Origin: an uncultured Chloroflexia bacterium
Lineage (GTDB): Bacteria > Chloroflexota > Limnocylindria > Limnocylindrales > CSP1-4
Reading direction: 5' to 3'
DNA length: 64,000 nucleotides
Assembly (NCBI GenBank): GCA_963749705.1
Contig: CAVVNQ010000006.1
Coordinates: 160,001 to 224,000 of the forward strand
Position 1 is the first letter of the stretch. Every line of letters starts with the position of its first letter. This document shows positions 1-64,000 of the stretch, piece by piece. The translations under genes and the position numbers were made by a program. The notes under the pieces are model-generated. The model was not told the DNA's origin. It did no database searches and worked only from the letters and a program-made list of their open reading frames with translations.

Positions 1-162
1 GCCGATCCCCAGACGGTGCTCCGGGCAGCGATCACGCACGGCGATGACGTCCTGCGGTTCGAGGTCGCCGACTCTTCGCTCGAGGAAGTGTTCGTCGAGC
101 GGGTCGGAGCGATCGACCGTGGCGAGGAGACTCTCGCAGCGGCAACGGAGGCACGAGCATGA
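1..162 (+). CDS. ABC transporter ATP-binding protein, C-terminal end (partial)
   Basis: Frame 1 reads ADPQTVLRAAI...RFEVADSSLEEVFVERV, stop TGA 160-162 overlapping the next ATG (ATGA); the SLEEVF tail is typical of ABC-2 ATPases. Confidence 0.75.
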   Translation, partial: ADPQTVLRAAITHGDDVLRFEVADSSLEEVFVERVGAIDRGEETLAAATEARA

Positions 163-1490
163 CCGGGCTGTCGCGGACCTGGCGCAACATGGCGATCATC
201 GCGCGCCGCGAGTTCGCCGTTCGGGTCCGGACCCGAAGCTTCCGGTTCGGCACCGCGCTGCTGGTCATCGGCGCCGTAACGATCGCGCTGCTGCCGGTGA
301 TCATCCAGTCGCTCGACCGCCTGGACCACACGCGCATCGCCGTGGCCGCGGAGTCGCCCCAGATCGCGACGTCCGCGCAACTCACGCTCGATCAGCTGCT
401 CAACGCACCCGCCGACAGCAGCACGACGAAGAAGGCCGATGCGTTCGAGATCGTCGTCGTCACGGACCCGGCCAAGGCGCGCGACGGGGTCGAGGCCGGC
501 GACTACGGGGCCGCGCTCGCGATCGACCGGTTGGCGTCGGGCGAGCTCGACTTCGTCCTGTACACGAACGACACCGCCAACGGACGGACCGCGACGCTGA
601 TCCGCCAGGGTGCGAACGCCATCGCCATCGCCGATCGTCTCGATCGTGCCGGGGTCGCGCCAGCCGACCAGGCAACGATGTTCAAGGCGGCCACGTTCAA
701 GGTCAGCTGGCCCGACCCGACGCGGACGGATCCGCCGAAGGACTCGATCGCGGCCGTCGGGCAGGACCTGCTGGGCTTCGGGATGACGATCCTGATCTTC
801 ATGATCATCGTGATGTACGGCAACTGGATCGCGATGAGCGTGGTCGAGGAGAAGTCCTCCCGGGTGATGGAGGTGGTCCTCAACGCGGCCACGCCGTTCC
901 AGCTCCTGGGCGGCAAGGTCCTCGGCGTGGGCGCCGTTGCGTTCACCCAGTACGCCTCCGTCGTCGTGGCAGGCCTCGCGGGCCTGGCGCTCCAGGGGCA
1001 GGTTGCCGCGATCGTGCTGGGAGAGAACGCCGGTGCCCTCTCGCTGCCCGAGGGGCTGACGCCCGTGCTGCTGCTGGCGTTCGGCGTCTACGGCGTGCTC
1101 GGCTTCCTGCTGTACGCGTCGCTGTACGCGGCCGCGGGCTCGCTGGTGAGCAGGATCGAGGACGTCAATGCCGCGGTGATGCCGATGACGTTCCTGTCGC
1201 TCGGCGGCTACATGGTCGGCGTGTACGCGGCAACCGGCCTGCTCGATGTCGGATCCGGCGTGATCACCGCGATGGCCCAGATCCCGTTCTTCAGCCCGTT
1301 CATGATGCTCGGCCGGATCGCGGTCGGCGGAGCGGAGCCGTGGGAGATCGTGCTGTCGCTCGCCCTGCTCGTGGTCGCGATCGTGATCGCCGTGTGGCTC
1401 GCCTCGCGGATCTATGCCGCCGGCGTGCTGCTCTACGGCCAGCGACCCGGGGCGCGGACCGTGTGGCGCCTGTTCCGGGAAGGGATGTAG
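159..1490 (+). CDS. ABC-2 type transporter permease (NatB/YhaP-like)
   Basis: 443 aa; IARREF N-terminus, SVVEEKSSRVMEV and LLGGKVLG motifs, multiple TM segments. Confidence 0.9.
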   Translation: MTGLSRTWRNMAIIARREFAVRVRTRSFRFGTALLVIGAVTIALLPVIIQSLDRLDHTRIAVAAESPQIATSAQLTLDQLLNAPADSSTTKKADAFEIVVVTDPAKARDGVEAGDYGAALAIDRLASGELDFVLYTNDTANGRTATLIRQGANAIAIADRLDRAGVAPADQATMFKAATFKVSWPDPTRTDPPKDSIAAVGQDLLGFGMTILIFMIIVMYGNWIAMSVVEEKSSRVMEVVLNAATPFQLLGGKVLGVGAVAFTQYASVVVAGLAGLALQGQVAAIVLGENAGALSLPEGLTPVLLLAFGVYGVLGFLLYASLYAAAGSLVSRIEDVNAAVMPMTFLSLGGYMVGVYAATGLLDVGSGVITAMAQIPFFSPFMMLGRIAVGGAEPWEIVLSLALLVVAIVIAVWLASRIYAAGVLLYGQRPGARTVWRLFREGM

Positions 1491-1524
1491 ACCGAGCGTC
1501 GGTCACCCGCGCCCGAGGATCCGA

Positions 1525-2301
1525 TCACTCGCGACCGGTCACCGGCCGCTCGGATCCGCGCACGCCGGGTGCCCACGGGATGACCATCCGGCGCAGCAGC
1601 CCCACGGCCGCGTACAGGACCAGCGACATCGCCGACGTCACGACCACGGCCGCGAACACGAGGTCCGTGCGAAACGCGTTCTGCGACAGCTGCATCCAGA
1701 TGCCGAGGCCCTCGCGGGCACCGACGTACTCGCCGAACACGGCGCCGATCACCGCGTACACGACGGAGATCCGCAGCCCCGTGAACAGGTTCGGCAGCGC
1801 CGACGGCCAGCGCAGCTTGCGGAAGGTCTGGCCGTCGGTCGCGCCGTAGGAGCGCAGCAGCTCGGCCGACTCCGGGGGCGCGCTGCGGAGCCCGTCCAGC
1901 AACGCCACCACGATCGGGAAGAACGTGACCAGGACCACGACCAGGACCTTGGGCGCCAGCCCGAACCCGAACCACAGCAGGAACAGCGGTGCGAGCGCGA
2001 CGATCGGGATCGTCTGCGACGTGACCAGCAGCGGCTCCACGGCGCGGCGCACCACCGGCGCTCGGTCCATCGCGATCGCCGCGCCGACCGCGAGCACGAC
2101 GGCGATGCAGAACCCGATCACCGTCTCGAGCAGGGTCGGGACCGCGTGACGGACCGCTTCCGCGCGGAACGCCCACAGCGCGTCGAGGATCTGGACCGGT
2201 CCCGGCAGCACGACCGGGCTCACCCCGGCGAGCCGGACGTACGCCTCCCACGCGGCCAGCAGCACGACGACGACGGCGAGGGGCGCAGCACGCGATCTCA
2301 T
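1525..2301 (-). CDS. ABC transporter permease, NitT/TauT (ThiX-like) family
   Basis: SQTIPIVALAPL, FFPIVV, LRWPSALP, GAVFGEY motifs; downstream of NMT1/THI5 binding protein. Confidence 0.9.
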   Translation of the reverse strand: MRSRAAPLAVVVVLLAAWEAYVRLAGVSPVVLPGPVQILDALWAFRAEAVRHAVPTLLETVIGFCIAVVLAVGAAIAMDRAPVVRRAVEPLLVTSQTIPIVALAPLFLLWFGFGLAPKVLVVVLVTFFPIVVALLDGLRSAPPESAELLRSYGATDGQTFRKLRWPSALPNLFTGLRISVVYAVIGAVFGEYVGAREGLGIWMQLSQNAFRTDLVFAAVVVTSAMSLVLYAAVGLLRRMVIPWAPGVRGSERPVTGRE

Positions 2302-2335
2302 CGCGGGCCGCGGCTCGCGGTCCGGAGCCAGCGTC

Positions 2336-3463
2336 TCACGGCAGGAAGTCGTTGGTGAACAGGGCGCCGTAGTCCGGCGGGGCGGCGAGCGGCGTACCGG
2401 ATGCGTCGGTCAGCAGTCCCTGGTCGTACAGGAACCCCGAGTAGCCCTCCCACTTGGCCAGGGTCTGGGTCCCGACCTTGCCCGCCTCGTCCACGAGCAG
2501 ACCCTTGTCCGCCATGTACTGGGCGCTCTCGCGGGGCAGGGCAGGGTTCGCGTCGAACACGCCCGGGTTCTGCGCGATGAGCAGGTCGGCCGCCGCCGCC
2601 GGATCCTCTGCCGCGAACGCGAACCCACGGGCGGTTGCGCCGATGAATGCCTTCGCGGTCACCGGGTCGCGCGCGAGCCAGCCGGCGTCGCACGCGAGGA
2701 CGACCTGGTAGAAGTCGGGAAAGCCGTAGTCCGCGAACTCGAAGGTGCGCAGGGCGATCCCCCGCTCCGCCGCCTCGATCCCTTCCCAGGCGCTGAACGA
2801 GATCACGAAATCGGCTCGCTTTGCGTACAGCGCCTCGTATGCGGCCGTCTCGAGCGTCACGGTGTCGAAGGTCCCCTTGCCACCATCGGCGCGGATCACG
2901 GACTGCAGCGTCGGCACCTCGTTCGGATACCCGAAGCCGGCGTAGGTTTTGCCGTCGAGGTCGCGCGGTCGGTTGATGTCGGACGATGCGAGGACCGCGA
3001 TGTCCTGGGCCGTGTGCTGGAGGATCGCCATCGTGGACACGATCGGGGCGCCGGCCGCCACCGCGAACGTCAGCGCGTCCTGGAAGCTGATCCCGCATTC
3101 GGCCTGATGGGCGGCCAGGATCGCCTCAGGCGCGGTGCCGCCGTAGGGCAGCACGTCGAGCTCGACGCCCGCGTCCGCGTACCAGCCCTTCGCCTGCGCG
3201 ACGTAGAAGCCAAGGTGGTTGGTGTTGGGGGTCCAGTCCAGGGCAAGCCGGACGGGCGTGGGCGGGACCGCCGTCGCAGGCTGGACGGTGGGGCTCGCGG
3301 CGGCCGACGGCGGTGGCGCGCTCGCCGGCGCGTCGAGTGATCCGGTCGCTCCGCTCGACCCGCACCCCGCTAGGACGAGGGCAGCCACGAGCGCGAGCGG
3401 CAGGATGCCGGTGCCACGGGTGCGGGTTCTGGTGATCACGGTCGCGTCGATACCTCCTGGCAC
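2336..3463 (-). CDS. NMT1/THI5-like ABC substrate-binding lipoprotein (thiamine/HMP precursor, ThiY-like); start uncertain
   Basis: Lipobox LAGC, LDWTPNTNH motif, preceded by TPP riboswitch. Confidence 0.9.
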   Translation of the reverse strand: MPGGIDATVITRTRTRGTGILPLALVAALVLAGCGSSGATGSLDAPASAPPPSAAASPTVQPATAVPPTPVRLALDWTPNTNHLGFYVAQAKGWYADAGVELDVLPYGGTAPEAILAAHQAECGISFQDALTFAVAAGAPIVSTMAILQHTAQDIAVLASSDINRPRDLDGKTYAGFGYPNEVPTLQSVIRADGGKGTFDTVTLETAAYEALYAKRADFVISFSAWEGIEAAERGIALRTFEFADYGFPDFYQVVLACDAGWLARDPVTAKAFIGATARGFAFAAEDPAAAADLLIAQNPGVFDANPALPRESAQYMADKGLLVDEAGKVGTQTLAKWEGYSGFLYDQGLLTDASGTPLAAPPDYGALFTNDFLP

Positions 3464-3504
3464 GAGATCGCCGCCCCCGGGGACCGGGGACGGCGTCGAC
3501 GCGA

Positions 3505-3600
3505 GCGGGCCTGCTTCCTACACCGGTACGAACCGGATCAGGTTCCGCGGGTCTGTGGCGAAGCCACACTCTCAGCGCGCTGGGCGCTCCCCGGAGGCGA
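3505..3600 (-). ncRNA. TPP riboswitch (THI element)
   Basis: Minus strand GGGGAGC...GCTGAGAG...GACCCGCGGAACCTGATCCGGTTCGTACCGGTGTAGGAAG matches the TPP consensus; upstream of a THI5-like gene. Confidence 0.93.
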
Positions 3601-3621
3601 ATGTTCAGTTGTCGCCGCAGT

Positions 3622-4542
3622 CTACACCGCGGCCGGCGCAACCTCTGCCGGCGCATCGCCCGCCGGCGCAACCCCCGCCGGCGCGTTGGCGCGGATCCAG
3701 GCGACGACCTCGGCCAGGACGTCCTCATGCTCCGGCTCGTGGTGGCATTCGTGGCGCAGGCCGTCGTGGACGCGGCGGGTCACCCCGTCGATCCCCTCGA
3801 GACCCTCGCTCGCGGCCACCGGGACGATGGGGTCCGCGGAGCCATGGAACACGTACGTCGGCACGGGCATCGCCACCAGGCCGCGGATCGCGTTCTTCAC
3901 CCGGTCCTGCTCCGCGAACGCCTCGGCGCCGAGACGGATGGTCGACCTGGACTGGCACAGCGGATCGGCGTCCGCAACCGCCCGCACCTCTGGATCACGC
4001 GACAGGCCGTCCTCCGCCAGGTCGTTGGCGAGGCGCATCCGGGGCACGACGTTGGTCAGCAGCGCCGCCAGCCGGCGCCGCCAGGTCGGGATGCTGGAGT
4101 CGATCCCGGGGGCCGACAGGACGAGCAGGTCGGGCAGCGCGCGCGGGGCGTCGGCGAGGACGTACCCGAGCGCGACCAGCCCACCCATCGAGTGGCCGTA
4201 CAGGATCAGCGGCAGCTCGGGTCGAGCATCGCGAAGCGTCCCGATCCGGGCCTCCAGGTCGTCGTGGTACTGGCTCCAGCGGTCGACGTAGGCGCGTGGC
4301 CCGGCCGATCCGCCGAATCCCCGATGGTCGTAGGCGTGGACCTCGATGCCGGCGGCAGTCAGCGCCCGAGCCACGGGCCCGTAGCGACCGCCGTGCTCGC
4401 CCAGCCCATGGACCACGAGCGCCTGCGCCCACGGCTCCTCGTCCGTCCTCCACGTGAGCGTGCGCAGGAGGGTGCCGTCCGGCATCCGCGCGGTGGACTC
4501 GCTCGGGACACTCGGGTTCGCCGCTGGCTCGGGATTCGTCAT
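3622..4542 (-). CDS. alpha/beta hydrolase (lysophospholipase/monoglyceride lipase)
   Basis: VHGLGEHGGRY, DHRGFG, GHSMGG, HGSADPIV, RHECHHE; GGAGG SD before ATG 4542. Confidence 0.9.
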   Translation of the reverse strand: MTNPEPAANPSVPSESTARMPDGTLLRTLTWRTDEEPWAQALVVHGLGEHGGRYGPVARALTAAGIEVHAYDHRGFGGSAGPRAYVDRWSQYHDDLEARIGTLRDARPELPLILYGHSMGGLVALGYVLADAPRALPDLLVLSAPGIDSSIPTWRRRLAALLTNVVPRMRLANDLAEDGLSRDPEVRAVADADPLCQSRSTIRLGAEAFAEQDRVKNAIRGLVAMPVPTYVFHGSADPIVPVAASEGLEGIDGVTRRVHDGLRHECHHEPEHEDVLAEVVAWIRANAPAGVAPAGDAPAEVAPAAV

Positions 4543-4605
4543 TGGTGGCTCGCACCTCCGGCTCCCAGCGTAGACCGTCCCGCGCGCCGCCGCTACGATC
4601 CACTG

Positions 4606-5436
4606 ATGACGCACCCCTGGACAGAGATCGGCGACCGCGTGTTCGTGCGCCGCTACCAGTTCCTCGACCAGAACATCGTCGTCGTGCTCGACGGGGACGA
4701 GGCTCTGGTCGTCGATACCCGGACGACCTATCGCCAGGCCCGCGAGATCGTCGACGACCTGCGGTCGCTCGGGAGCCCGCGGGTCAGCGTTGTGGTCAAC
4801 ACGCACGGCCATTACGACCACGCGTTTGGCAATCGCGTGTTCCGCCCGGTTCCGATCTGGGGTCACGAGCGGTCCGTGACGATGATCGAGCGGTTCGGGG
4901 ATCAACAGCGCGCGTCGACCGCAGCCGATGTCCCGGAGCTCGCCGCCGAGCTTGCCGAGGTCGAGCTCGATCCGCCGGACCGGACGTTCGCGGAGCGAGC
5001 GACGGTCGAGATTGGCAGTCGTGCGGTCGAGCTCACCTACCTCGGCCGCGGTCACACCGACAACGACATCGTGATCCGGGTTCCGGACGCCGACGTGATG
5101 TGCGCGGGCGACCTGCTCGAGAACGGCGCGCCGCCGTACTTCGGCGACAGCTACCCGATCGACTGGCCGGCCACCGCGGAACGACTGCTCGAGCTGGTCG
5201 GCGACCGGACCGTCGTCGTGCCCGGCCACGGTGCGTATGCGGGCCGCAGCTTCGTGGAGACGTCGCTGAACGACCTCCGGAGCGTCGCGGCGCTCGCCCG
5301 GCAGGTCGCGGCCGGGGAGCTGGACCTCGAGGTGGCGATGGTCGCCGCTCCGTACCCCTCGGGCGCGGCGCGCGAGCCGCTCGAGCGGGCGATCGCGCAG
5401 GTCCGGGGTGAGCTCGACGCCGCCCCGGATCGCTAG
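4606..5436 (+). CDS. MBL-fold metallo-hydrolase
   Basis: NTHGHYDHAFGN, GHTDND, GDL, VPGHG; TACGAT 6 nt before ATG. Confidence 0.9.
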   Translation: MTHPWTEIGDRVFVRRYQFLDQNIVVVLDGDEALVVDTRTTYRQAREIVDDLRSLGSPRVSVVVNTHGHYDHAFGNRVFRPVPIWGHERSVTMIERFGDQQRASTAADVPELAAELAEVELDPPDRTFAERATVEIGSRAVELTYLGRGHTDNDIVIRVPDADVMCAGDLLENGAPPYFGDSYPIDWPATAERLLELVGDRTVVVPGHGAYAGRSFVETSLNDLRSVAALARQVAAGELDLEVAMVAAPYPSGAAREPLERAIAQVRGELDAAPDR

Positions 5437-6431
5437 CCCGAGACGCGCACCACCCAGCGTCCGCGAGCCTGGCCGGCGACGATCGCGTCCAGCGCCGGTT
5501 CGAGCGTCTCGAGATTCACCTCGGTGACGCCGTCATCAATACCGCCCGGGCGCAGGTCGGTGGCAAGCCGGCTCCACAGCGCGCGTCGGGGCCCGATCGC
5601 CATGTTCGCCGAGTCCATCCCGAGCAGCGCCACGCCACGCAGGATGAACGGAAACACGGTGGTGGCGAGGTCTGCCCCGCTGGCGTTGCCCGATGACGCG
5701 ACCGCCGCACCGATTCGGAGCGTGCGGAGAACGTAGGGCAGGGTCGCCGAGCCCACGGTGTCGACGGCCCCGGCCCACCGGGCGGACTCGAGCGGGCGAC
5801 CCGGAGCCGTCACCTCGTCTCGGGTCAGGAACCCGGCCGCGCCCAGCCTCCGCAGCCGATCGTGCTCGCCGGCCTTGCCGGTCGCGGCCCAGACCTCGTG
5901 GCCGCGCGACGCGAGGATCGCGATCGCCGTCGATCCCACGCCACCCGAGGCGCCCGTCACCAGCACAGGTCCATCGCCGGGGCGGAGGCCGTGGTCCTCG
6001 AGCGCCGCCACGCTCATCGCCGCCGTGAACCCGGCCGTGCCGATCGCCATCGCGTCGCGTGCGGTCAGGGCATCGGGGAGGGGCACAACCCAGCTCGACG
6101 GGATGCGAGCGAGATCCCCGTAGCCGCCATGACGTGCGGTCCCGATCTCGTACCCATTGGCGAGCACCGGCTTCCCCACCGGGAAAGCGGGATCGTCCGA
6201 TGCCGCGATCTCGCCCGCGAGGTCGATCCCCGGCACCAGCGGGTACGAGCGCGCCACCCGCCCGTCCTCGCGAGCCGCCAGCCCGTCCTTGAAGTTGACG
6301 CTGGACCACGTCACCCGAACGGTCACCTCGCCCGGCGGCAGGTCCGACGTGGACAGCTCCCGGAGACCGCGGGTGAATGACCCGCCAGCCGGCTTGTCGA
6401 CGACGTAGGCGCGGAAGGTCTGGTCGCTCAT
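5433..6431 (-). CDS. acuI: acryloyl-CoA reductase-like MDR oxidoreductase (YhdH/AcuI family)
   Basis: SSVNFKDGLA, PGIDLAG, GTAGFTA, VTGASGGVGS, TVFPFILRGV. Confidence 0.85.
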   Translation of the reverse strand: MSDQTFRAYVVDKPAGGSFTRGLRELSTSDLPPGEVTVRVTWSSVNFKDGLAAREDGRVARSYPLVPGIDLAGEIAASDDPAFPVGKPVLANGYEIGTARHGGYGDLARIPSSWVVPLPDALTARDAMAIGTAGFTAAMSVAALEDHGLRPGDGPVLVTGASGGVGSTAIAILASRGHEVWAATGKAGEHDRLRRLGAAGFLTRDEVTAPGRPLESARWAGAVDTVGSATLPYVLRTLRIGAAVASSGNASGADLATTVFPFILRGVALLGMDSANMAIGPRRALWSRLATDLRPGGIDDGVTEVNLETLEPALDAIVAGQARGRWVVRVSG

Positions 6432-6500
6432 GGCGCCGATCATAGGCGGGCCGTGCGGTTCGCCGGCTCCCGGTCGCGCGGTGCGCCCCGGATCGCGGTC

Positions 6501-6596
6501 GGGGCACGTCGCCAGTCCGGGGCACGTCGCCAGTCCGAGGCGCGCTTGCCAGTCCCGGGCGCGTCGCCAGTCCGGGGCGCGCTTGCCGCTCCGGGG
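6501..6596. repeat. Five tandem 18-19 bp repeats (GGGGCACGTCGCCAGTCC-like)
   Basis: Units start at 6501, 6519, 6537, 6556, 6574; the first two are identical. Confidence 0.85.
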
Positions 6597-6836
6597 TCCC
6601 GGTCACTGATGCCCCCTGGGCGTCAGTAACCCTCCGCGCCGGTCCTCGTGATGCGGATCGGGCATCACGTCGCGGCAAACAAGCCCCGATCCAGACCGCG
6701 CACCGTTCGATCGATGCCTCGTGGGAGACACCGCGACCACAACCAGCCGAAATTGATGCCCCGGAGGCGTCGGCGGCGGGGTGCACGGCCCCCGCCGCCG
6801 AACCGCCCGCACCGGGCCAGCTCACTCGCCGCCGGT

Positions 6837-6865
6837 TCCCGGCAAACTCACAGCAACCTCTCAGC
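6837..6865 (+). promoter_or_regulatory. PhoP-type direct-repeat box upstream of the response regulator
   Basis: TCCCGGC-aaac-TCACAGC-aacc-TCTCAGC, 11-bp period. Confidence 0.7.
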
Positions 6866-6886
6866 CGCGCGAGGTGAACTGACCGC

Positions 6887-7588
6887 ATGCACGCCGCGTC
6901 CGCGCACGTGCTCGTCGTCGATGACGAGCCCGCGATCACCGACCTCCTTGCCACGGCCCTGCGCTACATGGGCTACCAGGTCACCACGGCCGCGACGGGC
7001 CTGGCAGCGCTCGAGGCCGCCGCCTCCGGGGCACCGGACCTGGTCGTGCTCGACGTGATGCTCCCGGACATCGACGGCTTCGAGGTCTGCCGCAGGCTGC
7101 GGGCCGCGCGCGACTTCGTGCCGGTGATCTTCCTGTCCGCGCGCGACACGGAGGACGATCGGGTCACCGGGTTCGTCCGCGGGGGCGATGACTACGTGAC
7201 CAAGCCGTTCTCGCTCGAGGAGCTGACGCTCCGGATCGGTGCCCTCCTGCGCCGGGTGCGCGGCGGTGACACCGAGGCGGTCCGCCTCCGTTACCGCGAC
7301 CTCGAGATGGACGAGGACCGCCACCAGGTCTGGCGGGCGGGCCGCGAGGTCGCACTCTCCCCCACCGAGTTCCGCCTGCTCCGCTACTTCCTGCTCAACC
7401 CGGACCGGGTGCTTTCCAAGCAGCAGATCCTCGACCACGTCTGGCAGTACGACTTCAACGGCGAGGACAACGTCGTGGAAACGTATGTCAGCTACCTCCG
7501 CAGGAAGCTGGACGACCCGGAGCCGAGGCTGCTCCAGACGGTCCGGGGCTTCGGCTACGTGCTGCGCGCCGAGGGCGACCCATCGTGA
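6887..7588 (+). CDS. phoP: OmpR/PhoB-family response regulator, mycobacterial PhoP-like
   Basis: VLVVDDE, LDVMLPD, GGDDYVTKPFSLEE, LSPTEF, ILDHVW, NVVETYVSYLRRK closely resemble M. tuberculosis PhoP as recalled. Confidence 0.85.
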   Translation: MHAASAHVLVVDDEPAITDLLATALRYMGYQVTTAATGLAALEAAASGAPDLVVLDVMLPDIDGFEVCRRLRAARDFVPVIFLSARDTEDDRVTGFVRGGDDYVTKPFSLEELTLRIGALLRRVRGGDTEAVRLRYRDLEMDEDRHQVWRAGREVALSPTEFRLLRYFLLNPDRVLSKQQILDHVWQYDFNGEDNVVETYVSYLRRKLDDPEPRLLQTVRGFGYVLRAEGDPS

Positions 7589-7637
7589 CCGACCCCTCCG
7601 CCCGGGCCGCCCGGCGTCGCGACGACGGCCCTCGGCC

Positions 7638-9089
7638 GTGACCCTGCGCACGCGGCTGCTGGTGTCGCTGGGGCTGATGCTGGCCGTGGCGCTGGTGGGC
7701 GCCGGGGCACTCGTCGTCGGCCTGACGCGAGCCTCGCTGGTGGACCAGGTGGACCGCGAGGTGCGGTCGGTGGGCACCGACGTCAACCGTCTCGAGCGGA
7801 TCGCGGCCACCCTCGCGACCGACGACCTGACCGGACGCCGGCTGGCGCTGATGCGGCTCGACCGCCAGGGCCGGATCGTGCAATCACTTCCGTCCGGGTT
7901 CGCCAGCAGCCCGGATCCGCTGCCCGCGATGCCGGTCTATCCGGGGGGAATCCCGCCCACCGCCTTCGACAGGGTGATCGAGGTCCCGGCCGAGGACGGC
8001 ACGACGCGCTACCGCGTGGTCATCGAGCACGGTCGGGCGAACCTCGTGTTCGCCGTCGCCGCCCCGCTCGCCGGCGTCGATGACGCAATCCGGACGCTCG
8101 TCCGCAGCCTGGTCCTGGTGGGCGCGCTGGCCATGGTGGCGCTGCTGGCCGTCGCCTGGGTCGTCGTCCGTCGCGGCCTCTTGCCGCTCGAGCGGATCTC
8201 GCGCACGGCCGAGCAGATCACCGCGGGCGACCTGTCCCATCGAGCCGGGATCCCCCACGACGATACGGAGGTTGGGCGCCTGGGCACGGCGTTCGACGCA
8301 ATGCTCGACCAGATCGAGTCGAGCTTCGCGGAGCAGCAGGCCGCCCTGGACGCCAAGGCCGGCTCGGAGGTCCAGCTCCGCCGCTTCGTCGCCGACGCAT
8401 CGCATGAGCTGCGGACGCCGTTGACGGCGATCCTCGGCTACGCGGACCTGTACCACGCCGGCGGCCTCGGCGATGCCGCGGGCCTCGATGTCGCGATGGA
8501 CCGTATCGGTACCGAAGGCCGGCGGATGAGCACCCTGGTTGACGACCTGCTGCTGCTCGCGCGGCTCGACCAGGGCCGCCCGCTCCGCCGCGATCCGGTG
8601 AGCCTGACCCGGATCGTCGAGGACGCCGTCGCCGACGCGCGCGCGCTCGAACCGGAGCGCCCGATCGATGCTGCGATCGAGCCGGACGTCCTCGTCACCG
8701 GCGACGAGGACCGGTTGCGACAGGTGGTCGGCAACCTGCTCGCCAACGTGCGCATCCACATCCCGAGGCGCGCCAGCGTCGACATCGCCGTCAAGCGTGA
8801 CGTCGGGTTCGCGGAGCTCCGCGTCGCCGACCGAGGACCGGGCGTGGATCCCGTCCACGGCGCCCGCGTCTTCGACCGCTTCTACCGGGCCGATCCCGGC
8901 CGGGCGCGCGACAGCGGCGGGACCGGCCTTGGCCTCTCGATCGCGACCTCGATCGTCGCTGCCCACGGCGGCGAGCTGTGGCACGAGCCGACGCCCGCCG
9001 GCGGCGCCACCTTCGTGGTCCGCCTCCCGATCACAGCAACATCACAGCCCGTCCCCGGCCCGGTTTCAGGCGACGCCACGACCATCTGA
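7638..9089 (+). CDS. HAMP-domain sensor histidine kinase (PhoR-like)
   Basis: Two TM segments, HAMP, FVADASHELRTPLT, NLLAN, DRGPG, FDRFYR, GTGLGLSI; GTG start 7638. Confidence 0.93.
   Translation: MTLRTRLLVSLGLMLAVALVGAGALVVGLTRASLVDQVDREVRSVGTDVNRLERIAATLATDDLTGRRLALMRLDRQGRIVQSLPSGFASSPDPLPAMPVYPGGIPPTAFDRVIEVPAEDGTTRYRVVIEHGRANLVFAVAAPLAGVDDAIRTLVRSLVLVGALAMVALLAVAWVVVRRGLLPLERISRTAEQITAGDLSHRAGIPHDDTEVGRLGTAFDAMLDQIESSFAEQQAALDAKAGSEVQLRRFVADASHELRTPLTAILGYADLYHAGGLGDAAGLDVAMDRIGTEGRRMSTLVDDLLLLARLDQGRPLRRDPVSLTRIVEDAVADARALEPERPIDAAIEPDVLVTGDEDRLRQVVGNLLANVRIHIPRRASVDIAVKRDVGFAELRVADRGPGVDPVHGARVFDRFYRADPGRARDSGGTGLGLSIATSIVAAHGGELWHEPTPAGGATFVVRLPITATSQPVPGPVSGDATTI
9031..9048 (+). promoter_or_regulatory. 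Perfect PhoP box inside the kinase 3' end
   Basis: TCACAGC-aaca-TCACAGC about 100 bp upstream of the next gene. Confidence 0.75.
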
Positions 9090-9144
9090 TCACCGCGCCG
9101 CAGCGAGATCCCCGCGGCACGCCACTAACCGGAGGCATCCACGC

Positions 9145-9696
9145 GTGAAGCTCAGCAAGACCCTCGTGCTCCCCGTTGCAGCGCTGCTCGTCGTGAGCGC
9201 CGCCGGCGCGGTGTTCGCAACGACCGGCTCCCCCGCCCCGGCCGGGACCGACAACGTCATCCCGGCCGCAGACGCCACGCCGACGCCGGCCGCCTCGACC
9301 GCACCCGCGCCGGTCGCCAAGGACTCGCTCCTGTCGGACGTGCTCGACGGCCTGGTCACCAAGGGCACCATCACGGCCGGCCAGAAGACCGCGATCCTCG
9401 ATGCGCTGGCGACGGAGCGAACCGCCCGCCGGACGCTGCGGCAGCAGGAACGCCAGCAGCTCAAGGATTTCCTGTCCGATGGCGTCATCACGCAGGATGA
9501 GCTCGCCCAGCTGCCCGCTGACAGCCCGATCCGGAAGCTCACCGGGATCCTCGACGACGGCAAGATCACGGTCGACGAGCTTCGTGGCCTCCGGCGTGGA
9601 CTGCTCGGCGGCCGTGGCCCCGGCCGCCTTGGCGGAGGTGGGCTGTTCGGCGGCCCCAGGGCAACCCCCGCACCGAGCACGGGCACCAGCGGCTGA
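9145..9696 (+). CDS. Secreted hypothetical protein
   Basis: GGAGG SD, GTG start, signal peptide, Pro/Ala/Thr linker, repeated LVTKGTIT/LSDGVIT/LDDGKIT motifs. Confidence 0.75.
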   Translation: MKLSKTLVLPVAALLVVSAAGAVFATTGSPAPAGTDNVIPAADATPTPAASTAPAPVAKDSLLSDVLDGLVTKGTITAGQKTAILDALATERTARRTLRQQERQQLKDFLSDGVITQDELAQLPADSPIRKLTGILDDGKITVDELRGLRRGLLGGRGPGRLGGGGLFGGPRATPAPSTGTSG

Positions 9697-9720
9697 GCCG
9701 CTCCCGGCACTCGCGATCCT

Positions 9721-9753
9721 CATGGCCCGCCGGCAACGGCGGGCCATGCTCTT
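9721..9753 (+). terminator. Hairpin, probable intrinsic terminator
   Basis: Perfect 12-bp stem CATGGCCCGCCG-GCAA-CGGCGGGCCATG; weak U tract. Confidence 0.6.
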
Positions 9754-9837
9754 GCCTCCGCGACGGGGTGTCGCATCACGCGCCATCGCCGCGGTGGGTC
9801 CTCGCGGTGTCCCGGCCAGCCACGACGACGCAGGCGG

Positions 9838-10005
9838 CGTGGCCCGTGGCGCCACGAAGTCGCCGTCGGTGCGCCCGGACTAAGCGTTTGGCCGGGCTTC
9901 GTGGCTCGTGGCGCCACGAAGTCGCCGTTGGTGCTCCCGAATCAGCCCGGATCGAACGGTTTGGCCGGCCTTCGTGGCCCGTGGCGCCACAGAGTCGCCC
10001 TTCGG
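9838..10005. repeat. Three REP-like repeats with palindromic core GTGGCGCCAC
   Basis: CGTGGCYCGTGGCGCCACRRAGTCGCC three times, ~62-74 bp apart, with similar linkers (GTTTGGCCGG). Confidence 0.75.
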
Positions 10006-10165
10006 ACCCTGCCCGAGCTCGACCGGGGCGGATTCGGGGCCTCGCAGCCAACGGTCTCTGCTGCGCCGCGCAGGCCGCCGCCCCGCGCCGGCCGCCGACC
10101 CGCGCCGACGGGCAACGCCCCCGAGCAGCCTTCCGTTGCGTTTCGGTTGCGACGGCGCCCGGGGG

Positions 10166-10195
10166 TTGACGCGACCCCACCCGTTGCCCCATCCT
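10166..10195 (+). promoter_or_regulatory. Putative sigma70 promoter of the met leader
   Basis: TTGACG-N18-CATCCT, 10 nt before the leader ATG. Confidence 0.45.
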
Positions 10196-10205
10196 CCGGG
10201 GCCTG

Positions 10206-10292
10206 ATGAGTCACACCACCGTCTCCTGGTCGATGTGTATGCGTGGGCGGCCCCGCCGTGCGGAGGATGGGCGCCGAGCAATCCCGCGCTGA
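10206..10292 (+). CDS. Putative attenuator leader peptide MSHTTVSWSMCMRGRPRRAEDGRRAIPR
   Basis: ATG 10206 to TGA 10290-92; ATG-TGT-ATG at 10233-41; followed by antiterminator/terminator; too short for the ORF track. Confidence 0.65.
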   Translation: MSHTTVSWSMCMRGRPRRAEDGRRAIPR

Positions 10293-10333
10293 ACGTCAGC
10301 GAGTGACAGCGGGATCTCGGAGCTGAGGTCCCG

Positions 10334-10369
10334 GGGCCGCGAACCGATGGGTTCGTGGCTCTTTTGTTT
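10334..10369 (+). terminator. Intrinsic terminator (attenuator) in the metY leader
   Basis: GCCGCGAACC-GATG-GGTTCGTGGC followed by TCTTTTGTTT. Confidence 0.85.
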
Positions 10370-10460
10370 CTCCGGCATACACGACGGGTAGCCGCCGAGC
10401 TCGACCCTTCTGGGGCCCTCGACGCAATCCACACCCGCCGACCAACCGGAGAGACCCGCA

Positions 10461-11799
<1,339 letters not shown>

Positions 11800-11804
11800 G
11801 CGCC

Positions 11805-12944
11805 ATGGCGCCAACCGGCACGCAGTCCCCGGGGCGTACGCGCGCTCCGGGGACCTCGCCCTCGTCGCGGGGACCGGCCTCGCCCCCGCTGGGGACGGGG
11901 CGCATCCAGACCGTCGAACTAGGGGTAGGGGCTTTGGACCTCGACGCGGGCGGCCACCTGCCGTCGGTCACCCTCGCCTACCGCCACGACGGGCCGGGGC
12001 CGGATGCCCCACAGGTCCTCGTGATCCACGCGCTCACCGGCTCCGCCGACGCGGCCGGTGACTGGTGGGCGCCGCTCATCGGGGCGGGGCGCGCGTTCGA
12101 CACCACCAAGGTCGGCGTCCTGTGCGCCAACCTGCTCGGCGGTCGCTACGGCTCCACCGGGCCCACCTCGATCGATCCCGCGACCGGAGCGCCATGGGGC
12201 GCCTCCTTTCCGGTCGTCTCGGCTCGCGACGAGGCCCGCGTGCTGTGGGCGCTCGCCGACGAGCTCGACATCGAGCGGTTCGCCCTCGTCACCGGCGGTT
12301 CGCTGGGCGGGATGATCGCGCTCGAGGTCGCACTGGCGCGGCCGGACCGGGTCGGTCACGTGGTGCCCATCGCGGCGCCCGCGGCAACGACCGGGCTCGC
12401 GCTTGCCTGGAACCACATCCAGGTCGGGCTGGTGGACCGCTTCGGCGTCGAGGGCCTGAGCTTCGCGCGCCAGCTGGCGATGACGACCTATCGCTCGGAG
12501 GCCGATTTCGACCTCAGGTTCGCGCGACAGCAGGAGGAGGACGGCCGGTTCTCGATCGCGTCCTACCTCGACCACCAGGGCGCCAGGCTTGTCGACCGGT
12601 TCGATCCCGACACCTATCGCACCCTGGTCCGGATCATGGACGGGCACGACATCGGCCGCGGTCGGGGCGGAGCCGTGGCAGCGCTGCGGGCGCTGGCCGG
12701 CGCCGGGACGCTGCTGACCGGGCTCGCCGTCGGCGGCGACATCCTGTATGGACCGGACCAGGTCCGGGCGCTGGTCGCCGATGCCACGGCGGCCGGCGTC
12801 GATGCCCGGTATCTCGAGCTCAACTCCACGAAGGGGCACGACGCGTTCCTGGTCGAGTGGGAGCAGCTGACCAGCGTGCTGTCGGCTGCGCTCGCCCTCG
12901 GGCCTGCCCGCACCGGACCGCTCGGCGTCACCGGCGCGGCCTGA
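11805..12944 (+). CDS. metX: Homoserine O-acetyltransferase
   Basis: HALTG, GSTGP, GGSLGGM, ARQLAMTTYRS, SYLDHQG, GHDAFL; follows metY. Confidence 0.88.
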   Translation: MAPTGTQSPGRTRAPGTSPSSRGPASPPLGTGRIQTVELGVGALDLDAGGHLPSVTLAYRHDGPGPDAPQVLVIHALTGSADAAGDWWAPLIGAGRAFDTTKVGVLCANLLGGRYGSTGPTSIDPATGAPWGASFPVVSARDEARVLWALADELDIERFALVTGGSLGGMIALEVALARPDRVGHVVPIAAPAATTGLALAWNHIQVGLVDRFGVEGLSFARQLAMTTYRSEADFDLRFARQQEEDGRFSIASYLDHQGARLVDRFDPDTYRTLVRIMDGHDIGRGRGGAVAALRALAGAGTLLTGLAVGGDILYGPDQVRALVADATAAGVDARYLELNSTKGHDAFLVEWEQLTSVLSAALALGPARTGPLGVTGAA

Positions 12945-13025
12945 TCCGACCACGCGCGACCGGGCATGGTCGCCGGATACGGCTGCTGGAACCGGACGGC
13001 AGGTGCGGTAGAATCGCGCGGTCGC

Positions 13026-13100
13026 TGGCGCGTGGCCTAACGGTATGGCACCTGACTCTGGATCAGGGGGTTCCAGGTTCGAATCCTGGCGCGCCAGCCA
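13026..13100 (+). tRNA. tRNA-Gln(CTG)
   Basis: TGGCGCG/CGCGCCA acceptor stem, anticodon arm CCTGA-CTCTGGA-TCAGG, GGTTCGAATCC, encoded CCA; TAGAAT at 13009. Confidence 0.97.
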
Positions 13101-13102
13101 AC

Positions 13103-13150
13103 ACACAACCTGTGGTGCAGCCAACGTGGCTTGACCACCAGATGTTGTGG
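13103..13150 (+). promoter_or_regulatory. Tandem NrdR-box-like motifs overlapping TTGACC
   Basis: ACACAACCTGTGGTGC (13103) and CCACCAGATGTTGTGG (13135), 32 bp apart, versus consensus acaCwAtATaTwGtgt. Confidence 0.5.
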
Positions 13151-13190
13151 TTTCGACCCTCCTCGGACGCCACGCCGAGGAGGCCGCTCG

Positions 13191-14177
13191 ATGGCTAGTA
13201 CGCCTGACTCCTACCCCGTTCGTTCGCCTGATTCACGTAGGAATCGGCGCGCTTCGCTTGATTCTGTTGCCCCTGATCACTTCTCAGGCGGCGATCCGCT
13301 CGCCGTTGGGCTCGGCACCGCGGTCGATCTGTTCCTCGCGGCAAAGGCCGCCGAGGGCGCGTCGCCGAACACGGTCGAGTGGTACCGGATGATCACCGGC
13401 CGCGCCGTGCGCCGGCTCGGCCCCGGCCGGCCGCTCGACGGCGTCGGGGCGCCCGAGCTGCGCGCCTGGCTGCTCGAGCTGCGCGCGACGCTCTCCCCCG
13501 AGTCGATCGCCGGCTACGTCCGCGGCCTCAAGGCGTTCGGCAACTGGTGCGCGGCCGAGGAGCTGGGCGAGGCCGCCGGCTTCCGGGCGCTCCGGCGGCC
13601 GCGCGTCCCGCGCCGGCTCATCGCCCCCTTCACCGACGCCGAGCTGCAGCGGATGCTCGCCCTCGCCGAGCCCCGCGAGCGCGCCATCGTCCTGCTCCTG
13701 CTCGACACCGGGCTGCGGCTCGCCGAGGCGCAGCAGCTCCGGGTCGGCGACCTGCGGCCCGACGGGACGGTCCGGGTCATGGGCAAGGGCTCGAGGGAGC
13801 GGATCGTGCCCGTCGGCGCCACCGCCCGCCGGGCGGTCGTACGCTACGTCGCGGGGCGCGGCGCCGCCCGCCCGGGCGACGCGCTCTTCGTCGGCGCGCG
13901 CGGGGGGCCGATCCAGAGGCGCACCCTCCAGAGGGCGATCGCGGATCTCGGGCGGCGCGCCGGGGTCGGCACCCGCTGCAGCCCCCACACCTTCCGCCAC
14001 ACGTTCGCCCGCAGCTTCCTCGTCAACGGCGGCGACGTCTTCAGCCTGCAGCAGATCCTGGGCCACACCACGCTCGACATGGTCCGCCGCTACGTCAGCC
14101 TGACTGAGGCCGATCTCGTCGCGAGGCACCGGGCCGCGTCGCCGGCCGACCGGCTGGCGCGGGGCCGCACGGCGTGA
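13191..14177 (+). CDS. Tyrosine recombinase/integrase 1
   Basis: GAGGAGG SD; DTGLR, GKGSRER, HTFRH, LGH..RRY (catalytic R-K-H-R-H-Y intact); adjacent to tRNA. Confidence 0.93.
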   Translation: MASTPDSYPVRSPDSRRNRRASLDSVAPDHFSGGDPLAVGLGTAVDLFLAAKAAEGASPNTVEWYRMITGRAVRRLGPGRPLDGVGAPELRAWLLELRATLSPESIAGYVRGLKAFGNWCAAEELGEAAGFRALRRPRVPRRLIAPFTDAELQRMLALAEPRERAIVLLLLDTGLRLAEAQQLRVGDLRPDGTVRVMGKGSRERIVPVGATARRAVVRYVAGRGAARPGDALFVGARGGPIQRRTLQRAIADLGRRAGVGTRCSPHTFRHTFARSFLVNGGDVFSLQQILGHTTLDMVRRYVSLTEADLVARHRAASPADRLARGRTA

Positions 14178-14256
14178 CGGCCGAGGGTGCGCGGGGCGCA
14201 GCGCGGCGATGGTCCGGCGTCAGGCGAGCCGGCATCGGAACCCGTGCGCCGCCGCT

Positions 14257-15303
14257 TCAGAGGCGGTCGACAGGCGAGACCCGCCGGTGCACGGCGCGGA
14301 GGTCGTCGTCGAGCAGCCGGACATAGCGGCGCGTCACCTGCAGCGAGGCCGGGCTGTGGCCGAGGATGCGCTGGAGCGAGAAGACGTCGCCCCCGTTGGT
14401 CAGGAACGCCCGCGCGAAGCTGTGGCGGAGGACGTGCGGCGAGCAGCGCCCGGAAAAGCCGGACGCACGGCCGAGGCGCCGGACGAGCAGCTGGACGGCC
14501 CGCGGCGTCAGGCGGGCCCCTCGACGCCCGACGAACAGCGGATCGTCTGCAGAGAGTGGCCCGCGGGCAACGAGCGACATCCGGACGGCGCGCCGCGCCC
14601 GGCCGCCGAGCGGGACCACCCGCTCCCTCGACCCCTTGCCCATGACGCGGCAGCGCCCTTCAATGAGGTCGACGTCCCCGACCGAGAGGGACACGAGCTC
14701 GCCCAGCCGGATGCCCGTGTCGAGCAGCAGGAGCACGATCGCCCGGTCGCGGACCACGGCCTCGGAGCCGCCGTCGACCGCGGCCAGCAGCGCCCGCATC
14801 TGCGCGGCGGTGAGACTCGGGACCAGGACGTCCGGAACCCTGGGCGGCGAGAGCCCCGCGAGGGGGTCCGCGCCCAGCCCGAGCTCCCGCTGCAGCCAGT
14901 GGCCGAACGCGCGCAGCGTGCGGACGCGTCCGGCGACCGAGTTCGGCGCCAGGGGCCGGAGCCTCGCGGCCTGGGCCGCGAGCAGCCAGCGTCGAGCGGT
15001 CACGGGCGACAGGTGGCGCAGGGCTGCTGCCTCGCCGTCACGCGCCGCGAACCCTGCGAAGTCGTCGAGGTACGCGCGGTACCAGTCGATCGTGCGGCGG
15101 CTGCGGCCCGCGACTTCGAGCGCGGCCGTGTACTCCTCGATGAGTTCGCGCAGCGGGAGGTCACCGAGACCCGCGAACGACGGCGCCGCGGCCACCGGCG
15201 CCATCACTCCGCGCCCCGCGCGAGTGGGGCGGCGCGATGCCGTCGACCTGCCCAGATGGGTGCCCGAGTCCTTCCTGCTGGCGCTTCGTAGGTCATGGAC
15301 CAT
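14257..15303 (-). CDS. Tyrosine recombinase/integrase 2 (start uncertain)
   Basis: DTGIR, GKGSRER, HVLRH, LGH..RRY; paralog of integrase 1, convergent. Confidence 0.92.
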   Translation of the reverse strand: MVHDLRSASRKDSGTHLGRSTASRRPTRAGRGVMAPVAAAPSFAGLGDLPLRELIEEYTAALEVAGRSRRTIDWYRAYLDDFAGFAARDGEAAALRHLSPVTARRWLLAAQAARLRPLAPNSVAGRVRTLRAFGHWLQRELGLGADPLAGLSPPRVPDVLVPSLTAAQMRALLAAVDGGSEAVVRDRAIVLLLLDTGIRLGELVSLSVGDVDLIEGRCRVMGKGSRERVVPLGGRARRAVRMSLVARGPLSADDPLFVGRRGARLTPRAVQLLVRRLGRASGFSGRCSPHVLRHSFARAFLTNGGDVFSLQRILGHSPASLQVTRRYVRLLDDDLRAVHRRVSPVDRL

Positions 15304-15308
15304 GACAA

Positions 15309-16580
15309 CTACCGCCGCCCCGTTAGTTCTGTTAGTTCGGCCCGCCGGCGCAGGTACGAGCCGAACAGGGGCAGGGCGAAGTCATACGTGCCGCGCGTCG
15401 GCCGGTAGACGAGGCCGCGGTCGACGAGCCGCCGCACGACGACGTCGACGTTCGCGAGGTCGGCCAGGGAGCGGCGCAGGCTCAGCGCCGAGAGGCGCCC
15501 CCCGGCGCGGGCCATGGCATCGAGCACCCGCCCGCCGGCCACGCCGGCGACGAGGTAGCGGTCCTCGAAGAACGCGAGGTCGAGCTCGTGGAGCAGGCTC
15601 GACTCGAGCGCCTGGTAGTCCGTGAGCGTGACGTCGGCCCGGCCGACCCGGCTGCACAGGAAGCCGCCGAAGAACTGCAGGAAGTACGGATAGCCGCCCG
15701 TCCGCTCCACGATCTCGCCGACGAGCGGGAGATCGAAGGTGCGACCGCTGCCCGAGAGCGGGATCCCGAGTGCGTCCCACGCATCGCCGCGTTCGAGATG
15801 GCCGATGACCACGTGGCGGAACATCCGCTCGGCATACGTCCGCGCCCGCTTGAGGTTGAGGCTCAGGGTCGGCAGACCGCACAGGACCAGGCGCACCCGG
15901 CTCGACGTCCGCTGCGCCTGTCCGAACCCGGCCAGCAGCGACGAGAGCGGGTATCGCTCCTGCCGTCGGTCGTCGCCGAGCAGGTGGGCTTCGTCGTACA
16001 GGAACAGCACGCCCGGGACGTCCGTCTGCGCGAGCGCACCGTCGAGCGCTGCGAGCGCCGCCCGGATCGTCTCGGCCGCGTCGCGCGACTCGGCCTCGTA
16101 GGCGGGCTCGTAGCCCAGCTCACCGACCGAGAGGCGGCGGGGACGCACGTACTGCCACGCCCGCTCGATCGCGTCGCCCAGGCCCGCGAGCGCGCTGCAG
16201 CGCCGGACCAGGGCGGCGCAGTCGTCGGCGATCGCGTCGGCGAGCCGTGCGTCGTCGCGGTGGCGGTCGCTGAGCTCGCGCCCGAGGCACAGCCAGCCGG
16301 CCCGTTCCCCGCGCGTCGCGAACTCACCCAGCAGCACCGTCTTGCCGGTTCCCCGGATGCCGGTCAGCGTCCAGTTCGCGTGCGGCGGATGGGTCTCGCC
16401 GAGATAGCGCTCGAACTCGCCGAGGAGGACGTCGCGACCCGCGAGGTACGGCGGGGCAACGCCGTTGCCCGGACGGAACGGGTTGGCGAGCTGTTCGGTT
16501 CGAATGGTCGAATTGAGATCTGTCACATTGAGATCCTTGACCGCGATGCGGAAGCTGAGGCGGCTGCCAAAGCGCCCCAT
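15309..16580 (-). CDS. AAA-family P-loop ATPase with probable C-terminal winged helix (start may be GTG 16526)
   Basis: NPFRPG..PPYLAGR, GIRGTGKT Walker A, LFLYDEAH Walker B, TGGYPYFLQ, LVDRGLVYRPTRGTYDFALPLF. Confidence 0.88.
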   Translation of the reverse strand: MGRFGSRLSFRIAVKDLNVTDLNSTIRTEQLANPFRPGNGVAPPYLAGRDVLLGEFERYLGETHPPHANWTLTGIRGTGKTVLLGEFATRGERAGWLCLGRELSDRHRDDARLADAIADDCAALVRRCSALAGLGDAIERAWQYVRPRRLSVGELGYEPAYEAESRDAAETIRAALAALDGALAQTDVPGVLFLYDEAHLLGDDRRQERYPLSSLLAGFGQAQRTSSRVRLVLCGLPTLSLNLKRARTYAERMFRHVVIGHLERGDAWDALGIPLSGSGRTFDLPLVGEIVERTGGYPYFLQFFGGFLCSRVGRADVTLTDYQALESSLLHELDLAFFEDRYLVAGVAGGRVLDAMARAGGRLSALSLRRSLADLANVDVVVRRLVDRGLVYRPTRGTYDFALPLFGSYLRRRAELTELTGRR

Positions 16581-16679
16581 GGGCGCCTTCCAGAGCCGAC
16601 GTGCACCGTGCTGAGCGTGATCTCACCTTCGCTCGAGGTCAATGGCGACTGTGTACGGCAGTGTGTACGCCAGACAGTT

Positions 16680-17069
16680 GCGCGGCCGAGACCCTGTTCC
16701 GCGACTGGGACGATCTCACGGCCTTCTACGACTACCCGGCCGAGCACTGGATCCACCTGCGCACGAGCAATCCGGTCGAGTCGGTCTTCGCCGGCGTCCG
16801 GCTGCGGACCAACGTGTCCAAGCGGATGCGTCGGCGCGACTCGGCCCTCTACCTGGTCTTCAAGATCACCCAACGGCTCGAGCTCGGCTGGCGACCGCTC
16901 AACGGCGGGCTGACCCTGATGACCCTCCTGCTGCGTGGTGCCCGCTTCGTCGACGGAATCTACATCCCGGCCGACATCGAGCGTCCGGACGACCCCGGAG
17001 AGGAGGTATCCGCGGCCTGATTCTCACGTTCGTTCGGAAGGGTGTTTCCACTCAACTTGACGAGGGCTC
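16680..17069 (+). mobile_element. IS256-family remnant (transposase C-terminus and right end)
   Basis: RDWDDLTAFYDYPAEHWIHLRTSNPVESVF, stop at 17020; end-like CCACTCAACTTGACGAGGGCTC. Confidence 0.85.
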
Positions 17070-17361
17070 GGGAGGAAGCTCCGGCTGGTGTCGCTTGGAC
17101 AGTCCCATGTTCGACCGTCAGTCATCAGCGTTCCGGTGCCTGCGGCCCGACCGGGCGCGTCGACGCTCGGATCCGGGCGTCGCTTCTGGGACGGCGAGGT
17201 CGGAGGCCCAAGTGGGCTTGCGCCTCCTATAGCGACCTCAGCGTGGCGGAGATCCGGCTGGCACCCTCTCGCAGCTGACGGCACACGTCGTCGAGGATCA
17301 GTCGCTCCTGGCATCGCGACACCGCCCTAACCTTGCATTCCCATGCCCCAAATCCTCCGGC

Positions 17362-18498
17362 CTAGCCATGGGCCGCCCTTTCTCCGATCACGGCCGATAC
17401 GGCGTCGACCACCGTCTGCGCTTCACCTTCGTTCAATGTGTCGGGGGTCATGTAGAACATCTCGTCGCCCCCAGCCAAGACCGCGACCCTCGGGTTGCGG
17501 TCCCACAGGGCGTCTACGACATCCTTTGCGCTGAAGCCGAGTTCCAGGCGCGAGACGGTCACGCGCAGCCTCGGAGTCGGTTGTCCTGCCTCATTGGGCC
17601 ATGCGCGCTCCGCGCGCACGCCCGGGAGCTGCGACAGCTGCCCAGCCCATTCGGCCACGGTTGCCTCCCACCGAGCGAGTAGGGCTTCGTGATCCAGCGC
17701 GACGTATCGGCGAACCGCGGCAACGAGACCGGCGATCTCCTCCTTGCCGACCTTCATGGATCGGACGAGTCGCTGATTCGGGGTCCCATTCGCCCGAGCC
17801 GCCGCCACGAGATCGGCGCGTCCAAGGAGCAGCCCGCTCGCCTGAGGGCCCTTCAACGCTTTGCCACCGCTGAACACGACGAGGTCCGCTCCACAATCCC
17901 TGGTGAAGTACCAGAGATTGCTCGCCGGAGGTACCTGCGCCGCCGCATCGACGATGACGGGCACCCCGTGTGAATGGGCAATGGCAACCGTCTTGCGCAA
18001 ACTCAAGCTCGCTGGCGGGAGGTGGCTGCCGGCCACCCACACAACGGCCGCGGTTCGATCGGTGAGTGCACTCTCGAGCTCCCAGTCGAACGTTTGGAGA
18101 ACGTTCCCGATCTCCACGATCTTGCAGCCCACGAGATCAATTGCGCGGTCGTAGGGGATCCGGTGGGCACGGTGCATCACCACGTCCGTTCGCAGTCCCG
18201 TGCCTCCAGGCATCGCGGCGATCGCGGCCGGGTCGCCGCCGGTGACGCACGCGAGGACGCCATGAGCGATCGCCGCCGCGGCGCCACAGGTAACATAAGC
18301 GGACTCGTTGCGGGTCAGACGTGCCAGCTCCTCTCCCGCCAGCACGAAGAGCTCGTTCATGTCCACCTGATAGCGCGACGCATCGGCCATCGCGCGCACG
18401 ACCTCTTCCGGCAGGGTCCCCCCGCCCAACGCGGTCAGAGTCGCTGCGGCGTTCAGCACCTGCCGAGCGCCCAACGCGCCGACTTGCTCGCTAGTCAC
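17362..18498 (-). CDS. SelA-like PLP enzyme (DgaE, D-glucosaminate-6-phosphate ammonia-lyase family)
   Basis: LNAAATLTALGG, VDAAAQ, FSGGKALKGPQASG, RSMKVGKEEI. Confidence 0.85.
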   Translation of the reverse strand: MTSEQVGALGARQVLNAAATLTALGGGTLPEEVVRAMADASRYQVDMNELFVLAGEELARLTRNESAYVTCGAAAAIAHGVLACVTGGDPAAIAAMPGGTGLRTDVVMHRAHRIPYDRAIDLVGCKIVEIGNVLQTFDWELESALTDRTAAVVWVAGSHLPPASLSLRKTVAIAHSHGVPVIVDAAAQVPPASNLWYFTRDCGADLVVFSGGKALKGPQASGLLLGRADLVAAARANGTPNQRLVRSMKVGKEEIAGLVAAVRRYVALDHEALLARWEATVAEWAGQLSQLPGVRAERAWPNEAGQPTPRLRVTVSRLELGFSAKDVVDALWDRNPRVAVLAGGDEMFYMTPDTLNEGEAQTVVDAVSAVIGERAAHG

Positions 18499-18556
18499 TG
18501 GTGAAGGCTCCCTTCGTGTCGCGGCCGCTATCCAAGGCCCGTCCCGGCGTGCCCAT

Positions 18557-18913
18557 CTATAGGCGTCGGCTTGGCTCGTCGTTCGACATTCGGTGCGCGA
18601 ATCCGGAACCTCGGGCCCGCTCGCGACCGCGACAAGCAGCCTCCGATCGCCACCGTGGCTTCAGCGAGTCCATGCGGAGGATCGCCTCGCGGCTTCGCGG
18701 GTTGCGCCGGGTCAGTATCGGACGGCAGGCCCTCGAAATGTCGAGCACCAAATCGACGTTCGATCTGCGTTCGTCTCCGCACCCGAGGAGCCGGACGTCA
18801 TTGGTCAGATCGTCGATCACGTCGGTCACACCGTCGCGGCTGACCTGCGCGCAGTCCTCCCGATCGGCCTCCGGGACGGTGACGGTCGTGAATACCGCCT
18901 GCGAGATGCGCAT
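18557..18913 (-). pseudogene. Degenerate N-terminal remnant of an enolase-superfamily (mandelate racemase-like) gene
   Basis: MRISQAVFTTVTVP..RDGVTDVIDDLTNDVRLLGCGD..RPILTRRNP resembles the MR/MLE N-domain; TGATG-coupled to ridA; no barrel domain. Confidence 0.45.
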
Positions 18914-19335
18914 CACGTCCGCCTTGTGGAGGTACGCCTCGTCGGAACAGCAGCCCCGCCCAGGACGGCGATCGCCTGGATCTCGACGAGAATGCCGGTC
19001 CCCACAATGTGCGCCTGAACGGTGGCGCGCGCGGGAGGATCCGAGGGGAAGAACTCCGCGTAGGCCGAGTTGTAGGCCGCGAAGTCCTCGTCCGCGTGCT
19101 CGAGGAACGCGGTCACATAACACACGTCGGCGAGGGTTCCGCCAACGGAGGCTAGTCCGGTCCCGAGGTTCCGTAGGGCTTGTCGCGTCTGCGTGCCCAC
19201 GTCGTTGCCGACGAGTCGCCGGTCTTCGTCCTGGCCGGCCACGCCGGCCAGGAACACGAAATCACCGACACGGACAACTTGGCTGTAGCAACCGCCGGGC
19301 GAAGGCGCACCCGGGGGATTCATCGCCTGTCTCAT
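18913..19335 (-). CDS. RidA/YjgF family protein
   Basis: YSQVVRVGDFVFLAG, QTRQALRNL, PPARATV, LVEIQAIA. Confidence 0.9.
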   Translation of the reverse strand: MRQAMNPPGAPSPGGCYSQVVRVGDFVFLAGVAGQDEDRRLVGNDVGTQTRQALRNLGTGLASVGGTLADVCYVTAFLEHADEDFAAYNSAYAEFFPSDPPARATVQAHIVGTGILVEIQAIAVLGGAAVPTRRTSTRRT

Positions 19336-19494
19336 GTCTACTCCTTTCCCGTCTGGTTTCCGCGGCCCGAGAGATGCCGGCTGCTCTGCTCACCCCGCGA
19401 AGGCCGCGAACGAGATGAGCTGTCAACGTGCCGAAGGGCGCGCGCCCGGCCTCGAGCCGATAGGAACGCTGTTCCAGTGTCCAAGCGCGCACTG

Positions 19495-20337
19495 CTAGCG
19501 TCTTGCGTCAACCCCAGGGGTAACCCCGGACGGACCGACGCCTTCCACGAACGGATTCCCGTGACCATTGGTCACGACCGACAGACCCCCGTCAACCATC
19601 AAGCTGGCGCCGGTGACGAAACTCGCCTCGTCCGATGCCAGGAAGACAGCGGGCCAAGCAATCTCGTCCGGCTGACCTATGCGACCGATCGGGTGGATGC
19701 TGCCTGCCCGTCGACGTTCGGCGTCTGGATCCGCGAATGTTGCCCAATAGTCGCTTGTCTGCTGCGTCTCGACATAGGCTGGACAGATTGCGTTGACTCG
19801 AATGTGGAGTGCGGCGTACTCGACGGCAAGTGCGCGGGTCAGACCAATTAGGGCGTGCTTCGCCACTGGATATGGGAAGGCACCAGGAATGATCTGAAAT
19901 GCGTGACTCGACGCGATGTTGACGATGCTGCCGCCGCCTACCCGAAGCATGTGCCGAATCACTTCGCGGCTCAGCCACCAGGACCCGTCGAGGTCGACCG
20001 AGAAACAGCGTCTCCACTGCTCCTCAGACAGCTTCAGTGGGTCCGCGAATACGTCGACTGCGGCATTGTTCACCAACACGGTGGGTGGCCCGTATAGACC
20101 GACTACTTGCGCCACAAGCTCAACGATCGATTGTCGCTTGCTTATGTCGGCACTCACGAACTGGGCATCGTGTCCGGCTGACCGGAGCGTCGCCGCCTGG
20201 CGTTCGCCGACGCTGGCGGTCCGCTGCGCAATTACGACCCGTGCTCCTTCCTCAGCAAACCGTCGAGTGATCGCCGCCCCTATCCCCTGACCGCCACCCG
20301 TGACGATGGCTACCTTTCCCTTCAGCCTTTCGCCCAT
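19495..20337 (-). CDS. SDR family oxidoreductase (sugar dehydrogenase-like)
   Basis: TGGGQGIG, NNA, YPVAKH, FLASDEASFVTG; GAGGAGG SD. Confidence 0.9.
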   Translation of the reverse strand: MGERLKGKVAIVTGGGQGIGAAITRRFAEEGARVVIAQRTASVGERQAATLRSAGHDAQFVSADISKRQSIVELVAQVVGLYGPPTVLVNNAAVDVFADPLKLSEEQWRRCFSVDLDGSWWLSREVIRHMLRVGGGSIVNIASSHAFQIIPGAFPYPVAKHALIGLTRALAVEYAALHIRVNAICPAYVETQQTSDYWATFADPDAERRRAGSIHPIGRIGQPDEIAWPAVFLASDEASFVTGASLMVDGGLSVVTNGHGNPFVEGVGPSGVTPGVDARR

Positions 20338-20817
20338 GACGTACCTCCTCGGACAATGCGTCCCAATCCAGTCGACTCGCGAACCAACCCCACTTCCGAG
20401 GGCGCGCAAACCCGGACCTCCACCCACCGCGTCTCCCAAGGGGAGTCCGCTGGACGGCGTGAAGAGGTTGAGCCATCGGGTGTAGGCCGCCGCCATCTAC
20501 CCGTTCTCGAGGTGAACCGTGGCGCTTTGTATGCCGATGCCCGGAGTTCATTACCTGGGCGACACTTGTCCAATGGGCTACTTTTCGATGCTCTCGGCGA
20601 CGAGGGACCTCCGCCAGATGAGACAACCAGCCGATTTCGGGGTTGCGGGATGAAAGAGTCGTCGATCTGAGGTAGTGCGTCCGAGCCCAGGCAGCGCTCG
20701 GTGCTGATGCGCAGCTCCGACGCTCGAGCGACCAGCTCCTTTAGCGATGTGCGCAATTCGATCGCTGTGACACCAATAGCGACCGCAAGCCTCCCACGCA
20801 TGTCCTCGAATGCCTGG

Positions 20818-21708
20818 CTACCCGGCGAATGTGTCCGTTGGTAGACCCCTTACACCGGGGCGGACAACGAACAGGGCGCCGGCATGTGGCTGACGGTCAA
20901 GTTCCAGTTGCGCGAGCCCATGCGTTGCGGAGGTCACGTACAGGTCGGCTAGGTCGTCACCCCCGAAGACGCAGCTCGTGACCTGTGTCACTGGAAACCG
21001 AACCTCAGCCTCCAGCTTGCCCCTTGGCGAATAGCGCCGAACGGCTGAGCCACCCCACAATGCGACCCAAATATGCCCTTCAGCGTCAACGGTCAATCCG
21101 TCGGGGGTACCCTCGGATTCTGGGATCGTGACCACGTTACGTCGATCGAAGATCCTTCCCGTTTCCGGATCGTGGGAGAACGCGTCGACCTGCTGAGTCA
21201 GCGAATCGATGTAGTAGAAGATCTGGTCATCGGGGCTCCACCCGAGCCCATTCGAAAGCTTCACGTCCAACAGGACCGTCGCAACTTCGCCGTTCTTGTC
21301 GAGTCGGTAGAGCGCGCCAGTTGACCCCTGTTCGTCGACTGCTGTGGTGCCGGCCCAGAATCGCCCAGATCGATCGCACTTCCCATCGTTCATCATGTTC
21401 TCTGGAACGTCTGACTCGACCAACGCCACTTTGGTCAAGGTGGCTCGGTCTGATTCAAGGCACCAGAAACCATCAGCAAGCGCAAGAACGAGTCCGCCAG
21501 ACTGACGAGGTGCGGCCGCACCCACAGGCTGACCCAAATGAAGCGATGTAGATCGGCCTGTTGCAGGGTCGTACCATTGGATGATGCCGCCGAACTGGTC
21601 AACCCAGACAAGCTGACGACCACGTGCGTCCCATGCCGGACTCTCGCCGCAATCAGCGTGAGCGTCGAGGGCGATGCGAGGCAACAGCTCGCTCACCGCC
21701 TCCGCCAT
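20818..21708 (-). CDS. SMP-30/gluconolactonase/LRE family protein
   Basis: GESPAWD, NDGKCDRSGRFWAG, SNGLGWSPD, PDGLTVD, TSCVFGG. Confidence 0.92.
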   Translation of the reverse strand: MAEAVSELLPRIALDAHADCGESPAWDARGRQLVWVDQFGGIIQWYDPATGRSTSLHLGQPVGAAAPRQSGGLVLALADGFWCLESDRATLTKVALVESDVPENMMNDGKCDRSGRFWAGTTAVDEQGSTGALYRLDKNGEVATVLLDVKLSNGLGWSPDDQIFYYIDSLTQQVDAFSHDPETGRIFDRRNVVTIPESEGTPDGLTVDAEGHIWVALWGGSAVRRYSPRGKLEAEVRFPVTQVTSCVFGGDDLADLYVTSATHGLAQLELDRQPHAGALFVVRPGVRGLPTDTFAG

Positions 21709-22362
21709 CTAGAAGATGCCGAATGTCCTGAACGCATCAGATGCGCTTGCGCCACCTTCGATCGCCTCCCTCATGCGCTCTTCTTCATGCATCTTCTCCA
21801 GCGCAAGCCCCAGCACCTCAGCTTCGACGATCTTCGGGACGACCAACACGCCGTCGCGGTCACCGACAACAAGATCTCCCGGGCTGACGTCCACACCGTG
21901 GACATCGATCCGCACGCGAAAGTCAACGACCACCGACCTGAACGCGGCGTCCTGCGCATACGACCCACGGCTGAACACCGGCCAGGACTGCTCCAAAATC
22001 CGGTCGGTGTCGCGATGGAAAGCGTTGACGACTGCGCCCACAGCTCCCCGGCGCCGCGCCGCTGCGGTCATCAGCTCCCCCCAGGCGGCGCACGGGAGAT
22101 CTCCACCAGACGCGAGGTAGACGTCGCCCTCTTCCAACTGGTCCAGCGCTGCCGTAAGGTTCGCGAACCCCTGCCCTCTGACCTTTGTTGAGGCCGCCAG
22201 CTGCACCGGCATCGCTCGGCCCACCACCCTCATGCCGGTGTCGATCGCACGAACGTCGGCCGGCAGGAACTGGGTCATGTAGCCCATCGTGTCGAGAATG
22301 TCCCCCAGAACCGCGGTGTAGAGCCTCTCCCGGACGACGAGATCGACGGAGTTGTCAGTCAC
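21709..22362 (-). CDS. RraA/HMG (4-hydroxy-4-methyl-2-oxoglutarate) aldolase family protein
   Basis: LYTAVLGDILD, WGELM, RD, PGDLVVGDRDGV; GTG start 22362. Confidence 0.88.
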   Translation of the reverse strand: MTDNSVDLVVRERLYTAVLGDILDTMGYMTQFLPADVRAIDTGMRVVGRAMPVQLAASTKVRGQGFANLTAALDQLEEGDVYLASGGDLPCAAWGELMTAAARRRGAVGAVVNAFHRDTDRILEQSWPVFSRGSYAQDAAFRSVVVDFRVRIDVHGVDVSPGDLVVGDRDGVLVVPKIVEAEVLGLALEKMHEEERMREAIEGGASASDAFRTFGIF

Positions 22363-22541
22363 GCTGGGACCCCGTTTCTGAAGGTCTTCGAGGGTGTGGG
22401 CGACGTCGACATATTCGATGCCGAGAATGGCAGCAGGCTCCGCTCTGTCGCCCGTATCTCTGTCGCCATCGACGGGTCGCCCGCCTCGATCGCAAATGCC
22501 ACGAGAATCGAGATCAGCAGGGATTCGCTCCTGCATCTTAG

Positions 22542-24000
22542 CCCGGATCCACCGAACCTCATCGTCTGATGGGTCGATGACGGGCGCGGGGCCCCGATCG
22601 AGCCGTTGGCGGGGCATGGCCGGGCGAAGGACGGTCGATGGACAGCCGAAGCAGGCTCCCACGGCGTCGCCGACCGACGGGGGGTCGATTTCTTCCCACG
22701 CTCCCGCCAGCCCCGGATCGGCGACTGGTGATCGCGCTCAGGTCAGGCGAGGAGCGGCATGGCCCGGAACCGCGCCAGGGCTGCCGTCCAGTCGATCGCC
22801 CAGGGCCAGCGACCCGGCAAGTGCAGCGTGACCCGCCGGGCTGAGCGGGTGAGCCGCCCGACGAGCCCGAACAACCGCCGCCGGAGGGTCTTGGTGGTGA
22901 CGATCCCGGCCCCCAGACCGAGCCGCGCCGTCCAGCGGGCGAGGTTGTGCGCAATGACCTGGACCGCGAGCCAGGCGCCGTTGGCCGCGAACCTCCCGGA
23001 CGGCAGGTGGTTGAGCCCCATGCCGTACTTGAGATCCCGGATCGCGTTCTCGATCTCGGCGTGCCGGCGGTGGTCCGCTTCGAGCTCCAGCATCTCGCCG
23101 TCGCGGTCGGTGATGAACGCGTGGTAGTCGTACAGGGTGAGGAGCGCGAGCTGGCTGCCTGGCGTCGGCTTCACCCGGCGGACGATGAGCCGGACCGGGA
23201 CCGCGTCCTTCTCGTCGGCGAACGGGACATAGCTGGTCTCGGCGACATCCGCCCCGCCCCCGATCCAGTACGGGATCGGCGTCCAGTCTGACTCCGGGAT
23301 CGCCTCGATGAGGCCCCGGAGCTTGCGGCCGTGCAGCCGCGCCGTGATCGAGAAGCGGACATCCATCGCCCGGCAGACGGCGACGACCGCGTGAGCATAG
23401 AAGCCGGAGTCGGCGCGCATCGTGAGCTCGCCCATGGCTCCCGCGGATCGGACCCGCCCGATCGTCTCGCGCAGGAAGTGGGCGGCGCCCCGGACCGTGG
23501 CGGCCCGTCCCTCGCGCAGCCTCGCCATCAGCACGTCGCCCGTGCCGGCCGCGACCGCGAGCAGCGGGTGATAGCCGCGGACGTGGGTGTACCCGTGATG
23601 GATGGCACCCTCCTTGGCCAGGCCGTACGTCTCGCAGATCGTGGAGTCGAGGTCGATCGTGAGGGGTGCATCGCCCGGACCCGCGCCCGCCGCCCACGCC
23701 CGCGCGAGGAGCTCCCGGCTCACCCGGTCGAGCTGGCGGACATGGCCCCAGCGGAAGCTGCGCAGGAAGGTGCCCAGGGTGGAGGGGGCCTTGACGCTGA
23801 AGCCCAGGATCCGGCTGGTTCCGCCGGCGCGCAGGGCGTCCGCGTCGTCGATCGAGTCGCCGCCCGCGAGCGCGGACATGATGAGCGTGAGCAGCTTGTC
23901 GCCCACGTTCGCCCGGCCGGCAGCCCGGCCCAGATCGAGGAACCGATCGACCAGTCCCTTCAGGCCCAGGTGGAGAGCCAGGGTGGCAGGCACGGGTACC
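22542..24000 (-). mobile_element. IS1380-family element, 5'-truncated (transposase reading frame ends at 22743)
   Basis: APSTLGTFLRSF, IDLDST, GYHPL, RADSGFY, HRRHAEIENAIRDLK; TCGGTGGATCCGGG terminal motif; N-terminus missing. Confidence 0.9.
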
Positions 24001-24049
24001 CAACGGCTCGATCTCTCCACGACCATCCAGATTGTTGGGCCAGAGGCTC

Positions 24050-24997
24050 TCACCCTACGTAATAGTCGTGTTCCTGCAACCATCTAACGGCTTCCTTGAC
24101 AGCGCCCAGCGATGAGTGTCGCGGTTCAAAGCCGATCAGGCGCCTGGCCTTCTCCATGCTGCAATTGGGGCTGTGAGAGATGTGATCCCATGTTGCGGCC
24201 GCGTCTTCCGCGACCACCGTCTTGCGCCAATCTTCCCACGGTAAATACTCGATCTTTGGTTCATGGTCATGCCACGCGAACATCAATTCGGCATAGCCGC
24301 GAAGTGTGAGTGCGGCAGGTGACACGGCGTGGAACGATTGCCCTACGGACGGACCCCAGTTATTGATGGCGGCAATGAAGAGTGAGGCAACATCCTCCGC
24401 GTGGACGTGGTGTACCGTCTCCAGGCCGAAGTTCGGTAGGCAGATCGTCTCGCCGGCAGCCACGCGTCGGAACACCTCGACGTTGACGTTGCCCATGGGA
24501 TTCACGGGAAGCCAGCCAGGACCGACGATGTGGCCCGGATGGACAACAGTCGCCGGGAGACGGCCCGCGCGCAATTCCCGCTCGAGGTATTCGGTGATAG
24601 CAAGTTTCTGGAGGCCGTAGCTGCCAAAGGGTTTCCTGTTGGCGTCCTCGGTCGTTGGAACGGCGCTGCTCGCGCCGTGAATCCAGATTGAGCCGCACAC
24701 AAGCAGGTGCGAGATCGATCCGCGCAGGGCCTCCGCGAGCGCCACCGCGCTCTTGAGCTCAAGGCAAATCATGTCGATCACGATGTCGGCATTGAGCCCT
24801 GAAATGGCCGCGGCAAACGCCGCGTGGTCGCCGGTCCGCTCCAGAGACAAATGGTCGGCGTGCGCAAAGGCGGGATGGTTGCGGTAAGGACGTCGCTTGC
24901 CCCTGCTCACCGCGATGACCAGGTGCCCCGCCTCTTCGAGCATTGGGACCAAATACGTTCCAACGTGGCCGGTTGCTCCGATTACGACAACTCTCAT
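24050..24997 (-). CDS. NAD-dependent epimerase/dehydratase family protein
   Basis: VIGATGHVG, YGLQK, HPGHIVGPG, HVHAEDVA. Confidence 0.88.
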   Translation of the reverse strand: MRVVVIGATGHVGTYLVPMLEEAGHLVIAVSRGKRRPYRNHPAFAHADHLSLERTGDHAAFAAAISGLNADIVIDMICLELKSAVALAEALRGSISHLLVCGSIWIHGASSAVPTTEDANRKPFGSYGLQKLAITEYLERELRAGRLPATVVHPGHIVGPGWLPVNPMGNVNVEVFRRVAAGETICLPNFGLETVHHVHAEDVASLFIAAINNWGPSVGQSFHAVSPAALTLRGYAELMFAWHDHEPKIEYLPWEDWRKTVVAEDAAATWDHISHSPNCSMEKARRLIGFEPRHSSLGAVKEAVRWLQEHDYYVG

Positions 24998-25019
24998 TGG
25001 TCTCCTCTGCGGCTTCCAC

Positions 25020-25565
25020 GCAGTCTTCGCCCGCTATCGTCTGGCGGACCCCAAGACGATCCGGCTCGAACTGGCACGCGCATGCCGAATTGTTGCGCGC
25101 CCTGGGAAATGCCGCGTGGAGGCTGCCCCTCCCAACCCGCGAAGGACAGGCGCTGGAGACGCGAAAGGAGGGCTACCAGACAAGGTTATCGTGCTCCGTC
25201 GACATCAGCCGCCGCCATCCAACTCCCAAGTGCCACGCCGGTCCACCGAGTCGTAGTACGTCTGGGGCCGCCACCACCGAACGTTGGCTTCGGCGAAGAG
25301 TATCCGGCCGAGACGACCCTTGCGACTGCATCATGCATGGCCTGCACGGCGGGCAGGAACCGCCGATTGAATATCGGGGCAAGGATGATCCCCGCCGCAT
25401 CGCAGGCCGCGATCGTCCGATCGACCCGCTGCACCATCACCTCGAGGGGCTTTACGCAGACGACGTGCCTGCCGGAGCGGGCCGCGGCAACTACAGGCCC
25501 AAGGTAGTCGCCACTTCGAGTGCAGACGCTGACAACATCGATGTCCTCCCGCTCCAAGCATGACG
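25020..25565 (-). pseudogene. Gfo/Idh/MocA oxidoreductase fragment
   Basis: LEREDIDVVSVCT..AARSGRHVVCVKPL..IFNRRF; lacks N-terminus, frame breaks. Confidence 0.7.
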
Positions 25566-25599
25566 TTGTAGTCGCTGAAAGACGGAGAACCGGCGGGGT

Positions 25600-25827
25600 T
25601 CCAAACTGCTGTTCCAGGTGCTGACCGAGCGCGGCAAGCAAGCTTCGATCGCGGTCGCCTCCAACGCGCGGTTCTCCGAGTGGGGCCAGGCCTTCACCAA
25701 CCCCAGGCATGCCGCGGCGGTCGTCGACCTGTTCAAGTTTCGGGCCTACATCCTCGAGACGGGCGGCTCGTCCTTCCACCTGCGGACCAGCCAGACTAGA
25801 CGGAAGGAGACACCCCCAGCCGGCTGA
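25600..25827 (+). mobile_element. IS21 helper ATPase IstB C-terminal fragment
   Basis: LLFQVLTER..SIAVASN.RFSEWGQAFTNPRHAAAVVD..ILETGGSSFHL. Confidence 0.75.
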
Positions 25828-25834
25828 TCACCGA

Positions 25835-26110
25835 CCATATCGAAGGTCAAGCCCTCCGGACCAGGCCAAGCGTGAGGCATTCGCGAGGCTCATCGCCGAG
25901 GGCGTTCCCTCGGCCCGGGCGTGCCGGGTTGTCGGGCCCAACCGCGCACCTGCAAGCGGTGGCGCAACGGGCGCCGCATACGTCCGGCGGTCGCGTGCTG
26001 GACTATGGCTCCCGTGATCACCTCCGTTCCCGAGAGGCAGTATTCACCGCGATACCTGTCCGCGAGGACGAGCGCGTGCGCCTGGCCGACCTGCGCCGGG
26101 AGGGACGCAC
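25835..26110 (+). mobile_element. Degenerate IS30 transposase N-terminal fragment, inverted relative to the neighbouring IS30
   Basis: REAFARLIAEGVPSARA..RWRNGRR..SGGRVLD..YSPRYLS..EDERVRLADLRREG matches 26940-27190 on the opposite strand. Confidence 0.8.
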
Positions 26111-27242
26111 GAACGCACCGACCTCTGTGGACTTGGGGAAGTAGTCGCGGAGCATCCCGTTCGTGTGCTCGTTGGTGCGCCGCTGCCATGACGAGTGCGG
26201 GTCGCAGAAGTAGACGCCCGTCGAGCCGAGGGCCGCGGCGACCTCGGCGTGGCGGGCCATCTCGGCGCCCTGGTCCCAGGTGAGCGTCCGGCGCAGCCCG
26301 GGCGGCAGCGCGCCGAGCGCCGCCACGACGGCGTCGCGCACGGTCGCCGAGTCCCGCCGCGCCCCGGGCAGGTGGCCAAGCAGCGTGTACCTCGTGGTCC
26401 GCTCGACCAGCGTGACGATCGCCGACACGTGCCCCCTGCCCATGATCAGGTCACCCTCCCAGTGCCCGGGCTGCTCGCGGTCAAGCGCGGACGCGGGCCG
26501 CTCGCGGATCGGGGTCATGCCGGCGACCGGACCGGTCCGGCGGGCCTGCGCGTCGCGCCTGCGGAGCCTCCGCCGGCGCCGGAGGCGCAGCACCCGACCC
26601 GGGAGCTCACGGGGGAGGCCGCCGAGGTCGGGGCGGTACACGGCCTGGTAGATAGTCTCGGCGCACAGCCAGCGACTGGCCTGGCCGGGGAACCGGCGCC
26701 GGAGGCCGCGGGAGACCTGCTCCGGGCTCCAGCGCGCCAGGAGCCTGCCCGCGACCCAGCCGCGCAGCTCGGGGTCCACGGACAGTCGGCTCGGGCGGCG
26801 CAGCCGGCGGCGGCCCAGCGCCTTGCGGTGCGCCTCGAACGGGCGGAACCGGCCGGCGTCGTCCGCGCCGCGCCGGAGCTCCCGGCTCACCGTCGAGGGC
26901 GACGCTGCCATCATGGCGGCGATGTCTCGCGCACGCCGCGCCCCTCGAGGCGCAGGTCGGCGAGCTGGATGCGTTCGTCCTCGGACAGGTAGCGCGGGGA
27001 GTAGTGCTTCTCGGGGACGGGGGTGATCACGGGCGGCAAGTCCAGCACACGGCCGCCGGACGCGAGTCGCCGGCCGTTGCGCCACCGCCTGCCGGTGCTT
27101 GGGTTGACCCCGACCATGCGCGACGCCCGGGCCGAGGGGACGCCCTCGGCGATCAGCCGGGCGAACGCCTCGCGCCTGTCATGGTCGGGACTCTTTCCTC
27201 GGCGGCCCATCGCAACTCCTCGCGGGTGTTGCGACGCTCGCC
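26110..27242 (-). mobile_element. IS30-family element, frameshifted and 3'-truncated
   Basis: YLSEDERIQLADL, STVSREL, WSPEQ, ETIY, GHWEGDLI, TWDQGAEM, YFCDPHSSWQRRTNEHTNG; frame break near 26940. Confidence 0.9.
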
Positions 27243-27349
27243 AGATTCCGCCTGATCATTCCCACCCGTGCGATTCGAGGGAGATGCGGGGTCCGCATGC
27301 GAGCGTCCCATGGGCACGGCGAGCGGAACACGGTCCTGCTGCCCATCAG

Positions 27350-28222
27350 TCACTGCACCTCCCCGATGCCCGGGCCGGATCGTGGGTCGAGCCGGTCGAA
27401 GATGTTCTGGAGGTGATCACGGCTCTGCGCCATGACCTCCCGCGCCGGCGGGAGGTTGGCCAGATCCCAGCGGCGCTCATATTCGAGCGAGAGGAACCCG
27501 GAGTAGCCGCCAGCATCAAGTTCGGCGGCAATATCGGTCCAGTCCACCGCCCCGGCTCCGATGGGAACGGCCCGCGGAGTGCCCTCAACGAAGACGAAGT
27601 CCTTGGCATGAACGTGCCGCACGTACGCGGCCTGAAGTGCAAATCCAGTCGCGGCTGACGGATCGTTGACCAAGATCAAGTTCGCCGGGTCGAAGATCAC
27701 CCCAAATACCGGATCCTCGAGCGCTTCGAGAATCGCCAGCGTGCTCCCGACCGAGTCAGCAAGTGTGCCTTCATGGTTCTCGATGTTCAGACTTACTCGC
27801 GCAGATTTAGCCTCCGCGGCAACAGCAGCGAGAGAGTCAAGCAGCTTCCCGACACGCGCGCGGCCAGTCTCGGCGGAGCGTCCCGCGAGGATCCTGACGC
27901 CCGAGCAGCTCAGTTCGTGCGCCATGCCGATGACGCGTCTGAGCTGATCGACGGCGGCAATTCGCACTCCCTCGTCGGCAGCGTTGAGCCCATATGTGTA
28001 TGGCGTCAGCCCTGCAATCACCAGACCAGCATCAAGCGACATCCGAGCAACTCTGCGAAGCTGCCCGGGCGATGCACGGTGGCTAATGCCACACTGATAA
28101 CCGTCATCAACGATTACTTCGATCCCGTCGAGATCCAGTTCGCGAAACAGACGGATTGCCGACTCTAGGTCGAGTTCGGGTGTTCCTAGCGTATGGCCAC
28201 AGAACCGAATCGACCTACTCAC
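27350..28222 (-). CDS. Sugar phosphate isomerase/epimerase (xylose-isomerase-like TIM barrel)
   Basis: DGIE, IENH, FDPAN, HVHAKD, GYSGFLSLEYE. Confidence 0.88.
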   Translation of the reverse strand: MSRSIRFCGHTLGTPELDLESAIRLFRELDLDGIEVIVDDGYQCGISHRASPGQLRRVARMSLDAGLVIAGLTPYTYGLNAADEGVRIAAVDQLRRVIGMAHELSCSGVRILAGRSAETGRARVGKLLDSLAAVAAEAKSARVSLNIENHEGTLADSVGSTLAILEALEDPVFGVIFDPANLILVNDPSAATGFALQAAYVRHVHAKDFVFVEGTPRAVPIGAGAVDWTDIAAELDAGGYSGFLSLEYERRWDLANLPPAREVMAQSRDHLQNIFDRLDPRSGPGIGEVQ

Positions 28223-28603
28223 TAGACTCCAGGGATGCAAGGCAATAGATGACCGGAACATCTGGCGATTGACAGTCAGCAGATCGTTCCAGGCCCCGCG
28301 GATGACATCCTCGACGAGTCGTGACCGTCAGCAGAATGTAATCTTACCATTCAACGGTGAACAGCACCTATCGGTTGTCGTCCGACACGACGCCGACCGC
28401 AATCTTGTCGCGCACCGCAAGCCGGTGGCCGTCGACAGACAGGCCGATCGCTCCACCGATGCTCAGCACGAACTGATCCGTCAGTGGGGCGCGAGCACCC
28501 ATACCGCGGCGGTCGAGTCAGCCCGCGCGCCAAGGGGGCCGCTGCCGTCGCCTTCGCCGGCTTGATGGCCCAGCCACTGCAGACAGACCGGGCTGAATGC
28601 GTC

Positions 28604-28835
28604 TGAACCGTACTGTGCGATGGAGGCTCCCTTCCTTGGAGGAAGTTTGAGCCATGGCAGAACACCTCACGTCCCGCCCTGCCCTGCGGCGGTATCCTCC
28701 AGAGTTGAAGGAGCGAGCCGTCCGGCTGGTCGCCGAGACGGCCGCCGAGCACGGCGAGCGCCACGGCGCGGTCGGCCTCGAGGCGAGACGGCTCGGCATC
28801 GGCCTCGAGTCCCTCCGCCTGAGCGCCGGCGATGT
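28604..28835 (+). mobile_element. IS3-family remnant (left end and OrfA N-terminus)
   Basis: TGAACCG end; RYPPELKERAVRLV...RLGIGLESLR. Confidence 0.8.
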
Positions 28836-28844
28836 CGATCCGTC

Positions 28845-30165
28845 GTGACGACGATCCACCGGTCCCCCAGGTCGGGCGCTCGCGCGGCTTCCTCGTGGCT
28901 GGACGTGTTCCGCCACGAGCGCCTGCCGTCGTGGGCGCTGGTGCGCCATGAGATGGACCGCACCGAGATCGACGACATCGACGCGGCCGTGAACGCAGCG
29001 ATGGGCCCGGTCCGCGATCGCCTGCCGCGCGGCGGCCGCGCGTGCGTCGCGCTCGGAAGCCGTGGGATCGACCAGATCGACGAGGTCGCCCGCGCCACCG
29101 TGGGCGCGCTCCGTGCCGCCGGCCTCGAGGTGTTTGCCGTGCCCGCGATGGGCAGCCATGGGGGCGCGACCGCGGACGGTCAGCGCGGCGGTGCTCGCAT
29201 CGCTGGGGATCCGCGAGGACACCATCGGCTGCGAGATCCGCTCGAGCATGGAGACCGTGGAGATCGGCGACGTCCACGGCGTGCCCGTGTTCGTGGATCG
29301 CGAGGCGCTCTCGGGCGCCGACGTGATCATCCCGATCAACCGGGTGAAGCCCCACACGGACTTCTCGGGACCCATCGAGAGCGGGCTGCTCAAGATGATC
29401 GCGATCGGCCTCGGCAAGCAGCGCGGTGCCGACACGTTCCATCGCGAAGGGTTCTCGACGTTCGCGGAGCTGATCCCCGCGGTCGCCGCCCACACGCTCG
29501 CCGCGGCACCGATCCCGTTCGGCCTGGCGCTGATCGAGAACGGCTTCGCGCGCCTCCGGCGGATCGAGGCAGTCCCGGCTGCCGGCATGTACGAGCGCGA
29601 GCAGGCGCTGCTCGCCGAGGCCGACGGGTACCTCGCGCGGCTGCCGATCGCGGCTCTCGACGTGCTGATCCTGGACCGGATCGGCAAGGACGTCAGCGGG
29701 CTGGGCATGGACTCCAACGTCGTGGGGCGCTACTACACGGGCCCGACCGGGCGGGACCCGCTCATCCAGCGGATCGTCGTGCGCGACCTGACCGATGCAA
29801 CCGAGGGCAACGCCGTGGGCATCGGGATGGCCGACGTCGTGCTCCGGCGGGCCGTCGACCGCATGGACGCCGCCAAGACGTACATGAACTGCGTCACGGC
29901 CAAGACACCCGAGGGCGGGCGCATGGCGCTGACGGTTGACACCGACGGGGAGGCACTGGACGTGGCAATCGCGTGCTGCCTCAAGGTGCAGGCGGAGATC
30001 GCGCGGATCGTCCGCATGCTGGACACGAAGCACCTGGAGTGGTTCTACGCGTCTGAGCCGCTGGTCGACGAGCTGCTGGCGACCGGGGCCTGCGAGCTGG
30101 CCGGCCCGTTGACGCCGATTAGATTCGACGCTGCCGGACGGTTCACGGATGCGCTGCCGATCTGA
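28845..30165 (+). CDS. Lactate-racemase-domain (LarA-like/DUF362-like) protein, +1 frameshift near 29187
   Basis: GSRGI, PAMGSHGGATADGQ then shifted VLASLGI, INRVKPHTDF, ESGLLKMIAIGLGKQRGA, GKDVSGLGMD, GNAVGIG. Confidence 0.8.
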
Positions 30166-30249
30166 TGGCCCGCGGGCAACGAGCGACATCCGGACGGCGA
30201 GCCGCGCCCGGCCGCCGAGCGGGACCACCCGCTCCCTCGACCCCTTGCC
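30166..30249. repeat. 84-bp direct copy of an integrase-2 internal segment (14557-14640)
   Basis: TGGCCCGCGGGCAACG...CCCCTTGCC, one mismatch by manual alignment. Confidence 0.9.
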
Positions 30250-30252
30250 TAT

Positions 30253-30640
30253 GGCGCGATTACAGGCGGCGGTGAAGTGGTAGGATCGGCCTCGGGCACC
30301 GTGTTCGTGAATGTGGCACCTCCCACACCGAGGCAGCACTGCTTGAAGCGTGAACTCTCCACTATGGCGCCGACGTCCCCGGCGGCGGGGCGCTTGTGCT
30401 GCAACGCGGGGATTTCATTGCCAATGACCAGCACCAGTTCGTTCAGTTCCTTAAGTTGAGCGGCCTCGCCTCCATCACTCTCGGAATCGATGGCGCTTCA
30501 CAGCACGTGTCTTTCGGCACTTCACTTTACACGTCCGAAACACTGACCGTTCAAAATTGGTCTTCGGACCCGACCAGCAACACCATCTACTTTGTCTCGA
30601 CACCCGACCAGGAGTTTCCCGACACCATATTTTTTGAGGG
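30253..30640 (+). pseudogene. Fragment of an autotransporter beta-strand-repeat-like surface protein
   Basis: GAITGGGEVVGSASGTVFV and LKLSGLASITLG..VSFGTS..TLTVQNW..IYF; lower GC, broken frames. Confidence 0.4.
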
Positions 30641-31729
30641 ATGCGCACCGTGGATGTCTCGTTGAATGCGCCGGGGCAGGAAGCCACTGCCGGACGTCAG
30701 GAGGCGGCAACCAACCGCCTAAGAGAGGTGGCCGCGGAAATCTCCGCGCGCGCCCTCCAAGACATCCACACTCTCGAAGACATGCAACGTGCCCGTCCTG
30801 AACTGCGCCGTCAGTTGCTCGACATGTTGGGACTTGATCCATTGCCGGAGCGGACACCGATGCAGGTCAAGATCACCGGCACATTGGACCGGCCACTCTA
30901 CCGGATTGAGAAGATCGTCTTCCAGAGCCTGCCCGGCCTCTACGTGACCGGCAACTTCTATGTCCCCAGCGATGCGACTCAACCGTTGCCAACAATTCTG
31001 TATCTCTGCGGGCATAGACCGGATCCGCTGGGCGCCAAGGTTGGTTACCAGGACCGGGCGGCGTGGTTTGCCGCCCACGGTTTTGCCTGCCTAATTCTCG
31101 ACACGCTCGAATTCGGCGAAGTGGCTGGCATCCACCACGGACTGCATGATTTGAACATGTGGCACTGGCTCTCGCTGGGATACACGCCGGCGGGAACGGA
31201 AGTCTGGAACGCAATCCGGGCGCTGGATTACCTCGAGACGCGCCCGGAAGTGGATGCGGCCCGAATTGGACTGACCGGCATCTCCGGCGGCGGTGGGATT
31301 ACCTGGTACACGGCCGCGGTGGATGACCGGGTCGCTGCGGCGGCACCGGTGTGCTCGACGATCACGTTCGGTACTCAGGCGAAACACTGGCGCGCCTTCG
31401 GGCAATGTGACTGCATCTACTATCACAACACCTATCAAATGGATTTCCCGGTGGTCGGCGCACTGATCGCGCCGCGGCCCCTGCTGATCCTGAGCGGCCG
31501 CCAGGACCCGGACTTCCCGCCCGACGGTTACCACGAAGTCTTCCGGCGGGCGAAGCGAGTCTTTGATCTGCAGGCCGGTGGAGATTCGGATCGCATCCGT
31601 GAAGTGGACGATGAGGTGGGCCACACCGACGCGCCGTTGTTCCTGCGGGAAGCGAGACAGTGGATGTGGCGCTGGTTGAAAGAGCGGCGGGGAACCCTTC
31701 CCGGAGGACGAGTTCGTGGCGCCTCGTGA
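30641..31729 (+). CDS. Acetylxylan esterase/dienelactone hydrolase-like protein, N-terminal part
   Basis: IEKIVFQSLPGLYVTGN, LYLCGH, RALDYLETRPEVD, GISGGG, GQCDC. Confidence 0.8.
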   Translation: MRTVDVSLNAPGQEATAGRQEAATNRLREVAAEISARALQDIHTLEDMQRARPELRRQLLDMLGLDPLPERTPMQVKITGTLDRPLYRIEKIVFQSLPGLYVTGNFYVPSDATQPLPTILYLCGHRPDPLGAKVGYQDRAAWFAAHGFACLILDTLEFGEVAGIHHGLHDLNMWHWLSLGYTPAGTEVWNAIRALDYLETRPEVDAARIGLTGISGGGGITWYTAAVDDRVAAAAPVCSTITFGTQAKHWRAFGQCDCIYYHNTYQMDFPVVGALIAPRPLLILSGRQDPDFPPDGYHEVFRRAKRVFDLQAGGDSDRIREVDDEVGHTDAPLFLREARQWMWRWLKERRGTLPGGRVRGAS

Positions 31730-32660
31730 AGAGTCGACGGATCTGGCGTGCCTGACCGAGCTGCCGTCCGACGCGATCAACTACAGCATTCACAATCAGC
31801 TCATCCCGCACGTGGAACCCACGATACCCAAATCACTGGCGTCGTGGCAGGTGCGTCGTGGCGAGCTCGTCGAGCAGCTGAAGGGAAGAGTCTTTCGCTG
31901 GTTTCGGTGGGAGCCCGTTCCATTTGCGACCGAGGCCTCCGACAACGGCGCCGGTTGGACGACCAGTTACGCCGACTACGAGGAAGTGACATTTCAAACG
32001 GAACCCGGCGTGCGCGTCCGCGCGCGCCTGCTTACCCCGAAGGATCGTTCCACGAAGACACCGCTGGTCGTTTACGTCAAGCGGCCGGGCGACTCCTCCT
32101 ATTTCATGGACATGGATGAACTGCTGCCGCTGCTGGGCCGCTGCTCGGTGTTGATCCTGAACCCTCGCTTCACGGAGGAGATGATGAGTCCGGTCGAATA
32201 TGCGGACATCCAGATGACGTCGGCGTGGACCGGGCGAACGATCGGCACCCAGCAGGTCTGGGACATCCTGCGGGCCGTCGATTGGGCCGTGGCAGAAAAG
32301 GGATTCGCTGGTGCTGCCATCTCCGTCTTCGGCAAGGATGACATGGGGATCCTTGGACTGTATGCCGCGATAATGGATCATCGGATCAGCCAGGTGGTTC
32401 TGAGCAATCCCCCGGGTTCGCATTGGGACGGGCCGGCGTTGCTGAATGTGCTGCGGGTCACCGACGTCGCCGAAGTGGCGGGGGCGCTGGCCCCGCGGCG
32501 GCTGACATTCTTGAATCGGCCGCCGCCGGAGTTCGATTTGGCGAAACGGATCTACACGCTGCAGGGTGCCGCTGATCAGTTCGTGCGGGCGGACAGTCTG
32601 GCTGATGCTCTGGAAGTCTGGAAGTTGCCGCTGTCGATCGGTGCCGCGGCGCAGCCATGA
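31716..32660 (+). CDS. C-terminal part of the same hydrolase family (probably split by a frameshift)
   Basis: Overlaps previous ORF; GRTIGTQQVWDILRA, PALLNVLRVTDV second hydrolase-like domain. Confidence 0.65.
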   Translation: MAPREESTDLACLTELPSDAINYSIHNQLIPHVEPTIPKSLASWQVRRGELVEQLKGRVFRWFRWEPVPFATEASDNGAGWTTSYADYEEVTFQTEPGVRVRARLLTPKDRSTKTPLVVYVKRPGDSSYFMDMDELLPLLGRCSVLILNPRFTEEMMSPVEYADIQMTSAWTGRTIGTQQVWDILRAVDWAVAEKGFAGAAISVFGKDDMGILGLYAAIMDHRISQVVLSNPPGSHWDGPALLNVLRVTDVAEVAGALAPRRLTFLNRPPPEFDLAKRIYTLQGAADQFVRADSLADALEVWKLPLSIGAAAQP

Positions 32661-32962
32661 ATGCCCGTTGCGCTGAAATTCCGTGGACCGCCACCCGGAG
32701 GGCCGAGTTACACGGGGCGCCAATTGTCGGGTGCTAGGAACTTGTGACGGTATTTCGTGACTCACAGAACTCGTCCCTCCGATCGATCCGGCACATGGCT
32801 TCAGTTCACGTCTGGATTCTGGAGACGAGGCGGCCGGAGTTGAGGGTTCTGGAGTCGACGCGCGAGGCGCGGTGCTCGGCCCAAGTTGACCCGTCAAGCC
32901 CCGCTCTTGGAGATTGCCGCTGGCGAGGCGGCGGTGTGTGCGCTGGCGGGAGCGGCTAGAGC

Positions 32963-33742
32963 ATGTCCGTCCAGGTCGCCGTCGTCCAGCAGGATGGCAA
33001 TCCTGGTCAGGTCGATGTCAATCGAGACAAGGCGCTCGGGTTCGCCCGTGAGGCTCTCCGTGAAGGAGCCGACATCATCGTCTTTCCCGAAGAGATGCTC
33101 ATCGGCTACGTCGAGAACCTGCGCGAGCTCGCCGAACCGGTCAATGGTCCGACGACCCTGGCCTTTGCGAAGCTACTGGCCGGCTCATCGACCCTTGTGC
33201 TCTACGGACTCACCGAGCGCGACGACGATCGCTTCTACATTGCGGCCACACTCGTCGGAGCTGGCGGCGTCGTGGCCAACTATCGAAAGACTCACCTGTG
33301 GTGGAAGGCGTCTGGACTCCGTCATGAGCCGACCTTCTATACACCAGGTGAACACTTGGTCACCTTCGATCTTGGTGGCTACAAAGCAGGGATCATGATC
33401 TGCTACGACGGTGATTTTCCCGAGATGACCCGAGCCTATGCGAACCGTGGCTGCGAGATGCTTGTCTGGCCCAACAACCGTGGCGACCGTGGCCATGCCG
33501 AAGTCAAGCCACTCGCCGTGGCCAACTCCATGATCATCGCTGCCTCATGCGTCAATGGTCCTGATGAGACCGGCGAGATCTGTCGCGGTGGCAGCAACAT
33601 CACCTCTTACGACGGCACGCTTCTCGCTGAGATCTGGGACGCCGAGGGTGTCATCTATGCCGAGGTGCACCCAGAAGAGGTGGCCGAACATCGCCGGCAG
33701 AACCCATCGATCAGCGGGCGGAGGCCTGAGTTGTATGGGTAG
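32963..33742 (+). CDS. Carbon-nitrogen hydrolase (nitrilase superfamily)
   Basis: FPEE, YRKTHL, ICYDGDFPE (E-K-C triad). Confidence 0.92.
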   Translation: MSVQVAVVQQDGNPGQVDVNRDKALGFAREALREGADIIVFPEEMLIGYVENLRELAEPVNGPTTLAFAKLLAGSSTLVLYGLTERDDDRFYIAATLVGAGGVVANYRKTHLWWKASGLRHEPTFYTPGEHLVTFDLGGYKAGIMICYDGDFPEMTRAYANRGCEMLVWPNNRGDRGHAEVKPLAVANSMIIAASCVNGPDETGEICRGGSNITSYDGTLLAEIWDAEGVIYAEVHPEEVAEHRRQNPSISGRRPELYG

Positions 33743-33774
33743 GGGTCAAGACCGCCGACCGCGGCCGTGGCGCA

Positions 33775-34575
33775 TCAGAAGCGGTTGAATCGCCAACCGC
33801 CGTCGATCGGAATGGTCGTCCCCGTTACCATCGCGAGGGCCGGACTGCAGAGGAGCCCGATCAGTTCCGCGACCTCGGCGCGAGTCACCAGGCGCCCGGC
33901 AGGCGTATGGGCAATGGCCCGTGACACGAAGGTAGGATCGAAGGCTTCGATGTCGACGGCGCTCTCGGCAATCTGGCCGGGCGCCACCGCGTTGACGGTG
34001 ATCTCCGGCCCTAGCTCGACAGCCAGTTCCTCCGTGAGTTGAATCATCGCGTTCTTCGCCAGCCCGTAGATCGAGTGGTTGCGCAGATAGGCGCTGCCAG
34101 CCGACAGGTTGACGATCCGGCCCCATCCCGCGGCGCGCATGCCCGGCGCCACCAGCTGTGTGGCCAACCACGCCGCCCGCACGTTGCTGTCCCAGATTCG
34201 GTCCCACTCGGACTCGGGTAGCTCGGCAAAGGGCTGCATCGAGAAGGGTCCGCTGTTGTTCACGAGGACGTCGATCCGACCTCCGAGTCGGTCGGTCGCC
34301 TCGTCGACGAGACGACGGACACTGTCACCCGTGCTGACGTCGCAACGGACTGCCACATGCTCGGCCCCCGTCCGGTGCCGGAGCTCGGCGACGAGCGCAG
34401 CAGCGACCTCGCCCGATCGATGGTAGTTGACAGCGACCGTGGCGCCCAGTACGGCGAGACGCTCGATCACGCTGGCTCCGAGGTTCCGGGACGAGCTTGT
34501 CACGAGTGCCGTCCTGCCGGCCAGGAACCGATCAGCCGTCATTGACATCGCCTCACTTTCGTGTCCGCTCGTCAT
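33775..34575 (-). CDS. SDR family oxidoreductase
   Basis: IDVLVNNSG, YGLAK, VNAVAPG, TGTTIPIDGG; atypical TSSSRNLG nucleotide loop. Confidence 0.88.
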   Translation of the reverse strand: MTSGHESEAMSMTADRFLAGRTALVTSSSRNLGASVIERLAVLGATVAVNYHRSGEVAAALVAELRHRTGAEHVAVRCDVSTGDSVRRLVDEATDRLGGRIDVLVNNSGPFSMQPFAELPESEWDRIWDSNVRAAWLATQLVAPGMRAAGWGRIVNLSAGSAYLRNHSIYGLAKNAMIQLTEELAVELGPEITVNAVAPGQIAESAVDIEAFDPTFVSRAIAHTPAGRLVTRAEVAELIGLLCSPALAMVTGTTIPIDGGWRFNRF

Positions 34576-34665
34576 CCCAACCTGGGCAGGATCTCCCGCG
34601 CGGCGAGTTCCACGCGATCCGTGGCTCGGGCGGCAGCGAGCCGCGAGCCGCCGGCTCCGGCGTCG

Positions 34666-34980
34666 CTACTCGATCACCTCGCCGAAGACCGCGATCGACT
34701 CCCCAACGAACGACGACCACTCCCGGATGAATGCCTCAGTCGCCGGGCCGCCGTCGAGTTCCGCCCGATACGCCGCGACGTCAGTGACCTCCACGACCTC
34801 GAGGTAACCGTACGGCGGCGGGTCGCCATCGAGCGTTCCGTGGAGCCTAGTCACGACGTACCTGCGGATGCTCTTGAGGCTGCGCGCGAACGGGTAGTCC
34901 ACCTCCCGGATCCAGCGTTCGTAGTCGGCCGCCGCCGTTCCTTCGCGGAGCCGGTTGAGAAAGAAGACGCGCTCAGCCAT
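34666..34980 (-). CDS. RedY/HapK-like small dimeric alpha-beta barrel protein
   Basis: LREGTAAADYERWIREVDY...PPYGYLEVVEV pattern; overlaps the Mo-subunit stop. Confidence 0.65.
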   Translation of the reverse strand: MAERVFFLNRLREGTAAADYERWIREVDYPFARSLKSIRRYVVTRLHGTLDGDPPPYGYLEVVEVTDVAAYRAELDGGPATEAFIREWSSFVGESIAVFGEVIE

Positions 34981-37303
34981 GGCCCATCTCCCGCCCTCCC
35001 AGCTCGCCCGCTCGATCGCCGCCGAGCGCCTCGAGGACGCGCTCGGCGGTCAGCGGCAGCCGCTGGATCCGCACCCCCGTCGCATCGGCGACGGCGTTGG
35101 CGAGCACTGCCCCGGCGGGTATGACCGATGGCTCCCCGACACCCTTCGCCCCGTACGGGCCCTCGTTCGAGCCGGCCTCGACGAACAGTGCCTCGATGTT
35201 GGGCACGTCCATCGACGTGGGCATCTTGTAGTCCGTCAGATTCGGGTTACGGACGATCCCGCCCTCGTACACGATCTCCTCGCTCAGGGCGTAGCCGATC
35301 CCCTGGGTGACACCGCCACGCGTCTGGCCGTTGATGCCCTCGGGGTTGATCGCCCGGCCGACATCGTGCGTCGCCACGTACCGTTGTAGTCGGACCTCTC
35401 CCGTCACCGGATCGACCTCGACCTCGGCCGCGTGGCAGTAGAAGGTCGGCTCGCTGAATGCTGGGTAGAGCATCCCGTGGATGGTCGAGTCGTCGAACTC
35501 CGTCGGCGTTGCCAGGAAGCTGCCGCGACCGGTGATGTAGCCGCCCTTCCAGAGCGAGGCGAGCCCGACTTCCGCGAGCGTCATGCCTCGGTCGTGGTGG
35601 CTGCTGAGCTGAGCTCGTCCATCGACGAGCTCCAGCTCGGCCGCATCGCAACCGAGCTCGGCAGCGACGAACTCGAGGATCTGCTTCTTGCAGTCCTGGG
35701 CGGCGAGACGGGCGGCACTGCCCACGTTGTAGAGCGTACGGCTGCCCTGTGCCCCGAAGTCGTAGGGGGTGGCGTCCGTGTCCGAGGTTACGAGCACCAG
35801 GTCGCTCATCGACACGCCCATCTCCTCGGCGAGGATCTGGGCGACGCCGGCCTGGACGGCACCGGTCCCGATCTCGGTTGCGCCTGTGATCAGACCGATC
35901 GTGCCGTCCTCGTTCAGCTTGACGTAGGCGCTCGCAGAGCCCGTCGTCGTCGTCCACCAGCCGCAGGCAAGCCCCATCCCACGCCCCGGGCGACGGTCCC
36001 GGTCCCTGTAGCCAATCTGCTCGACCGTCGCCTTCATCGCTGCCTCGAGCCCGACATGCTGCAGCACCTGGCCGCTCGGCCCGAGATCGCCGTTGCGGAC
36101 GATGTTCTGTAGCCGGAAGTCGAGCGGATCGATCCCGAGCGCGCCAGCGACGATGTCCATCTGGGACTCGACACCGAACAGCGGCTGGGGACCGCCCGGC
36201 CCCCGGTATGCCCCGGCGTTGCAGCGGTTCGTGTAGACGGCATAGCCGTGCAGGTCGACGTTGTCGATCCGGTACGGTCCAGCAGCCATGAGAGTCGCCA
36301 CCGATGCGATCACGCAGGAATCGCCGCCATAGGCCCCGGCGTTCAGATAGACGTTTGTCCGGCGCGCGACGATCGCGCCGTCGTTCATGACGCCCGTCTT
36401 GACCGTGACCCGGGCGGCCATTCGCGGAGCGGCCGCGATCATCTCCTCCTCCCGGGTCCAGATGAGCCGAACCGGACGGCCCGTGGCCAGGGCCAAGAGG
36501 GCGATGAAGTGCTCGCACCCCAGGTCCAGCTTGCCGCCGAATCCACCGCCGATGAGCGTGCTGCGGACACGGACCTTGTTGAGCGGCAGCTCCAAGACCT
36601 TTGCCAGGGTGGCGCGCAGGTTGAACGGGTTCTGCGTCGAACTCGACACCGTCACCCGCCCGGCCGAGTCGACCCAGGCGACGCCAGCGCGCGGCTCGAT
36701 GTAGCCCTGGTGGACCGAGTGGGTGATGAACGTATGCTCGAAGATGCGGTCGGCGCGCGCGAACCCCGCCACAATGTCGCCCCGGGTGATCTGAGCGTGG
36801 GCCGCCACGTTTCCATCGCGGCGCAGCGAGGGGTGGGCCCCGTACGAGGACCACTCCGGGTGGACCAGCGGTGCTCCCTCGGCAAGCGCCTCTTCGATGT
36901 CGTTGAGGACGGGCAGTGGCTCGTACTCGACATCGATCAGCTTGAGCGCGTCCTGCGCGATCTGCTCGCTCGTGGCCGCAACGGCAGCGATCGCCTCGCC
37001 GTGGTAACGGACGCGATCACGCGCGAAGACGATCTCGTCCTCGACGGCTCCACCGTAGCGAACATCCGGGATCTCGGCGGCTGTGATGACTGCCCGGACG
37101 CCCGGCAGGGTCCGGGCGCGAGAGACATCGAGCCGGCGGATGAGCGCGTGCGGCACGGTGCTTCGGAAGATCCGCGCGTAGAGCATTCCCTGGATCTGCT
37201 GGTCGCCGCCGTAGAGGCCCTTTCCGGTCACCTTCTCGGTCGCGTCGAGGCGGATCGCGTTCGTCCCGATGAGGCTCGCCCGCTTTCGGGTCGCGATCGT
37301 CAT
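34973..37303 (-). CDS. Xanthine dehydrogenase family molybdopterin-binding subunit
   Basis: EKVTG, GGGFGGK, AYRGPG, GQTRGGVTQGIG, GAKGVGE. Confidence 0.93.
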   Translation of the reverse strand: MTIATRKRASLIGTNAIRLDATEKVTGKGLYGGDQQIQGMLYARIFRSTVPHALIRRLDVSRARTLPGVRAVITAAEIPDVRYGGAVEDEIVFARDRVRYHGEAIAAVAATSEQIAQDALKLIDVEYEPLPVLNDIEEALAEGAPLVHPEWSSYGAHPSLRRDGNVAAHAQITRGDIVAGFARADRIFEHTFITHSVHQGYIEPRAGVAWVDSAGRVTVSSSTQNPFNLRATLAKVLELPLNKVRVRSTLIGGGFGGKLDLGCEHFIALLALATGRPVRLIWTREEEMIAAAPRMAARVTVKTGVMNDGAIVARRTNVYLNAGAYGGDSCVIASVATLMAAGPYRIDNVDLHGYAVYTNRCNAGAYRGPGGPQPLFGVESQMDIVAGALGIDPLDFRLQNIVRNGDLGPSGQVLQHVGLEAAMKATVEQIGYRDRDRRPGRGMGLACGWWTTTTGSASAYVKLNEDGTIGLITGATEIGTGAVQAGVAQILAEEMGVSMSDLVLVTSDTDATPYDFGAQGSRTLYNVGSAARLAAQDCKKQILEFVAAELGCDAAELELVDGRAQLSSHHDRGMTLAEVGLASLWKGGYITGRGSFLATPTEFDDSTIHGMLYPAFSEPTFYCHAAEVEVDPVTGEVRLQRYVATHDVGRAINPEGINGQTRGGVTQGIGYALSEEIVYEGGIVRNPNLTDYKMPTSMDVPNIEALFVEAGSNEGPYGAKGVGEPSVIPAGAVLANAVADATGVRIQRLPLTAERVLEALGGDRAGELGGREMGHG

Positions 37304-37779
37304 CGTGCCGCCTCCATCGTCCGCGCTGCGTCGAGGATCGACTGGACAATCGTCGTGTAACCCGTGCAGCGACACAGGTTGCCGGCGATGGCCTCGCGCA
37401 CGTCAGTCTCCGTCGGGCTCGAGTTGACGCCCAGCAGGGCCACAGCCGACATGATCATCCCGGGGGTGCAGATGCCGCACTGGGCTCCGTTGCCCCTGGC
37501 GAAGGCTGCCTGGACGGGATGGAGCTGCCCACCCGGGGTGGTCAAGCCCTCGATCGTCGTCACATTGCGACCGGCGGCCGTGGCTGCCAGGACGAGGCAC
37601 GAGTCGACGGCTCGGCCGTCGACGAGCACGGTGCAGGCTCCGCACTCACCCTCATCGCAGCCCTCCTTGGTGCCCGTCAACTGGAGGCGTTCACGGAGGA
37701 CCCACAGGAGGCTGTCGTCCGGGTCGATCTCGATGGTGGTCGGCTCACCGTTGACGCTCAGGGAAAGCGAATGGCTCAT
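37300..37779 (-). CDS. (2Fe-2S)-binding subunit (CoxS/XdhC-like)
   Basis: GCDEGECGACT, QCGICTPG, GNLCRCTGY. Confidence 0.95.
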   Translation of the reverse strand: MSHSLSLSVNGEPTTIEIDPDDSLLWVLRERLQLTGTKEGCDEGECGACTVLVDGRAVDSCLVLAATAAGRNVTTIEGLTTPGGQLHPVQAAFARGNGAQCGICTPGMIMSAVALLGVNSSPTETDVREAIAGNLCRCTGYTTIVQSILDAARTMEAAR

Positions 37780-38663
37780 GATGCGTGCTCCTCGTTCTCG
37801 CCGGCCGCGCGACGACGACACGCAGCTGCGGCCCGGGCAACCAACGACGTGATGATCCGGCTTCGGTAGGCCGCACTCGCACGGATGTCGTCGATCGGGC
37901 TCGAGGCGGCAGCAGCCAGCCGACCGGCCTCGGCCAGGGTCGACATGTCGAGCCGGGTTCCCACGAGCCGACGCTCGGCCTCCGCGGCTCGGAATGGACG
38001 CGGTGCTGCCGCACAGATCGCAATTCGTGCATCGAGTACCGTCTCGAGCCGTTGGTCGAAGGTCAACCGCATCGCCATCCCGACGATGGCGATCTCCATC
38101 GCCCGGCGGCGACCGACCTTCAGGTAGGCCTCCCCGGTCGCGTCAGCGGCTCGTGGGAACTGGACGGAGGTCAGCAGCTCGTCCGATCGGCGCTGCGTCG
38201 CACGTCGGCCGAGGAAGAAGTCCGCGAGGGGCAGGGTCCGCTCGCCCTTCCGGTCGTGAAGCGTCACGGTCGCGTCGGCAACGAGGAGCGTCGGTGGCAG
38301 GTCGGCGGCTGGCGAGGCGTTGCAGATGTTGCCCCCGATCGTGCCGACGTTCTGGGTCTGCCAGCCGCCCACCTGGGCGGCTGCATCGACCAGACCCGGC
38401 ACCTCGCGACGAAGGACGGGGTTCGTGGCGAGGTCCCGATGCGGAGTCAGTGCCCCGATGCGGATCGTGCCGTCGGCGCTCACGCCGCGGAGCTCGTCGT
38501 CGAGGCCGCCGATGAAGATCACGTGCTCGGGTGCGATCTCGCCGCGCAGGTACTGGACCATGACATCGGTGCCGCCGGCAAGGATCTGCGTGCCGCTGCC
38601 CAGGCTGCCGAGCAGCTCGAGGGCCTCCCCGACCGACGAGGGCGTGTGGCATGTGAAGCTCAT
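37776..38663 (-). CDS. FAD-binding subunit (CoxM/XdhB-like)
   Basis: LAGGTD, GTIGGNICNASPAAD, PIDDIRAS. Confidence 0.93.
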   Translation of the reverse strand: MSFTCHTPSSVGEALELLGSLGSGTQILAGGTDVMVQYLRGEIAPEHVIFIGGLDDELRGVSADGTIRIGALTPHRDLATNPVLRREVPGLVDAAAQVGGWQTQNVGTIGGNICNASPAADLPPTLLVADATVTLHDRKGERTLPLADFFLGRRATQRRSDELLTSVQFPRAADATGEAYLKVGRRRAMEIAIVGMAMRLTFDQRLETVLDARIAICAAAPRPFRAAEAERRLVGTRLDMSTLAEAGRLAAAASSPIDDIRASAAYRSRIITSLVARAAAACRRRAAGENEEHAS

Positions 38664-38699
38664 CTACGTTCCTCCTTGCCCAGCTACCGTGGCTGTCGC

Positions 38700-39035
38700 A
38701 CCGCCACCGGTCACCGCCGGCTTGAGGTTCGGTCGGCGATCCAGAAACGCTCAGCCAGGGCCATCGGTCATGGCGTCGGGCGCCTCCCCGGCGAGCAGCG
38801 TGTGCCGTCGTCGTCGCCCGGGTTCCAGGACCGGATTGCCGGGATCGGCTCACAGATATACAGATGCAGTCCCTGCTCTCGTTGCTCACCTCACTGGTTC
38901 GGGGCAACCGTGGAAGGGCCCGCTCGGGCCCGCAAGTTCCTCTGCGTCCTGGTGGTCGAGCGCCAGGAGGCGGTCAATCGATTTCGTGTTGCACGCGCTG
39001 ACGAGCTCTCGGACGATCGGCTTCGGGTCATTCAT
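38700..39035 (-). pseudogene. Possible degenerate SnoaL/NTF2-like gene remnant
   Basis: MNDPKPIVRELVSACNTKSIDRLLAL..DAE starts overlapping the IclR stop; premature stop at 38886. Confidence 0.35.
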
Positions 39036-39867
39036 CGGCGGGCACTTCCGCGGCGATGATCGACCCTGCCTTCGGCACGCCGTCCGGCCGGTAGCCGAGC
39101 ATTGCCGAGATCTCGGCACCGGCATCGCGGGCGAGCGGACCGAGGCCGGCGAACCGGTCGGGCGTGACTCGCATAGCGGGACCGGCGATGCTCACACCGG
39201 CGCATACGGCCCCGGTGTGGTCGAAGATCGGGGCGCCGACGCAGGAGATTCCATCCTCGTTCTCCATGTCGTCGGTGGAGTACCCGCGCGCCCGCACGCC
39301 ACGCAGGTGCTCCATCAGCTGGTCGCGGCTACTGATCGTCGCCGCGGTGCGCACCTCGAGCTGGTCCGGGAGCCGTGCCCTGAGGTCCTCCTCGGGGAGG
39401 TAGGCCAGGATCGCCTTCCCGATCCCGGTCGAGTGCGCCGGCATGGTATGGCCTATCCGGCTGAACATCCGGACGGACTGCGGGCTGTCCACCTTCTCGA
39501 TGTAGACCACGTCGACGCCGTCCAGGATGCTCAGGTGGATCGTCTCGCCAGTCTCCGCCGCGAGACGCCGCATCGTCGGGAGCGCTTCCCGACGAAGGTC
39601 GAGACCCTCGAGGTAGTCCATCCCCAGCCGGAGCGTCATGGGACCCAGGGTGTAGGCACGCCGGTCGCGATCATGGGTGAGCAGGCTCCGGGCCCGGAGG
39701 GTGCGCAGAATCCGGGACGTGGTCGGCTTGCTGTAGCCCAGGATCGCGGTGCACTCGGCCAGACTCAGTCCGCGTGAGCCGCTGGCGCCCACCTGGAACA
39801 GGACGTTCAGGGCGCGATCGAGCGTCTGCGTACCCGCCAGCAACGTCCCGTCGGGTTCGGCATCCAT
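39028..39867 (-). CDS. IclR family transcriptional regulator
   Basis: QTLDRAL HTH, ETGETIHL, HSTGIGKA, CVGAPIFD. Confidence 0.93.
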   Translation of the reverse strand: MDAEPDGTLLAGTQTLDRALNVLFQVGASGSRGLSLAECTAILGYSKPTTSRILRTLRARSLLTHDRDRRAYTLGPMTLRLGMDYLEGLDLRREALPTMRRLAAETGETIHLSILDGVDVVYIEKVDSPQSVRMFSRIGHTMPAHSTGIGKAILAYLPEEDLRARLPDQLEVRTAATISSRDQLMEHLRGVRARGYSTDDMENEDGISCVGAPIFDHTGAVCAGVSIAGPAMRVTPDRFAGLGPLARDAGAEISAMLGYRPDGVPKAGSIIAAEVPADE

Positions 39868-39962
39868 CAGATGTAAAACACCGTGTCAAGATTCGACGAA
39901 GAGGCGCCTACTATACAGGCGGGAGTCGAGCGCCGACAGAGGTTCTGAGACGTGATGCAGAG

Positions 39963-41123
39963 ATGAAGCCAGTCGCACAGAGGATCGTCGACATGCGCCG
40001 TTCCGGGATCCGCGAGGTGATGGACCTTGCGGCTGGTCGCCCGGACGTCCTCCATCTCGAGGTCGGCGAGCCCAACTTCGCAACGCCGGACCATGTCCTG
40101 GAGGCGGCGGCCCGCGCCGCCGCCGACGGGTTCACGAAGTACACCGAGAACCGCGGCCTTGCCTCGCTGCGGGAGACGATCTGCGCCAAGCTCGCGCGCA
40201 AGAACGGCATCCGGGCCACGCCGGACCAGATCGTGGTCACGACGGGTGGTGTCACGGCTCTCATGGAGACGCTGATCGCCCTGACCGATCCCGGCGATGG
40301 CGTCCTCATCCCCGATCCCGGCTGGCCCAACTACGCAATGATGGCCGCCGTCGTCGGGGCAGATGTCCGCCGCTACCCGCTTGATCCGGCGAAAGCGTAC
40401 GAGCCAGATCTCGACCGGCTCGGCGAACTGGCCACCGACCCCCGGGCGAAAGTGCTGATCATCAACAGCCCGGCAAACCCGACCGGATCCGTCTGGCCGC
40501 CCGAGACGATGGCCCGGGTCGTCGCCCTGGCAGCGCGCCACGATCTGTGGGTGATCAGCGACGAGGTCTACGAGGAGATCGTCTTTGAGGGCCATCATGT
40601 GAGCCCGGCCACGATCGACGACGGGGGTCGAGTGATCAGTGTCTTCAGCGTCTCCAAGACGTATGCGATGACCGGCTGGCGGATCGGCTATCTCGTCGCC
40701 ACGGAGCCCGTGGCCGCCCTCGTCGCAAAGGTCCAGGAACCCGTGGTCAGCTGCGCTACGGCCGTGGCCCAGAAGGCGGCCGAAGCGGCGATCGGCGGTC
40801 CCCAGGAGTGCGTCGCCCTGATGCGAGCCGCGTACCGTAGGCGCCGCGATCTCGCTGTTGACGCCCTCCGGCGAGACGGCTGTCTGGCCAGCGAACCGCA
40901 TGGTGCGTTCTACATCCTGGCGGACGTCAGCAGGGCGACTCGTGACACGTATGCGCTGGCCCGCTGGCTCGTGGCCGAGAAGGGTGTCGCGGTTGCCCCG
41001 GGCGAGACCTTCGGCCCCGCGGGAGCCGGGCTGGTCCGCCTCTCGCTGGCGACCGATCCCGTCGTCCTGGCCGAGGGGATCCGTCGCCTCACTGGGGCGA
41101 TCGCTAGCTGGACGGAGCCCTAA
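39963..41123 (+). CDS. PLP-dependent aminotransferase class I/II
   Basis: GEPNF, NSPANPTG, SDEVY, SKTYAMTGWRIG, GAFY. Confidence 0.93.
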   Translation: MKPVAQRIVDMRRSGIREVMDLAAGRPDVLHLEVGEPNFATPDHVLEAAARAAADGFTKYTENRGLASLRETICAKLARKNGIRATPDQIVVTTGGVTALMETLIALTDPGDGVLIPDPGWPNYAMMAAVVGADVRRYPLDPAKAYEPDLDRLGELATDPRAKVLIINSPANPTGSVWPPETMARVVALAARHDLWVISDEVYEEIVFEGHHVSPATIDDGGRVISVFSVSKTYAMTGWRIGYLVATEPVAALVAKVQEPVVSCATAVAQKAAEAAIGGPQECVALMRAAYRRRRDLAVDALRRDGCLASEPHGAFYILADVSRATRDTYALARWLVAEKGVAVAPGETFGPAGAGLVRLSLATDPVVLAEGIRRLTGAIASWTEP

Positions 41124-42217
41124 CCCCGCCCCGCGGTGACGCCGGTGCGCGGAAGTGGTCGATACTCGATCTCGTAGCCGAAGGCGCGCGGACCGACGAA
41201 CCGGAGAGCCGTCTCGGTGGCCAGCCGGGGATGGCAGGGGATCCCGACCACATCGGCGCGGATTCCGTAGCGGACGAGTTCCGTCGTGACCGGCTCACCC
41301 TCCTCCGTGGTGAGGAGGGTGATCAGGTCCGGGACGCTGACGACCGCGTCGCCGTCCCTCCAGAGGATGAGGTTCTCGTTCTGGAAATCGATCCGGACGC
41401 GGGCGCCGGCATCGTCATCGAAGCCTTCGAGATCGATGTGTCCGACGACGAAGCCGCCGGTGAGACGCCGCTCGACGTCGACGACCTTGCCGCGGAAGAG
41501 CCGCGACCCGCCGGTGACCGACAGGACGGCCTCCGTGGTCGAGCGCTTCGCGGCGCGGGCGACAAGCGCGGCGCGACCGATCTCACGAGTCAGCGAGAGG
41601 GTCCCGGGCACGATCGAGCGCTGGCACTCCGCACCGCTCATTGGTGCCATCGCCAGACCTGCCGAACCACCCATCTCCACCGTGATCGCACGCGCGATCC
41701 GCTCCAGACTGCGGGCGTCACGCACTCGTTGGATGATGACCGCGTTTCCCTTGTCGTCGGCCAGGCCTGCCGGCCACGGCTGGCCGCCGTACATGAGGAA
41801 GGTGACCATCTGGAGCTCCGGGAAGGCGCGGCCCATCCCATCCCCGTCCACAACCGGGATGTCCAGCTCGGCGGCGATGCTCATCGCGGTCATCGAGTTC
41901 TCGCCGCCGATCTCCATAGGCGCGATGGCATCGATCCGTCGTCCGACGTGTTCCTGCAGCGCCTCGACGGCGCGGACCTCCTCGTGGCCCTCGCGCAACT
42001 TCTCGTAGGTGACGACCGGGGCTCCCATGAACCCGCCGGCCACGAGGAACCAGTCGTCGCGCAGCTCATCCGGAGTGACGACGCGCACGCGGAGCCCGCT
42101 GCGGAGCTGTTCGCGCAGATGGATCATGCCCAGGTAGGCATTTCCGCCGCCCCCGGTACCCATGGCTGCAGCGCCGATCGAGATCGCCGCCAGGTCCTCC
42201 TCGAGTACCTCCCACAT
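41120..42217 (-). CDS. DUF917 domain protein
   Basis: MGTGGGG, MGAP, EIGGEN, DGDGMGRAFPELQM, FQNENL, SVPDLI. Confidence 0.92.
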   Translation of the reverse strand: MWEVLEEDLAAISIGAAAMGTGGGGNAYLGMIHLREQLRSGLRVRVVTPDELRDDWFLVAGGFMGAPVVTYEKLREGHEEVRAVEALQEHVGRRIDAIAPMEIGGENSMTAMSIAAELDIPVVDGDGMGRAFPELQMVTFLMYGGQPWPAGLADDKGNAVIIQRVRDARSLERIARAITVEMGGSAGLAMAPMSGAECQRSIVPGTLSLTREIGRAALVARAAKRSTTEAVLSVTGGSRLFRGKVVDVERRLTGGFVVGHIDLEGFDDDAGARVRIDFQNENLILWRDGDAVVSVPDLITLLTTEEGEPVTTELVRYGIRADVVGIPCHPRLATETALRFVGPRAFGYEIEYRPLPRTGVTAGRG

Positions 42218-42228
42218 CCGTTCGCTCC

Positions 42229-43776
42229 TCAGTTCGAGATCAGCTCACCGACCACCTTGACCCGAACGCGGACCGCGTTGCCGGGCAGGTAGGAGAGCGG
42301 CACGTCCTCCACGTCGAGGACGTAGATCGTGGCAGGATCCGCGCCGCTCTCGACTGCCTCGCGGATGGCATCCCCGCGGGCCGTATCGAGGGCCGCCTCG
42401 CGGCTCGAGCCGGCCAGCGCCACGACCCGGTCGACCTCGCCGGTGACCTGGGCGATCGCCGCCCCGACCGCGTTGGCCGCCTCGAAGTGCTCGGGGACGA
42501 CCAGCTCGCTTGCCCCGGCGACGGGCCGCGTGACGAGGATCCGGCCGCCGCCGACGATGATCACCGGCAGCGGCTCCTCGGAGAGGCGCATGCGGTCCAC
42601 CGCGAGATCGATCGCGTCGCCGATCATGGCTGTGACCTGCACGACGAGCTCGTGCGGCAGATCCGCCACCCGATTGCCGTCGCCGAGATGGGCGAAGCCA
42701 CCGGCGACGGCGATGTCCGTCGCCGTCAGCGTCTCCCCACCGAAGATGCGGGCACGCTGCGTCAGCTCGTACCCGACGCTGTCGGGACCGACGGAGATGG
42801 CATCGCCGTTGACACGGACGAGCGAGCCGCCACCGAGCCCGGTGGCGTGCACGTCGGGCATTCGAAAGTTGGTCCGGACCCCGCCAACCTCGATCGCCAG
42901 CGCCGCCTGGCGGGGGAAGCCGCGAGTCAGCGCGCCGACGTCGGTGGTCGTGCCGCCGACATCGACGACGATCGCGTCCTGGAGGCCGGAGAGGTAGGCG
43001 GCTCCGCGCATCGAGTTGGTCGGCCCCGAGGCGAAGGTCAGCACTGGGAAGAGCTCCGCTTGAACGGCGGTCATCAGTGCACCGTCGTTCTGGGTGAGGT
43101 AGACCGTCGCGCCGAGGTCCATTTCCTTGATCGCCTGGCGGAAGCTCGAGATCGTCGTTCGGGCCAGATCGCGCAGACATGCGTTGAGGATCGCCGCGTT
43201 CTCCCGCTCAAGCAGCCCGATCCGACCGATCTGATGCGAGTAGGTGACGTCAAGGCCAGGCACCCGGCTGGTGAGGAGCTCGCCGGCCCGGAGCTCCATC
43301 TCGCCGTTGATCGGCGAGAAGACGCTACTGACCGCTACCGCCGTGGTTCCGCGAAGGCGGAGGTCGTCGGCGACGCGCGCGATCTCTGCCTCGTTGAGCT
43401 CGCTCAGGATCCGGCCATCGAACTCGTTGCCCCCGTGAACGAGATAGTGATGCTGCCCCACCACGGCAGCGAGGTCGGGCGGCCAGTCGATCATCGGCGG
43501 AAGGCATTCGGTCGCCGGCAGGCCGAGGCGGACAGCTGCGACGGGCTGAAGCCGTCGCCGCTCCACGACCGCGTTCGTGAAGTGGGTGGTCCCGATCATG
43601 ACGGCCGAGACCTCGGATGTCGGGACACGAGTCTGGTCGAGCAGTGCGCTGACGGCTGTGACGATGCCGCTCGTTACGTCCACAGTCGTCGGCGTCTTCA
43701 CCTTGCCCAGGACGCCATCAACGCTCATCAGGACAGCGTCTGTGTTGGTGCCTCCGACGTCAACGCCGACGCGCAT
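42229..43776 (-). CDS. Hydantoinase/oxoprolinase family protein
   Basis: GVDVGGTNTD, IGTTHFTNA, SGPTNSMRGA, DVGGTTTD, ANAVGAA. Confidence 0.93.
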   Translation of the reverse strand: MRVGVDVGGTNTDAVLMSVDGVLGKVKTPTTVDVTSGIVTAVSALLDQTRVPTSEVSAVMIGTTHFTNAVVERRRLQPVAAVRLGLPATECLPPMIDWPPDLAAVVGQHHYLVHGGNEFDGRILSELNEAEIARVADDLRLRGTTAVAVSSVFSPINGEMELRAGELLTSRVPGLDVTYSHQIGRIGLLERENAAILNACLRDLARTTISSFRQAIKEMDLGATVYLTQNDGALMTAVQAELFPVLTFASGPTNSMRGAAYLSGLQDAIVVDVGGTTTDVGALTRGFPRQAALAIEVGGVRTNFRMPDVHATGLGGGSLVRVNGDAISVGPDSVGYELTQRARIFGGETLTATDIAVAGGFAHLGDGNRVADLPHELVVQVTAMIGDAIDLAVDRMRLSEEPLPVIIVGGGRILVTRPVAGASELVVPEHFEAANAVGAAIAQVTGEVDRVVALAGSSREAALDTARGDAIREAVESGADPATIYVLDVEDVPLSYLPGNAVRVRVKVVGELISN

Positions 43777-43944
43777 GGACTCTGTTGCCACCCTGGGCTC
43801 GGACCGCCCATCCTCGACCAGCCGACCCTCGACGACGAGGTCCGTTGTGCGCTTCGTACCCACCCTAGCCCCTCAGGCCAGTCAGGGTGATCTCCTCGAC
43901 CCGATCGGGCAGCACCACCCGCCCCCCACGGATCGCCAGCCGAC

Positions 43945-45177
43945 TCATCGTGTGATCGTCGGCTGCGCCAAGAACCAGGCCGGTTCGGCGAAGTACCGGA
44001 ACATCGCAAATCCGTGGTCGAGGTCAGCAGCCTCCCAGACAAGGTCAAGCTCCGAATATGCCGTGTGGCCGTGCGAAGGGGGTGCCAGCTCTGGCCGGGT
44101 CAGGAAGTCCGAACGTGGCCACACCGCACGGTGCCGGAAGCACGCGCCGGGCAACAGCACGTCGCGGATCCACCGTCGCATCGTCGGCACGCAATTCTGG
44201 TAGGCGTGTCCGGGGCCCCACCGCACATGTCGTTGCAGATCGGACCCCGCGCCGCGCACCTCCTCGACCGACATCGGTCGGCCGCCGTCGAAGAACAATG
44301 CATCCAGGTTGGGATCGACAACGATCCATCGGCTGACATCTTCGAGCCAGACTTCGGCAACGAAATGTCCGTTGTGACCGTTCACCTCCTCCGTCAAGAC
44401 GGCCGGCCGTGCGGGGATCCCGATGGCGACACACGCCGCGACGAACGTCACCGCATAGTGGACGCACACGAGGAACGGCTCGCGCCCATCATGCCCGCTG
44501 CCGGCCTTGCCCCAGGACACGATGGTAAGCGGGTCCCACGGCGCATACTGCACCCCCTTATCCCGGTACCGCCAACCGGTCGAAGTCCACGTCGCGAGGG
44601 CGCGAACGCGAGTGAGCGTGTCGCCGGAAGCGACGACATCCGGGGGCAGGAGCCGTCGAAGCTGCACGGCTCCTGGGTCGTCGGGCAGGCCCGCGATGAA
44701 GGTCGGAGGATCGGGGTCACGGCCTTCCTCGAGGCGCAGCCTGACCAGGTACTCCCCTGCCCCGACGTGGAGGTGGCCGATCCGGTCGGAATTCCAGGTC
44801 ACCCCTCCGTCTGTGCTCAGGTGACTGGCCGAAGGGTAATGGCCGTATTCGATGCCAAGCGACCAGGCGTCCATCGCGTCCGCCTCCGCCCAGAACTCGA
44901 ACCGGTTCGAGCCGACGAGCAGGGCGTTCGCTGGAACGACCACCTCGTACCAGAGGTAGTTGGCTCCAGCCGGGCGGATCGGTTCGAGCTCACGCCCGTT
45001 GACGGTGATCCGCAAGGGTCGTCCGTTGCCGGCGTAGCTCCGGGCCAGTACGAACAGCCGGCCAGGACCGTCCGTCGCAGGCAAGGCCATCTCCTTGCGT
45101 GCCCGACGACGGGTGGTGAGCTCCTCGCCCAAAGTGGGCAGGACGAATCCGGTCTCGGTGTAATACAGGCCCGACAT
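43945..45177 (-). CDS. Transglutaminase-like (Cys-His-Asp) domain protein
   Basis: VCVHYA, GIPAR, GHFVAEVW, WIVVDP; no signal peptide. Confidence 0.75.
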   Translation of the reverse strand: MSGLYYTETGFVLPTLGEELTTRRRARKEMALPATDGPGRLFVLARSYAGNGRPLRITVNGRELEPIRPAGANYLWYEVVVPANALLVGSNRFEFWAEADAMDAWSLGIEYGHYPSASHLSTDGGVTWNSDRIGHLHVGAGEYLVRLRLEEGRDPDPPTFIAGLPDDPGAVQLRRLLPPDVVASGDTLTRVRALATWTSTGWRYRDKGVQYAPWDPLTIVSWGKAGSGHDGREPFLVCVHYAVTFVAACVAIGIPARPAVLTEEVNGHNGHFVAEVWLEDVSRWIVVDPNLDALFFDGGRPMSVEEVRGAGSDLQRHVRWGPGHAYQNCVPTMRRWIRDVLLPGACFRHRAVWPRSDFLTRPELAPPSHGHTAYSELDLVWEAADLDHGFAMFRYFAEPAWFLAQPTITR

Positions 45178-45466
45178 GTCAGGAGTCTCCGCCCGGCGCG
45201 TTGAGGAAGCCCCCAAAGCCCGGGTTGACCTTGAGGAGCTCCGACACGTAGTCGGTCGCGGCTGCGTCGACTGTCGCCCGGTCCGCGAGGACGACCGTCC
45301 GAAGCTGATCCGTCACGAACTCGGTCATGCGCGTTCGGGTGATGCCCATGCCGGGGATCGTAGCGGCGACCGACCCTGCTGCAAATCTCCCCGCGCCAAG
45401 GATTCGCAGCCGGTAACGGGAGGTCCCCCGCTGCGCGGAAGCAGAGACTCCAGTTCTGCGACTCGC

Positions 45467-46456
45467 TCAGTAGGTGAGCACAACCCCCAGATACTCATCG
45501 AGGCTATCCTCCAGGCGGTCATACAGCATCGGGGCTTCGGTGTAACGGAGTTCGTGTGTGCGGAAATCGTCAATGTGCAAGGGACCTCTGCACAGGGAGA
45601 AGAGGTACGGCACGTCGCGGTTGCGCACCGCCGGGCTGATCATCCTGGCATGCGCGCCGATGATGGTAAGTCCCTTGCGGTGGATGTCCGTATAGGGGTC
45701 GATTTCCATTGGCTTGCGCGGACTGCCGAGAAGCACAACACGTCCGCCCGGCGCCGTCACCTTCAGACAGGCATCGATGTTGCTTTCGATTCCGGCGGCC
45801 TCGACGCTAAGGTCAGGCGACGTTCCCGGATGCGTCGCGTACCACTCAACCAGGCTGGTTTCACGGAGATTGATCACAGGGTTGAAACCCAGCGACGCTC
45901 CGTGACGGAGGCGACCTTGAGATGGGTCGGCCGCGGTGACCGCAGCCCCCGCAATGCGATATAGCTGCCCAGCCAGGATGCCCACCAATCCCAGTCCACT
46001 CACCAAGACGGTTTGGCCAAGCTCTGCAGGTGCGAGACGAACCGCGGTCATTGCAATCTGCGCCAGACCGAAGAAGACTGCATCTTGAGGCTCGATGCCC
46101 TCGGGCACCAGCACGCACTGCGATGCTCGTACGACCGATACAGTGGCGTGAGAGCTGGGATGCCACACGAGATCGCCAACCGCGAAATCGGTGACACCCA
46201 AGCCGACATCCTCGACGTGCCCAACCGCCGCGTATCCGGGGTAGAAGGGGTACTTGAACGAAGCGGCAGCCTCTCCACCGGAAGTGAAGGCACGGTGCCG
46301 CTTGCGGAGCACAGCGAGCTCTGTTCCGGCGCTGACCAACGAAGCGTCATTGCGAATCAGCATCTGATCCGCTTCCAGTGAGGTGGATACGGTGAACTGC
46401 TCGATCCGACAGTCGTTCTCTCCCGCGAACAGAATGCGGTCTTCGTGCTCAGACAC
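45467..46456 (-). CDS. Zinc-binding alcohol dehydrogenase-like (MDR) oxidoreductase
   Basis: SLVSAGTE, YPGYAAVG, GLGLVG, EAAG, IIGAH. Confidence 0.85.
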   Translation of the reverse strand: MSEHEDRILFAGENDCRIEQFTVSTSLEADQMLIRNDASLVSAGTELAVLRKRHRAFTSGGEAAASFKYPFYPGYAAVGHVEDVGLGVTDFAVGDLVWHPSSHATVSVVRASQCVLVPEGIEPQDAVFFGLAQIAMTAVRLAPAELGQTVLVSGLGLVGILAGQLYRIAGAAVTAADPSQGRLRHGASLGFNPVINLRETSLVEWYATHPGTSPDLSVEAAGIESNIDACLKVTAPGGRVVLLGSPRKPMEIDPYTDIHRKGLTIIGAHARMISPAVRNRDVPYLFSLCRGPLHIDDFRTHELRYTEAPMLYDRLEDSLDEYLGVVLTY

Positions 46457-46658
46457 GGATCTTCCCTTTGTCCTTCGATCTCATCAGCGAGCGCAGCCGT
46501 GCCACGCGGTGCCCGCGTCGGCGATCGCGGCCTGGGTCCAACCTAGGTCTCGTATCGCCGCTCGACGGTGCTAATCGACGGGACATCACCTGTGAGCTTG
46601 GCGACTCGCGTCACCAGCTCGGCAGGGGCCGATCACACCGATCCTCGGCTTCGCCATA

Positions 46659-47801
46659 TCACTCGACTTCGTCGATCCCGAGGCCGGGGCCGGCCGGGAC
46701 CGGGAGCCGCCCTGAGGCCATCGCCGCCGCAAGCGCCGGCCGACGGACCACGTCTCGCTCGACCATCAACGGCCCGATTAGCTCGCACGGATAGAGATAC
46801 CCAGGTGCCGCCGCGGCGAACTGGGCCGCGGCGAGGGTTGCTACTCCCATCTCGGGCATCGAGCCCACCATCAGACCGATCCCAGCAGCCTCCGCGACCG
46901 CCGCGATCTGGAGTGCCCGATACAGCCCGCCGGGCTTCACGATCTTGATGTTGAAGACGTCACACGCGCCGAGTCGTGCGAGCTCGTGGGCATCGGCGAG
47001 CGACTGGAGGGATTCATCGGCCATCACCGGGGTGTCGAGAGCCTGCGAAATGGCTCGCAGGCCGACGCGATCGTGGCCGGCAATGGGCTGTTCGATCAGC
47101 TCGAGCTCGTACCGTTCCATCGCCCGGAGGATGCGGATCGCTTCAGCTCGACTGTAGCCCTGGTTGGCGTCGACCCTAATCTGGATGTCGGGAAGTGCGT
47201 CGCGGACGGCGGCCACGACATCGAGGTCTCGCCGCGAGTCCCGACCGATCTTGAGCTTGATGACCGAGAACCCCGCCTTCGCATGGGCCACAGCTTCGGC
47301 GACGATGTCGTCGACCCGACCGATCCCGATGACCCAGGCGAGCGAGATCTCGGAGCGCCGCCGTCCGCCAAGGAGGGCAGAAACGGGGACCCCCAGACTT
47401 CGACCCATAAGGTCGTACACGGCGATGTCGATCGCCGACTTGGCCATCGCTGCGTCCCTGAGCACATGATCCATTCGCTCATGCACCACTCCGGGAAGGG
47501 CCGGCACACCGATCAGAGATGGCGCGAGAACACTATCGATAGCCGCGCGGAGCCCAGCCGTGGTCTGCCCCGAGTACGGCGTCATGGGGCTCACTTCGCC
47601 GACGCCGCAACGCCCATCCTCATCCCACACTGAGACGATCACGGACTCCAGGGCATCGACCGTCCCGCTGCTGATGACGAACGGGGACCGATAGAGCGAG
47701 CGCGCAACTCGGGTCTCGATTCGGGTGATCTTGATGTGGGCCCTCCCCGGCGGCCCTGAGACATCCTCAGCTGCATCGTTCATCGATACGCCATGGTCCA
47801 A
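46659..47801 (-). CDS. Mandelate racemase/muconate lactonizing enzyme family protein (dipeptide epimerase-like)
   Basis: KLKIG, VDANQG, IEQP, ADES, NIKIVKPGG, GPGLG. Confidence 0.9.
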   Translation of the reverse strand: MDHGVSMNDAAEDVSGPPGRAHIKITRIETRVARSLYRSPFVISSGTVDALESVIVSVWDEDGRCGVGEVSPMTPYSGQTTAGLRAAIDSVLAPSLIGVPALPGVVHERMDHVLRDAAMAKSAIDIAVYDLMGRSLGVPVSALLGGRRRSEISLAWVIGIGRVDDIVAEAVAHAKAGFSVIKLKIGRDSRRDLDVVAAVRDALPDIQIRVDANQGYSRAEAIRILRAMERYELELIEQPIAGHDRVGLRAISQALDTPVMADESLQSLADAHELARLGACDVFNIKIVKPGGLYRALQIAAVAEAAGIGLMVGSMPEMGVATLAAAQFAAAAPGYLYPCELIGPLMVERDVVRRPALAAAMASGRLPVPAGPGLGIDEVE

Positions 47802-47853
47802 GGTTCCAAATCCCTCAACCCGAAATCTTCAACCACCCGCCGGGCCGCATCGA

Positions 47854-48864
47854 TCAGGCCGTGCGGTCCTGTACGGCCTGCAGGATGCGCATTGCGGGCA
47901 AGATCGCCTCGGCGGCCGTCACCGGACGCTGGCCCGAGGTGATCGATGAGACGAAGTCCTGATCCTGAGCGACGACGCTATTCCCGTGGACTGTCGCGAG
48001 GTCCTTGCCCTGGAAGATTGGTCCGTGCGAGTTGGCAACATTCGGGTAGGCGATTTCAATCATGTCCTGCTCGCCGACCACGAGGTAGTCGTTCGTCGCG
48101 ATCTGCGCGTTGTAGGACAGGGAGATGGTCGCCACAGCGCCGGCCGGGGTGCGGAGCGTGATCCCGTAGTCCATCGGTACGCCGGTCGCCTGCCAGACAG
48201 GTCCGACCACTGACGTGACCTCCGAAACAGGTGCACCAAGCAGGCCGAGAACCACGTCAACGATATGGCCACCCTGGTGCCATAGGAGACTGTCCGTCCA
48301 GCTCCTCTGGCGACCGGTCCACCCGACGTTGTCTCGACGAAGCATGAGGTAACGAGCCACGACGTTGGTCGGCTCCAGACCGACCTGTTCGATCGCAGCT
48401 CGGGCGACCTGGAACGGTTCGGAGTAGCGGATTGAGTGGCACACCATCAGCACACGCTTGGCCTCTTGCGCGCGTGCGACGAGGGTTTCGGCCTCGCCTG
48501 CCGACAGGGCCAGCGGGATCTCGACAAGCACGTGACGGCCCGCCTCGATTGCGGCGCGAGCCTGTTCGAAGTGGACGGCGCTGGGCGATGCAATGACCAC
48601 GGCCTGAACGCCTGGCATCGTGATCGCCTCGTCTACGTCGACGGTCCAGTGCTCGATTTCGTGGCGAAGAGCGAAAGCCTGGACCTCGGCCGCGTTCGGG
48701 CCCGCGACACTCAGGATGCGAGCGCCTAGATCACGGAACGCCTGGGCGTGCATGTCAGCAATCGCCCCGTAGCCGAGTATCGCTATGGCCGGAACGCTGT
48801 CTCTGTCGATCATCGTCATCTTGGCGTAGCTCCAATAGTTTGCACCGCCCGCGGGCGCGGGCAC
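47854..48864 (-). CDS. Gfo/Idh/MocA oxidoreductase (start uncertain)
   Basis: GYGAIA, GRHVLVEIP, RSWTDSLLWH (LigC/PmdB-like signature). Confidence 0.85.
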   Translation of the reverse strand: MPAPAGGANYWSYAKMTMIDRDSVPAIAILGYGAIADMHAQAFRDLGARILSVAGPNAAEVQAFALRHEIEHWTVDVDEAITMPGVQAVVIASPSAVHFEQARAAIEAGRHVLVEIPLALSAGEAETLVARAQEAKRVLMVCHSIRYSEPFQVARAAIEQVGLEPTNVVARYLMLRRDNVGWTGRQRSWTDSLLWHQGGHIVDVVLGLLGAPVSEVTSVVGPVWQATGVPMDYGITLRTPAGAVATISLSYNAQIATNDYLVVGEQDMIEIAYPNVANSHGPIFQGKDLATVHGNSVVAQDQDFVSSITSGQRPVTAAEAILPAMRILQAVQDRTA

Positions 48865-48913
48865 GGATGGGTCGGCTCAGCCTCCAGACCATCGAGTGGC
48901 CCGGAGAGCCGCA

Positions 48914-50002
48914 TCAGTCCGATAGTCGTTCACCCGTGGCCGCGCTGAATAGATGGATGATGGCGCCCTCTGCAGGCACCAGGCTGACCCGGGTATCGGG
49001 GGTTGGCGCCGCTCTTCCCTCGGTACGCACCGTCAGGAGCTCGGGACCCCCCGTAAGGTCGACGTTGACGTAGACGAAGGCATCTGCGCCCAGCTCCTCG
49101 ACCAGCACGACCAGCCCCGGCAAGCCACCCTGGTCGGGCGGTCCAAGGGCGAATCCTTCGGGACGAATCCCGACAATCGCGTCGCCGCCACGGAGCGCCG
49201 CCTGCTGGGTCGGCGTCAGCGGCATCCTGATCGCCCCGAGGTGCACCGATGCGTCGTCAACCCCGGCCGACATGAGGTTCATCGCTGGCGAGCCGATAAA
49301 GCCGGCGACAAACGCGTTCGCCGGTCGATCGAACAGCACCGGTGGCTTGTCACATTGCTGGAGCACGCCCTCATGGAGCACGGCGACCCGATCGCCCAGC
49401 GTCATCGCCTCCACCTGGTCGTGTGTCACGTAGATGGTCGTGATCCCCAGCCGCCGCTGAAGCGAGGCGATCTGCGCTCGCGTCTGCACCCGCAGCTTCG
49501 CGTCGAGGTTCGAGAGCGGCTCGTCCATGAGGAAGACCTGGGGCTCACGGATGATGGCCCGACCCATTGCCACCCGCTGGCGCTGGCCGCCCGAGAGTTT
49601 GGCCGGCTTACGGTCGAGATAGGGCTCGAGGTCAAGCAGTTGTGCCGCCGCCAAGACTCGACGCTTGATCTCGTCTTTCGGGCGCTTCGCAATCCTGAGG
49701 TGAAAGCCGATGTTCTCGGCCACCGTCATATGCGGGTACAACGCGTAGTCCTGGAAGACCATCGCGATGTCGCGGTTCTTCGGCGGCAGCTTCGTGACAT
49801 CCCGATCGCCGATAAAGACGGCACCCTCGTCGACGCCCTCGAGCCCTGCCAGCATCCGCAATGCTGTGGACTTTCCTGAGCCGGATGGCCCGACGAGCAC
49901 CATGAACTCGCCATCATCGATAGCGAGGTCGAGGGCGTCCAATGCCGGCACCGTGGTGCCGGCGTAGATGCGGGTGGCGCCTTCCCATCGAACGGTGGCC
50001 AT
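48914..50002 (-). CDS. Carbohydrate ABC transporter ATP-binding protein (MsiK/MalK-like)
   Basis: GPSGSGKS, LSGGQRQR, MDEPLSNLDAKLR, FIGSPAMN. Confidence 0.95.
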   Translation of the reverse strand: MATVRWEGATRIYAGTTVPALDALDLAIDDGEFMVLVGPSGSGKSTALRMLAGLEGVDEGAVFIGDRDVTKLPPKNRDIAMVFQDYALYPHMTVAENIGFHLRIAKRPKDEIKRRVLAAAQLLDLEPYLDRKPAKLSGGQRQRVAMGRAIIREPQVFLMDEPLSNLDAKLRVQTRAQIASLQRRLGITTIYVTHDQVEAMTLGDRVAVLHEGVLQQCDKPPVLFDRPANAFVAGFIGSPAMNLMSAGVDDASVHLGAIRMPLTPTQQAALRGGDAIVGIRPEGFALGPPDQGGLPGLVVLVEELGADAFVYVNVDLTGGPELLTVRTEGRAAPTPDTRVSLVPAEGAIIHLFSAATGERLSD

Positions 50003-50049
50003 TCAGACGTCCTTCCCGTTGTCGCTCATCGCAGTGCAGGCGACCCGCC

Positions 50050-50937
50050 TCATTTGGCAGCGCCAAGGCTCAGGCCCTCGACGAGACGGCGGCCAAACCA
50101 GATGTACATGGCGAGGATGGGCATGACGATGATGCAGATGCCCGCATACAACAAACCCCAGTCCGCACCGGTGAACTGGAACGTGCCCAAGAGACCGAAG
50201 AGGGCCAGCGGCAGTGTCTCATACCTCGTGTCCTGTATGAAAATGAGCGCAAACAGCAGTTCATTCCACAGCCCCATGATGTTGAGGATGAGCGCGGTGA
50301 TCAACCCGGCTCGGGCCAGGGGCAGCATGACCAATCGGAATGTCTGGAACGGTGAGCAGCCGTCAATGGCGGCGGCTGCTTCGAGAGTGCTTGGCAGCGA
50401 CCGGAAGAAGCCGGTTAGCAAGAAGACCGTGAACGGCAAAGACGCAGCGACGTAGATGACGTATAGGCCGACGAGGCTATTTGTGAGACCGAGCGGCTGC
50501 AGCATCACGAACAACGGGATGACAACGAGCTGATCGGGGATGCCAATCCCTACGATGAACAGGAGAGTCAGCGCGCTCGAAACCCGACCCGCGATTCGAG
50601 CCAGGGCGTACGCAGCTGGAGCGGCGATCGCGACGATTGTAAGCGCCGATGCCGCGACCACGAGGGTCGAATTCAGTGCAGCCTGTCCGAAGTTTGTGAC
50701 GTCCCAGGCTCCGACGTAGTTCTCAAAGTGGAAGGCTGTTGGCGGCGACCAAGGACCATAGACGATCTCGCGCGATGTCTTCAGCGAAGACCCGACAATC
50801 CACAACAGGATGAAGACGTTGAAGGCAACCACCGCCCATGCGGCCAAACTGCCGACGCGCTGAATGGCTCCCGTTCCGTGCGCAGCCGGGGCTGGCCGGC
50901 CGCCTCTCCGGCGACGGCGCAGCGTCAATGCGGTCAT
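50050..50937 (-). CDS. Carbohydrate ABC transporter permease
   Basis: ENY, LEAAAAIDG (EAA loop), WNE. Confidence 0.92.
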   Translation of the reverse strand: MTALTLRRRRRGGRPAPAAHGTGAIQRVGSLAAWAVVAFNVFILLWIVGSSLKTSREIVYGPWSPPTAFHFENYVGAWDVTNFGQAALNSTLVVAASALTIVAIAAPAAYALARIAGRVSSALTLLFIVGIGIPDQLVVIPLFVMLQPLGLTNSLVGLYVIYVAASLPFTVFLLTGFFRSLPSTLEAAAAIDGCSPFQTFRLVMLPLARAGLITALILNIMGLWNELLFALIFIQDTRYETLPLALFGLLGTFQFTGADWGLLYAGICIIVMPILAMYIWFGRRLVEGLSLGAAK

Positions 50938-50956
50938 CGGCGCAATCCCTCCGCCA

Positions 50957-51919
50957 TTAGAAATGAATGGCCTCGCGCCGCATGAGTCTGCGCAACACGA
51001 CGACGAAGACAATCACGAGTAGGAGCATCACGAAAGCCGCCGCGGAAGCGTAGCCCAGTTGGTACGAAGGTATGCTTCCCCCGAACGATTCCCCATATAC
51101 GAACACCGCCGAATCCCAGGTTCGGAGCGGTGGCAAGCCAGAACCGGTCGAAGACGCGACGATGAAGTCGAAGATCTTGATGCTGTTGATCGTCCACAAG
51201 ACTGCCGCTACGGAAACCACATCCCACATGAGCGGTAGCGTCACGAAGCGGAAGTGCTGGAGCGGACTGGCCCCCGCGATCTCGGCGTCCTCGTACAGGG
51301 AACTGGGGATCCGGTCGACCCCGGCCATCAGGATCGTAACGTAGAAGCCGGTCATGATCCAGGTGAGCGCGATCATGATCATGTTGAACCGATTGTCGAG
51401 GTCCAGCCATCTCGGCCCTTCGACCCCCAGGAGGCCTTGAATTGCCGAATTCACGAGCCCGCCTGACTGGAATAGGTACCCCCATACAATCGCAAGGACG
51501 ATCGAGCTGACGATGCTCGGGAAAAACAGGATCGCAATGACCGTCCGTCTTGCGGCCATCTGGCGCAGGACCATGATCAGGGCGAAGCTGAAGAGGAACA
51601 CTGCGCCCCCGACGACCACCAGAAGCTCAAGCGTATTTACGAACGCGATCTGAAAAGCGTTGTCCTGAAAGAGAATCGCGTAGTTGTCGAGCCCTCGCCA
51701 GCTCAGCGGCCCGCTGCCGCGCCAGCTGAACAGGCTGAGCCCGACGGTCATGACCACCGGCGCGAGGAAGATCGCGACGTAGACGACAACCGCCGGCAGG
51801 ACGAACGGAAGGAAGATCCGTCGCCGCTGCGCGTCGACCGGATTGCCGGCCGGCGCGCGCAACCCGGCCCCCCCGCCTCGCGGGGGGGCCGGGTCAGAGC
51901 GCTGTATGGCGCTGGTCAC
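50957..51919 (-). CDS. Carbohydrate ABC transporter permease
   Basis: GLDNY, LYEDAEIAGA, GYASA. Confidence 0.92.
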   Translation of the reverse strand: MTSAIQRSDPAPPRGGGAGLRAPAGNPVDAQRRRIFLPFVLPAVVVYVAIFLAPVVMTVGLSLFSWRGSGPLSWRGLDNYAILFQDNAFQIAFVNTLELLVVVGGAVFLFSFALIMVLRQMAARRTVIAILFFPSIVSSIVLAIVWGYLFQSGGLVNSAIQGLLGVEGPRWLDLDNRFNMIMIALTWIMTGFYVTILMAGVDRIPSSLYEDAEIAGASPLQHFRFVTLPLMWDVVSVAAVLWTINSIKIFDFIVASSTGSGLPPLRTWDSAVFVYGESFGGSIPSYQLGYASAAAFVMLLLVIVFVVVLRRLMRREAIHF

Positions 51920-51924
51920 TTTCC

Positions 51925-53283
51925 TTATCCTTGGAGCTTCCAGAAGTCGATCGAAGCCCTCTTGACGTTGGCAACGAATTCCTCGGCGCTGACCTTGCCC
52001 AAGAGAAGCTCCTGGCTCGCCGGCTGGAAGATCTTCTGCATGTAGTCCGGGATACCGTAGAGCCCGTCGGAGCTCTCACCGAACGGCCTGCTGTCGATGG
52101 CAGCCTTGAGACTCGTGAGCTGTGAGGGCACGGAGACGTCAGCACGCGGCGTGAGGTTGAGCGACTCCGTGGCGATGCCTGCGAGGCGGTCCTTGTTGAG
52201 GAAGTAGGCCATGAACTGCTCCGCTTGTGCCGCGTTCTTGGCCTTCGCCGGGATCGACCAGCCAATGGCTCCTACCTCGACTGAGGGGGTGGCTGTGCCG
52301 AGCGACGGGAATTGGAATGAGTCGTACTGGAAGCCAGCTTTCGCGTCTGGTGCCGTCTCACTCGGAGCCCAGATGCCCATCAGGAGGAAGTCGGCGTTGC
52401 CCTGGGCCCAGGCCTGCTGCATCGCCGGCCATGCGCTGCTGTCGTAGCCCTTGATGAAGTAGCCGCCCTTGACGAGCTGTTCGACCGCCTTGGCCGCGGC
52501 GAGGACCCTCGGATCGTCCCACGCGGCGCCGCTCTTGTCAGAGGCGGTCGCGTGGAGGTTACCCGCGCCGAGCGCTGAGATCAGGGCTGCGGTGGTCCAC
52601 ATGGAGTCGTAGTCAGGCTGATCACCGTCGAGCGCGAGCCCCGCTCGGCCCGCGGCCTTCTCCTCGTCGAGAACCTTGATGAACGCGTCCCACGTCATCG
52701 GCGGGTTCGCGGCAACGTTCGGAAGATCGGCCGCGTTGAACCACATCGCGGATGATGTGATTTCGTAGGGGACCATGAACGGCGCGCCGGCGTCGTCTCG
52801 CACGACGTCTACGAACTTGGACGGAATCACGTCCGACACCTTCGTGCCGGGCTCGCCCGCTACCTCCAGCGCATAGGCATCGGTCAGATCCTTGGCCTGG
52901 CCGTTGGGAACGAGCGCGCCGCGCATGTTGGCTGCACCCTGGTCAACGAGATCCGGGACCTGGTCCGTATTGAGCGTCGGCAGCAGCTTGGTCAGGTTTC
53001 CCCGGCCCTGCCACTGGACGTCGACCGTGATCCCCGTGTCTTTGGTGAACGAGTCGATCGCAGCCTGAAGCACCTTCTGCTGCGGCTCGCCTTCCTTCCA
53101 CATCGCCCAATACGTAAACGAGCCCGGTTCCGCGCTCGGACCAGCCGACGGCGCAGCACTGCCGGCCGCTTCGCTCGCTGCGCTGCTGGCCGCCGGGCTG
53201 CCGGACGAACTGCCGCAACTGGCGACGACGAGAGCCATGGCACCGGCAGCGAGCCACCATCGTGCTTTAGAACGTCGATCCAT
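51925..53283 (-). CDS. Carbohydrate ABC substrate-binding lipoprotein
   Basis: AGGAGGAG SD before ATG 53283, lipobox VASC, family-1 SBP pattern. Confidence 0.9.
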   Translation of the reverse strand: MDRRSKARWWLAAGAMALVVASCGSSSGSPAASSAASEAAGSAAPSAGPSAEPGSFTYWAMWKEGEPQQKVLQAAIDSFTKDTGITVDVQWQGRGNLTKLLPTLNTDQVPDLVDQGAANMRGALVPNGQAKDLTDAYALEVAGEPGTKVSDVIPSKFVDVVRDDAGAPFMVPYEITSSAMWFNAADLPNVAANPPMTWDAFIKVLDEEKAAGRAGLALDGDQPDYDSMWTTAALISALGAGNLHATASDKSGAAWDDPRVLAAAKAVEQLVKGGYFIKGYDSSAWPAMQQAWAQGNADFLLMGIWAPSETAPDAKAGFQYDSFQFPSLGTATPSVEVGAIGWSIPAKAKNAAQAEQFMAYFLNKDRLAGIATESLNLTPRADVSVPSQLTSLKAAIDSRPFGESSDGLYGIPDYMQKIFQPASQELLLGKVSAEEFVANVKRASIDFWKLQG

Positions 53284-53535
53284 AACCTTGCTCCTCCTGC
53301 TGCCGGGCCACATACCCATGGCTCCTAGCAAAGCGAACATGATTGGCACAAGAACTGCCACAAGATGGGTGGTCACGGTGTCGATGTCAAGAACCGAGTT
53401 CACCCTAAGAAGGTCGGTTGCAGCATATGGAGCAGGAGCGGCAGTCGCGAGATGACCTCACGTTACGCGGCATGGGTAGAGCTCCGTCCGGGGTTCAGCG
53501 ACTGCAACCGGGTTGTGCAGCCTGAAACTGGAGCA

Positions 53536-53564
53536 TTGACACCGGGTGCCGCTTGCGCCACGAT
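53536..53564 (+). promoter_or_regulatory. sigma70-type promoter flanked by TGGAGCATT direct repeats
   Basis: TTGACA-N17-CACGAT; TGGAGCATT at 53529 and 53566. Confidence 0.6.
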
Positions 53565-53643
53565 TTGGAGCATTACCGTCGATGCGAATGCTGGCGAATT
53601 CTCTTGGCTTGCTGCCGCCCGACGCGAGAAGGAGGGTAGCGCC

Positions 53644-55686
53644 ATCAGTGACCTGCGCATTGAGAGCCTGGTGCTGCCGGGCGCCGAGCTTGGGCCTACG
53701 AACCCGCTCCCTCAGCTGGTTGGCCCGGGTGTCGCGTTCGAGGCGGGGCCCGGGGTACCCGACGAGATCGTCAGGAATGCCCGCTATGGGGGAGTGCCCG
53801 GTAGCCTGCCGTACCTCTTTCAGGACGGCTTTGGGCGAGAGCGACCGGATCGGGCCCTCAAGGTCGCGGTGCTTGAGAACGAGGTCCTTCGCGCGACATT
53901 CCTGCTCGAGTATGGCGGGAGGCTCTGGTCGCTCGTTCACCGGCCCTCTGGGCGAGAGCTCCTGTACCGCAACCCGATCTTCCAGCCCGTGAACATCGGC
54001 CTGCGCGGGGCCTGGTTCTCGGGCGGGGTTGAGTGGAGCATCGGGACAATCGGGCACTGCCCGCTGACCTGCGAGTCGCTCCATGCCGCTCGGGTCGAAG
54101 GCCCCGACGGAGCCCCCATCCTCCGCCTCTACGAATGGGAGCGCCTTCGGGGGACGCCATTTCAGATCGATGCGTATCTTCCCGATGGCTCCCCGGTGCT
54201 GTACCTGAACTTCCGGATCCGGAATCCGCACGACACTGAGATCCCGATGTACTGGTGGTCGAACATCGCGGTGAGCGAACGAGACGACGTCCGCGTCGTT
54301 GCCCCGACCGAGTCCTCGTATCTGGCGGACGCCGCGCACGTTCTCCGAAAGGTTCCGTTCCCCATCCAGAACGGAGTCGATGTGTCCTACCCGACCGCGA
54401 TCCTCGGCGGCAGCGCCTCGGACTTCTTCGACGTCCAGTCCAAGCGTCGTCCATGGTTCGCGGCTGTCGGGCGCGATGGTCGGGGGCTCGTCCAATTCTC
54501 GACTGACCGCCTCCAGGGCCGGAAGAGGTTCGCCTGGGGCATGTCACCGGGCGGTCGTTGGTGGCAGGACTTTCTGTCAGAGCCGGGGCACCCATACCTG
54601 GAGATCCAAGCAGGACTCGCCAAGACGCAGGCCGAACACCTACCGATGCCGGCCGGGGCGTCCTGGTCCTGGGCAGAAGCCTATGGGCTACTCGAGGTCG
54701 ATCCGGATCCCGTCCACGGTTCCTGGGAGTCCGCACGGCGCACCGTGCAGGAGGCGGTCGCGAACCTCGATTCGACGACGAACGTGGACGCTGAACTCGC
54801 AACACTCGGCGCATTCGCGGACAACGCACCGGTCGAGGCGCTGCATTCCGGGTCAGGCTGGGGCGCGCTAGAACGACGACGCCGCGCCTCGGCAGGTGAA
54901 CCGTCGGCGGATTCTGCTGGACTTCCGTTCGGCGATGACACGCTAGGACCCGAACAGGCACCTTGGCTCGCTCTCCTCGACGAGGGACGGCTCCCGGCGT
55001 CAGATCCAAGCCTGCCGCCGATCAACTACATGGTGGACGCGCAGTGGCGAAGGCTCCTGGAAGCCAGCCCCGAGTCGTGGCTGATGCAGCTCCACCTCGG
55101 GGTGATGCAGTTCCATTCGGGTGACCACGCGGCGGCTCGAGCGGCGTGGGCAAGATCGCTCGAATTGGCGGTGAACCCGTGGGCGATCCGTAATCTCGCG
55201 GCCGTCGACCGCCTCGAAGGAGAGCACGGCAGGGCGGCCGAGCGTCTGTTGAAGGCGCTTGAAATGGCGCCCGGACTCCGACCCCTCGTCGTCGAGACAG
55301 TCCGGACACTGATCGAAGCCGGCCGCCCGGCCGATGGCCTCAGCGTGATCGACGCATTGGATCCTGACCTCAGGGCCCACGGCCGAATCCGAGTCGTCGA
55401 GGCGAGCGCCGCGCTCGAGGCGGGGGATCTCGATCGAGCGGAGCGCATCCTCGCCGACGATCTCGTCGTGCCTGACTTTGGCGGCCACAGTCGTGGTGAT
55501 GAGATCTGGCCCGATCGGCTTTGGTACGAACTCTACGAGCGGCGCCTCGCAGAGGCAGAGGGGGTACCGATCAACGACGAGCTGCGGTTGCGCGTTCGTC
55601 GCGAGCACCCGGTGCCGGCAATCTACGACCACCGGGACCACCGGGACCCAACGGCCCTCAAGCTTCGGTCAGGGCTCTCCGGGTAG
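53644..55686 (+). CDS. DUF5107 domain protein with C-terminal TPR-like repeats (apparent ATC start)
   Basis: VLENEVLRATFL..GGRLWSL, ELLYRNPIFQP, WFSGGVEW, YWWSNIAV, YLEIQAGL. Confidence 0.85.
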   Translation: MSDLRIESLVLPGAELGPTNPLPQLVGPGVAFEAGPGVPDEIVRNARYGGVPGSLPYLFQDGFGRERPDRALKVAVLENEVLRATFLLEYGGRLWSLVHRPSGRELLYRNPIFQPVNIGLRGAWFSGGVEWSIGTIGHCPLTCESLHAARVEGPDGAPILRLYEWERLRGTPFQIDAYLPDGSPVLYLNFRIRNPHDTEIPMYWWSNIAVSERDDVRVVAPTESSYLADAAHVLRKVPFPIQNGVDVSYPTAILGGSASDFFDVQSKRRPWFAAVGRDGRGLVQFSTDRLQGRKRFAWGMSPGGRWWQDFLSEPGHPYLEIQAGLAKTQAEHLPMPAGASWSWAEAYGLLEVDPDPVHGSWESARRTVQEAVANLDSTTNVDAELATLGAFADNAPVEALHSGSGWGALERRRRASAGEPSADSAGLPFGDDTLGPEQAPWLALLDEGRLPASDPSLPPINYMVDAQWRRLLEASPESWLMQLHLGVMQFHSGDHAAARAAWARSLELAVNPWAIRNLAAVDRLEGEHGRAAERLLKALEMAPGLRPLVVETVRTLIEAGRPADGLSVIDALDPDLRAHGRIRVVEASAALEAGDLDRAERILADDLVVPDFGGHSRGDEIWPDRLWYELYERRLAEAEGVPINDELRLRVRREHPVPAIYDHRDHRDPTALKLRSGLSG

Positions 55687-55890
55687 AGCAACTCCTGGCC
55701 CAGGGCATCACCTTCGTTCAGTCCGGATCAGTGCCGTACGCCGAGTCCGAGTGGGGTTTGGCTCGCACGGCCATGCGTAGATAGGCGGCCGTGCGGTCCG
55801 GGCGCTGTCTCGTTCGCGTCGCGCGGCCGCCAGCGGACCATGCGCTCGTTGCACGGCAGACCCGATGCGCAGAGAGGACGCGCGAAACCG

Positions 55891-56874
55891 ATGACGGATC
55901 TGGTCACGTTCGGCGAGGCGATGGTCCGCCTGTCCCCGCCCGGGCACCGCCGGCTCGAACAGGCGACGAGCCTCGAAGTGACCGTCGGCGGCGCCGAGCT
56001 GAACGTCGCGGCCGGCGCGGCGCGCCTCGGTCTGCAGACAAAGTGGGTCTCCTGCCTGCCCGACAACCCGCTTGGACGGATGGTCCGGAACAAGGCGCGC
56101 GAGTTCGGGGTCGACACGAGTTGCATCGCGTGGGATCCGGGGGCACGGATGGGCCTCTACTTCGTGGAGTACGGCGCCTCCCCGCGGCCGAGCAGCGTTC
56201 TCTACGACCGCAACCCCTCGGCGATGAATGACCTGCGCGCGAACTTCGACTGGGACGCCATCCTCGACGGAGCCCGGGCCTTCCACGCGACCGGGATCAC
56301 GACCGCGCTCTCTGAGCGAAACGCCGAGCAGGTCGCGACGGGCCTCCATACCGCCCGGGCCAAGGGTGTCCTCACGAGCTACGACCTGAACTTCCGGTCC
56401 AAGCTCTGGTCGAAGGAGCGAGCGCGGGCGGTTCAGGAGCCACTCATGGGGCTGGTCGACGTCTTGATGACGACCGAGGAGGATGTGACAACTGTCTTCG
56501 GGATCCGGGCAAGCGACTGCCGCGAGGCTGCGCGAGAGCTCGCGCAGCGGTTCGGCTGCAAGATCGTGACGATCACCCTCAGGGGCGATATCTCCGTCCT
56601 TCGCAACACATGGACCGCGGTCGCGTGTAGCGATGGGTCGTTCTACGACGATCGGACGTATGACATCGAGATCGTCGACCGGGTTGGCGGCGGGGATGCC
56701 TACGCCGCCGGGTTCCTCTTCGGGGTGCTCAGTGGCGATGTTGCGAAAGGCGTTAGATACGGCAACGCCTTCAGCGCACTGAAGCAGTCGTCATGGGGCG
56801 ACTTCAGCTGGGCGACGCTGGCGGAGGTCGAAGCACAGGTCGCGGGCTCCGGCGGCCTGCGGATCGTGCGCTGA
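55891..56874 (+). CDS. kdgK: 2-keto-3-deoxygluconate kinase (PfkB family)
   Basis: FGEAMVRL, GGAELNVA, DLNFRSKLW, DRVGGGDAYAAG; adjacent to eda. Confidence 0.85.
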   Translation: MTDLVTFGEAMVRLSPPGHRRLEQATSLEVTVGGAELNVAAGAARLGLQTKWVSCLPDNPLGRMVRNKAREFGVDTSCIAWDPGARMGLYFVEYGASPRPSSVLYDRNPSAMNDLRANFDWDAILDGARAFHATGITTALSERNAEQVATGLHTARAKGVLTSYDLNFRSKLWSKERARAVQEPLMGLVDVLMTTEEDVTTVFGIRASDCREAARELAQRFGCKIVTITLRGDISVLRNTWTAVACSDGSFYDDRTYDIEIVDRVGGGDAYAAGFLFGVLSGDVAKGVRYGNAFSALKQSSWGDFSWATLAEVEAQVAGSGGLRIVR

Positions 56875-56993
56875 TGTCCACACAGATGGCCTCGCCGTGT
56901 GCTCTGACTCAGACGAGCGGCTCGCTGTCGAGCTGCGGGAACACCCTCGCGGCCCGCGTCATTGGCTCCGCGGCGCGTAGACAGGAGACGACG

Positions 56994-57677
56994 ATGGACA
57001 AGCATGTCCGGCTCGCCCGGATCTTCGACTCGGGCGTCATCGCGATCGTGCGACTCGATTCCGCCGACCAACTCCTGCGGGTCGCCGAGGCAATGATGGC
57101 CGGTGGGGTTGACGTGATCGAGTTCACGATGACGACGCCCGGCGCCCTCGACGTGATCCGGAAGGCGTCCGACCGCTTCGGCGACGAGATCCTCCTCGGC
57201 GTGGGGACCGTGCTCGACCCCGAAACCGCCCGGGCAGCTATCCTCGCCGGGGCCCGTTTTGTGGTCACCCCCACGCTCCGGCATGAGGCCATCGAGCTCT
57301 GCAATCGCTATAGCGCCCCGATCTGTGCGGGCGCGTACACGCCGACCGAGATCCTCACTGCCTGGGAGTGGGGCGCCGATCTCGTCAAGGTCTTTCCGGC
57401 GACCTCACTGGGGCCAGGCTACATCCGCGACGTCCTCGCTCCCCTTCCCCAGATCCGACTCGTGCCGACCGGCGGCGTGAGCAGGGACAACGTCGCGGCC
57501 TTCATCCTGGCCGGGGCTGCCGCTGTCGCGGTTGGGAGCAGGCTGGTCGACCGCACGGTTGTCGCAGCCGGAGACTGGGCCACGCTGACTGCAAACGCCA
57601 AGGCTTTCTCCGAGGCGGTCCGAGCGGCAAGAGAGCCAACGGCCGGGTCGGAGCAAGAACGTGGGTGGGAAGAATGA
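56994..57677 (+). CDS. eda: KDPG/KHG aldolase
   Basis: IAIVR, EFT, GVGTVL, TPTE, VKVFPA, PTGGV; CAGGAG SD. Confidence 0.92.
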   Translation: MDKHVRLARIFDSGVIAIVRLDSADQLLRVAEAMMAGGVDVIEFTMTTPGALDVIRKASDRFGDEILLGVGTVLDPETARAAILAGARFVVTPTLRHEAIELCNRYSAPICAGAYTPTEILTAWEWGADLVKVFPATSLGPGYIRDVLAPLPQIRLVPTGGVSRDNVAAFILAGAAAVAVGSRLVDRTVVAAGDWATLTANAKAFSEAVRAAREPTAGSEQERGWEE

Positions 57678-57714
57678 TTGATGCGTGTCGCGCTAGACCC
57701 CGCCGGACCAAACT

Positions 57715-58060
57715 GTGCTCGTACGAGGGCCGCTTCTACACGTTCCACGACGCGCTAACCGCGCCGCGGCCGATCCAGGCCTGTCTGCCGATCCTCGTCG
57801 GCGGCTCGGGTCCCCGGAAGCCGCTCCGCAGCGTCGCCCTCCAAGCCGACGCCTCGAACACGGCTGGCTGGCTCGCCGAGGTCCGAGCGCAAATGGCCAA
57901 CCTCGAGCGGCACTGCGTGGAGGTCGGCCGTGACCCGCGCGAGAGCGAGCGGACGCTCAGCTTTCCGATTGTCATCCGGGACAGCCGCCGGGCCGCGGAG
58001 GCCGCGTTCGCCACCCTCGTCGCGCACAACAGGGCGTCGAAGGCCGGTGAGGTGGTTTGA
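57715..58060 (+). pseudogene. LLM-class (luciferase-like) oxidoreductase internal fragment
   Basis: YEGRFY..PRPIQ..PILVGGSG..ERHCVEVGRDP; N-terminal half absent. Confidence 0.75.
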
Positions 58061-58061
58061 G

Positions 58062-58952
58062 ATGGAACGGATCGGCTGGATCGGGCTCGGCCTCATGGGG
58101 AGCCGGATGCTCCCCCATCTCCTTCGGGCGGGGCATCCCGCGACCATCTATGCGCGCAACCCTTCGTCCGCGCTGGTGTTCCTCGAGGCTGGGGCGGTTC
58201 AGGTAGAAACCCCGACGGCGGTCGCCGCAGCGTCGGACGTTGTCTTTACGATCGTGTCGATGCCGGCAGATGTCGAGGCGGTCTACCTTGGCCCCGACGG
58301 CCTGCTCGCGGGCGCCCGGCCGGGGTCGATCCTCGTCGACATGACGACGAGCAGCCCCGAGCTCGCCCGCCAGATAGCCGCGGCCGGCGAGGCGGCCGGA
58401 CTCAACGTCCTCGACGCGCCGGTCAGTGGCGGGCCCAGCGGCGCGGAAACTGCCTCACTTTCGATCATGATCGGCGGGCGTGATGAGGTCGTTGCTCGCG
58501 TCCGGCCAATCCTCGAGCGCTTGGGGACGGCCGTGGTCCACCAGGGGCCGGCAGGGGCGGGCCAGAGCGCGAAGATCGCGAACCAGATCGCCGCCGGCGG
58601 GTCGATGCTCGGGATCTGCGAGGCCTTCCTGTTCGCGGAGGCCAGCGGCTTGGACTCGGAGGCGGTGCTCGAGACGCTTGGCGCGGGGATTGCAGGCTCC
58701 GGTCTCATGCGGTTCATATGGCCACGGATCGCGGCCGGCGATCTCGAGCCCGGCTTCCGCGTCGAGCACTTTATCAAGGACCTCGGCCTCGCCTTGGAGG
58801 CCGGCCACATGTCGACGATTGCTCTTCCAGGGACGGCACTCGTGAAGGAGCTCTACCACGCTGTGCAGGCCGCCGGGTACACCGGAAAGGGAACCCAGGC
58901 CTTGATCACTGCCATCGACCGGCATTGGGATAAGCGGGAGGATTTACCATGA
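58062..58952 (+). CDS. NAD(P)-dependent beta-hydroxyacid dehydrogenase (3-hydroxyisobutyrate/tartronate semialdehyde reductase family)
   Basis: GWIGLGLMG, DMTTS, DAPVSGG, KIANQ, FIKDL. Confidence 0.92.
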   Translation: MERIGWIGLGLMGSRMLPHLLRAGHPATIYARNPSSALVFLEAGAVQVETPTAVAAASDVVFTIVSMPADVEAVYLGPDGLLAGARPGSILVDMTTSSPELARQIAAAGEAAGLNVLDAPVSGGPSGAETASLSIMIGGRDEVVARVRPILERLGTAVVHQGPAGAGQSAKIANQIAAGGSMLGICEAFLFAEASGLDSEAVLETLGAGIAGSGLMRFIWPRIAAGDLEPGFRVEHFIKDLGLALEAGHMSTIALPGTALVKELYHAVQAAGYTGKGTQALITAIDRHWDKREDLP

Positions 58953-59028
58953 GTGGCGACGACGTTCTCGTGAACGACAGCGGACGACCTCGGTGGCTGC
59001 CGCGTTGTCGTATGGGCGAGGTCGGAGA

Positions 59029-59859
59029 ATGACGGGCATTGGTGGTTTTGCTGACGCGCTGATCGTGGACACTCACGTCCACGTCTGGCCGCATGGCATG
59101 GTCCATCCCTTGCAGCGAGTGCAAGTCCCGATGAAGGCAGCGCCGGCGGACCTTGTCGCGACGCTGGATGCGGGCGGTGTCGGCGCAGCCGTCGTCTGCC
59201 CGGCGATGGTCCACCCGGACAATGGCTATGTCCTCGGGTTTGCGGGGACCTTGCCTGAGCGGATCCTGGCGGTCGTCTTGATCGACCCGCGTGATCGCGC
59301 AGCGGTCGAATTGGTACCGCGCCATGCGGCTCAAGGCGCCGTCGGGGTTCGAGTCAATGCGCACGCCGCGCCGCTCGAAAGCGACGAGGACTTGGCTGGC
59401 TTGGACGCCATGGTCGACGCCGCGAGCGCGGCAGGGCTCGTTATCCAGTGGACGGTCCCCCTGCGTTCGGCCGGTCTCATCGAGCGAGCGGCTGCCCGCG
59501 CCCGCAATGCCCGCCAGGTACTCGATCACCTCGGCCTCCCGGTGGACGCCAGCGATCTGACCGCACTCGACCGGATCCGCGCCCTGGCGGCGATCCCCGG
59601 GCTCAACGTCAAGCTATCTGGGATGTACAACCTTTCGCGCGCTGGGTATCCATACGCGGACACGTGGCCGTGGATTGAAGCGGTCGTGGATGCTTTCGGC
59701 CCTCAGCGAACGATGTGGGGTTCTGACTGGCCGTTCGTCGGCGAACACGGATCCTACGCTCAGCAGCTCACGCTCATCGAGCAGATGCCATTCCTCGATA
59801 CGGCGGCAAGGCGGTCGATCCTGGGAGGCACGGCCATCCAGGTGTGGTCGCACCTGTGA
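59029..59859 (+). CDS. Amidohydrolase family 2 protein (lactonase-like)
   Basis: DTHVHVW, LDHLG, VKLSG, MWGSDWP. Confidence 0.9.
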   Translation: MTGIGGFADALIVDTHVHVWPHGMVHPLQRVQVPMKAAPADLVATLDAGGVGAAVVCPAMVHPDNGYVLGFAGTLPERILAVVLIDPRDRAAVELVPRHAAQGAVGVRVNAHAAPLESDEDLAGLDAMVDAASAAGLVIQWTVPLRSAGLIERAAARARNARQVLDHLGLPVDASDLTALDRIRALAAIPGLNVKLSGMYNLSRAGYPYADTWPWIEAVVDAFGPQRTMWGSDWPFVGEHGSYAQQLTLIEQMPFLDTAARRSILGGTAIQVWSHL

Positions 59860-60024
59860 CGCGGCACTGCCGCAGGCATCTGTGGGTACGCCCTGGTGTT
59901 GTCTGTGCCGCGAATGGGGGACATCGTTGCCTGTTTTCCGCTGTGGAGACTACAACGCGGGCTTGCTGACTGCGATGGCGGTCGGAGGGCGGCACGCGAA
60001 TCTCGAGAGTTGAGGTGCCTCAAG

Positions 60025-60861
60025 GTGACGACTCAGTCGGCGTCAAAGCTCATCGCGACACTCGAGTCCATTGTCGAAGCGCCGGGGACAATCACGGAGG
60101 TCGCGGAGCGCCTCGGTGTCCACAAGTCCAGCGCGCTCCGATACCTCCGATTGCTGGAGGAGCACGACTGGGCTCGACGCGATGCGAGGGGGGTATACCA
60201 CGGTGGTAGCCGGATCATCGAGCTCGGCCAGGCAAGCCTTGATGCGATCGACTTGCGGGTCCTCGCCCATGACACGCTTGCAGCGTTGAACCACACAACC
60301 AAACAGACCATCCACCTGGCGGTGCTCGAGGGCTCAAGGGTCGTCTACGTCGACAAGCACGAGGCGGACAACCCAATCCGGATGTTCTCTCGGATCGGGA
60401 GCGCGGCCGTACTACACGGTACCGGCGTCGGCAAGGCAGTTCTCGCATGGAGTGACTCCGTGACCGTCGATCGTCTCTGCCGGTCGATCGAGTACATCAG
60501 GTATACGGAGAACACGCACACGACGTGGGAGAGTCTCGCTGCCGACCTGGAGGCTTCCCGCGCCCGCGGCTACGCGATCGACGACCGTGAGCACGAGGAA
60601 TACATCCACTGTATCGCGGCGCCGATTCGCGACGGCCGAGGCAGCACGATCGGAGCGATCTCCATCACCGCCGTCTCACTACTGCCACTGGCGGAACTTG
60701 AGGCGTTTGCTCCAGACCTGCTGAAGGCCGCCGCGAAGATCGGTGCGGGTCTTGGGTGGCGAGGAGAGCCAGTCGATGTCCCTAAGCCGATCCCGGCGAC
60801 GGTGATTCCGGACGATGGCGTTCTCCCTGCCCCCGCGGGCGTCGCCATCAGGGGCGCCTAG
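60025..60861 (+). CDS. IclR family transcriptional regulator
   Basis: EVAERLGVHKSSA HTH, TIHLA, HGTGVGKA, CIAAPI. Confidence 0.92.
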   Translation: MTTQSASKLIATLESIVEAPGTITEVAERLGVHKSSALRYLRLLEEHDWARRDARGVYHGGSRIIELGQASLDAIDLRVLAHDTLAALNHTTKQTIHLAVLEGSRVVYVDKHEADNPIRMFSRIGSAAVLHGTGVGKAVLAWSDSVTVDRLCRSIEYIRYTENTHTTWESLAADLEASRARGYAIDDREHEEYIHCIAAPIRDGRGSTIGAISITAVSLLPLAELEAFAPDLLKAAAKIGAGLGWRGEPVDVPKPIPATVIPDDGVLPAPAGVAIRGA

Positions 60862-60929
60862 CTGTCGTTCTCGTTCACATCGTTGACAACGTGAGAGCCC
60901 TCGTGCTCGGTTTGGGGCCCGCTGTCACA

Positions 60930-61270
60930 CGGGTCTGGGGACACGACCGCGCCAGGTGGTCCGGCGCCTTCGGACGTGGTGGACGTTCGACTGGCGGCCG
61001 GCCACTGTGCTCCACGATCCGCCGGACGGTCTTGGGGGTCGTCCCGCACAGGCCGGCGGCAGCCCGATGGCTTCCGAGCTCGCGGTAGGCGGACGTGATG
61101 TCCAGCTGGTTCCGCGCAGACCACACCGTCGGCGTCCCTCAGGTCTGCCGGTGATGGGTTCTGAGCAACCGCATCGTGGCAGTCCCCGGGGGCTCCCGGA
61201 TGGCGCAGCTCAATCGAGCGGTGGGGGAATTCCCGTGGCCGCCAGCGGGACCTTCTCATGGCCGCGGGCA
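60930..61270 (-). mobile_element. IS21-family remnant (left end and IstA N-terminus)
   Basis: End-like TGCCCGCGGCCATGAGAAGGTCCC; SARNQLDITSAYRELGSHRAAAGLCGTTPKTVRR. Confidence 0.75.
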
Positions 61271-61406
61271 CTCGTCGGCATCGATGTCCTGACCGCGTCC
61301 AGAGTGTTGACCGCCCCTGGGCGTGTTCATGCTGATACGTATAGTCGACAGGAATCCGATGACCGTTTGGGGTGACGCTGGACAGGTAAGGCTCACAGGA
61401 GGACGT

Positions 61407-63941
61407 ATGGAGTATTCGTTCGCGCCAGTGAAAGCATCCGCCCTGATCTCGGCGCCTCGCCTGGAACCGCATCCCGCCGTCGCCTTGCACCCAGGCATCG
61501 ACGGAGCTGCCAAGGCCCTTCCCGCCGGTGACCAGACGCTGTGGGGGATCCCGTTCGAGTTTGCTTCCGAGGCAGCGACCCCGCGACAGCGCTGGCTCTC
61601 TCTACCAACGCTGCCCCGCGCCGATGTCGCCATCGATCATGCCCTTGCGGACTGGGTCGTCTTCGCCCACTTTTCGACAGAGCCGCATGCGACGAACGGT
61701 GAAGCTCCAGGTCCGGGAATCCTCAACCCCGGCGCTCGCCTCGCCACCTACTCGCTGGTCTATGCGGACACGGTCGAGCGGAGCGTGCCGATCCGCCGAC
61801 GCTTCGAGATCAATGACGTCGTCATTGGCTGGGGCCAGTCCGCGTTCGCGAGTCTTCCCCATCGCGATTTCCGACCCGGCGAGTGGCGCGGTCCGCACGC
61901 CGCGGGCGAGTGGGCCCTCGATCAGACGGGCGTCCATGGTGGGGACTACGCCGGCGTGGCACGTGGCCAGCCGACGTTTCCTCCGTTCGGCAACTACTGG
62001 CTGTTCGCGCTTAGGAACCCGAGGCCGCGCGTGCCGCTCACCGGTCTACGCCTCGAGGCGGCCACCTCGGACTGGATCGCCATCGGGGCTATCACCCTGA
62101 TCCGGTCAGCAGCGCACCCGCTTCGGCGTGCCCGCCTCCTGAGCCTCGTGGTCGAGTCGGATGCCTCGGATCCCCCGCCGGCGGTCGAAGTCGATCTTGG
62201 CGAGGTCGCGCGCACACTGGATCGCCAACCCACGGATCGGACGTCATGGCTGCGCTCCGCGGTCATCGGGTGGGGAGACGAGCTCGGACAGGGGCCGCGC
62301 ACCGACCGCATCGTCCAGGTCGCGGCTGCTGAGGCTGGAGCCGTCACGGTTGCCGGGGCGAGCGTATCGATCGCTGAACTGGCGCGGCGGCGACACACAC
62401 GGCTATCAAACGGCATCTGGATCGACACGCTCCCCGAGCCATCGCAACTCGTCTCCTTCGAGATTCGCGATGCAGAAACCGGCGCCCTGACGCCGTCGCG
62501 AGTCCACGTTCGGACCAGTCAAGGCATGTACCTGCCTCCGGTCGGTCACCGACAGGAGGTGAATGACCGTTGGTTCGAAGACTTCGGCGCAGATCTCAAG
62601 CTTGGTCAGACGCAGTACGCGTACGTGCCAGGCTCGTTTCAGATCCGCCTTCCGGCCGGCGACGTCTTCCTCGAGGTGGTCAAGGGCTTCGAATATGAGC
62701 CGGTCCGGCTGGTGGTGAGGGCCGGGGCCATCTCCGCCGGCCCGGTGGTCGTCCACCTGAAACGAACGGATGACGTTCGTCGACAGGGTTGGATTGCGGC
62801 CGACACCCATGTGCACTTCCTCTCGCCTGAGACGGCGTGGCTGGAAGGTCAGGCAGAGGGCCTGAGCATCGTGAACCTGCTTGCCGCTCAGTGGGGCGAC
62901 CTGTACACCAATGTCGGTGACGTCACCGGCGAGTTGTCGCCTGTCAGTCGAGACGACACGCTTGTATGGGTTGGGACCGAAAACCGCCAGCACATCCTGG
63001 GGCACCTGTCGCTGCTCGGAACGAACGGGAGGATCACGGCTCCACTCAGTTCGGCCGGCCCGGACGAGTCGTACCTAGGAGACGCGGCCTGGACCAGCCT
63101 CTCGGACTGGGCGGATGACAGTCGAGGGCGTGGCGGCCTGGCCGTCATCCCACATTTCCCAAACCCGTACTGCGAGGCGGTCGCCGACGTCGCCCTCGGA
63201 CGAGTTGACGCCCTGGAGATCCGCGACTTCTGGTCGGGTGTCGACACCAACGCCACGCGCGAGTGGTATCGCCTGCTCAACTGCGGCCTGCGCGTTCCCA
63301 TCGTCGGTGGTACCGACAAGATGAGTGCCGGCATGCCCATCGGGGGTTTGCGGACATACGCGCAGGTGGGCGCCGGCCCGACTTCCTGGGAGAGCTGGAC
63401 CGACGCCGTGCGGGCCGGTCGAACGTCCACCTCCAGCGGGCCGTTCATAAACCTGTCAGTGGAGGGCCGCGGACTCGGCGACGAGATCGCGATCGGACGG
63501 GGAGCGAGCATTGACGTGCATGCGACGGCTCGCTGCATGGCACCCCTCGACCGCCTGGAGCTCGTCTACAACGGGAAGGTGGTCGAGGCGACCACCGAGC
63601 CCCGCGGCAATCGGTTCCTGGAACTCAAGACGACGATCCGGGTCTCGCGCGGTGGCTGGATCGCTGCGCGCGCGTCGAGCCCATTCGTCGCCCAGCATGC
63701 GTGGCCGGTCCAGATGGCCGCCCACACGTCGCCCATCTACCTTGTTGGCGATCGTCGCGTCGCAGCGCGCGAGGACATCGCCTATCTCCGAACGATCGTC
63801 GCCGGCGGCCTCACTTGGCTGGACACCTTGGCGACAAGAGGTGATCGCTCGTCCCAGCGCCGGATCAGAACGGTCTTCACGTCCGCCGACCGCGAACTCC
63901 GCGACCTTGCCCGCCGAAACACATCGCGCGCCGGCGAATGA
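61407..63941 (+). CDS. CehA/McbA family metallohydrolase
   Basis: AGGAGG SD; DTHVHFLSP, VNLLAAQWG, ENRQHILGH, WYRLLNCG, GGTDKMS, AHTSPIY. Confidence 0.85.
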   Translation: MEYSFAPVKASALISAPRLEPHPAVALHPGIDGAAKALPAGDQTLWGIPFEFASEAATPRQRWLSLPTLPRADVAIDHALADWVVFAHFSTEPHATNGEAPGPGILNPGARLATYSLVYADTVERSVPIRRRFEINDVVIGWGQSAFASLPHRDFRPGEWRGPHAAGEWALDQTGVHGGDYAGVARGQPTFPPFGNYWLFALRNPRPRVPLTGLRLEAATSDWIAIGAITLIRSAAHPLRRARLLSLVVESDASDPPPAVEVDLGEVARTLDRQPTDRTSWLRSAVIGWGDELGQGPRTDRIVQVAAAEAGAVTVAGASVSIAELARRRHTRLSNGIWIDTLPEPSQLVSFEIRDAETGALTPSRVHVRTSQGMYLPPVGHRQEVNDRWFEDFGADLKLGQTQYAYVPGSFQIRLPAGDVFLEVVKGFEYEPVRLVVRAGAISAGPVVVHLKRTDDVRRQGWIAADTHVHFLSPETAWLEGQAEGLSIVNLLAAQWGDLYTNVGDVTGELSPVSRDDTLVWVGTENRQHILGHLSLLGTNGRITAPLSSAGPDESYLGDAAWTSLSDWADDSRGRGGLAVIPHFPNPYCEAVADVALGRVDALEIRDFWSGVDTNATREWYRLLNCGLRVPIVGGTDKMSAGMPIGGLRTYAQVGAGPTSWESWTDAVRAGRTSTSSGPFINLSVEGRGLGDEIAIGRGASIDVHATARCMAPLDRLELVYNGKVVEATTEPRGNRFLELKTTIRVSRGGWIAARASSPFVAQHAWPVQMAAHTSPIYLVGDRRVAAREDIAYLRTIVAGGLTWLDTLATRGDRSSQRRIRTVFTSADRELRDLARRNTSRAGE

Positions 63942-64000
63942 TCGCCGAATGAGTATTGATCACCGCGCGCGAGCTCAGCGTCGGGGCCGACGCTCGAATA

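What the first reader, a model, noticed from the sequence alone, without database searches (positions are those of the whole stretch)
10166..10369. Ribosome-mediated Met/Cys attenuator upstream of metY-metX
Seen: a 28-codon ORF (10206-10292) with ATG-TGT-ATG (Met-Cys-Met, 10233-41). GCGGCCCCG (10247-55) is exactly complementary to CGGGGCCGC (10332-40), which overlaps the 5' arm of a terminator (10336-59 plus U tract). A long hairpin between them (10274-10320) brings the two together and holds the leader stop codon. No SD precedes the leader ATG. Known: this is the geometry of trp/his/leu attenuators, while met genes are usually controlled by SAM riboswitches, T-boxes or repressors; Cys-rich leader ORFs are known in mycobacteria. 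Inference: stalling at Met10 (possibly Cys11) leaves 10247-55 free to disrupt the terminator, and full translation masks it. I know of no description of such a Met-sensing transcriptional attenuator for this lineage.
Basis: partly seen in the sequence, partly recalled or inferred. Interest (0 to 1): 0.82.

Follow-up and report, generated by a model that had tools for sequence, protein, structure and literature searches.

The report
Methionine-sensing leader peptide transcription attenuator
A tiny translated gene with two methionine codons, followed by a transcription stop signal, sits in front of methionine-synthesis genes and most likely switches them on when methionine runs short; the same device with lysine codons sits in front of a lysine-synthesis gene in this group of bacteria.

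Summary
The 28-codon ORF (10206-10292), the Met-Cys-Met codons, the 9-nt complementarity 10247-55/10332-40, the hairpin holding the stop codon and the terminator 10333-62 plus U tract are all present. No Rfam family matches.

The element is a conserved leader of metY-metX. It occurs in 21 of 23 metY loci from the window's genus. A covariance model finds it in 40 of 151 genomes of the class (families f1 and f4).

Codons 3-8 and 11 vary mainly at third positions, so the ORF is translated.

The key result concerns 99 leaders that share one chassis (xGG-CGG-CCC, a sequestering hairpin, a terminator). The three codons at one fixed place are M-x-M in 84, K-x-K in 14 and CCC in 1.
- All 14 K-x-K leaders precede dapB.
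- 25 of the 28 M-x-M leaders outside the genus precede metY.
- The CCC leader precedes a beta-carbonic-anhydrase-family gene.

The terminator and middle hairpins covary. The antiterminator pairing is kept in 60 of 60 aligned leaders, with one compensatory pair.

Verdict: a ribosome-mediated Met (often also Cys) attenuator, belonging to a modular family I could not find in print. No experimental data exist. A conserved post-terminator anti-SD element remains only partly explained.

The parts
10166..10171 (+). -35 box TTGACG of the leader promoter
   Evidence: Invariant in 20 of 20 aligned same-genus leaders. This is conservation only: the consensus scan did not call a promoter.
10190..10195 (+). 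-10 box CATCCT (pattern CAnnnT); the leader ATG follows 10 nt later, so the sORF is leaderless or nearly so
   Evidence: C33, A34 and T38 are invariant columns. Other genera show the same geometry, with CATACT, CACACT or CATAAT followed by 9-10 nt and then the start codon. No transcription start data exist.
10206..10292 (+). Leader ORF of 28 codons, MSHTTVSWSMCMRGRPRRAEDGRRAIPR*
   Evidence: An ATG at the same place occurs in 54 of 56 distinct leaders from the genus-level set. Variation is third-position. A 3-nt deletion is in frame in 5 leaders. A -1/+1 pair of indels restores the frame in 12.
10233..10241 (+). Sensor codons ATG-TGT-ATG (Met10, Cys11, Met12)
   Evidence: Both Met codons are invariant. 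Cys is written TGT in 19 and TGC in 23 of 44 distinct sequences and is Arg in 2. The same position holds K-x-K or CCC in leaders of other genes.
10247..10255 (+). Region 1, the 5' strand of the antiterminator (GCGGCCCCG); also the 5' arm of hairpin P1
   Evidence: Invariant at synonymous sites. It pairs with 10332-40.
10248..10276 (+). Hairpin P1 (10248-57 with 10266-76), which sequesters region 1; its loop carries GGAGGA
   Evidence: Predicted in the folds. The upper stem has 4 of 6 pairs with compensatory changes on the family alignment.
10241..10289 (+). Extension of P1 (10241-47 GCGUGGG with 10283-89 CCCGCGC); competes with P2
   Evidence: Present in the minimum-energy folds. 94.9% of cells are paired with no compensatory change. 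Inference only.
10274..10320 (+). Hairpin P2; its inner stem holds the leader stop codon UGA at 10290-92
   Evidence: C-G becomes U-A in L124 and L125. On the family alignment 15 of 16 pairs show compensatory changes.
10311..10332 (+). Hairpin P3 (10311-19 with 10324-32); mutually exclusive with P2 and adjacent to the terminator
   Evidence: 97.3% of cells paired, a variable loop, one compensatory pair.
10333..10369 (+). Intrinsic terminator: stem 10333-45 with 10350-62, then a U-rich tract
   Evidence: 99.5% paired with 3 compensatory pairs within the genus. 7 of 13 pairs are compensatory across the class.
10367..10375 (+). Post-terminator element UUUCUCCGG, complementary to the metY SD region (anti-SD)
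   Evidence: In 11 of 17 same-genus leaders tested, its best downstream partner ends 1-7 nt before the metY start.
10382..10396 (+). Conserved element DE (CGACGGGTAGCCGCC), complementary to region 1 and its 3' flank; function unknown
   Evidence: Near invariant within the genus and identical in the divergent L078. Present in Met-type leaders of other genera and absent from Lys-type leaders.
10446..10454 (+). SD region of metY (CCGGAGAGA)
10461..11799 (+). metY (O-acetylhomoserine sulfhydrylase family); the frame is broken by one extra G near 10521-23 in this assembly
   Evidence: PF01053, E 1.9e-136. The frameshift is seen against 19 relatives.
11805..12944 (+). metX-like alpha/beta hydrolase (homoserine O-acetyltransferase by position and name)
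Evidence: PF00561 only.

Best explanation
This is a ribosome-mediated transcription attenuator of the metY-metX operon that senses charged Met-tRNA and, in this genus, also Cys-tRNA.

Proposed sequence of events (inferred unless marked otherwise):
1. Transcription starts a few bases before the leader ATG.
2. A ribosome translates the 28-codon leader.
3. When Met is plentiful, the ribosome runs through region 1 (10247-55). Region 1 is then covered, or is trapped in hairpin P1 and its extension. P3 and the terminator (10333-62) form, and transcription stops before metY.
4. When Met-tRNA or Cys-tRNA is scarce, the ribosome waits at codons 10-12, just upstream of region 1.
   - The P1 extension cannot form, so P2 forms.
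   - Region 1 pairs with the 5' arm of the terminator (10332-40).
   - The polymerase reads into metY.

Shown here: the translated ORF, the terminator, the conserved complementarity, and the link between sensor codons and pathway. Inferred: the order of folding events and the response to starvation.
For: 1. The ORF is translated. Codons 4, 5, 6 and 11 vary almost only at position 3. Ser7 switches between TCC and AGC/AGT. Leu9 switches between TTG and CTG. Indels are in frame or compensated.

2. Sensor codons match the pathway. In 99 of 99 leaders the three codons at positions -4 to -2 before xGG-CGG-CCC are M-x-M (84), K-x-K (14) or CCC (1).
   - 14 of 14 K-x-K leaders precede dapB. PF05173 was checked in 5; the remaining 9 were assigned by tblastn. 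One of these leaders is in the window's own genome.
   - 25 of the 28 Met-type leaders outside the genus precede metY.

3. The terminator is present and covaries.

4. The antiterminator pairing holds 7-9 of 9 pairs in 60 of 60 leaders. One pair changes C-G to U-A in 7 leaders. In 6 of those the P1 partner of the same base also changes to A.

5. Region 1 is invariant at synonymous sites, as expected for a strand with two partners.

6. Step-wise folding points the same way.
   - Without a ribosome, P1 plus its extension form first, then P3.
   - With a ribosome at Met10 or Cys11, P2 forms and then an 8-9-bp antiterminator, before the 3' arm of the terminator exists.

7. No riboswitch, T-box or known leader family matches.
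Against: - At equilibrium the full leader folds into P3 plus terminator wherever the ribosome is placed.
- A ribosome parked at this genus's stop codon also allows the antiterminator in the model. The switch therefore has to be kinetic, and I could not simulate that.
- The antiterminator has only one covarying pair, and those leaders are related to each other.
- There are no data on the transcription start, 3' ends or ribosome occupancy. The RNA-library contigs are uninformative on all three.
- There are only two Met codons. Met shortage would also slow initiation of a leaderless ORF.
- The conserved N-terminal peptide H-T-T-V-S-W in this genus is not needed by a pure codon-sensing model.
- The conserved post-terminator elements are not explained by it either.
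Confidence: 0.7

Rival explanations
1. The same sensor ORF acts mainly on translation of metY, as in the mycobacterial poly-Cys leaders. The post-terminator element 10367-75 masks the metY SD. The position of the ribosome on the leader decides whether that mask is removed. The terminator plays a secondary role.
For: - The anti-SD is complementary to the SD over 9 bp. The closing helix appears in the minimum-energy folds of L004 and L010.
- Its best downstream partner is the SD region in 11 of 17 same-genus leaders and in several other genera, with matching changes UUCUCC/GGAGAA to UUCCUCC/GGAGGAA.
- The mycobacterial precedent comes from the abstract of 10.1101/834739.
Against: - Lys-type leaders and the subclade L009/L014/L136 lack these elements but keep the terminator.
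- The terminator with its U tract is the best-conserved and best-covarying part.
- Shuffle controls for the anti-SD duplex are weak.
Confidence: 0.1
2. The leader peptide is an arrest peptide. The nascent chain, together with a small molecule such as Met or SAM, stalls the ribosome. Codon supply is not the signal.
For: In this genus codons 3-8 (H-T-T-V/L-S-W) are conserved at the amino-acid level with synonymous change. Simple codon sensing does not require that.
Against: - That N-terminal motif is missing in many genera that keep M-C-M and the chassis, for example leaders beginning MNTYRRS or MHAINPTP.
- Exchange of Met codons for Lys codons before dapB fits tRNA sensing.
- Downstream of the sensor the conservation is at the nucleotide level.
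Confidence: 0.08
3. The conserved RNA is a riboswitch or a protein-binding leader. The small ORF is incidental, or only helps to unfold the RNA.
For: - Nucleotide conservation is very high, including unpaired stretches: the GGAGGA loop, UGACA in P2 and element DE.
- Met genes are usually under SAM riboswitches (my own knowledge).
Against: - No Rfam match at E up to 10 in 8000-12000, nor at E up to 1 in six related loci.
- There is a coding signature in the ORF.
- One chassis serves Met, Lys and Cys genes, and the only consistent difference is the sensor codons. A single ligand pocket cannot explain that.
Confidence: 0.07
4. It is only the terminator of an upstream transcription unit plus a chance ORF, with no regulatory role.
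For: A histidine kinase gene ends at 9089 on the same strand.
Against: - A conserved promoter lies directly before the ORF.
- The leader travels with metY across genera.
- About 1.1 kb separates the kinase gene from the leader.
Confidence: 0.02

Closest known systems
Classical leader-peptide attenuators of amino-acid operons (trp, his, leu, thr, ilv, phe in proteobacteria; trp and ilvB in actinobacteria)
   Same: A short leader ORF with codons for the pathway's amino acid, an intrinsic terminator, and an antiterminator that shares the terminator's 5' arm. As few as two sensor codons are used, as in trp (my own knowledge).
   Different: - The sensor is Met (with Cys), and Lys in sister leaders. 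[quoted passage not shown]
- The ORF has no SD and starts next to the promoter.
- Leaders of different specificity share one homologous chassis.
- There is no sequence match to the Rfam leader families.
- The lineage is Chloroflexota.
Polycysteine leaderless short ORFs of mycobacteria (Canestrari et al., bioRxiv 10.1101/834739; abstract read)
   Same: A leaderless or near-leaderless sensory sORF before sulfur-amino-acid genes. Ribosome pausing is the signal. Several loci share the principle. An SD-masking structure may be present.
   Different: - Here there is a single Cys flanked by two invariant Met codons, not a Cys run. One CCC leader was found, in another genome.
- A canonical terminator with a U tract is present, so the output is most likely transcriptional.
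ilvB1 leader of Mycobacterium tuberculosis with LVVI regulatory codons (PMC13236596; passages read)
   Same: A uORF with a few regulatory codons, terminator and antiterminator alternatives, and a ribosome at the stop codon masking the antiterminator.
   Different: A different amino acid and a different lineage. In the window's genus the stop codon lies too far downstream to mask region 1.
SAM riboswitches, Met T-boxes and the lysine riboswitch
   Same: They control the same kinds of genes (metY/metX, dapB) by premature termination or SD masking (my own knowledge).
   Different: No match to any Rfam model. The sensing element here is a translated ORF.

Membership tests
Ribosome-mediated (leader-peptide) transcription attenuators | Short translated ORF in the 5' leader of the operon | tested here: met
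   The ORF is kept in 54 of 56 distinct leaders with the same start. Variation is at third positions. Indels are in frame or compensated.
Ribosome-mediated (leader-peptide) transcription attenuators | [quoted passage not shown] | tested here: met
   M-x-M before metY, K-x-K before dapB and CCC before a beta-carbonic-anhydrase-family gene, at one fixed position in 99 of 99 leaders.
Ribosome-mediated (leader-peptide) transcription attenuators | Intrinsic terminator between the leader ORF and the first gene | tested here: met
   A 13-bp stem plus U tract. 7 of 13 pairs are compensatory across the class.
Ribosome-mediated (leader-peptide) transcription attenuators | Alternative antiterminator that uses the 5' arm of the terminator | tested here: met
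   A 9-bp complement is kept at 7-9 pairs in 60 of 60 leaders. One pair changes C-G to U-A in 7 leaders. That it actually forms is an inference.
Ribosome-mediated (leader-peptide) transcription attenuators | Ribosome position at the regulatory codons decides between the two folds | tested here: inconclusive
   Step-wise folding favours the antiterminator with a ribosome at Met10 or Cys11. It does the same with a ribosome at the stop codon. Equilibrium folds always contain the terminator.
Ribosome-mediated (leader-peptide) transcription attenuators | Readthrough rises on starvation for the amino acid | not testable with these tools
   The organisms are known only from assemblies. The RNA-library contigs cannot show ends or levels.
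Mycobacterial polycysteine leaderless sORF attenuators | Run of consecutive Cys codons | tested here: not met
   There is one Cys between two Met codons. Cys is replaced in other lineages.
Mycobacterial polycysteine leaderless sORF attenuators | Leaderless start (transcript begins at or next to the start codon) | tested here: inconclusive
   The -10 box ends 9-10 nt before the start codon in all genera inspected. No start-site data exist.
Mycobacterial polycysteine leaderless sORF attenuators | Output through unmasking of the downstream ribosome-binding site | tested here: inconclusive
   An anti-SD element is present in most Met-type leaders but absent from Lys-type leaders.
SAM / lysine riboswitches, T-box, Rfam leader families | Match to the family covariance model | tested here: not met
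   No relevant hit at E up to 10 in window 8000-12000, nor at E up to 1 in six related loci.
Ligand-dependent arrest peptides | Peptide residues conserved wherever the system occurs | tested here: not met
   H-T-T-V-S-W is conserved in this and some other genera but absent in others that keep the sensor and chassis.

The most novel reading that the evidence does not exclude
A whole class of Chloroflexota uses one portable attenuator chassis whose amino-acid specificity is set only by a three-codon cassette (Met, Lys or Cys).

In the Met version, the hub sequence in the leader ORF (region 1 plus the GGAGGA loop) does two jobs. It first captures the terminator's 5' arm. After readthrough, it pairs over about 20 bp with the post-terminator elements (anti-SD 10367-75 and DE 10382-96). 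That second pairing frees the metY ribosome-binding site.

One stalled ribosome would therefore unlock both transcription and translation.
Probability: 0.25. Interest if true: 0.85.

Novelty: new variant of a known kind. Interest (0 to 1): 0.74.

Why it matters
Methionine and lysine genes are textbook cases of control by riboswitches, T-boxes or repressors. My six paper searches found no leader-peptide attenuators for them.

Here a family of homologous leaders switches between Met, Lys and Cys codons according to the gene it controls. That is a natural codon-swap experiment, with several consequences:
- It shows how attenuators can change specificity.
- It argues that Met can be sensed by ribosome stalling even though Met is also needed for initiation.
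- It gives a direct, testable design for programmable amino-acid sensors.
- It provides a regulatory marker for annotating sulfur and lysine metabolism in an uncultured, soil- and water-dwelling class of Chloroflexota.

Tried and rejected
- Rfam scans of the window and of six related loci found nothing relevant.
- The consensus promoter scan called no promoter. The promoter assignment rests on conservation only.
- Equilibrium folding with a masked ribosome footprint did not reproduce a switch. Truncated-transcript folds are only partly discriminating.
- The long-range duplex between the leader ORF and the post-terminator region averages -41 kcal/mol, but the mean z is only -2.1 against mononucleotide shuffles. 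It is -0.7 for the window itself. It is kept as a hypothesis only.
- Searching for the anti-SD partner gave 30 of 60 raw positives, several of them spurious. Only the 11 of 17 same-genus cases with the site directly before metY are used.
- The exact 17-mer scan of genome contigs returned many chance hits in unrelated phyla. Only those confirmed by nhmmer were used.
- L096 holds a 30-nt partial match before an aminotransferase-like ORF. It has no sensor codons and was set aside.
- The model search across the phylum gave 7 weak hits outside the class. The three I read (L205, L206, L208) are terminators or chance matches without a leader ORF. L210, from inside the class, is a terminator only.
- RNA evidence comes from two metatranscriptome runs with small shares, laid.
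  - One 201-nt contig identical to 10291-10490 bridges the terminator.
  - A relative's 767-nt contig covers 10201-10345 and 10454-10634.
  - Contigs cannot show starts, ends or strand, and DNA carry-over is possible, so nothing is claimed from them.
- Supplementary files of papers were not consulted.

Full report
**What is there**

- A 28-codon ORF at 10206-10292 reads MSHTTVSWSMCMRGRPRRAEDGRRAIPR*.
- GCGGCCCCG at 10247-55 has its exact complement at 10332-40.
- A hairpin at 10274-10320 holds the stop codon.
- A terminator-like hairpin at 10333-10362 is followed by TTTGTTTCTC.

A permissive Rfam scan of 8000-12000 found no riboswitch, T-box or leader family. The genes downstream are a Cys/Met PLP enzyme (PF01053, E 1.9e-136) and an alpha/beta hydrolase in the position of metX.

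**Conservation in the genus**

Searching 41 related genomes with MetY gave 23 loci at 77-100% identity.
- 21 of them carry the leader.
- L013 is cut by its contig end.
- L018 has metX upstream instead.

A 17-base scan of public genomes plus nhmmer added more copies, giving 57 distinct cores. The titles of those records read Chloroflexi, Chloroflexia or Limnocylindrales bacterium, so the lineage is Chloroflexota.

The alignment shows several conserved features:
- an invariant TTGACG;
- a -10 box of pattern CAnnnT, with the ATG 10 nt later and no room for an SD;
- near invariance from the sensor codons to the terminator, while hairpin loops and flanks vary.

**The ORF is translated**

- In 54 of 56 distinct leaders an ATG sits at the same place.
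- Among 44 distinct canonical sequences, codons 4, 5, 6 and 11 vary almost only at position 3. Ser7 switches between TCC and AGC/AGT. Leu9 switches between TTG and CTG.
- A 3-nt deletion in 5 leaders is in frame.
- In 12 leaders a -1 deletion is followed by a +1 insertion, so the same UGA is reached.
- Both Met codons are invariant. Cys is written TGT or TGC, and is Arg in 2 of the 44 sequences.
- From codon 13 onward even synonymous sites are fixed. That points to RNA-level constraint.

**Structure**

On the genus alignment:
- The terminator is 99.5% paired, with 3 compensatory pairs.
- P2 has one compensatory pair.
- P3 has a variable loop.
- The proposed antiterminator is 99.5% paired but invariant.

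**A family across the class, with swapped sensor codons**

I built a covariance model and used it in two searches.
- In the window's own genome it found a second, weaker copy on another contig.
- Across the class it matched 40 of 151 genomes: family f1 30/44, f4 9/50, f2 0/6, f3 0/49, and 14 of 35 genera. Many genomes have two copies.

I read 43 distinct leaders from outside the genus set, dropping one duplicate (L166) and one weak hit without the motif (L203).
- 28 carry M-x-M, with x being C, Q, S, V or A; some read MMSM or CMCM.
- 14 carry K-x-K (KKK, KSK, KAK, KRK).
- 1 carries CCC.

The gene downstream matches the codons.
- All 14 Lys leaders precede dapB. PF05173 was checked for 5 and the rest were assigned by tblastn.
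- 25 of the 28 Met leaders precede metY. In two of these an OsmC-like gene comes first.
- The other three Met leaders precede an SCO4226-like gene (2) or a 90-aa ORF (1).
- The CCC leader precedes a beta-carbonic-anhydrase-family gene.

Taking all 99 leaders together, the sensor triplet always occupies codons -4 to -2 before xGG-CGG-CCC. One Met-type leader (L184) comes from an unpublished genome, G156.

This association between codons and pathway is the standard comparative signature of leader-peptide attenuation. It is hard to reconcile with a ligand-binding RNA.

**Structure on the diverse set**

On the model-fitted alignment of 60 leaders:
- 26 of 35 modelled pairs (upper P1, P2, terminator) show compensatory changes.
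- 233 cells have a change on both sides, against 74 +/- 7.5 in shuffles.
- The caveat is that the alignment was fitted to this structure.

The antiterminator keeps 7-9 of 9 pairs in 60 of 60 leaders.
- One of its pairs changes C-G to U-A in 7 leaders and to U-G in 2.
- In 6 of those leaders the P1 partner of the same base is also A. That fits a strand that alternates between two partners.
- These leaders are related to each other, so few independent events lie behind the counts.

**How it probably works**

Folding transcripts of growing length, with a masked ribosome footprint, gave these results:
- Without a ribosome, P1 and its extension (10241-47 with 10283-89) form first. P3 follows, then the terminator.
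- With a ribosome waiting at Met10 or Cys11, the extension is blocked and P2 forms. An 8-9-bp antiterminator is then the best fold before the terminator's 3' arm exists. In L004 and L008 it persists at full length.

The model has weaknesses.
- At equilibrium the terminator always wins.
- A ribosome at this genus's stop codon also permits the antiterminator.
- In most other genera the stop lies directly after P1 (9-10 codons after xGG). A terminating ribosome there would cover region 1, as in classical models.

**Not yet explained**

Met-type leaders carry two more conserved elements after the terminator.
- UUUCUCCGG (10367-75) is complementary to the metY SD.
- CGACGGGTAGCCGCC (10382-96) is complementary to region 1.

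The supporting and limiting evidence:
- The SD-closing helix appears in the best folds of L004 and L010.
- The SD region is the best partner of the first element in 11 of 17 same-genus leaders.
- A long duplex of both elements with the leader ORF is possible. It is statistically weak, and weakest in the window itself.
- Lys-type leaders lack these elements.

This suggests a second, translational lock, which I rate at about one in four. The amino-acid-level conservation of H-T-T-V-S-W in this genus is also unexplained.

**Comparison with what is known, and novelty**

In kind this is a classical attenuator. It differs in four ways:
- its sensors (Met with Cys, and Lys);
- its near-leaderless ORF;
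- its lineage;
- one homologous chassis serving several amino acids.

Six of the seven full-text searches (one search was the search for the mycobacterial system) found no description of Met- or Lys-codon leader attenuators, and none of attenuators in Chloroflexi. What I read in the papers:
- Passages of PMC1262725 state that no RNA elements were seen before Met or Lys operons in Actinobacteria, and that these amino acids are known to be under S-box and L-box control.
- The abstract of 10.1101/834739 describes poly-Cys leaderless sORFs that act on the ribosome-binding site.
- Passages of PMC13236596 describe the ilvB1 LVVI attenuator.

Subscription journals and supplements were not searched, so prior computational predictions cannot be excluded.

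**Limits**

There is no experimental evidence. RNA-library contigs from two studies cover the leader and bridge the terminator, but they cannot show ends, strand or level.

Noticed in passing
window 10519-10525: metY is out of frame in this assembly. The window has one extra G (GCCGGGCCAG) where all 19 aligned relatives read GCCGGCCAG or a variant of equal length. The ATG frame (10461) therefore ends early, and the main frame runs from about 10522 to 11799. This is an assembly error or a fresh pseudogene. A relative's RNA-library contig also lacks the base.
   Followed up: partly
G000:C10:104497-104640 (locus L151:1501-1644), outside the window: The same genome holds a sister leader with AAG-AAG-AAG sensor codons (leader ...SFDAKKKLWRPRRKARALGL*) and its own terminator, 44 nt before dapB (PF05173).
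   Followed up: yes
L196 (G135:C41), about 1801-1933 minus strand: A leader of the same chassis with three Cys codons (MRVIRGACCCPGRPRR...) lies before a beta-carbonic-anhydrase-family gene (PF00484). This suggests a sulfur-related role for that enzyme.
   Followed up: partly
L175 (G080) and L185 (G045): In two genomes an OsmC-like gene (PF02566) sits between a Met-type leader and metY-metX.
   Followed up: partly
L177 (G054) and L179 (G104): In family f4, two Met-type leaders precede an SCO4226-like gene (PF14026; the family match was run on L179 only). No metY lies within the fetched stretch.
   Followed up: no
window 9833-10012: Three direct copies of a 45-nt unit (100, 89 and 69% identity; spacing 62 and 73). 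Each contains a palindrome (CTTCGTGGC...GCCACGAAG). They lie in the long spacer upstream of the leader promoter and look like a REP-type repeat.
   Followed up: partly
window 13026-14177: tRNA-Gln (13026-13100) is followed directly by a phage-integrase-family gene (13131-14177). This is a likely integration site of a mobile element just after metX.
   Followed up: no
window 10209-10232: Codons 3-8 of the leader (H-T-T-V/L-S-W) are conserved at the amino-acid level with synonymous change in this and some other genera. They are absent in other genera that have the same sensor and chassis. No explanation so far.
   Followed up: partly
L096:1183-1686 minus strand: A 30-nt stretch like the sensor-proximal part of the leader (ATGCGTGGGCGGCCCCGTTCGG...) lies before an aminotransferase-like ORF in another Chloroflexia assembly. 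It has no Met-x-Met and no terminator match.
   Followed up: no
window 9090-9830: About 740 bases after the histidine kinase gene have no Pfam-matching ORF. The overlapping ORFs 8668-9696 (+) and 9031-9855 (-) gave no family.
   Followed up: no
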